Virus record (IMG/VR): IMGVR_UViG_3300037722_000203
Location: 1-28,893 of that record
DNA: 28,893 bases
Strand: one strand, 5' to 3'
Origin: a virus
Lineage: Duplodnaviria > Caudoviricetes
Part shown: in pieces, positions 1 to 28,893 of the stretch
Numbering within the stretch: the first letter of the stretch is position 1
Layout: each line of letters begins with the position of its first letter
Program-made: the position numbers and the translations under genes
Notes under the pieces: model-generated
Database searches by the model: none
Told to the model about the DNA's origin: nothing
The model's input: the letters and a program-made list of their open reading frames with translations, nothing else

Positions 1-1829
1 TGATCGGCACATTCATCGACATTCTCACGTCGTACCTCTACGCCAAAGACCCGGACATGAACTGTCGGCCGGCGCCGCGGGTGACGAGCACGCCTGAGAA
101 CCCGATGGACCCGGCCGTGATGATGGCCGATCAAGCGCGCCGCAAGACCGAGGCTGATCGGCAGGCGTTCGCCGAGACGCTCGAGATCGTGGTATCGCGG
201 CTATGGAAGGAAGGGAAGCTCAAGAAGGCCGCTCGCAAGACGGTGCGCTCTGTGCTATCGGTCGGAGTCGGCTGGATCAAGGTCGTGATGCTGAGCAACA
301 AGGACACCGACCCTGAGGTTGCGAACCAGCTACGCGACGCTCAGGACAACATCGAGAAGCTACGGCTCGCGCAAGCCGAGCTCGCCGAGGGCGCGGTGGA
401 TGACACCGAGGTCAAGGTCAAGGAGATGGAGCGTCTTGCCGCGGGGCTCGAAGCGAACCTCGAAGTGGTCGTGAGCCGGTTTCTGGCGATCGACTTCTGT
501 GCCGCCGAGGACGTGCAGATGTCTCTGGACGTGCACGACATGGACGACTACCTGGCCGCAGGGTGGATGTCCAACGCGATCTACAAGCCGAAGTCTGAAT
601 TGCGGGCGATGTTCCCGCGGCTGACCGAGGATCAAGTCAAAGAGGCGACGTGCTACTACCAGAAGCGGCCCGACGACTACTCCGCGCTGCTGGATCAGTA
701 CGGCTCGCGGATTGTGAGCGACGATGACGCGGAGCAGTTCACGCGCTCTGATAAGGGCGGCGCCGGGCCGGACGAAGACACGGTGGAGTTCGGGCGCATC
801 GTGGAGATCTGGGATCACCGCGACAACATGATCAAGACGACGATCGAGGGCGTGAAGTGCTGGCCGAAAGAGCCGTTTGCGCCGCAGTTCGCAACGTTAC
901 GGTTCTATCCGTACTTTCAGCTCGCGTTCTTCGAGGTCGATGGTGCTCGGCACCCACAGTCGTTGTCGTGGCGGCTGGCGAAGCTGCAAGACGAGTACTC
1001 TCGCAGCCGTTCGAGCTGGCGTTTGACTCGCGAGCGGGCCGTGCCCGGGACGTTGTTCAACGCCGAGCAGATAGGCCCCGAAGAGGCGAAGAAGCTCGAG
1101 AAGTCCACGCAGCAGGAATTCACGGGGCTGAAGACGACGAACCCCAATGTGCCATTTCGCGATCTGTTCGCCGAGAAGCCGGTGTCGAAGGTCGATCCTG
1201 GACTATTCGAGAACGGCCCGATCCTATCCGACATGGAGAAGATCAGCGGCGTGCAAGAGGCTCTTCAGGCGAGCGTGCAGACCGCGAAGACTGCGACCGA
1301 GGCTGAGATTCAGCAGTCCGGCTTCGCGTCGCGCACGTCGTTTGACCGCGATCTGCTTGAAGACATGCTTTCTGACATGGCGCTGTACACCGCGCAGCTC
1401 GCGCTGAAGGGCGTTGATCTTGCGACCGCGCAGAAGATCGCCGGTCCCGAGGCGTTCTGGCCGGTGGACCTGCCCGTAGAGGACTTGCTCACGCTGTTGT
1501 CGGTGGAGATTACGGCTGGAAGTACTGGTAAGCCGAACACGGCGGCCGAGAAAGAGGCGTGGTCCGTGGCACTGCCGCTCATTCGGGAACTGATGGTGCA
1601 AATTCAGGAAGTGCAGTTGGTCGGCAACATGCCGATGGCGAGTGCGCTGACCGAGCTATTGCGCGAGACGCTCGAGAGGCTCGGCGACAGGATCGACGTT
1701 GAACGCTTCCTGCCGACTGCGCCTGTTCAGCCGATGGCACCTGCTGTCGGTCCTGAAGGTTTGCCGCTGCCGCCAGCCCCGGGTCCCCTGCCGTCTGGTG
1801 CGGCGGCTGTTTCACCCATTGCCGCATAA
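1..1829 (+). CDS. Portal protein (partial; the frame is open from the window's left edge)
   Basis: The frame of ORF 57..1829 continues upstream without a stop (IGTFIDILTSYLYAKDPD...). Podoviral portal-like segments (GVGWIKV, IVEIWD, TATEAEIQQSG). Lies directly upstream of scaffold and capsid genes. Confidence 0.85.
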   Translation, partial: IGTFIDILTSYLYAKDPDMNCRPAPRVTSTPENPMDPAVMMADQARRKTEADRQAFAETLEIVVSRLWKEGKLKKAARKTVRSVLSVGVGWIKVVMLSNKDTDPEVANQLRDAQDNIEKLRLAQAELAEGAVDDTEVKVKEMERLAAGLEANLEVVVSRFLAIDFCAAEDVQMSLDVHDMDDYLAAGWMSNAIYKPKSELRAMFPRLTEDQVKEATCYYQKRPDDYSALLDQYGSRIVSDDDAEQFTRSDKGGAGPDEDTVEFGRIVEIWDHRDNMIKTTIEGVKCWPKEPFAPQFATLRFYPYFQLAFFEVDGARHPQSLSWRLAKLQDEYSRSRSSWRLTRERAVPGTLFNAEQIGPEEAKKLEKSTQQEFTGLKTTNPNVPFRDLFAEKPVSKVDPGLFENGPILSDMEKISGVQEALQASVQTAKTATEAEIQQSGFASRTSFDRDLLEDMLSDMALYTAQLALKGVDLATAQKIAGPEAFWPVDLPVEDLLTLLSVEITAGSTGKPNTAAEKEAWSVALPLIRELMVQIQEVQLVGNMPMASALTELLRETLERLGDRIDVERFLPTAPVQPMAPAVGPEGLPLPPAPGPLPSGAAAVSPIAA

Positions 1830-1838
1830 GAGGATCAC

Positions 1839-2885
1839 ATGCCACCCGAAGACGAGATCGAACAGAAAGACGTCGTAGAACCGGAAGCTCCTGCGCCGGA
1901 GACGCCCGACAAGCCCGACAAGCCGGAAGGTGAAGCCGAGCTCATGAAGGCCGTGAGCGACGCGATCGACGAGGAAACTCCCGAGGCGTTGCGCGCGAAG
2001 AAGCCGGATGTCGTCGAGCCCGAAGCGGAGAAGCCCGGCGAGAAGCCGAAGGATCCGAAAGCGGCGAAACCCGAGAAGCCCGAGGGCGGCAAGGAACCTC
2101 CTGCCGAACCAGATCACGTCAATGACGCGATACCGGAGTGGATCAAGGGCAAGACGCGGGCGCGCATGGAGTCGCTTGTCGGCTCCGTGAAGTCGACGAC
2201 GGCGGAGCGCGACAAGTACCGTTCAGAGCGCGACGAGCTGATCGGCGCGATCCGTGACACCGGGGCAGATGTCGATACCGTGGGCCGCACGTTTGAAGTG
2301 CTGCGGCAGATGCACTCGAAGAGCCCGGAGGAACGCAGGCAGGCGAGCAAGTGGCTGCGCTCCGCGGCGGACAAACTCGCCGAAGAGATAGGCGACGTTG
2401 TTCCCGGCACCGACGTGCTTTCGAAGTATCCGGACCTCAAGCAGCGCGTGGAAGCTGGCGACATCACGGCCGAGCTCGCAGCCGAGCTTGCGGCTGGACG
2501 CAATGCGAAGGCCGCAGGCGAAGCACGCTCGTTGCAGGACCGCCAAACGACCGAGCAGCAGCAACAGCACCAAGCGGCGGTGACGGCCGGCGCAACCGCG
2601 CTGAACGCCTTGGAAGCGCAACTGAAGGCTGATCCAGACTACGAGCGCAAGAAAGCGATCATCCTGCCTGGCCTGCTCGCGGTGCGTGAAACCGTGCATC
2701 CGAGCAAATGGGCCGCGATGTTTCGGGCGCAGTACGAAAAAGTCGTGCTACCGAAGGCAGCGAACGGTGCGCTACCAGCAGAGCCGTTGCGAGGCCGACA
2801 GCCTGCTGGTGGCGGCGGCGAGCGACAGCCTGGCTCGGCACTCGAAGCGATGGAGCGCGGGCTAGCGGATGCCGTGAGGCGTTGA
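1839..2885 (+). CDS. Capsid scaffolding protein
   Basis: Follows the portal, with RBS GAGGA. Low-complexity E/P/K-rich N-terminus, coiled-coil-like middle and short charged C-terminal helix. Confidence 0.7.
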   Translation: MPPEDEIEQKDVVEPEAPAPETPDKPDKPEGEAELMKAVSDAIDEETPEALRAKKPDVVEPEAEKPGEKPKDPKAAKPEKPEGGKEPPAEPDHVNDAIPEWIKGKTRARMESLVGSVKSTTAERDKYRSERDELIGAIRDTGADVDTVGRTFEVLRQMHSKSPEERRQASKWLRSAADKLAEEIGDVVPGTDVLSKYPDLKQRVEAGDITAELAAELAAGRNAKAAGEARSLQDRQTTEQQQQHQAAVTAGATALNALEAQLKADPDYERKKAIILPGLLAVRETVHPSKWAAMFRAQYEKVVLPKAANGALPAEPLRGRQPAGGGGERQPGSALEAMERGLADAVRR

Positions 2886-3526
2886 AACGGTCACGGACGC
2901 TACCGCCTGATCCTGCGAGCTGCGGCCACGGCGACCGAATCTTGATGACCACGAATACCGAGTGGTACGGGCGCTCGACACGAGAGCGAACGATCTTTGA
3001 CCCGGACTTTCGCGTGAAGCGAGGCGAGATTCGCATAATCCGCGAGCTGGATCAGTGGGCGCGCGATCGAATGCCGTTGGACTACGTGATGGTCGCACCG
3101 CGCGTGAAGGGAACGTACTCGGCCGACAACAAGGATTGGGGCTGGGAGAAGTGGGCCGAGCTCGCCAGGCGTTCCTCGTATCCGCTGCTGCACTGTGACG
3201 ACGGCTCGCGTCCGTTCCTCGGGGGTGCCGCATCGTTGATCACGCCGACGTTCGATCATGCGGTAGCCGTGCTCTCGCTGTGCCGCGGCATCGTGACGAC
3301 CGAGGGAGGGTTGCACCATGCAGCCGGAGCGCTGCGCAAGCCTGCGGTCGTGATCTTCGGAGCGTTCAACCGGCCGGAGAATCTCGGCTATCGTAAACAC
3401 GTCAACCTCGCCGAGCCTGACCCTGAGTGCCTCGGCCAGCGCAAGTCGAATCCTGCCTGCCGGGCCGCGATGGAGCGAATCACGGTGGATCGCGTGCTTG
3501 AAGCGATGTCCCGTGCGTTTGATTGA
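2882..3526 (+). CDS. GT9 (ADP-heptosyltransferase-like, GT-B) glycosyltransferase
   Basis: GHGDRILMT, NKDWGWEKWAEL and TTEGGLHHAAGALRKPAVVIFG resemble GT9 motifs. The start is placed at TTG 2882, overlapping the scaffold TGA; the ORF-track start at 2708 lies inside the scaffold gene. Confidence 0.7.
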   Translation: MKRSRTLPPDPASCGHGDRILMTTNTEWYGRSTRERTIFDPDFRVKRGEIRIIRELDQWARDRMPLDYVMVAPRVKGTYSADNKDWGWEKWAELARRSSYPLLHCDDGSRPFLGGAASLITPTFDHAVAVLSLCRGIVTTEGGLHHAAGALRKPAVVIFGAFNRPENLGYRKHVNLAEPDPECLGQRKSNPACRAAMERITVDRVLEAMSRAFD

Positions 3527-4043
3527 CAGCTACTTCGCGCGTCGCCGATGTCCAGAGTGGGGCTGGTTTCGCGTCGGCGCCGCGATCGTATGCGTGCCGA
3601 AGAAGTGCGGCTCGACGAGCTTTCGATTCGCGCTGTTGCCAAAGCGCCGGATGTCGGACTTCTTGAGCCGCTATCGGCCGATGACGAATGAAGAGGCGAA
3701 AAGCTACGGGCTGCCGTGCTATCTCGCTGTTCGGGACCCCGTGTCACGGTTCGCGAGCTTCTACTCCACCGTACAGCGCGCGACGGACTTCAAGCCGCTG
3801 CGCGGACTGTCGCCTGATCGGCTGCTCGACGTGATCGAGCCGCATCTGCACGAAGACGCGCACTGGCAGCCGCAAGCCGATTACCTGATTACAACGGCGA
3901 CGCTCGTGCCGTACACGCGACTGCTCGAGCTGCTCGAACTGCCGCCAGTGTGGGCCGAGAGATCGGAGCGCAAGGCCCAGATGCCGGAGACACGAATCCT
4001 GTCGCTGTACGCCAAGGACGCAGAGCTGTGGGCGACACGGTAG
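3513..4043 (+). CDS. PAPS-dependent sulfotransferase (Sulfotransfer_2-like)
   Basis: 5'-PSB-like VPKKCGSTS, 3'-PB-like VRDPVSRFASFY and the DAHWQPQ motif. Start uncertain (3498, 3513 or 3519). Confidence 0.75.
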   Translation: MRLIDSYFARRRCPEWGWFRVGAAIVCVPKKCGSTSFRFALLPKRRMSDFLSRYRPMTNEEAKSYGLPCYLAVRDPVSRFASFYSTVQRATDFKPLRGLSPDRLLDVIEPHLHEDAHWQPQADYLITTATLVPYTRLLELLELPPVWAERSERKAQMPETRILSLYAKDAELWATR

Positions 4044-4750
4044 CCTGCTTCTTGTGGCCCGGCCGAGGCTATCAGCCGGAGCACGTCAACATCTTGCAGC
4101 GTGCCGTCGCGAGGAACATGACACGTGTCATGTTCGCGTGCGTAACTGACGGATTCGACAAGGGATTGTTCAACGAACACGTCGAAGTGATCGACACGCC
4201 CCCCGAAGCCCTGGCGCTCGCGGATCTAAAGAACCCTGAAGGCGAAAGGTTTCCGTCTTCGTACCGCAGGATATGGACGTTCTCGAAGGACGCGCGCTGT
4301 CTCGGCGATCGAGTGCTGGTGCTCGACGTCGACTGCGTGATCACTCGCAGTCTGGAGCCGCTGTTCGATTTCTCGCCGGCTGATTTCGTCGGCTGGCGAC
4401 CGAGCTCAGCATGGGGCAAGCGCGGGAGACTCGGCGGCGGGACATGGCTGCATCGAACCGGGACTCTCACCCACCTGTGGGAGCAGTTCATCCGCGATCC
4501 GAACGCGTCGATCGAGGACGCAAAGCAAGCCGGTTGGAACGGATCGGATCAGGCGCTCTTGAGCCATTGGCTCGCGGATCGAGTGCCGGTGTGGCCTGAA
4601 GGACATGGGATAATGCAGTCACAAGACTATAAGACGAAAAACAAGAGAGACGAATGGCCGCTGCCAGAAAGCGCTCGAATATGTCACTTCAATGGGCGTC
4701 GAAAACCTTGGGATTGTGAATGGTCATGGGTAAAGGAACATTGGCGATGA
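4028..4750 (+). CDS. GT-A fold (GT8-like) glycosyltransferase
   Basis: N-terminal VACFLW..GYQPEHVNIL, DxD motif VLDVDCVI, SDQ, and C-terminal ICHFNGRRKPW. Start placed at GTG 4028, overlapping the end of the previous gene. Confidence 0.75.
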   Translation: MGDTVACFLWPGRGYQPEHVNILQRAVARNMTRVMFACVTDGFDKGLFNEHVEVIDTPPEALALADLKNPEGERFPSSYRRIWTFSKDARCLGDRVLVLDVDCVITRSLEPLFDFSPADFVGWRPSSAWGKRGRLGGGTWLHRTGTLTHLWEQFIRDPNASIEDAKQAGWNGSDQALLSHWLADRVPVWPEGHGIMQSQDYKTKNKRDEWPLPESARICHFNGRRKPWDCEWSWVKEHWR

Positions 4751-5277
4751 ACGAAGAGTGGAAGACCATACGAGGATACGAAGGGTTCTACGAGGTCAGC
4801 GACCTTGGCCGCGTTCGATCATTGGACAGAACGGATTGTGGCGGTTACAAGCGCCGTGGCCGAGTGCTCAAGCCAGGAACCAAAGCGCATGGACACAAGT
4901 TCTTGATTCTCTGTGGAAGGGACGGCTCGAAACGCAATAGACACATTCACGATTTAGTGCTTACGACCTTTGTCGGAGATCGGCCAGAAGGGATGGAGGG
5001 ATGTCACGGAGACGGTGATGCAGGTAATAATCGGCTCGACAATCTGCGATGGGACACGCACGTTCGCAACGTGCGAGATACCGTTAAGCATGGCACCGTT
5101 GCACGCGGACAGGCCCACGGAATGGCAACGCTAAGCGAAGCGGACGCGCGTTCTATTTTCGATCTCGCGTCTGCCGGTGTAGATCAAAAGCAAATTGCAC
5201 TCGGCCTAAAAATAACCCCAGGCCATGTACTAAACATCTTGCGTGGTAAGCGATGGGCGCATTTGTGTCCACGCTGA
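4747..5277 (+). CDS. NUMOD4-HNH homing endonuclease (free-standing)
   Basis: EEWKTIRGYEGFYEVSDLGRVRS (NUMOD4), CHGDGDAGNNRLDNLRW (HNH) and a C-terminal HTH-like segment. ATGA overlap with the upstream stop codon. More AT-rich than neighbouring genes. Confidence 0.9.
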   Translation: MNEEWKTIRGYEGFYEVSDLGRVRSLDRTDCGGYKRRGRVLKPGTKAHGHKFLILCGRDGSKRNRHIHDLVLTTFVGDRPEGMEGCHGDGDAGNNRLDNLRWDTHVRNVRDTVKHGTVARGQAHGMATLSEADARSIFDLASAGVDQKQIALGLKITPGHVLNILRGKRWAHLCPR

Positions 5278-6044
5278 TCTGCGAGATCGTCGGCAAGTAT
5301 CGCGGCCCGATTTTGATAGTCGCTGGCGGCCCAAGTACGTTGACTGACTTGCCGCGCCTCAAGGAAATGGGCGTCGTTCCGACTGCTGTGCTATCAGCAA
5401 ATCACCATGGCTATATGCAGGACTGGTTCGCTCCTGACTTCTCCGTGTGTTGTGACCCATCTCACGGAGAAACTCAGCAGAACATGGGCACGTTTCTGCA
5501 CAGCTTCGGCAAGCCGATCATCACGCGCTGTCACTTCGGCGACTACCGGCTGCCGGAGTGGCGGCACTCGGCGAACAGCGGGCTGACGGCCGTCGCGGTT
5601 GCGGTGGCGCTGGGCGGTAATCCCGTGATCGTGACCGGCATCGACTGCTACCGCATGACGAGCGATGTCGTGTACTTCCACGATCCGAAGGCGATAAGCA
5701 ATTCGACACGGAAGCTGCCGATCAACTTCCGCAAGCAGATCACGAACATCAAGCAACTGTGCGACGGCGCGCACATCCGCCCGATGAGCGGCCCGCTGTG
5801 CGATCACTTCCCGACGTTCGATCCTGCCGAGAAGCTCCGGCCGGTGCGGACGCCGCCATTCGTCGACCGGCTCGCCGAGACGAAGCCGATCATGGTGCGT
5901 GCTGTGTACAAGAAGCACTTCAACTTCGGCGTGGGCCGCGTGCCGAAGGGATTCGTGTTCCCGGTGTCGGCGTTCGAGGCGCGCTCGCTCGAAGGAAATC
6001 ACTACGCGAAAGTTTTGTCTTATGCGCCTGAGTTGTTACGGTGA
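5253..6044 (+). CDS. Maf/MptE-like (CstII/GT42-related) putative glycosyltransferase
   Basis: ILIVAGGPS and NSGLTAVAVAVALGGNPVIVTGIDCY parallel the GxGPS and SG...A..LG...I.L.GIDFY motifs of CstII/Maf-family enzymes. Start is ATG 5253 or GTG 5265. Confidence 0.65.
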   Translation: MGAFVSTLICEIVGKYRGPILIVAGGPSTLTDLPRLKEMGVVPTAVLSANHHGYMQDWFAPDFSVCCDPSHGETQQNMGTFLHSFGKPIITRCHFGDYRLPEWRHSANSGLTAVAVAVALGGNPVIVTGIDCYRMTSDVVYFHDPKAISNSTRKLPINFRKQITNIKQLCDGAHIRPMSGPLCDHFPTFDPAEKLRPVRTPPFVDRLAETKPIMVRAVYKKHFNFGVGRVPKGFVFPVSAFEARSLEGNHYAKVLSYAPELLR

Positions 6045-6595
6045 AAGGCATGAAAGAACGCTGGCGCGCGGTAGTCGATTACGAGGGGCTTTACGAAGTC
6101 AGCGATCAGGGGCGAGTCAAGTCACTGCCGCGCGCTACTACGCGAGGCGGAATCCTCAAGCCGATTCCATACGGCACGCTCGGACATCTCCGCGTCAACC
6201 TATCCAAGGATGGGAAGGCGCGGCTGCATTTCGTGCATACGCTCGTCCTGACTGCATTTGTCGGCCCGCGTCCCGAAGGGAAGGAAGGGTGTCACTACCC
6301 TGATCGCGATCCGACGAACAATCGGCTCGGGAATCTGATGTGGGGCACGAGGCTCGAAAACATGATGCACAAGACAATTCATGGCACTCATCCTGACCGG
6401 CGCGGGGAGAACCATCCTCTGGCAAAGCTGAGCGACAGCAAGATCGCATTTATTTTCGAGTGTTCGCGCGCTGGCAATTCTCAGAAGTACATCGCTTTGA
6501 CATTGGGCGTTGATCCGTCCGAAATAAGCCGGGTCTTGTCCGGCAAGCGATGGAACCATTTGTTGCCGTCAAGTAATAACAATTCCGTAGAGTGA
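6041..6595 (+). CDS. NUMOD4-HNH homing endonuclease (free-standing)
   Basis: ERWRAVVDYEGLYEVSDQGRVKS, CHYPDRDPTNNRLGNLMW, GENHPLAKL and a C-terminal HTH. Same architecture as 4747..5277. Start is GTG 6041 or ATG 6050. Confidence 0.9.
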   Translation: MKGMKERWRAVVDYEGLYEVSDQGRVKSLPRATTRGGILKPIPYGTLGHLRVNLSKDGKARLHFVHTLVLTAFVGPRPEGKEGCHYPDRDPTNNRLGNLMWGTRLENMMHKTIHGTHPDRRGENHPLAKLSDSKIAFIFECSRAGNSQKYIALTLGVDPSEISRVLSGKRWNHLLPSSNNNSVE

Positions 6596-6615
6596 TATAA
6601 GGGACTCGACAAGTC

Positions 6616-6636
6616 CGCTCAGCATGAGCGTTTTGT
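6616..6636 (+). terminator. Possible intrinsic terminator after the HNH gene
   Basis: CGCTCA-gca-TGAGCG hairpin followed by TTTTGT. Short stem and short U-tract. Confidence 0.35.
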
Positions 6637-6637
6637 G

Positions 6638-6799
6638 TCCGAGGCAGCGCAAAGTGTTCGACAATCTCGACGCGCTAAGTGCTGCGCCCAAACTCGGAAC
6701 AGGCCGGGAGTTCGTCGCCTGGCATAGCTAAGAAATGAGGAGTCGCGAACCTCCATGGGCATGCGTGTTTCACACATGGCTCCCCTGGAGGGTATCTAT
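6638..6799 (+). promoter_or_regulatory. Structured 5' leader of the major capsid gene
   Basis: Nested pairings TCCGAG(6638-43)/CTCGGA(6693-98) and GCAGCGC(6644-50)/GTGCTGC(6679-85), then GCCGGG(6703-08)/CCTGGC(6718-23) and GGAG(6739-42)/CTCC(6751-54). RBS GGAGGG at 6787-6792. Confidence 0.45.
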
Positions 6800-7876
6800 A
6801 CGTCGTTTACAACCGAGCAGCTCGCCTACGCAGGCAAAGCAGCGATCGACTTCTTCCTGAAGAACGACCCGATCGACCAAATCAACACGAGCCGGCCGCT
6901 TTACTCGAAGCTGGTCAGCAAGAAGAAAGACTACGCAGGCGGTTTGCAGTACGTCGTCGAGCAGCTCCGCTACTCGAACGACAGCAACTTCCAGGCGTAC
7001 TTCGGTGACAGCCAAGTAACCTACAACCGCAAGCGCACGCTCGAGCAGGCCAAGTACTCGTGGGGCAGCTTCCACGACGGCTTCGGTCTGAACGAGGACG
7101 AGCTCACGCAGAACGGCATCATCATGACGGACGACCGCAACGCGGTGCCGTCCGATTCCGAGAAGGTGCAGCTCACGAACCTCCTGAAGGAAAACCACGA
7201 GACGCTGAAGCTCGGGTTCCAGGAGAACTTCGACATCATGCTTCACCGCGACGGCACGCAGGATGCCGAGGAGATTCCGGGCCTCGACGCCTTGGTCTCC
7301 GTCGAGCCTTCGGCCGGCAACGTTGGCACGATCGCAGCGTCGAACGCGTGGTGGCAGAACTATGTCGATCTGGACATCAACACGCCCACGGAGTCGCTGA
7401 TCTCGGCGGCCGAAGTGGCGTGGCGCGCGTGCATCCTGCGCGGTGGCGAGCCGCCCGACTTCTTCCTGTGCGGCTCGGACTTCCTGGACGCGTGGCGCAC
7501 GGAAGCCAAGAGCGACTCAGGGCTCACTCGCCAGGTAATCCTCGGCGGCAACGGCGGCAACATGAAGGGAGCGACGCTGGATGCCGGTATCGGCAACGGG
7601 ACGAGCACGGGCCTTTACTTCAAGGGCATCGAGCTGATCTGGGATCCGGTGTTCGACACGCTCGACACGCTCGACGCTCCCACCGAGGAGTGGTCGAAGC
7701 GCGGCTACCTGCTCAACACGAAGTACCTGACCCTGCGCCCGATCAAAGGGCACTGGCTGGTCAGCCGCAAGCCGCCGCGTGTCTATGATCGCTACGTTCA
7801 TTATTGGGCACTTACGGCTAAGGCTGCGATGACGACAGGGAAAAGGAACGCCCACGCTTTGCTCCATATAGCCTAG
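6800..7876 (+). CDS. Major capsid protein (HK97 fold)
   Basis: About 360 aa, located after portal and scaffold, with strongly biased codon usage and a capsid-like C-terminal P-domain pattern (LYFKGIELIWDP, GYLLNTKYLTL). The best RBS points to ACG at 6800; alternative in-frame ATGs lie at 6755, 6761 and 6776. Confidence 0.85.
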   Translation, partial: TSFTTEQLAYAGKAAIDFFLKNDPIDQINTSRPLYSKLVSKKKDYAGGLQYVVEQLRYSNDSNFQAYFGDSQVTYNRKRTLEQAKYSWGSFHDGFGLNEDELTQNGIIMTDDRNAVPSDSEKVQLTNLLKENHETLKLGFQENFDIMLHRDGTQDAEEIPGLDALVSVEPSAGNVGTIAASNAWWQNYVDLDINTPTESLISAAEVAWRACILRGGEPPDFFLCGSDFLDAWRTEAKSDSGLTRQVILGGNGGNMKGATLDAGIGNGTSTGLYFKGIELIWDPVFDTLDTLDAPTEEWSKRGYLLNTKYLTLRPIKGHWLVSRKPPRVYDRYVHYWALTAKAAMTTGKRNAHALLHIA

Positions 7877-7883
7877 AACTTTC

Positions 7884-7916
7884 TGCTATGATAACCGCTC
7901 CTAAACATGGAGCGGT
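7884..7916 (+). promoter_or_regulatory. Extended -10 promoter plus RBS-sequestering hairpin for the HNH gene
   Basis: TGcTATGAT at 7884-7892. Perfect 8-bp inverted repeat ACCGCTCC(7894-7901)/GGAGCGGT(7909-7916) whose 3' arm contains the GGAG RBS for ATG 7920. Confidence 0.55.
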
Positions 7917-7919
7917 GTC

Positions 7920-8606
7920 ATGGCAAGAAAGAGGGTCCCGATCGAGGAAAGGTTTTGGCAACGAGTAATCAAGCAGGAAAACGGATGTTGGCTGTATCAA
8001 AGCGAGTCTCCGCGCTATCCGCTGATCACATTCGGCGGTCGCGATGGCGGCAACATCACAGCCCACCGCTTCAGCTATCAGTTGCACAGCGGCGCTCCGG
8101 TTCCTGCGGGATTGTTCGTTTGTCACAAGTGCGATGTGAAGAACTGCGTCAACCCTGCGCACCTTTACGTCGGCACGCACGAGGACAACACGCGTGACAT
8201 CGTTGAGCGTGGCAGGCAAGCGAGGAACACGGCCCGCAAGGTACAGCCGGCAAGGTATCGCTATGCACGCAGTCACAAGCTGCGGAACGACGAGCGCGAT
8301 GCTCTCAAAGCCGAGTACGCAAGCGGCAAGTGGACGCAGATGCAGCTCGCGAAGCGCTGGCGGATTAGTCAGGCGACAGTCTCCGCAACAATTCGCGGCG
8401 TTCAAAACATGGGCCAAGGCGTTGGCGCGAAGAAGCGCGTTGGGCACTTCCGCCGAAAGCTCAAGCCGGACGCCTATCAACAGATTCGGGACCTTTACGG
8501 CACGGGCCAGTTCACTCAACAAGCGCTCGCTGAGCGGTTTGGCATCGACCAAACCTACGTGAGCGCGATCGTAAGGAGAAAGACACAGTGCGAGCACTTC
8601 AAGTAG
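7920..8606 (+). CDS. HNH homing endonuclease with two C-terminal HTH-like repeats
   Basis: ERFWQRV..ENGCW, AHRFSY, VCHKCDVKNCVNPAHL.VGT..DN. HTH-like segments TQMQLAKRWRISQATVS and TQQALAERFGIDQTYVS. Confidence 0.9.
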   Translation: MARKRVPIEERFWQRVIKQENGCWLYQSESPRYPLITFGGRDGGNITAHRFSYQLHSGAPVPAGLFVCHKCDVKNCVNPAHLYVGTHEDNTRDIVERGRQARNTARKVQPARYRYARSHKLRNDERDALKAEYASGKWTQMQLAKRWRISQATVSATIRGVQNMGQGVGAKKRVGHFRRKLKPDAYQQIRDLYGTGQFTQQALAERFGIDQTYVSAIVRRKTQCEHFK

Positions 8607-8923
8607 CAAAAGACATCGACCTTGACGCGGGCTCCGCTGACGGAGCGGCGATCGATCTGCTCGGCGGCGAGACGCCTTTCCTTCCCGGCTACACCGTGGT
8701 TTGCGCGATCGCAATCGCGGTGTGGGCCGAGGGCGAAGGCGTCACGACGCTCGCGTTGCAGACCCGATCGATCGACTCCGGTGCGTGGACGACGCTTGCG
8801 ACCGGCGATGGCAACGATCCCGTGACGTACACCGAAGTCGTGCTGCAACGGTACATCCGGTATCTCGCGGTCGGCGCCGGTGCGTCGGACGGCCGAGGGT
8901 CGATTCACCTGCTCGGCAACTAG
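8588..8923 (+). CDS. Putative capsid decoration/cement protein, paralog 1
   Basis: About 110 aa, beta-rich, first structural gene after the capsid. RBS AAGGAG before GTG. LQ...D...W..L and RYIRY patterns. Confidence 0.5.
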   Translation: MRALQVAKDIDLDAGSADGAAIDLLGGETPFLPGYTVVCAIAIAVWAEGEGVTTLALQTRSIDSGAWTTLATGDGNDPVTYTEVVLQRYIRYLAVGAGASDGRGSIHLLGN

Positions 8924-8932
8924 GAGAAGTCC

Positions 8933-9271
8933 ATGCGCGCATATCAAGTAGCGAAGGACATCGACCTGGACGCCGCGTCTTCGGACGGAGCGGCGATCGA
9001 CTTCGAGGCCGAGGATTCGCCGTTCACGCCAGGCTACACGGTGATCGTCGCGATCCACATCACGACGTTCGCCGAGACCGAGGCCGTGGTCGTCGTGACG
9101 CTGCAAGGCCGCGAAGTGGATACGGACGTGTGGGCCGATCTCGTCGTCGCGGACAGCAACGATCCGGCCGTGTTCGTCGAAGCGAAGCTGCCGCGTTACC
9201 TGCGGTACGAAGTGCAGGCGCCGACGTCGCTCGGCGACGGCCGCGCTTCGATCCATCTGCTCGGGAATTGA
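8933..9271 (+). CDS. Putative capsid decoration/cement protein, paralog 2
   Basis: Co-linear with 8588..8923 (MRAxQVAKDIDLDA...DGAAID...PFxPGYTV...NDP...SIHLLGN). RBS AGGAG. Confidence 0.5.
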   Translation: MRAYQVAKDIDLDAASSDGAAIDFEAEDSPFTPGYTVIVAIHITTFAETEAVVVVTLQGREVDTDVWADLVVADSNDPAVFVEAKLPRYLRYEVQAPTSLGDGRASIHLLGN

Positions 9272-9284
9272 AGGAGACAGCATC

Positions 9285-9602
9285 TTGAAAATGATCATCG
9301 TGCATGTGCGGCTGAACGAGCACCACACGCAGCAGCTCATCGTAGCTCCTTGGGAAGTGCCGGTGCTCGAAGCCGTGCACGCTGCGGGCGCGGTGCAGAT
9401 CAGCGGCGAATCCACCGTCGACAAGGAGCCGCCGGATGCTCGAAGCGAGTACGAGCGATTGCGGAATCGCTACAAGTCGGACAAGAAAACCGACACACCG
9501 TATGTCGCGATGGTCTACGGGATGCACGGCGCTGGCATTGCCGCGCTGCAAGCTGCGATCGACAAGGCCGCTCCGCGCCGGAAGCAGGCCGCGAACGGCT
9601 AA
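9285..9602 (+). CDS. Hypothetical head-module protein
   Basis: RBS AAGGAG before TTG, phage-like codon usage, ends just before a terminator. Confidence 0.6.
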   Translation: MKMIIVHVRLNEHHTQQLIVAPWEVPVLEAVHAAGAVQISGESTVDKEPPDARSEYERLRNRYKSDKKTDTPYVAMVYGMHGAGIAALQAAIDKAAPRRKQAANG

Positions 9603-9627
9603 GGGTGAGTTTCAAGGCGGGTTGGAC

Positions 9628-9657
9628 CGGGCGCCCGCGATGGCGCCCGTTCTTTTT
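9628..9657 (+). terminator. Rho-independent terminator ending the capsid transcription unit
   Basis: CGGGCGCC-cgcgat-GGCGCCCG followed by TTCTTTTT. Confidence 0.8.
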
Positions 9658-9671
9658 GTGAGGTTTGACTG

Positions 9672-10796
9672 ATGGGCGTAATCACGACCCCTGCTGATTG
9701 GGAGACTGCGGCGAATTCAGATTCGCCTCCCAACACCTGGGAAAAGAACGCCTCGGATAATCGGTATTGGTTCGATGATGGGCTCGGAGATTTGGACCGA
9801 ACCATCGAATACATCGGCGCAGACGACCTTCCTGCGACGTTGAACTTTTCTTGGGAGATTACCGAGGTTCCGGAGAGTGGCACGCTCCAGTTCTACTACA
9901 TCGACCCGGACGACGCATTCCACTACACGGACTTAGGCGCCGCGCTTGCTTCGGGTTTCGTGACCGTCACGGTGCCTGACGTTGCAGGCTTGTTCCGGTT
10001 TGGCGTGGACGCCGGTGGAGAGGATGGGGTTCTAACGAGCGGCGTGGTGGCGATAGGCGAAGCCATTACGAGCTTCAACTGCGACTGTGAAGATGAACCG
10101 AACACGCCTCGCGAGACGCTCTTGGAGCTGCGAACGCGGCTGATGCGTCGGCTCGGGTTCTCCGCGCAGGCCGCGAATCCTCCGCCAGGCATGGCCGCGC
10201 TGCTCGATGATTTCCTGACGAGCGCGCAGCGCTTTCTCTATCGGCGATTCAAGTCGTTGCACACCGAGCGCTTTTACACCTGGACGATGGTTCCTGGCAC
10301 GCGCTACTACGATCTGGCCGAGAACGAAGATGCGTGCACGAAGCGGATCGATGAGTATCAAGTTACGTGGGTCGGAATGTCGGACCTGAATGAGGCGTGG
10401 TATCCGCTTCACAAAGGCATCGATCCATCGCGATACACAGAGCGCGAGACGACGCGCGGATACCCGGATTCATATGAAATAAGACAATGTGTGGAGGTTT
10501 GGCCTGCGCCGGCCGATGCCTACAAGTTGCGCATCAAGGGCCATTTTGGTTTAGAGCCATTTGCCGCGGACTCGGACAAGACAACTATCGACTCCGAACT
10601 CGTTTTCCTCTGGGCCTTGGCCTCGGCGAGTTTGCACTACGGCAAAGCCGACGTTGCGAGAGCCCTATTTGCTGAAGCGCAAGCGTACATGGGCGCTTTG
10701 GTGGCCGGCTCTCATTTGACAGCGCGCTACGTTCCTGGTGCCGTTGAAGTTCCGCAACTCTCGCAGCCAGTGTTTCTGCCGCTTGTAGGGGAATGA
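9672..10796 (+). CDS. Head-tail adaptor (T7 gp11/P22 gp4-like position) with N-terminal extension
   Basis: The core begins near FNCDCED..TLLELRTRLMRRLGF. Adaptor-like features include GTRYYDL, GYPDSY...VEVWPAP and ELVFLWALA. Position after the head genes. Confidence 0.6.
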   Translation: MGVITTPADWETAANSDSPPNTWEKNASDNRYWFDDGLGDLDRTIEYIGADDLPATLNFSWEITEVPESGTLQFYYIDPDDAFHYTDLGAALASGFVTVTVPDVAGLFRFGVDAGGEDGVLTSGVVAIGEAITSFNCDCEDEPNTPRETLLELRTRLMRRLGFSAQAANPPPGMAALLDDFLTSAQRFLYRRFKSLHTERFYTWTMVPGTRYYDLAENEDACTKRIDEYQVTWVGMSDLNEAWYPLHKGIDPSRYTERETTRGYPDSYEIRQCVEVWPAPADAYKLRIKGHFGLEPFAADSDKTTIDSELVFLWALASASLHYGKADVARALFAEAQAYMGALVAGSHLTARYVPGAVEVPQLSQPVFLPLVGE

Positions 10797-10797
10797 C

Positions 10798-11133
10798 TTG
10801 AAATTCTCGAAAGAGTCGACCGTGAATATTTCGATCTCGACGCTCGTGTCCATCGCTGGCACGCTCGGCGCGCTGTATCTGTTCGCAGCCCCCATCGCGT
10901 CGAAAGCTCTGGCCGGCGAGATTCAAGAGCAGATTCAGCCGATGAGCGACGCGTTCGCGATCATCCTGTTGCAGAACATTCAGAACCAGCGCAACGCCGT
11001 GACGGCGATGCAGTTCAAGCGCGATCAGAGCCCGGGCACGTGGACGCTGCGTGACGCGCAGGATTTGGATGCTGCGCGCACGACGTTACTCGCGATGGAA
11101 CGGGCGTTGGACGGGATGCAGGCAAAGAAATGA
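10798..11133 (+). CDS. Membrane protein of the lysis cluster (single N-terminal TM; holin/antiholin-like)
   Basis: Hydrophobic ISISTLVSIAGTLGALYLFAA segment; stop overlaps the lysozyme start (ATGA). Confidence 0.45.
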   Translation: MKFSKESTVNISISTLVSIAGTLGALYLFAAPIASKALAGEIQEQIQPMSDAFAIILLQNIQNQRNAVTAMQFKRDQSPGTWTLRDAQDLDAARTTLLAMERALDGMQAKK

Positions 11134-11549
11134 CGCTCGACGATCTACTGCCGGAGGTCAAAGCCGAGGAAGGCTGGCGCGATCGTCCCTACCGAGACAG
11201 CCTGGATTTTCTCACGATCGGCTACGGGTTTCTGATCGACGAGCGCAAGTCCGTGTCGATGCCGCGCGAAGTCGGTGAGCTTTGGATGAAGCTCATTCTC
11301 GCCGACAAGTGGAGTGAGCTTACCGCGCGCGCGCCGTGGGTCATGGATCAGCCGGAAGCCGTGCAAAAGGCGCTCGTGCTCATGTCGTATCAACTCGGAG
11401 TCACGGGCGTTCTGAACTTCCGAAAGATGGTCGCTGCGCTGCGCACTGGACACCGCGTGCAGGCGGCGATCGAGGCATTGGATTCGACGTGGGCGAAGCA
11501 GACGAAGCAGCGCGCTGAGCGTGTGGCCACGATGATTCGGGGGCTGTGA
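11130..11549 (+). CDS. Endolysin, GH24 (T4-lysozyme-like) muramidase
   Basis: EEGWRDRPYRDSLDFLTIGYG (catalytic E-x8-D-x5-T), FRKMVAAL and LDSTWAKQT..RAERVA. Confidence 0.85.
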   Translation: MTLDDLLPEVKAEEGWRDRPYRDSLDFLTIGYGFLIDERKSVSMPREVGELWMKLILADKWSELTARAPWVMDQPEAVQKALVLMSYQLGVTGVLNFRKMVAALRTGHRVQAAIEALDSTWAKQTKQRAERVATMIRGL

Positions 11550-11902
11550 TGGCGATCCCGGTAGCAGCGGTCATCAAAGGCATTCGGGTTTGGACCGCCG
11601 TGAAACCTATAAAGCGCTTGCGGGAGAACCGTGCGCGCAAACGACGGCTCAAGGAACTTGGGATTGAACAGGAGACGATTATGTTTGCAGGCAAAAAGAC
11701 GTATCTCGGCATCGCGGCAGCGGGGATAGGAGTGGTGTTGGGCTGGCTCGGTATCGGCGAGTGCGATCCGACCGTTGTCGATGCGGCGTGCCAAAGCGCC
11801 GACGCGCTATCGGCGAAGCTCGTGACTGCGGTCAACGACATTCTGATGGTCGGCGGATTGGCTCTCGCTGCATACGGCCGCAAAAAGGCTAAGGCTACCT
11901 GA
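11546..11902 (+). CDS. Holin-like 2-TM protein; strong internal start at 11681
   Basis: GKKTY followed by a TM segment, a second TM ILMVGGLALAAYG, and a basic C-terminal tail. AGGAG at 11670-74 precedes in-frame ATG 11681. Confidence 0.55.
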   Translation: MMAIPVAAVIKGIRVWTAVKPIKRLRENRARKRRLKELGIEQETIMFAGKKTYLGIAAAGIGVVLGWLGIGECDPTVVDAACQSADALSAKLVTAVNDILMVGGLALAAYGRKKAKAT

Positions 11903-11905
11903 CAC

Positions 11906-12163
11906 ATGGCCGGCAACCCCTTCAGCGCATTCCGCGCTGGCGCAGACTTGCGCGGCCGTGACGCCAAGATTGGCGACGTCGTGGCTGCGGCATCGGCGAG
12001 CGGACAGCCGATGCCGCCTCAGCCTGCCTACGTACCTGCGGCGCCGCCGTCTTCGTATGCGCCCACCGGGAACACGCAGCGCACGTTCGGCGCACCGATG
12101 GCGCCGCCGATCTCCGACGAGGAAGCGGCAATGTTTCTGCTGAAGCTGATGCAACGCCGATGA
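11906..12163 (+). CDS. Hypothetical Pro/Ala-rich protein
   Basis: Fills the gap between the holin and the next module; its stop overlaps an ATG at 12160. Confidence 0.5.
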
Positions 12164-12195
12164 GAGAGATCGCGGACGACGCCGGGGGTTTGTAG
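12160..12195 (+). pseudogene. Remnant 5' end of the nozzle gene ([11 protein letters not shown]), now a mini-ORF coupled to the HNH gene
   Basis: ATG AGA GAG ATC GCG encodes MREIA, identical to the start of 12716..13492. Its TAG shares a base with the HNH GTG. Confidence 0.6.
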
Positions 12196-12719
12196 TGGCA
12201 GCGAACTTGAGAGTGCAATTCATTGACATGGTCGGCAACAAGTTTGGACGGTTGCGCGTAGTAGGACGAGCTGCACCAAGCGTTTGTCGCAAAAAGCGCT
12301 TGCGGTGGGAGTGCCTCTGCGACTGTGGATCTGTGATCGTTGCAGTTGGAGAGAATCTTCGTAGCGGTAACACAAAGAGTTGCGGGTGTTGGAGGAGCGA
12401 GGTATCCGCGGAAAATGGTCGCCTCACAAAGAAGCACGGGCATGGGTCTCCAGGCAAAAGATCGCCTACATATGAAAGCTGGGGAGCAATGCTTAGTAGG
12501 TGTCTTCATTCAAGCAACATCGGCTTCAAGTATTACGGTGGGCGAGGGATCTCAGTATGCGAGCGCTGGCGAACCTTCGAGAACTTCCTCGCCGACATGG
12601 GCGTAAGGCCAGATGGCAAGACGCTCGATCGCATCGACAACGACGGCAACTACGAACCGAGTAATTGCCGCTGGGCGACTCCGACAGAGCAGGCGAACAA
12701 CCGCCGGAGATTCCCGTGA
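12195..12719 (+). CDS. HNH homing endonuclease (CxCxCG/SCGC N-terminal type)
   Basis: [62 protein letters not shown]. Confidence 0.9.
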
Positions 12720-13492
12720 GAGAAATTGCACTGACCGCCGATGAAGGCTTAAATTTGCTCCGCCTAAAAGGGCCGGCGCGGGCGCGTTCGTTCTATGAGC
12801 TGACGAACTGCTACCGCACGGCGGATAAGACTGTGAAGGCGCGGCCCGGCACGTTTCGCGATGCGTCTCTGCCGGTCGGCACGATCGGGCTCACGGCGTT
12901 CCAAGACAAGCTGCACGTGTTCGCGTCGACGAGCGTGGACCTGACCGGCTTCGACGACTACCAGCTCAACATCCTGCTGCATCCCACCAACCCGACCGCG
13001 ATCCTGACCGAGATTCATTTCGCCGAGCCGTTTCTGGGCGCGCTGTATATCGTGGCCGAATTCATCCCTGCCGGCATCTTTCACTTCTGGTTGCAAGAGG
13101 CCGAGGAGTGGGAAGCGAGCACCGAGTATTCGTCCGGCGAATTCGTCGAGCCCACGACGCCGAACGGCTTCGTGTATCGGGCTACTCGATTGGGAGATCC
13201 GTTCCAAGCGTGGGCGCCTGGAGTACCTCGGACCGAGGGCAACAGCTCGAGCATCGAGGCATCGGTCGTCGAGCCCACCGTGTACAACGAGTACTACTAC
13301 ACTGTCGTCGACACGCAGGGCGACAACCCGATCTCCGGCACCATCGAGCCCGTGTGGCCGACGAACACCGGCGCTCAGGTGATCGAGAACACGGACGGCA
13401 CCGAGCAGGCGGATCAAGAAGCCGTAGCACCCCCTCTGCCGCCGTCGACGAACAAGCCGCAGTCTGGCACCACTTCGAAGTACGGGCTGTGA
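12716..13492 (+). CDS. Tail nozzle/stabilization protein, N-terminal part
   Basis: GGAG at 12706-09 precedes GTG 12716, which overlaps the HNH stop. The N-terminal GLN...ELTNCY...VKARPG pattern is typical of P22 gp10/T7 gp12-like nozzles; C-terminal W...Y..G / SG..EPVWP repeats. Confidence 0.55.
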
Positions 13493-13493
13493 C

Positions 13494-15407
13494 ATGGCTG
13501 TAATCCCCCTTTGGGAGCCCGCGAAATTATATCAACCGGGCGACATCGTTCGGCCGACGAGCGCGGGCGAAGTCACTCAAGACGTTCCGACGAATCAGAA
13601 CTTCGAGGCCGGCGCTTCGGGGTGGACGTTCTCCGGTGATGGCAACGGCGCGATTGTAGAAACGCCGCCGACGTTCGACGGCACCTGGAAGGTCTCGGCG
13701 AACGACACGGGCGGCAACAATCAGCGGCTCATGGTCAACGACGCCCGGCTCCCGGTCGTGCCTGGGCAGCTCATCACGGCGAAAGCGTTCGTGTTTTGTT
13801 GGGGCGATCCTGACCGCACGCGCTGTCAGATTCGGATCAACTGGTACAACGCTGCACTTGCCGCGCTTGCGCCAACTCCGATGGCATCTGATCCGACCAT
13901 CATCGGTAATGGGTTCGTTCGAGTCACTCCGGGGCTCACGAATTCAGGCGGTCTCGTTGGCTTGGCTGCGAACGGCGTATGGACGCAGATCGAGGTCACT
14001 GGCATTGCTCCTGCCGGCGCTGCCTTCTGGACGCCCGCAATGGCGTTCAATTGGGGGCCGGATGGCGCGTGGTATGCCGATACGTTCAGCAACGACTACG
14101 CGAGCCAGGGCGAGCCGAACAACCTGATTTTCCGCGCGGTTCAGGCTGCCGCTGGATTCTCCGGCAACTCGGAGCCCGTGTGGCCTGACACGATCGGGCA
14201 AACGGTCGTCGACAACGAGGTCACGTGGGAGGCGATCTCCGGCAACTCCGTCACGTGGGAGGCGAGCCGGATTCTGGTGAGCGGTGTCAGCGAGCCGACG
14301 TTCCCGACCACCGTCCTTGCGTCCGTAGCCGACAACACGATCTCGTGGGTGCTCGATCCTCGGCGTGTAAACGACCCGAAGGCCCCTGATTCGGAAGTCG
14401 TCGCGATTGCGGCTTCGAAGATTTTCGCGGCCGACGAAGACATTGTGCCGTTCTCGGCCACGGTGAATCCGCTCGACTGGTCGACGCCTGAGGACGCCGG
14501 ATACATTCCGTTCGGCTTGCAGACCTACGGTGCGAATCCGATCACGGCGATGGGGCTGTACCGCGGCAACCTCGTGGTCTTCAATTCCACGGGCGCGCAA
14601 ATCTGGCAGGTGGACCAAGACCCTACCGCCATGTCATTGCTCGACGCTATTCCGATCGGCTGCACGTTCCCCAAATCCATTCAGCCGGTGTCGAACGATC
14701 TGGTGTTTCTCACCGATCAGGGCATCCGCAACATGGGGCTCGTTGGAGCGTCGATCAACCTGCAGGCCGGCTACTTCGGGATTCAGATCGACCCGCTCGT
14801 CATCGCGGCCGTGAAGGCTGCCATCACTGCCGGTGTTGCGCCGCTCGCGCTGTATTGGCCCGCGCAGGGTCAGTACTGGCTGATCTTCGGCGATGAGGCT
14901 TTCGTGCTCACGATGCAGGGCGGTCAGGACAATCGCTCGTGGAGCCGCTACACGTTCCCGAGCGATATCGACTACTGGACGATCTTGGGCGACGACCTTT
15001 ACCTGCGCTCCGGCGATCTCGTGTGGCGCGTCTCGGACGAAGCGACGCTCGACGATGAGCGCACGTCTAGCGGCGATCAAGTCGGCACGGACTTCCAGGG
15101 CGTCATGCAGTGGAACTTCGTCGACGCAGGATCACCCGGCCGCGACAAACAGCTATTCGGCTTCGATCTCGTCATCGACGGCGACGTGACGGTGCACTTC
15201 GGGTACGACGAGCGCACGCCGACCTACAGCGCGTTGGGACCGTGGACCGAAGGTTACGCGGTGAGCGGCGATACGGTGCCTGGCACGATTATACCGATGC
15301 CGTTGACGGCGCCGAGCTTCAGCCTGCGGCTGGTGTTCGATGCGAATCAGGCGTGGCAGTGGCAGTCGGCCATGATTTACCTGACCGAACTGAGGCTCGG
15401 TTCATGA
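13494..15407 (+). CDS. Tail nozzle/stabilization protein, C-terminal part, with CBM-like insert
   Basis: NQNFEAGASGWT begins a carbohydrate-binding-like beta-sandwich, followed by SG.SEP.WP repeats and then propeller-like motifs (FSATVNPLDWS, ITAMGLYRGNLVVF, IGC....SI...NDLVFL, WSRYTF). Confidence 0.6.
   Translation: MAVIPLWEPAKLYQPGDIVRPTSAGEVTQDVPTNQNFEAGASGWTFSGDGNGAIVETPPTFDGTWKVSANDTGGNNQRLMVNDARLPVVPGQLITAKAFVFCWGDPDRTRCQIRINWYNAALAALAPTPMASDPTIIGNGFVRVTPGLTNSGGLVGLAANGVWTQIEVTGIAPAGAAFWTPAMAFNWGPDGAWYADTFSNDYASQGEPNNLIFRAVQAAAGFSGNSEPVWPDTIGQTVVDNEVTWEAISGNSVTWEASRILVSGVSEPTFPTTVLASVADNTISWVLDPRRVNDPKAPDSEVVAIAASKIFAADEDIVPFSATVNPLDWSTPEDAGYIPFGLQTYGANPITAMGLYRGNLVVFNSTGAQIWQVDQDPTAMSLLDAIPIGCTFPKSIQPVSNDLVFLTDQGIRNMGLVGASINLQAGYFGIQIDPLVIAAVKAAITAGVAPLALYWPAQGQYWLIFGDEAFVLTMQGGQDNRSWSRYTFPSDIDYWTILGDDLYLRSGDLVWRVSDEATLDDERTSSGDQVGTDFQGVMQWNFVDAGSPGRDKQLFGFDLVIDGDVTVHFGYDERTPTYSALGPWTEGYAVSGDTVPGTIIPMPLTAPSFSLRLVFDANQAWQWQSAMIYLTELRLGS
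14220..14265 (+). repeat. 16-bp direct repeat at 30-bp spacing (VTWEA twice)
   Basis: GTCACGTGGGAGGCGA at 14220-14235 and 14250-14265. Confidence 0.85.
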
Positions 15408-15856
15408 ACTCGGTAGTGAAGATTCGGCGACGCAGCCATATCGGCATACCGCGCGAGCGGATTCTTGCGTTCGAACGCGCGATGCGCGGGCTTCCCGTGG
15501 AAAACGTGCTCGGGTCGGAAGACTTCGTGACGCGGCACCATTTCGCGGAAGGCTCGTACGGTCGAGAGATTGAGTTGCCGGCTGGGACCATCGTCGTCGG
15601 CAAGATCCACCGGCATTCGCACGTCAATGTCGTCTCGAAGGGCCGCTGCCTCGTCGCGACCGAAGACGGCGTGATCGAGATCTCGGCGCCGTACACGTTC
15701 GTCTCTCAGCCCGGAACGAAGCGGATCGTCTGTGCTGTGGAAGACACGATCTGGACGACGGTGCACGTGAGCAACGAAACGGATCTCGCGAAGCTCGAGG
15801 ACGAGATTATCGCGCCGAGCTACGAAGAGCTCGAGTGCAAGGGGAGCGAATCATGA
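15404..15856 (+). CDS. Cupin-like protein in the tail module
   Basis: HHFAEGSYGREIELPAGTIVVGKIHRHSHVNVVSKG...APYTFVSQPGTKR...TTVH. ATGA overlaps at both ends. Confidence 0.65.
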   Translation: MNSVVKIRRRSHIGIPRERILAFERAMRGLPVENVLGSEDFVTRHHFAEGSYGREIELPAGTIVVGKIHRHSHVNVVSKGRCLVATEDGVIEISAPYTFVSQPGTKRIVCAVEDTIWTTVHVSNETDLAKLEDEIIAPSYEELECKGSES

Positions 15857-16503
15857 CGTGGGTCGCAGTAGGCGTAGCAGGAGCGTCGCTCATCTCCGGC
15901 AAGGGCGCTGAAAAGAAAGCCGATCGAGCGAACCGCGCCGCGGAGTCGCGAGAGGCTGCGCGTCAAGATCAGATCGGGCGCACGACGCAACTCATCGACT
16001 ACGCCTACGACAACCCTGCGCGCAAGAAACAATACGACGACTTCGCGACGGCGCTGCGCGGCTTCTACGGCGAGGACCTCGGACGGCAGAAGGCGGACGC
16101 TGATCGCAACTTGAAGTTCTCGCTCGCGCGCTCCGGGCTCACTGGCGGCAGTGCGGCAGTGGACACCGGCAAGCGGCTCGGCGACGAGTACGTGCGCGGG
16201 ACGTTGGAATCTGAACGACGCACGCAGGGCTCGCTCGCCGATCTCATGAGCGCCGATCAATCCTCGCGGCTGAACCTGATCAACATGGCGCAGAGCGGCA
16301 TGGACGCGACCACGGGCGCGACGCGCGCTGCGGAAGCGATGCGCTCGAACATCGGCAGCGCAACGTCGCAGTCGCGCGCTCAGGGCTTGGGCGACATTTT
16401 TGCGGGCACCACTGGGCTCTATAACCGGCAGCGCGAAGAGGCAGGTAGGCGCCGAGCGTTGGGCTACGACGCGACTAGGCAAGATTTGTACGGGAGACCG
16501 TGA
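15853..16503 (+). CDS. Internal virion/ejection protein (small)
   Basis: Hydrophobic MTWVAVGVAGASLISG start, helical A/Q/R-rich body with LARSGLTGGS, RBS GGGGAG. Confidence 0.65.
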   Translation: MTWVAVGVAGASLISGKGAEKKADRANRAAESREAARQDQIGRTTQLIDYAYDNPARKKQYDDFATALRGFYGEDLGRQKADADRNLKFSLARSGLTGGSAAVDTGKRLGDEYVRGTLESERRTQGSLADLMSADQSSRLNLINMAQSGMDATTGATRAAEAMRSNIGSATSQSRAQGLGDIFAGTTGLYNRQREEAGRRRALGYDATRQDLYGRP

Positions 16504-17144
16504 TGGCCGAACCAAAGGCGTGGCAACAGATTTTGGCCCAAGGACTCACGTCGGCACTGCCGATGATCGAGCAGCAGCGCACGCTCCGAAGGCAGCAGGA
16601 CGAGACCGAGCGCGGGCTGCGTCAACAGCAGATGCGGCAGGACGAAGCGGACAGGCGGATCAACACGCAAGTCGTCGACGTCACGAAGTCCACGCCGGAT
16701 GCTGAGATCGCGGCATCGAACGAGGCGTACATGGGCGCCATTCGTCGAGCTCGCAGTCAGACGGACGGCTCGACGCCTCCGATTCTCGGCGCGAGCGATC
16801 GGTACGAGCAGGACGTTGCGCGCGCCGGAAGCGAAACCCAAGGCTACGGGCAGCGCGTCGCCGATATGTTCTCGCGCATCGACGCTCCGGGTATGCAACG
16901 CCGACGCGAGGGCGAAGAGATGGCGCGCACTCGAACCGACGTGAACCGAATCGGCCGCGACGCGAGCGCCGATGACTTTCTCATGCGGCTGCGGCTGAAC
17001 AACACGCGTGAGAATCCGTGGGTCGCGATCCTGTCGAAGATCGGCAGTGAGCTTGTCGGCAACGTTGGCGGCAAGAAGAAGGGCTCTGGCGGTCAAGAGG
17101 CAGGCGGCGAATACGATCCCGGTCGGTATGGGGGGTATGCGTGA
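16500..17144 (+). CDS. Internal virion/ejection protein
   Basis: Helical Q/R-rich protein, translationally coupled within the ejection-protein cluster. Confidence 0.55.
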   Translation: MMAEPKAWQQILAQGLTSALPMIEQQRTLRRQQDETERGLRQQQMRQDEADRRINTQVVDVTKSTPDAEIAASNEAYMGAIRRARSQTDGSTPPILGASDRYEQDVARAGSETQGYGQRVADMFSRIDAPGMQRRREGEEMARTRTDVNRIGRDASADDFLMRLRLNNTRENPWVAILSKIGSELVGNVGGKKKGSGGQEAGGEYDPGRYGGYA

Positions 17145-18019
17145 TGGCCGGGTTCTTCAAGAAAGTTGGCACAGCCCTTGGCGATCTCGTCGGCGGCGGA
17201 GCGGCCGAGGAAGTCGGTTACCAGGAGGGCTTGGACAAGCGGGCGCAGTTCGATTACCGCCGCTCGCAGACCGATCTTGCGATGCAAAAGGCAGCGGCCG
17301 AGCGCGACGCTGCGATGGACCGGGAAGCCGTGCGGCAGTGGGGGCAGCCTGGCGTCGACATAGAGTCCGCGCCGATCGGCAACCTGATCGCGGGCGGCAT
17401 GGGATCTGATTACGCGGGCGCTGGGCTCGGACGGCAGCGCGGACAAGAGATGCGGTTCCGCGAAACGATCGGCGATCCTGCCGCGGAAGAGGCTTCGCGC
17501 ATCGCGGCGGCGCAAGCTGTCTCTCCTGCGCAGCTCTCTGACCCGGATTCGCTCGGCGGCAAGATGAGCGCAAGCGATCTGGTCGTCATCAACACGCCTG
17601 ATGGTCCGCGGTACGTAGGCGCGGCGGATGCGATCAACCAGGCGCCGGGCGCGCGGCCGTCTGCGGCTGGCGGAACAGCGAACCAGAAAAACTATGACCA
17701 TCTCGTGTCGCTTGGCCTCGAGCCGAATCTGGCGCTCGCGATCGTCTATCGGCAGATCACGGACCCGAACAAGGCGAAGCTGCAAATGGTCGACGCGATG
17801 GTACGCAGCGGGTTCTACGGTGCGGAAGACGCGCAGCAGACGGCGGAGCAGATCATCAACGGCATTTACGGGCCGACCGGGCCTGGGCCGATCGTGCCGC
17901 CGATCATGCCGCAAGCGGGCGAGCAACCAGACGTCGGCGAAGGCGCGACGGCCGTCAATCCTGCAACCGGCGAGCGTCTCATGCTTCGCGCAGGGCAGTG
18001 GGTCCCGGTGGAGTTCTGA
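17141..18019 (+). CDS. Internal virion/ejection protein
   Basis: A/G-rich, coupled to both neighbours, ends in the small module EGATAVNPATGERLMLRAGQWV. Confidence 0.55.
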   Translation: MMAGFFKKVGTALGDLVGGGAAEEVGYQEGLDKRAQFDYRRSQTDLAMQKAAAERDAAMDREAVRQWGQPGVDIESAPIGNLIAGGMGSDYAGAGLGRQRGQEMRFRETIGDPAAEEASRIAAAQAVSPAQLSDPDSLGGKMSASDLVVINTPDGPRYVGAADAINQAPGARPSAAGGTANQKNYDHLVSLGLEPNLALAIVYRQITDPNKAKLQMVDAMVRSGFYGAEDAQQTAEQIINGIYGPTGPGPIVPPIMPQAGEQPDVGEGATAVNPATGERLMLRAGQWVPVEF

Positions 18020-21000
18020 TGCCGGCTCCGCCTCTACCTCCGGGCTTTCAGCTTGAGCGGTCCATGCCGTCGCTTCCGCCTGGGTTCGAGCTGGAAGGTG
18101 CTCCGGCGCTTGAGCCTGCCGAACCTCCGATGCAAGCCGGACTCGGCGACTCGATGATGAACCTCGCGCGCGGCGTCGGTGAGCGTGTGAGCTCGCTCGC
18201 TGGCGGCTTGATGACGACGGCAGGCGCCGTGCCGCAGGCGCTCGAGCGTCGCTTCCCTCTTGGCGGTATCCGCTTCGATGACGGCCTTGAGTTCGTCGGC
18301 GGCGAAGAATACGCGAGCCGGCAAGCGGCGACGGAGACACCCGATCTGTCCGAGATCTTCGTTGGCACGGGCGCTGCCGCGCAAGAACGCGATCTCGGCT
18401 ACGAGCCGATGACCACATGGGAGAACGTGAAGGACGTCGAGGGCGTTCTCCCGACGCTGATGGAGGGTACCAAGTTCGCGCTCGAGCAAGGCGTCGTCTC
18501 GCTGCCCGACATGGCGGCCGCGCTAGCGAATCTGCCCGCGTACATGACTGCTCGAGCGGGCGAGATTGCGAAGGCGCGCGCGAACCTGCGCGGTGAGGAG
18601 GAGATCAACGAAGAGGATCTCGCCATTGCTGGCGGGACCGCACTTCTATCCTCGCTGCTCGAACGCTACGGCGCCGAGAAGGTGCTCGGTAGCCTGAAGG
18701 GTTTGGACGCTACCGTGCTGCGCAGAATATTCACGGCCGCGACCGCAGAGGCCGGTACTGAAGCTGCGCAGGAAGGACTCGAATACGGCGCCGAGCGAGT
18801 CGGACAGGCGCCTATGGCGCTGGGCGAGCTCGGCGACCGCATGGCAGCCGGCGCAGTTGGCGGAGCTGGTGCCGGTGCAGCGATCCGCGGCGGCGCAGAG
18901 ACCGCTGTCGGTGCCGCGCGGCTGGTCAGCCCACCGCAAGAGCTGCCGGCCGATCTCGGCTCGCTCATGCAGCAGCCGGAGATTCCAGCGCTACCGGCGC
19001 CGACGATCACGGTCGACCCGCAAGGGCAGGCCGGAACGCAGGTTCAGCGCGAAGCCGCCGCCGCGGAGTCTGCCGAGCTCGGGATGACACCCGGCACGAT
19101 CCGCGCCGCGATGGAACAAGCGCGTCGAGAAGCAGAGATGCGTCCGCCGCCTGTCGAGCCGTTGGCGCTGCCGCCGCCTGACACGAAGCCGGAAATAGTT
19201 CAGCCGGCGCCCCTCCAAAATCTAGCCGAGTCTGTGGAAACCGTGATCCCAGAGGCACCCGAGCCCGAAATGGCCTCGCCTATTGCGCCAAGCGACGCGA
19301 TCGAGGGGGGGGGCGCTACCCAAGTACGGCCCGGAACTGAGTCTCGGCCAGCTACCGATGACAAAACAGCAGCGCTACGCACACTCGCGCAACAGGCCGG
19401 ATGGGCTGAGGTTGGCGGCAAGATGATCCGCAGTGGTGCGCAGACCGAAGGCGGGTTGGTAGGCGAGGGCCAAGGAGATGTCATCGGCCGCACGCCGTGG
19501 ATTCCGAAGGCCGAGTGGTGGCCTGGTCGCCCTGGTGGATTCAACGAATCTCAGACGGCCGCCATCATCGAAAAGGGTATCAACGGGAATCTGCTGGGGA
19601 AGAAGCAGCGCGAGTACTTCGATTTCCTTTCCGAGCTCGCCGACGAGATGGTCGCATCCAGCGCCTTCAATCCGACTAGCGATGAGCTTGCCGCGGAGCA
19701 GTTCGAGTCTGGACCGGACGATGGTTTTGAGGCAGCATTAGTAGCTCGCGCTACCGAGCTTGACGAAAATGCCGCCGAACGAGCCGCCCAACAATTCGAG
19801 GACGACGATGCCGGATTCCTCCGTGCCATCAAGGCCATCGTCGACCAACCGCGTGAGGCGCCTACAGAGAGTCGCCAAGGCGGTGCTCGCTCGGAAAAAG
19901 CAGACCTCTTCGGCCAAGACACCAGCCAAGCCCAAGAAATAGCCGACGAACAGCGGCGCGTCGACGAGCGCCTTGCGCCCGACCGCGACGTACCGCTCGA
20001 GACCGGGCGCCCCGACGATCTATTCAGCGAGTCGCGCAAGCAGCGTGACATCGAAGACGCTCCCGCCTCCGAGTCGCCTGTGCCCGAGAAATTCTCCGAC
20101 TTCGCCCGCCAGCGGTGGGGTCCGAATTGGGCGATTGCTCGGCCCACGGAACGCAATCTTGAGCGCTACGGTCGCCTCATCACGAACTCGGAATACAAGA
20201 AAGCCGAAGCTGAGTGGAAGGGTGCTCTCGAAGAGCAGAAAGCCGCTGAGCCACAAACGTCCGAAGGCATTGAAGTCCAAGAGCTATCGCCCGAGCGCCT
20301 GACGCCGGAGCAGCGCAAGGCGTTCGGAGGACTGAAGCAGCGACGCGACGAAGGGCGCGCCGAGTCTCAGCTTGATACCGAGCTTACGCGCCAGTCCGCA
20401 GAGGAAGGGCAGCAGGACGCGGAGACTCGCGGGCTTCGCGACGCCGTGCGCTCAGTGCTCGGAGAGGCCGATACCGTCGAGTTCGTTGCCGATGTCAACG
20501 GCGTACCTGCCGAGATCCGCAAGCGCATGAAGCGCAGCCCGGGAACGACGTGGAAAGGATCATTTGACCCGAAGACCGGGCGCGTGTTTATCGCCTCGTC
20601 GGCCGCGACCGATCCTGCCGATGCAGCCTGGACGGCGGCACATGAGATCGCGGGGCACAAGGGCTTACGCGGTTCGATCGGCGCAAATGACATCGACGCG
20701 CTCAACAACGCGTTTCGAATTGCGCGCCAGAATCCCACTGTCGACCGTCTTGCGACGGAGATGAAGCGCCAGCGTACGAAGCTCGGCGAGATGACTTCGG
20801 TCGAGGAAGCCTTGGCCGAGCTTGCCGCCGCGACGCGTACCGGCGACTACGCTCACATCAAGGACCGCTACGGCATCGATGTCCCGCAGGCTCAACGTGA
20901 CACGCTGCGCGGCGCGATCGAGCGATTCATTCAGCGCATCAAGGCTCTCTTCGGCAAGCGTGGCGCGAAGTTCTCGGACGAGCAGGTGCGCGACTTGCTA

Positions 21001-23640
21001 GAAGGCGCGTGGCGGTACGTGAGCGAGGGCGAATCATCTCGAAGCGAAGGCGACGCCACGCTGAGCGAGGTTGAGCCAGAATCAACCCTACTGCGGAAAC
21101 GTATCCGCAAGCTCGACAAGAAGATCGAGCACGAGCTTGTCGTGAGCGGCGGCGAGAGAACCCAAAAGATTCGCAGCATGATCGCGGAGTCTGCGCGGAT
21201 TGGCGAACGCGCCGACGCGGTGGATTTCGGAGACGCGCAACTCAGCGAAGCCGTTGCCGAGCGCCGCACGACTCCGCCATCGCAGAAGGGCGACAAGGGC
21301 TACGCCAAAGCAGCGCAGCGCGCTATCGACATCTGGAACGAGAAAATCGGCTGGCGCTACGGTGTGCTCGGCAAACTGCCTGCGAAGAAAACGTACCTGA
21401 AGGAGCGGTATCTCGCGCTCGGCAAAGTCGGCGAGTCGCAGGAGATCGGGCACGGCGTGTTCAAGGCGCTGTCGAAGGCCGACGAATCCGATCAGCAGGC
21501 CGTTTACGCGTACATGACGACGCGCGACGCGAAGCCGTCGAGCATCAAGGATGACGCGATCCGCGCCCAGGCGGTGAAGGTGAAGGGCCTGATCGACCGC
21601 GTTGGCAAGCGGCTCGTCGAGGCAGGGCTGCTCTCGAAGGAAGCCTACGAAGCGCACGCTGGCGAGTACTTGCCGCGCGTGTACTTGAAGCATCTGCTCG
21701 GCGAGAAGAATTTCAGCGCGATCGGCAACGGCAAGCGGCTCTCTGATCTTGGCTACACGAAGCAGCGCATGGACATCCCCGAGGATGTGCGCAAGGTCAT
21801 TCTCGGCGAGATAACGGACCCTGCATTCCTCGCGTCGTTCGGGCTCACGCGCACGCTGCGCGATCTTGCGATCGTGGACTTCTTGCAGACCGTGGCCGGC
21901 AATCGGAAGTGGACTCCTGCGGGTGCGGTGGTCGAGTGGAACGGCCGCAGCGTGTCGCCGTTCTGGCTGCAAGCCGAAGCTCAGCGGTTGCGCAAGCAGG
22001 CGCAGTACCAGACTGCGGACGTTGCAGAGAAAGCCCGCAAGCTCGCCGAGCGTATGGACAAGGAAGCGCACGACGCAGAGGAAGCGCTCGGAGACGTTGG
22101 CGGCGACTTTCAACAGGTTCCGAATTCGCCGCGCTACGGCGCTCTGCGTGGCCTGTGGGTGCGCAAGGAAATCTTCGACGATCTGGTGGGTGCGCAGAAC
22201 TTCATCCCGCGCGAGGCCGGTTGGGCGGAATCGCTGCTCGGCCAGGGCGGGACGCTGACCAAGCTCACGCAGTGGTGGAAGATGAGCAAGGTCGCGCTCA
22301 ATCCGCCGTCGCAGATTAGAAACTTCGCGTCGAACATGGCGCTGCTACACCTGTCCGGTGTGCCGGCGCACCGCGTGTACAGCGGCGAGATTGTCGGTAA
22401 GGCGATCAAGAGCATCATCAAGAAGGACCGCTACTACCAGATCGCGAAGAAGTACGGGCTGTTCTCCGTGACGTTCTCGAACCAAGAGCTGCGGCGCATC
22501 GAAGACTCGTGGATTGCGTTGCAGAAAAAGCAGGGCACCGGCGTTGCTAGACTGAAGGCGATGGGCGCGGAATTCGCCAACCTTGCTGGCGATACCTATG
22601 CGCTCATGGAGGCGGTGGGCAAGATCGCAAAGCTCCGTGACGCGATGGGCCGCGAGGGCAAGTCGGAAGCCGACGCGATGATCGAAGCTCACGAGGCGCT
22701 GTTCGACTACTCGCTCGTGCCGCGCTCGATTCAGTACCTGCGCAACGCACCGATAGGCTCGGCGTTCATCACGTTCACCTACAAGGTGCTGCCGCAGCTC
22801 GCCAAGACTGCCGTCAAGCATCCGATGCGGTTCGCGCCCTACGTCGCAGTCCCGTACATCTTGCAGGAGATCGTCAAGTCGTCATTCGACGTCGACGACG
22901 ACGACGTTGAGAAGCTGCGCAAAGCCTTCCCGAATTGGATAGAAGAACGCGGGCACATGCTGCTGATGCCGTTCAAGGACGAGGACGGCCGCTGGCAGGT
23001 TGTGAACCTGGGCTACATCCTGCCGTGGGGCGCGTTCACGAACGCGTACAAAACCGCGAAAGCCGGGAAGCCTCTCGAGGCGCTTCGGGACATTGGACTT
23101 CTGAGCGGCCCGATACCAGACGTGATCGCGGCCATCAAGACGAACATCGACCCGTTCACGAAGCGCGAGATCGTGAACCCTGCGGATCCTCCTGCCGAGC
23201 AGTTGCAACAGCTTCTAACCTACGTGTGGAATCTCGCGATGCCGTCGTTCATGGGTATTGGCCAGGATCAACGCCAAGGCGGAGCGTTGAGCCGCATGAA
23301 AGACGCGCTCTCCGGCAAGGTCAATCCGCGCACCGGAGACCCTCGCGACACGCCGACGCAAGCTGCGATGCGCTTCTTCGGCGTTAACGTCTATCCGGTA
23401 GAGCCCGAGAAGACGCGGGCCGCCAACCTGCGCGGCATGAAGTTCGAGCTCGACGAGATCCGCAGCCGAATGCGCGAGCAACTGCGCGACCGCAACTTGA
23501 CGGACGATGATCGGGCGAACATCCGGCGCGTGTACTCCGCTCTTGGAAAGGCGCAGGCAGAGCGTATTCAGCGGTACCGCGAGGATTCGGCGATCCATCC
23601 AAATATGCGAACTGCTCAAGACGAGATCGAAGAGCCGTGA
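18019..23640 (+). CDS. Large internal virion (ejection) protein, multidomain/polyvalent type
   Basis: About 1870 aa. ATG 18019 overlaps the upstream TGA. LPPGFxLE occurs twice at the N-terminus; central HEIAGH...EEALAE zincin-like motif; helical C-terminal region (LNPPSQIRN, LFDYS, N.DPFT.REI). Confidence 0.75.
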   Translation: MPAPPLPPGFQLERSMPSLPPGFELEGAPALEPAEPPMQAGLGDSMMNLARGVGERVSSLAGGLMTTAGAVPQALERRFPLGGIRFDDGLEFVGGEEYASRQAATETPDLSEIFVGTGAAAQERDLGYEPMTTWENVKDVEGVLPTLMEGTKFALEQGVVSLPDMAAALANLPAYMTARAGEIAKARANLRGEEEINEEDLAIAGGTALLSSLLERYGAEKVLGSLKGLDATVLRRIFTAATAEAGTEAAQEGLEYGAERVGQAPMALGELGDRMAAGAVGGAGAGAAIRGGAETAVGAARLVSPPQELPADLGSLMQQPEIPALPAPTITVDPQGQAGTQVQREAAAAESAELGMTPGTIRAAMEQARREAEMRPPPVEPLALPPPDTKPEIVQPAPLQNLAESVETVIPEAPEPEMASPIAPSDAIEGGGATQVRPGTESRPATDDKTAALRTLAQQAGWAEVGGKMIRSGAQTEGGLVGEGQGDVIGRTPWIPKAEWWPGRPGGFNESQTAAIIEKGINGNLLGKKQREYFDFLSELADEMVASSAFNPTSDELAAEQFESGPDDGFEAALVARATELDENAAERAAQQFEDDDAGFLRAIKAIVDQPREAPTESRQGGARSEKADLFGQDTSQAQEIADEQRRVDERLAPDRDVPLETGRPDDLFSESRKQRDIEDAPASESPVPEKFSDFARQRWGPNWAIARPTERNLERYGRLITNSEYKKAEAEWKGALEEQKAAEPQTSEGIEVQELSPERLTPEQRKAFGGLKQRRDEGRAESQLDTELTRQSAEEGQQDAETRGLRDAVRSVLGEADTVEFVADVNGVPAEIRKRMKRSPGTTWKGSFDPKTGRVFIASSAATDPADAAWTAAHEIAGHKGLRGSIGANDIDALNNAFRIARQNPTVDRLATEMKRQRTKLGEMTSVEEALAELAAATRTGDYAHIKDRYGIDVPQAQRDTLRGAIERFIQRIKALFGKRGAKFSDEQVRDLLEGAWRYVSEGESSRSEGDATLSEVEPESTLLRKRIRKLDKKIEHELVVSGGERTQKIRSMIAESARIGERADAVDFGDAQLSEAVAERRTTPPSQKGDKGYAKAAQRAIDIWNEKIGWRYGVLGKLPAKKTYLKERYLALGKVGESQEIGHGVFKALSKADESDQQAVYAYMTTRDAKPSSIKDDAIRAQAVKVKGLIDRVGKRLVEAGLLSKEAYEAHAGEYLPRVYLKHLLGEKNFSAIGNGKRLSDLGYTKQRMDIPEDVRKVILGEITDPAFLASFGLTRTLRDLAIVDFLQTVAGNRKWTPAGAVVEWNGRSVSPFWLQAEAQRLRKQAQYQTADVAEKARKLAERMDKEAHDAEEALGDVGGDFQQVPNSPRYGALRGLWVRKEIFDDLVGAQNFIPREAGWAESLLGQGGTLTKLTQWWKMSKVALNPPSQIRNFASNMALLHLSGVPAHRVYSGEIVGKAIKSIIKKDRYYQIAKKYGLFSVTFSNQELRRIEDSWIALQKKQGTGVARLKAMGAEFANLAGDTYALMEAVGKIAKLRDAMGREGKSEADAMIEAHEALFDYSLVPRSIQYLRNAPIGSAFITFTYKVLPQLAKTAVKHPMRFAPYVAVPYILQEIVKSSFDVDDDDVEKLRKAFPNWIEERGHMLLMPFKDEDGRWQVVNLGYILPWGAFTNAYKTAKAGKPLEALRDIGLLSGPIPDVIAAIKTNIDPFTKREIVNPADPPAEQLQQLLTYVWNLAMPSFMGIGQDQRQGGALSRMKDALSGKVNPRTGDPRDTPTQAAMRFFGVNVYPVEPEKTRAANLRGMKFELDEIRSRMREQLRDRNLTDDDRANIRRVYSALGKAQAERIQRYREDSAIHPNMRTAQDEIEEP

Positions 23641-25133
23641 AAGTCAAGGTGCCGCTTGCGGCGAACCTTAATCGCGTCGCGATTTTGGACACAGAGGCTA
23701 CGCGCGGCTCAACCATCGGCCTAGACCTACACCTGCCTGACGGCTCGACTCCGACGCTCGCTCAACTCGCCGCAGCGCTAGCAATCACATCCGGCGCACA
23801 GACTCTGACGCTGCCGTTCACGATATGGTCGCGCGTGCGTGAGATTCCGGCGAACGTCGTCTCAGTCGCAGCGCTTACGACTTCCGGGCTAGTCACTCGC
23901 AAGGTTGACGGCTCATGGGTCACGCGCTCGATCACGGTTGAGTCTCGCCTCGCGGTCACGAATGCGGATGGTGATGCTGGCAATCCTCTTCTCGACATAG
24001 CTGACTCTGCCGCGCTCTCGGTGCTCGGGCGTGCAACGAACACGTCTGGCGATGTGGCCGACATCCAGGCCGGTACGCCAGATCAAATCCTGCGCCTCAA
24101 CACCGCTGGTACTGTCGTCGGCTTCGGCTCGATCAATCTCGCAAGCGCTGATGCGGTGGGCACAACGCGCCTCGCCTTCGCCAATCTCGCGCAGATCACC
24201 GGCCAAGCGGTGCTCGGTGTCTCGACTGCCGGAGCAGGAAATCTCGCTGCGATCAGCGCTGGCACGAATGACCGCGTGTTCCGGCAGACGGCAGACGCGC
24301 TGAACTTCGGCCAGCTCACCGCTGGCATGTTCCCAAATCTAGTGGTGCCGGATGCGGCGCTGTCGGCGAACGTCGCGCTGCTAGCGCGTGATCCGCAGAA
24401 TTTCACCGGGGCTAATACGTGGAGTACGACACGTCTATCGATTCCGACGAGCGGGCCAAACACGTCTGACGTTGAATTTTCGTGGATCACACCCGCCGAC
24501 CGTGTGATCAATCTTGATAGCAGCAACGCCGGTGGACCATACATACGGTTCCGACGCAGCGGCACGACGCTAGGCTTTCTCGGCAATGCGCTGGGTATCT
24601 CGGGCGGCACGCAGGACGATATAGAGCTTGACGCCCTAACTGGGGCTCTTGTGTTGTCTACCGCGGCCGTTCCGCGCATCACTATCACGAGCGCCGGCGC
24701 AATTTCACTTGCTGGCGCTCTGCAACTACTAAGCTACGGCGCCGGCACCCTCACAACAGATGCAAGCGGCAACGTGACAGCCGTCTCCGACGAGCGAGCT
24801 AAGCGCAACGTCAGACCGTACACCCGCGGCACTGCCGATCTGCTCCAGCTCAATCCAATTCAGTACGGCTACACACGAGAGTCAGGCCTCGACCAGACCA
24901 AGGATGACTACGCGAGTTTCTCAGCCCAAGATGTCGAGCGTATATTCCCCGAGGCTGTTGGGAGAATGTACACGCAAGAGCCGGACGAAAGGGACGAGGA
25001 CGGCAACATCACAAAACCAGGACGCCGCTTTACCAACGAAACGCACATGCGCACAATGGACACGCGCCCGATCATGGCGGCGATCGTGAACAGCATCAAA
25101 GAATTGGACGCGCGGATATCTCAACTGGAGTAG
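23637..25133 (+). CDS. Tail fibre with C-terminal intramolecular chaperone (peptidase S74-like)
   Basis: G/A/T-rich fibre repeats (SVLGRATNTSGDVADI / AVLGVSTAGAGNLAAI); SDERAKRN cleavage motif, AQDVERIFPEAV, terminal coiled coil. Confidence 0.8.
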   Translation: MKVKVPLAANLNRVAILDTEATRGSTIGLDLHLPDGSTPTLAQLAAALAITSGAQTLTLPFTIWSRVREIPANVVSVAALTTSGLVTRKVDGSWVTRSITVESRLAVTNADGDAGNPLLDIADSAALSVLGRATNTSGDVADIQAGTPDQILRLNTAGTVVGFGSINLASADAVGTTRLAFANLAQITGQAVLGVSTAGAGNLAAISAGTNDRVFRQTADALNFGQLTAGMFPNLVVPDAALSANVALLARDPQNFTGANTWSTTRLSIPTSGPNTSDVEFSWITPADRVINLDSSNAGGPYIRFRRSGTTLGFLGNALGISGGTQDDIELDALTGALVLSTAAVPRITITSAGAISLAGALQLLSYGAGTLTTDASGNVTAVSDERAKRNVRPYTRGTADLLQLNPIQYGYTRESGLDQTKDDYASFSAQDVERIFPEAVGRMYTQEPDERDEDGNITKPGRRFTNETHMRTMDTRPIMAAIVNSIKELDARISQLE

Positions 25134-25137
25134 ACAA

Positions 25138-25341
25138 TTGAACGTTACAGATAATCAAATCCGAGAAGCAGCGGCAGCAACCGTCGAGGTACTGTCTGGA
25201 TGCGACCAGCAACGCGAGCGGGCGCTGATGGAAAAGCTCTTGCTCGCCAAATCGGTGCTCGCTATGGTCGCGGCGGGGCAGCTCGTGATCGGGCAGCCGG
25301 CTCAGGAGCCGGTCAAGGAAGTCGCGAAGAAGCGAAAGTAG
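25138..25341 (+). CDS. Hypothetical protein (last gene of the late operon)
   Basis: GGAG RBS before TTG; 67 aa, helical. Confidence 0.5.
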   Translation: MNVTDNQIREAAAATVEVLSGCDQQRERALMEKLLLAKSVLAMVAAGQLVIGQPAQEPVKEVAKKRK

Positions 25342-25375
25342 TGTCACTCACACTAAGGCGCATCGGCCAGGTGTG

Positions 25376-26050
25376 TCAGAGCAGCGCGATGAGCGCTTTG
25401 TCTAATCTGCACTGCGCCTCCCGCTGCGGACAGGAGTTGTCGTGGTACCCATGCTCCATGCCGCAGTATCGACACTTCGGTACGGGCGGTTCCATTCTCT
25501 CTACTACGAGGTCTGAAATAGCATTCCCAGCCTGCCCCATCATGTCGTCGACGAGAGCAATCCACCAACCTTGTTCCTGGTCGCGCGCCTCAGACAGCTT
25601 CGGTGGGGTGTTATAGATGCAGAGCAGCGCGATGAGCGCTTTGTCTAATCTGCACTGCGCCTCATAGAGATCCTTCGCCAAGGCCGCCTCTACCGAGATC
25701 CCGGCACCGTCCGTCGCCTCTTCAGCGCCGCAGATTGTGCATTTATCGACGACCGCCCAATGATCGCACTGCGCGCATCGTCGCGAGTGACCACCGTCGC
25801 CTTTTGCCCGGTTGCCTTCAAGGGCCGATTCTAGTCGGGACTCGGCCGCAATTTGCCCCGCGTTCGCGGCGTTGTAGGCGGCTTTCCACTTCTCAAGTTC
25901 ACTTTCGCACGAGGATAGCTTGGACTGGAGAGACCGCAATGCGTTCACAGCCATCTTGCGGCCCACATCGTCCAATCGATCAGACCCTTCAAGGCGGTCC
26001 GCTAGCTTGCTCACGTCCTCTGCGGACCAGTCGTGGGTTATCTTTTCCAA
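25376..26050 (-). CDS. Hypothetical mosaic protein (coiled coil, two CxxC knuckles, duplicated EAQCRLDKALIALL)
   Basis: GGAG RBS before TTG; CAQCDH...CTICG and CRYCG...C motifs. Confidence 0.55.
   Translation of the reverse strand: MEKITHDWSAEDVSKLADRLEGSDRLDDVGRKMAVNALRSLQSKLSSCESELEKWKAAYNAANAGQIAAESRLESALEGNRAKGDGGHSRRCAQCDHWAVVDKCTICGAEEATDGAGISVEAALAKDLYEAQCRLDKALIALLCIYNTPPKLSEARDQEQGWWIALVDDMMGQAGNAISDLVVERMEPPVPKCRYCGMEHGYHDNSCPQREAQCRLDKALIALL
25377..25663. repeat. Perfect 44-bp direct repeat
   Basis: CAGAGCAGCGCGATGAGCGCTTTGTCTAATCTGCACTGCGCCTC at 25377-25420 and 25620-25663. Confidence 0.9.
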
Positions 26051-26053
26051 GAG

Positions 26054-26209
26054 CTATTCTCCAGTAAACTCGCGAATTAGCCGTGCGTCTCGTTCCCGCA
26101 TCATCCGCCATACGCCTTCTCGCTCCTCGCGATCGAGCTCGCGCACGATGCGCTTAAGGCGTCGCCATGGGAACAGCCACTCCCAGCCACGATAGCGGTA
26201 ATCAACCAT
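26054..26209 (-). CDS. Small hypothetical protein (51 aa; not in the ORF track)
   Basis: MVDYRYRGWEWLFPWRRLKRIVRELDREEREGVWRMMRERDARLIREFTGE. Overlaps the upstream stop and supplies the RBS of the next gene. Confidence 0.45.
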   Translation of the reverse strand: MVDYRYRGWEWLFPWRRLKRIVRELDREEREGVWRMMRERDARLIREFTGE

Positions 26210-26351
26210 TGCCTGGGTCTCCCGAGCACAATTTCCTCATGGCTTCAAAGTTTGGCTGCGGCTCGGGCTCGACGATGTGTGGTTTGTCGTCTGAGTATCC
26301 GATCCAAACCTCAATAACATCCACCGCGTCCTTTCGCTTCTTGCGCGCCAT
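26202..26351 (-). CDS. Small hypothetical protein
   Basis: GGAGG upstream of ATG 26351 (MARKKRKDAVDVIEVWIGY...). Confidence 0.45.
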   Translation of the reverse strand: MARKKRKDAVDVIEVWIGYSDDKPHIVEPEPQPNFEAMRKLCSGDPGNG

Positions 26352-26355
26352 ACCA

Positions 26356-26580
26356 CTATTCCTCCAACTCGGCGCCCATTGCGGCCACGCTGTCCACGTT
26401 CGAGCGAGAGTCAAACCAGTCCTCTACAGCGCTCTGAATCGCCCATGCGAGGTTCCACTTGTCGTCGTCGGCAGCTTTTTCGTCCTGCAAAAAGTGCTCG
26501 GCAAGCTCGTAGCTTTTGTCGTCCACGTCAGGCCGATCGATCGGCTGTACGCTCAGCGTTTTCACGTACTCGTTGACCAT
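26356..26580 (-). CDS. Small acidic hypothetical protein
   Basis: AGGA upstream; 74 aa; packs tightly against the downstream gene. Confidence 0.55.
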   Translation of the reverse strand: MVNEYVKTLSVQPIDRPDVDDKSYELAEHFLQDEKAADDDKWNLAWAIQSAVEDWFDSRSNVDSVAAMGAELEE

Positions 26581-26720
26581 GCTTTTCTTCCTAAATTGAA
26601 GCCCGCGAAGACTCCAAGTTTTACCAATAGAAACAATACTTAGCGCGCTTCTGGAGTCCTTGATACCCCATTATACTCGTCAGACTCAAGCTCGGCGCGG
26701 CTTGCGGCGCGTATCAACTC

Positions 26721-26816
26721 TCAAGCGGCGCGGCGCACGGCCACTGACTCGAACGCCCGCGGGCTGGCCCGCTTCACGGCGTCGATCAACTTCATGGCTT
26801 CGCTCAGTACGGGCAT
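26721..26816 (-). CDS. Possible 31-aa peptide (MPVLSEAMKLIDAVKRASPRAFESVAVRRAA)
   Basis: ATG lies 2 nt after the DUF4326-like stop; amphipathic helix. Confidence 0.3.
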   Translation of the reverse strand: MPVLSEAMKLIDAVKRASPRAFESVAVRRAA

Positions 26817-26818
26817 GG

Positions 26819-27178
26819 CTATCTGTTCGCGATCTCTAGCAGCACGTCCGCGTGGCAGGGAATTCGATTGCCCTGCGCGTCGGTTAGCGGGCACCAACAC
26901 GCGAGGTTGCGCCCGCGCAGCGCACGAAACGCGAAAGGATCGACTCGATACCGTTGCTCCATGAAGTGCCGGAAAGCAGCGACGGCTGTAGCGGCGTCCT
27001 TCACCGGCCAACCGGTCCATAGATCAACGTTCTTTTCCCAGTCGGCGTAGTGCTCAAGCTTGTCGGGCTCGCTCGATACGATGAACTGATTGCCCCAGCG
27101 CGATGGGCGACCGACGTACACCGTTTTAGGTGGCATCGTCCATCCCTTCGTGCGCTTGCGTTGAATTCGTTTTGGCAT
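26819..27178 (-). CDS. DUF4326-like protein
   Basis: MPKRIQRKRTKGW.MP...VYVGRPSRWGN.F and LRGRNLACWC...CHADVLLEIAN. Confidence 0.8.
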   Translation of the reverse strand: MPKRIQRKRTKGWTMPPKTVYVGRPSRWGNQFIVSSEPDKLEHYADWEKNVDLWTGWPVKDAATAVAAFRHFMEQRYRVDPFAFRALRGRNLACWCPLTDAQGNRIPCHADVLLEIANR

Positions 27179-27191
27179 AGTTTTGAAGGCC

Positions 27192-28115
27192 CTATGGCTC
27201 GAACTGTGCGAGCTGATCGAACGGGACACGGAAGCCGGACGCGTGCTTGTGTCCACCGCCGCCGTACTGCTTCGCGATTTCGCCAACGTCCGCTCCGTTG
27301 TCGCGGCTCCGCAGGCTGAATACGCGGCCGTCTGGCGTGTCCCAATAGCAGCCGGCGAACGGATGCGCATCGCCGCAGAGCAGGTGCCCGGCATCGCTCG
27401 TCAGCGTATAGGGCAGGTTCGCCATCGGGACAACGATCGACCCGGAGTAGTCGGCCTGATACCGGAAGCGCATCGGCCGCGTGACGACTTTCGTCAACTC
27501 GGTGATGTCCTTATGGTGCTTGCGCTCGATCGCAGCTCCCTCGCATATCAAGCGGTCCGCATCGGCCTCGACGCTGGCGACAAGCGCGCTCCACGTCGTG
27601 AAGTCGTATGGGTAGCTGAACAGTGCGGCTTGAATTTCGCGCGTGCCGTCGAGCTTGAAGCGCCATAAGTCGCGGTCCTCGACATGGTTCACGAGCTTCG
27701 GCCGCGGTATGCCGGGGTTGAAATAATCCCACGTCAGCCCGGCCCCGCTGCGCTCCATGTCGAACAGCGCGTGCAATGCAGCGGGCGCGCCGCACTCCTC
27801 CTGCCAAGACGACATACCGTCCGGGTCATACGGTCCGGTCGGCGGCGGCGGTAAGCTCTTCAGATCCTCGGCGGCCGTCTTGTGGTGGTCGAGGATCAGG
27901 AGCGTGCGCGCCTTCGCCGCAAGCTCGTGAATGACCGGCGCCTTGTAGCTGAAGTCGGTCATGATCACGTCGCGCCCCGTAACGTCCGGTGGCGGGTCCT
28001 GGTAGACGCCAGCATGGAACTCGACACCATCGCCGAGTGCCTTGCGCACGATCCACGCCGACATGAAGCCGTCCGCGCAGTTTGAATGGTAAATACAAAG
28101 CACTTTGCTGCTCAT
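27192..28115 (-). CDS. DHH/DHHA1 family phosphoesterase (NrnB-like)
   Basis: IYHSNCADG, TDFS, LDHHKT, RSGAGLTW, EDRDLW, FSLRS, GGGGHKHASGF. GGAG RBS before ATG 28115, which overlaps the LAGLIDADG stop. Confidence 0.85.
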   Translation of the reverse strand: MSSKVLCIYHSNCADGFMSAWIVRKALGDGVEFHAGVYQDPPPDVTGRDVIMTDFSYKAPVIHELAAKARTLLILDHHKTAAEDLKSLPPPPTGPYDPDGMSSWQEECGAPAALHALFDMERSGAGLTWDYFNPGIPRPKLVNHVEDRDLWRFKLDGTREIQAALFSYPYDFTTWSALVASVEADADRLICEGAAIERKHHKDITELTKVVTRPMRFRYQADYSGSIVVPMANLPYTLTSDAGHLLCGDAHPFAGCYWDTPDGRVFSLRSRDNGADVGEIAKQYGGGGHKHASGFRVPFDQLAQFEP

Positions 28116-28591
28116 GCCGCGACTCCGCGTTGATTCAACTTTTGTGACTTGGCGCGGCATGTTTCCCGGAAAAGCCACTCAGCGTCAGTTAGTCCTTTTG
28201 ATCCAGGCCGCCGCATTCCGGCCTGAAACTCAATCAGGTTTTCGGCTTGCGACCGCTTGATCCGAAGATAGGGCAGCAATTCAGTCAGCAGCTTGGATGC
28301 CTCGTTGCTCCACACTGCCCAGGTCCAAGCCGGGCGGTGTATCGCTACGTTGACCCGCTTCTCGCAAATGCCGCCGACGCCTGTAACGCTCTGCGCCCAC
28401 TGAAGCACATCAAAGTCAGTCATGGAGATCGAGACGCTGGCGCGATACGCGAATCCGCGCTTACACGATTTCGCTGCCGCGCCTGTTCGTGTGCGACTGA
28501 CCGCTACGCTACCCTCGCCATCAACTAACCCAGCGAGGTATGCCGCGTCCGCAACTGACAAGTTACCGTGATAGATGCAAAGAGGTTTCAA
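28112..28591 (-). CDS. Single-motif LAGLIDADG homing endonuclease, fused to the old DHH gene start
   Basis: AYLAGLVDGEGSV, SVSISMTD..VL, LLPYLRIKRSQA. GGAG at 28599-28602 points to TTG 28591 (MKPLCIYHGN...); ATG 28603 is an alternative. Confidence 0.85.
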   Translation of the reverse strand: MKPLCIYHGNLSVADAAYLAGLVDGEGSVAVSRTRTGAAAKSCKRGFAYRASVSISMTDFDVLQWAQSVTGVGGICEKRVNVAIHRPAWTWAVWSNEASKLLTELLPYLRIKRSQAENLIEFQAGMRRPGSKGLTDAEWLFRETCRAKSQKLNQRGVAA

Positions 28592-28597
28592 TTTAAT

Positions 28598-28853
28598 CTC
28601 CATTCGTTGAAGGAATCGGTCCGCTACTCGTGAAACTCTTTCAGCTCTTCGTGGACGCGCATCATCTCCACCACATCGCCGCTGATCGCGGCCTTGTCGG
28701 CTCGCTGTAGGGCGTCCTCCATCATCGCGATAGCGAATGCTCCAGTCGGCCCGATCTGGCGGTATATGCCGATCAGGCGGCGCACGCGGGCTTGTTGCTC
28801 TGGGAGGGACTCACCTAACGTCTTGATCACTTCGTTGCTCCATTCGGTTGAAG
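28598..28853 (-). repeat. Repeated leader CTTCAAC(C)GAATGGAG upstream of two consecutive genes
   Basis: Copies at 28838-28853 and 28598-28612, each ending in the GGAG RBS. Confidence 0.6.
28624..28830 (-). CDS. Small hypothetical phage protein
   Basis: GGAG RBS before GTG; 68 aa, helical (LGESLPEQQARVRRLI..Y..IG..GAFA). Confidence 0.65.
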   Translation of the reverse strand: MIKTLGESLPEQQARVRRLIGIYRQIGPTGAFAIAMMEDALQRADKAAISGDVVEMMRVHEELKEFHE

Positions 28854-28893
28854 ACTCTATCGCTTACCCAGAGACCGAAGCTCTTCAGCATTC

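Follow-up and report, generated by a model that had tools for sequence, protein, structure and literature searches.

According to the usual view, a homing endonuclease that lies within a gene needs an intron or an intein, and one that lies beside a gene needs long flanking homology. The locus described here raises the question of how an endonuclease ORF can open with the first codons of another gene while that gene still stands complete behind it. The window, i.e. the whole stretch of DNA analysed (28,893 nt), is a 28.9-kb linear virus record, ~63% complete; among its phage genes is one for a major head protein. At its right end small genes form a minus-strand cluster, which contains a LAGLIDADG endonuclease ORF followed by a gene for a DHH phosphoesterase. 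A sequence-only reading had proposed that the endonuclease inserted in frame after codon 10 of the DHH gene, uses the ribosome-binding site and start of that gene, and restores it with a synonymous, cleavage-immune 5′ end. We put a probability of roughly 0.8 on the reading that the element consists of a LAGLIDADG gene and a spare DHH 5′ end, inserted after codon 10, and that it would spread by splicing-free homing with the spare start as protection. What is established is how the locus is built, that empty alleles exist, that the family as a whole is tied to DHH genes and that linked alleles have an altered motif.

Anatomy of the endonuclease/DHH locus

The features of the locus (27192-28603) are as follows.

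28598..28601, minus strand: GGAG Shine-Dalgarno sequence of the original DHH gene, 6 nt before the TTG (from the sequence)
28562..28591, minus strand: captured first ten DHH codons, MKPLCIYHGN, in frame with the endonuclease (from L027 and eight empty contigs)
28112..28561, minus strand: single-motif LAGLIDADG body, 149 codons and stop (from Pfam and profile matches)
28123..28126, minus strand: GGAG for the replacement start, within the codons of the conserved C-terminal NxRG of the endonuclease
28080..28115, minus strand: replacement DHH start, MSSKVLCIYHSN, 12 codons; its ATG overlaps the endonuclease TGA, with Gly changed to Ser at the likely target
27192..28079, minus strand: DHH/DHHA1 phosphoesterase body, with CADG, DF, LDHH, EDRDLW and GGGGH motifs (PHROG 4771)

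The whole endonuclease ORF, captured codons included, occupies 28591-28112. It begins with TTG AAA CCT CTT TGC ATC TAT CAC GGT AAC (28591-28562) and reads on in frame into LSVADAAYLAGLVDGEG, ending at the TGA at 28114-28112. That the ORF opens with the start codons of the DHH gene was borne out by the sequence, by the empty allele L027 and by eight empty contigs. The GGAG at 28598..28601, once that of the DHH gene, is predicted to serve the endonuclease now. An in-frame ATG at 28603 was rejected as the endonuclease start; no Shine-Dalgarno sequence precedes it, and empty alleles start at the K-P-L register. As had been read from the letters, the new DHH start has a GGAG of its own (28126-28123), separated by a 7-nt spacer from an ATG (28115-28113) that overlaps the endonuclease TGA and after which the DHH start reads MSSKVLCIYHSNCADG. 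Between the captured and the replacement copies, each of the C-I-Y-H codons does differ at its third base; CTT and AAC are shared. Relative to the empty allele the insertion is 482 nt long (28561-28080), with AACT at both borders (28564-28561 and 28082-28079).

Parts of the window were present in four public sediment runs, and no RNA run was listed as containing it. As a check of the assembly, contigs from public runs overlay the junctions with no differences. Run X1, which may be the source sample of the record, covers 27687-28133 and 28143-28870, and run X3, from another study, covers 28062-28334, i.e. the stop/start junction only. No contig skipping the insert was found in the four DNA runs, whose low-depth contig data are no proof of absence. 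A second copy of the element was not found in the window's own contig, and the 68-aa upstream ORF had no homologue among the compared loci. Elsewhere in the window, glycosyltransferase-like and sialyltransferase-like ORFs lie amid structural genes at 3950-6044 (PHROG 1962, 4603). An 1880-aa ORF at 17998-23640 has no Pfam match and probably encodes a virion or ejection protein; it is followed by a tail-fibre-like ORF with a Peptidase_S74 chaperone.

The window endonuclease matched Pfam LAGLIDADG_1 with an E-value of 2e-4 and 22.6 bits, just below the cut-off of 23.1 bits. A profile of its family matched I-MsoI (E 2.4e-6) and I-CreI, both of which are intron-encoded in chloroplast rDNA. The protein carries a YLAGLVDGEG motif, and E26 and K112 are invariant across 14 close homologues; it has the helix with an acidic residue and the conserved downstream Lys that define the single-motif LAGLIDADG class. 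Like I-CreI and I-MsoI, it is a single-motif protein of ~150 aa that keeps the acidic motif residue and the lysine of LPYL..K. Unlike them, with which it shares only distant similarity, its family has replaced the conserved Gln (Q47 in I-CreI, Q49 in I-MsoI). An L-N-x-R-G C-terminus is near-universal in the family. Three close pairs gave dN/dS of 0.05-0.055, indicating purifying selection on the endonuclease. GC3 was 0.62 in the endonuclease body versus 0.81 in the DHH gene. PHROGs and GenBank annotate this family as HNH, while its sequence is LAGLIDADG; CcrRogue gp61 (L075) and PHROG 5046 are both called HNH endonuclease, though single-motif LAGLIDADG. The downstream gene encodes a 307-aa DHH/DHHA1 phosphoesterase matching the PHROG 4771 DHH phosphoesterase at E 1e-101. 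Its Pfam DHH and DHHA1 matches are weak; motif I, the DHH motif and the GGGH of DHHA1 are present.

The endonuclease family and its empty target alleles

Searching with an alignment of close homologues gave 22 endonuclease loci, some of them duplicates (L055/56, L065/73/74, L058/59). In 19 of the 22 loci no more than ~20 nt separate the endonuclease stop from the start of a DHH gene; among the remaining three, two contigs end too soon and one is a weak unrelated match. The sequence-only reading had named homologues in unrelated loci with the same KPLCIYHGN start as evidence that would speak against it. That evidence was not found: a DHH gene lies behind the endonuclease at every locus with enough downstream DNA, and the captured starts of homologues vary (MSM-, MSNIL-, MNPNI-, MGWKPDI-, MKPFLV-). 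No locus of the family was found in species-representative genomes.

The DHH start is captured, as in the window, at six loci (L053, L054, L057, L058, L059, L071). The window endonuclease is not free-standing in the sense of being intergenic with its own start, its start being that of the target gene; 13 of the 22 relatives are, and two loci are 5′-truncated remnants. The earlier reading overlooked that most family members are free-standing endonucleases upstream of an altered DHH allele. The free-standing form also occurs in six GenBank records of Caulobacter phages, the CcrRogue group. In CcrRogue the endonuclease lies between gp60 and the DHH gene, while in phiCbK, BL57 and CcrBL10 the gp60-equivalent and DHH genes are adjacent.

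Remnants of the endonuclease 3′ end with a spare DHH start were seen at L066:180-330, L067:1019-1160 and L085:1783-1835. Upstream of them lies unrelated DNA, with a different join in each of the three; two of the joins are in frame with another ORF. Because these three loci have other left joins and an intact DHH gene, the DHH gene does not depend on the captured codons.

Other endonucleases are found around DHH genes. At L061:2145-2571 a second LAGLIDADG paralogue lies ~430 nt upstream of the DHH-linked one, before a different ORF. At L004:1962-2495 an unrelated HNH endonuclease (PHROG 374, E 7e-38) lies directly upstream of a DHH gene that is the sister of the window DHH on the tree (support 98). 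It takes the place that the LAGLIDADG gene has in the window; its locus has an altered motif, IFHSPCGDG, and an ATGA overlap, and its C-terminus, RRGIAV*, resembles the LAGLIDADG tail. Members of a sister LAGLIDADG clade (P0018, P0051, P0114, P0115, P0120 and, partly, P0113) end in the C-terminal tail of the DHH protein, TPDGRVFSLRS...GGGGH, joined at different points. This clade is probably a mirror-image element at the 3′ end of DHH genes, judging from the protein sequences; no DNA context for these C-terminal fusions was found in viral contigs or GenBank phages.

Empty alleles were collected as 49 rows of DHH loci from viral contigs, leaving out the truncated L045-L047. CIYHGNCADG is unbroken in 44 of the 49 rows. 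The exact empty allele that had been predicted, MKPLCIYHGNCADG, is unbroken in eight distinct contigs, and none of the 49 rows begins with MSSKVL, the start that had been set against the prediction. For 30 nt in a row the empty allele L027 has the letters of the captured copy, after which it continues with CADG, so the resemblance of the captured codons to a DHH start is not due to chance. Insertion in frame after codon 10, with use of the host ribosome-binding site and start, is supported by the sequence and by these alleles.

In the filled/empty pairs L058/L101, L054/L104 and L057/L100, the upstream sequences match through the ribosome-binding site and first codons and part exactly after CAYGGNAAYT. 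The DHH bodies of these filled alleles are 96-97% identical to their nearest empty alleles. The endonucleases of L057 and L058 are nearly identical (97.5% over 589 nt). In both, the captured copy agrees with the flank at the Cys wobble base and with the endonuclease at AAC, which places the left crossover inside the captured codons. Over the 90 nt that precede the site, L057, L058, L066 and L067 show 0-1 differences, and L085 has a shorter remnant in common. In all five, 15 nt from the His codon are identical and shortly afterwards 12-16 of 90 nt differ, indicating a right crossover within ~20 nt of the site. The enzymes of L053 and L054 are 98% identical in upstream sequences that share only 30 nt; other pairs share 41-120 nt.

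A DHH tree was built from 204 distinct bodies after removal of duplicates, of rows without a readable motif and of those <200 aa. The 14 filled alleles require 14 changes on it. The empty alleles closest to the window DHH are only 57-60% identical, and no close empty relative of the window phage was found. Filled and empty cognate alleles, a patchy distribution on the host tree and short co-conversion characterise a homing element, and an intragenic insertion with a diverged duplicate that restores the ORF characterises a gene-end-replacing cassette; both sets of features are present here. Taken together with the purifying selection on the enzyme, the filled/empty pattern is what repeated recent homing leaves, which is not itself a demonstration of cleavage. 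At L089:1825-1870 an altered IFHAN stands behind an empty-type upstream flank with no endonuclease. The element may have been lost precisely, through recombination between its two starts, or conversion may have taken place without the endonuclease.

Altered motif I and repeated capture of the start

YHGNC was kept in none of the 21 endonuclease-linked rows. Since motif I varies freely in distant DHH lineages, the count was restricted to alleles whose nearest empty neighbours are mostly YHGNC; the motif was kept in 0 of 11 filled versus 80 of 100 empty alleles (Fisher p 1.8e-7, related rows counted as independent). Three of the 14 filled alleles sit among motif-variable neighbours and are uninformative. 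A paired phylogenetic test of eight pairs on well-supported branches gave four with the trend, none against and four uninformative (median p 0.125, not significant). YHSN or YHAN also occurs in some empty alleles that have no endonuclease. Among the cultured phages, CcrRogue has YHGSC, including a change of AAC to TCG, versus YHGNC in CcrBL10; of the 54 nt that open their DHH genes 10 differ, and of the 246 nt that follow, 9.

The earlier claim that the 5′ end is cleavage-immune through synonymous changes was not supported. In the window, Gly GGT is replaced by Ser TCA, a non-synonymous change, and the third-base pattern was not repeated in other start-capturing loci. It was only moderately unusual among empty alleles, occurring in 197 of 4186 pairs (4.7%), and one of 92 empty alleles, a set from which L004 was left out, differs from the captured copy at all four third bases. 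We therefore rejected synonymous recoding as the basis of immunity, the consistent signal being an amino-acid change in Y-H-G-N. Protection is likely due to the replacement of Y, G or N by another residue, in the window through GGT to TCA. The four third-base differences may increase this protection, or make deletion between the captured and the spare copy harder. Of 17 centres tried on 66 distinct empty sites, AYTG, at the junction, scored highest with 5-bp arms (3.3 of 5, the next 1.94). It was not the best for 9-bp arms (3.92, 3.86, 3.80), and the pseudo-palindrome is weak.

A profile search gave 115 proteins, of which 11 have a DHH-like start, including MKPFLVIYHAN, MIVIYHAK and MGWKPDICIFHGG; several of the start-capturing ones are known without DNA context. 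The captured starts are joined in different registers, and some still precede an apparent old endonuclease start. A tree of 36 rows, including the 11 start-capturing ones, required seven changes, and a single clade was rejected (p-AU 2.9e-5, quick tree). On a smaller tree of 26 rows without the added start-capturing rows, one origin was not rejected (p-AU 0.263). Start capture likely arose several times, although gains would be indistinguishable from losses on these trees. We read capture as secondary and repeated because free-standing forms surround the capturing ones. For T4 intron homing, the available part of PMC2988022 describes repair that is one-sided and leaves microhomology junctions, and such repair would give joins like those of the captured starts.

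The captured codons could also have arisen by deletion. A free-standing endonuclease with a whole DHH allele would have landed right behind a resident DHH gene or in tandem with it, and a later deletion would have fused the resident's first codons to the endonuclease. Homing would then be of the ordinary intronless kind, with the captured codons as a by-product with no role in spread. The free-standing form of 13 of the 22 loci is compatible with this route, and the three remnants, in which the left part of the cassette is joined to unrelated DNA at three points, indicate that random left joins or deletions do occur. However, in 10 of the 11 start-capturing proteins the captured stretch stops no more than a few codons from one and the same H-G-N, a preference not expected of random deletions, and the same enzyme is found in flanks sharing only 30-120 nt. 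We consider the deletion route unlikely, but the best of the alternatives.

A further alternative treats the insert as a self-splicing intron, or as a stretch that ribosomes bypass; the endonuclease would then be fused to exon 1, and translation of the DHH protein would begin at the original start. In fungal mitochondria it is common for intron ORFs to be fused to the exon before them, according to the part of PMC10448965 available to us, and the G before CTT in the spare start allows a paper splice of the form MKP/LCIYHSN. Against this, no Rfam family matched 27000-28893 at E up to 5, and 450 of the 482 nt are conserved ORF, so that a ribozyme core would not fit. Downstream, the DHH gene has a ribosome-binding site, an ATG and a complete motif I of its own, and the same spare start is kept at free-standing and truncated loci that have no captured exon. 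With no ribozyme match, an insert that is almost all ORF and a complete downstream gene with its own start, the locus does not have the form of a group I or II intron, and there is no need for splicing, as the earlier reading had held. No intein was matched in Pfam either; the stop at 28114-28112 and the DHH gene in another frame are not those of an intein. We regard splicing or bypass as very improbable.

Hardly more credible is a domesticated endonuclease, kept for harming co-infecting competitors or for regulating the DHH gene, with little homing today: the strong purifying selection would suit it, and interference competition is reported for another phage endonuclease (PMC11620839, in part), but patchy presence among 96%-identical DHH alleles, sharp boundaries and frequent decay fit a spreading and decaying element, and interference and homing are not mutually exclusive.

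Proposed homing route and relation to known systems

Under the preferred reading of homing with a protective spare start, a homodimeric enzyme would cut empty alleles at the YHGNCADG codons, probably across the AYTG of Asn-Cys. Repair would copy the endonuclease and the spare start, with the right crossover within ~20 nt of the site. The ancestral form would have been free-standing, upstream of an immune allele. In a recipient lacking upstream homology, the left end would join at the cut by microhomology (AAYT), and in-frame joins would survive because the endonuclease gains the recipient's ribosome-binding site and start. Later, the captured codons and ribosome-binding site would act as a short left homology arm. 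Residue changes in YHGN would shield the spare start, and translational coupling through ATGA would keep the DHH gene expressed.

Intronless homing, including that of the T4 seg and mob genes, and gene-splitting insertions are reviewed in PMC2988022, of which part was available. Like those genes as described there, the window element has no intron or intein, an endonuclease beside its target gene, a presumably immune linked allele and co-conversion. The seg and mob enzymes, in the same account, are GIY-YIG or HNH proteins encoded between genes and cutting hundreds to thousands of bp away. Unlike them, the window enzyme is a LAGLIDADG protein at its presumed cut site, inside the gene and translated from the target's start. 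Closer is T4 mobA in gene 60 (bioRxiv 10.1101/2022.08.31.505936, in the accessible portion), likewise a splicing-free coding insertion with a new N-terminus, a diverged homologous region replacing the target sequence and repeated independent insertion at one place. As that portion describes it, mobA is an HNH gene that splits a topoisomerase into two subunits, and its immunity needs ribosomal bypass. In the window, unlike mobA, the DHH protein is not split, and the displaced start now serves the endonuclease.

The elements of fungal mitochondria in Allomyces atp6, Ophiostoma rps3 and Phlebia cox2 (PMC4019555, available in part) also bring a duplicate of the displaced gene end that restores the gene, with in-frame fusions, and N-terminal duplicates of atp9 are noted in the accessible part of PMC7487136. 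As far as these sources go, such elements are organellar and mostly affect 3′ ends, while the window element lies in a phage gene with bacterial ribosome-binding-site coupling and belongs to one family with free-standing and fused forms. An N-terminal rps3 site was reportedly described by Sethuraman et al. in 2009. SXT in prfC and IMEVchUSA3 in dusA (bioRxiv 10.1101/2021.06.18.448947, in the part seen) resemble the window element in inserting at a 5′ end and supplying a new N-terminus. They differ, by the same partial account, in being integrase-driven, excisable, tens of kb long and equipped with their own promoter, and no element gene uses the displaced start.

The earlier reading had presented the locus as splicing-free intragenic homing. 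The architecture is well supported by the comparison of genomes, while the principle is already known from T4 mobA and fungal mitochondria. Splicing-free intragenic cassettes with a replacement piece being known, the window element would be a variant of gene-end-replacing homing cassettes. Full-text searches of the open literature, to which subscription papers mostly do not belong, turned up no account of a LAGLIDADG endonuclease tied to phage DHH genes or of a phage endonuclease fused to the start codons of its target. The available parts of PMC10448857, PMC8260586 and PMC5626475 contained no precedent.

We give about an even chance to a wider proposal. Capture would be recurrent, and the 25-30 nt of captured ribosome-binding site and codons would be a built-in left arm between mosaic phages with unrelated upstream genes, making the element a ~0.5-kb home-and-rescue drive. 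The DHH gene would then be contested at both ends, at its start by the LAGLIDADG family and at its C-terminal tail by the sister clade, and also by the unrelated HNH endonuclease.

Free-standing and start-capturing forms at one target, with close empty alleles, make the transition between them readable from genomes. The free-standing form is available in cultured phages (the CcrRogue group versus CcrBL10, BL57 and phiCbK). Annotation pipelines will not recognise the short DHH-like start of these endonucleases as foreign. Some phage DHH enzymes degrade immune nucleotides, according to the part of a preprint available to us (10.64898/2026.07.21.739742). If the DHH proteins of this family do so too, the element would ride on an anti-defence gene. 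Capture of a start would offer selfish nucleases a route to cross mosaic phages and to rewrite the conserved metal-binding motif of a host gene.
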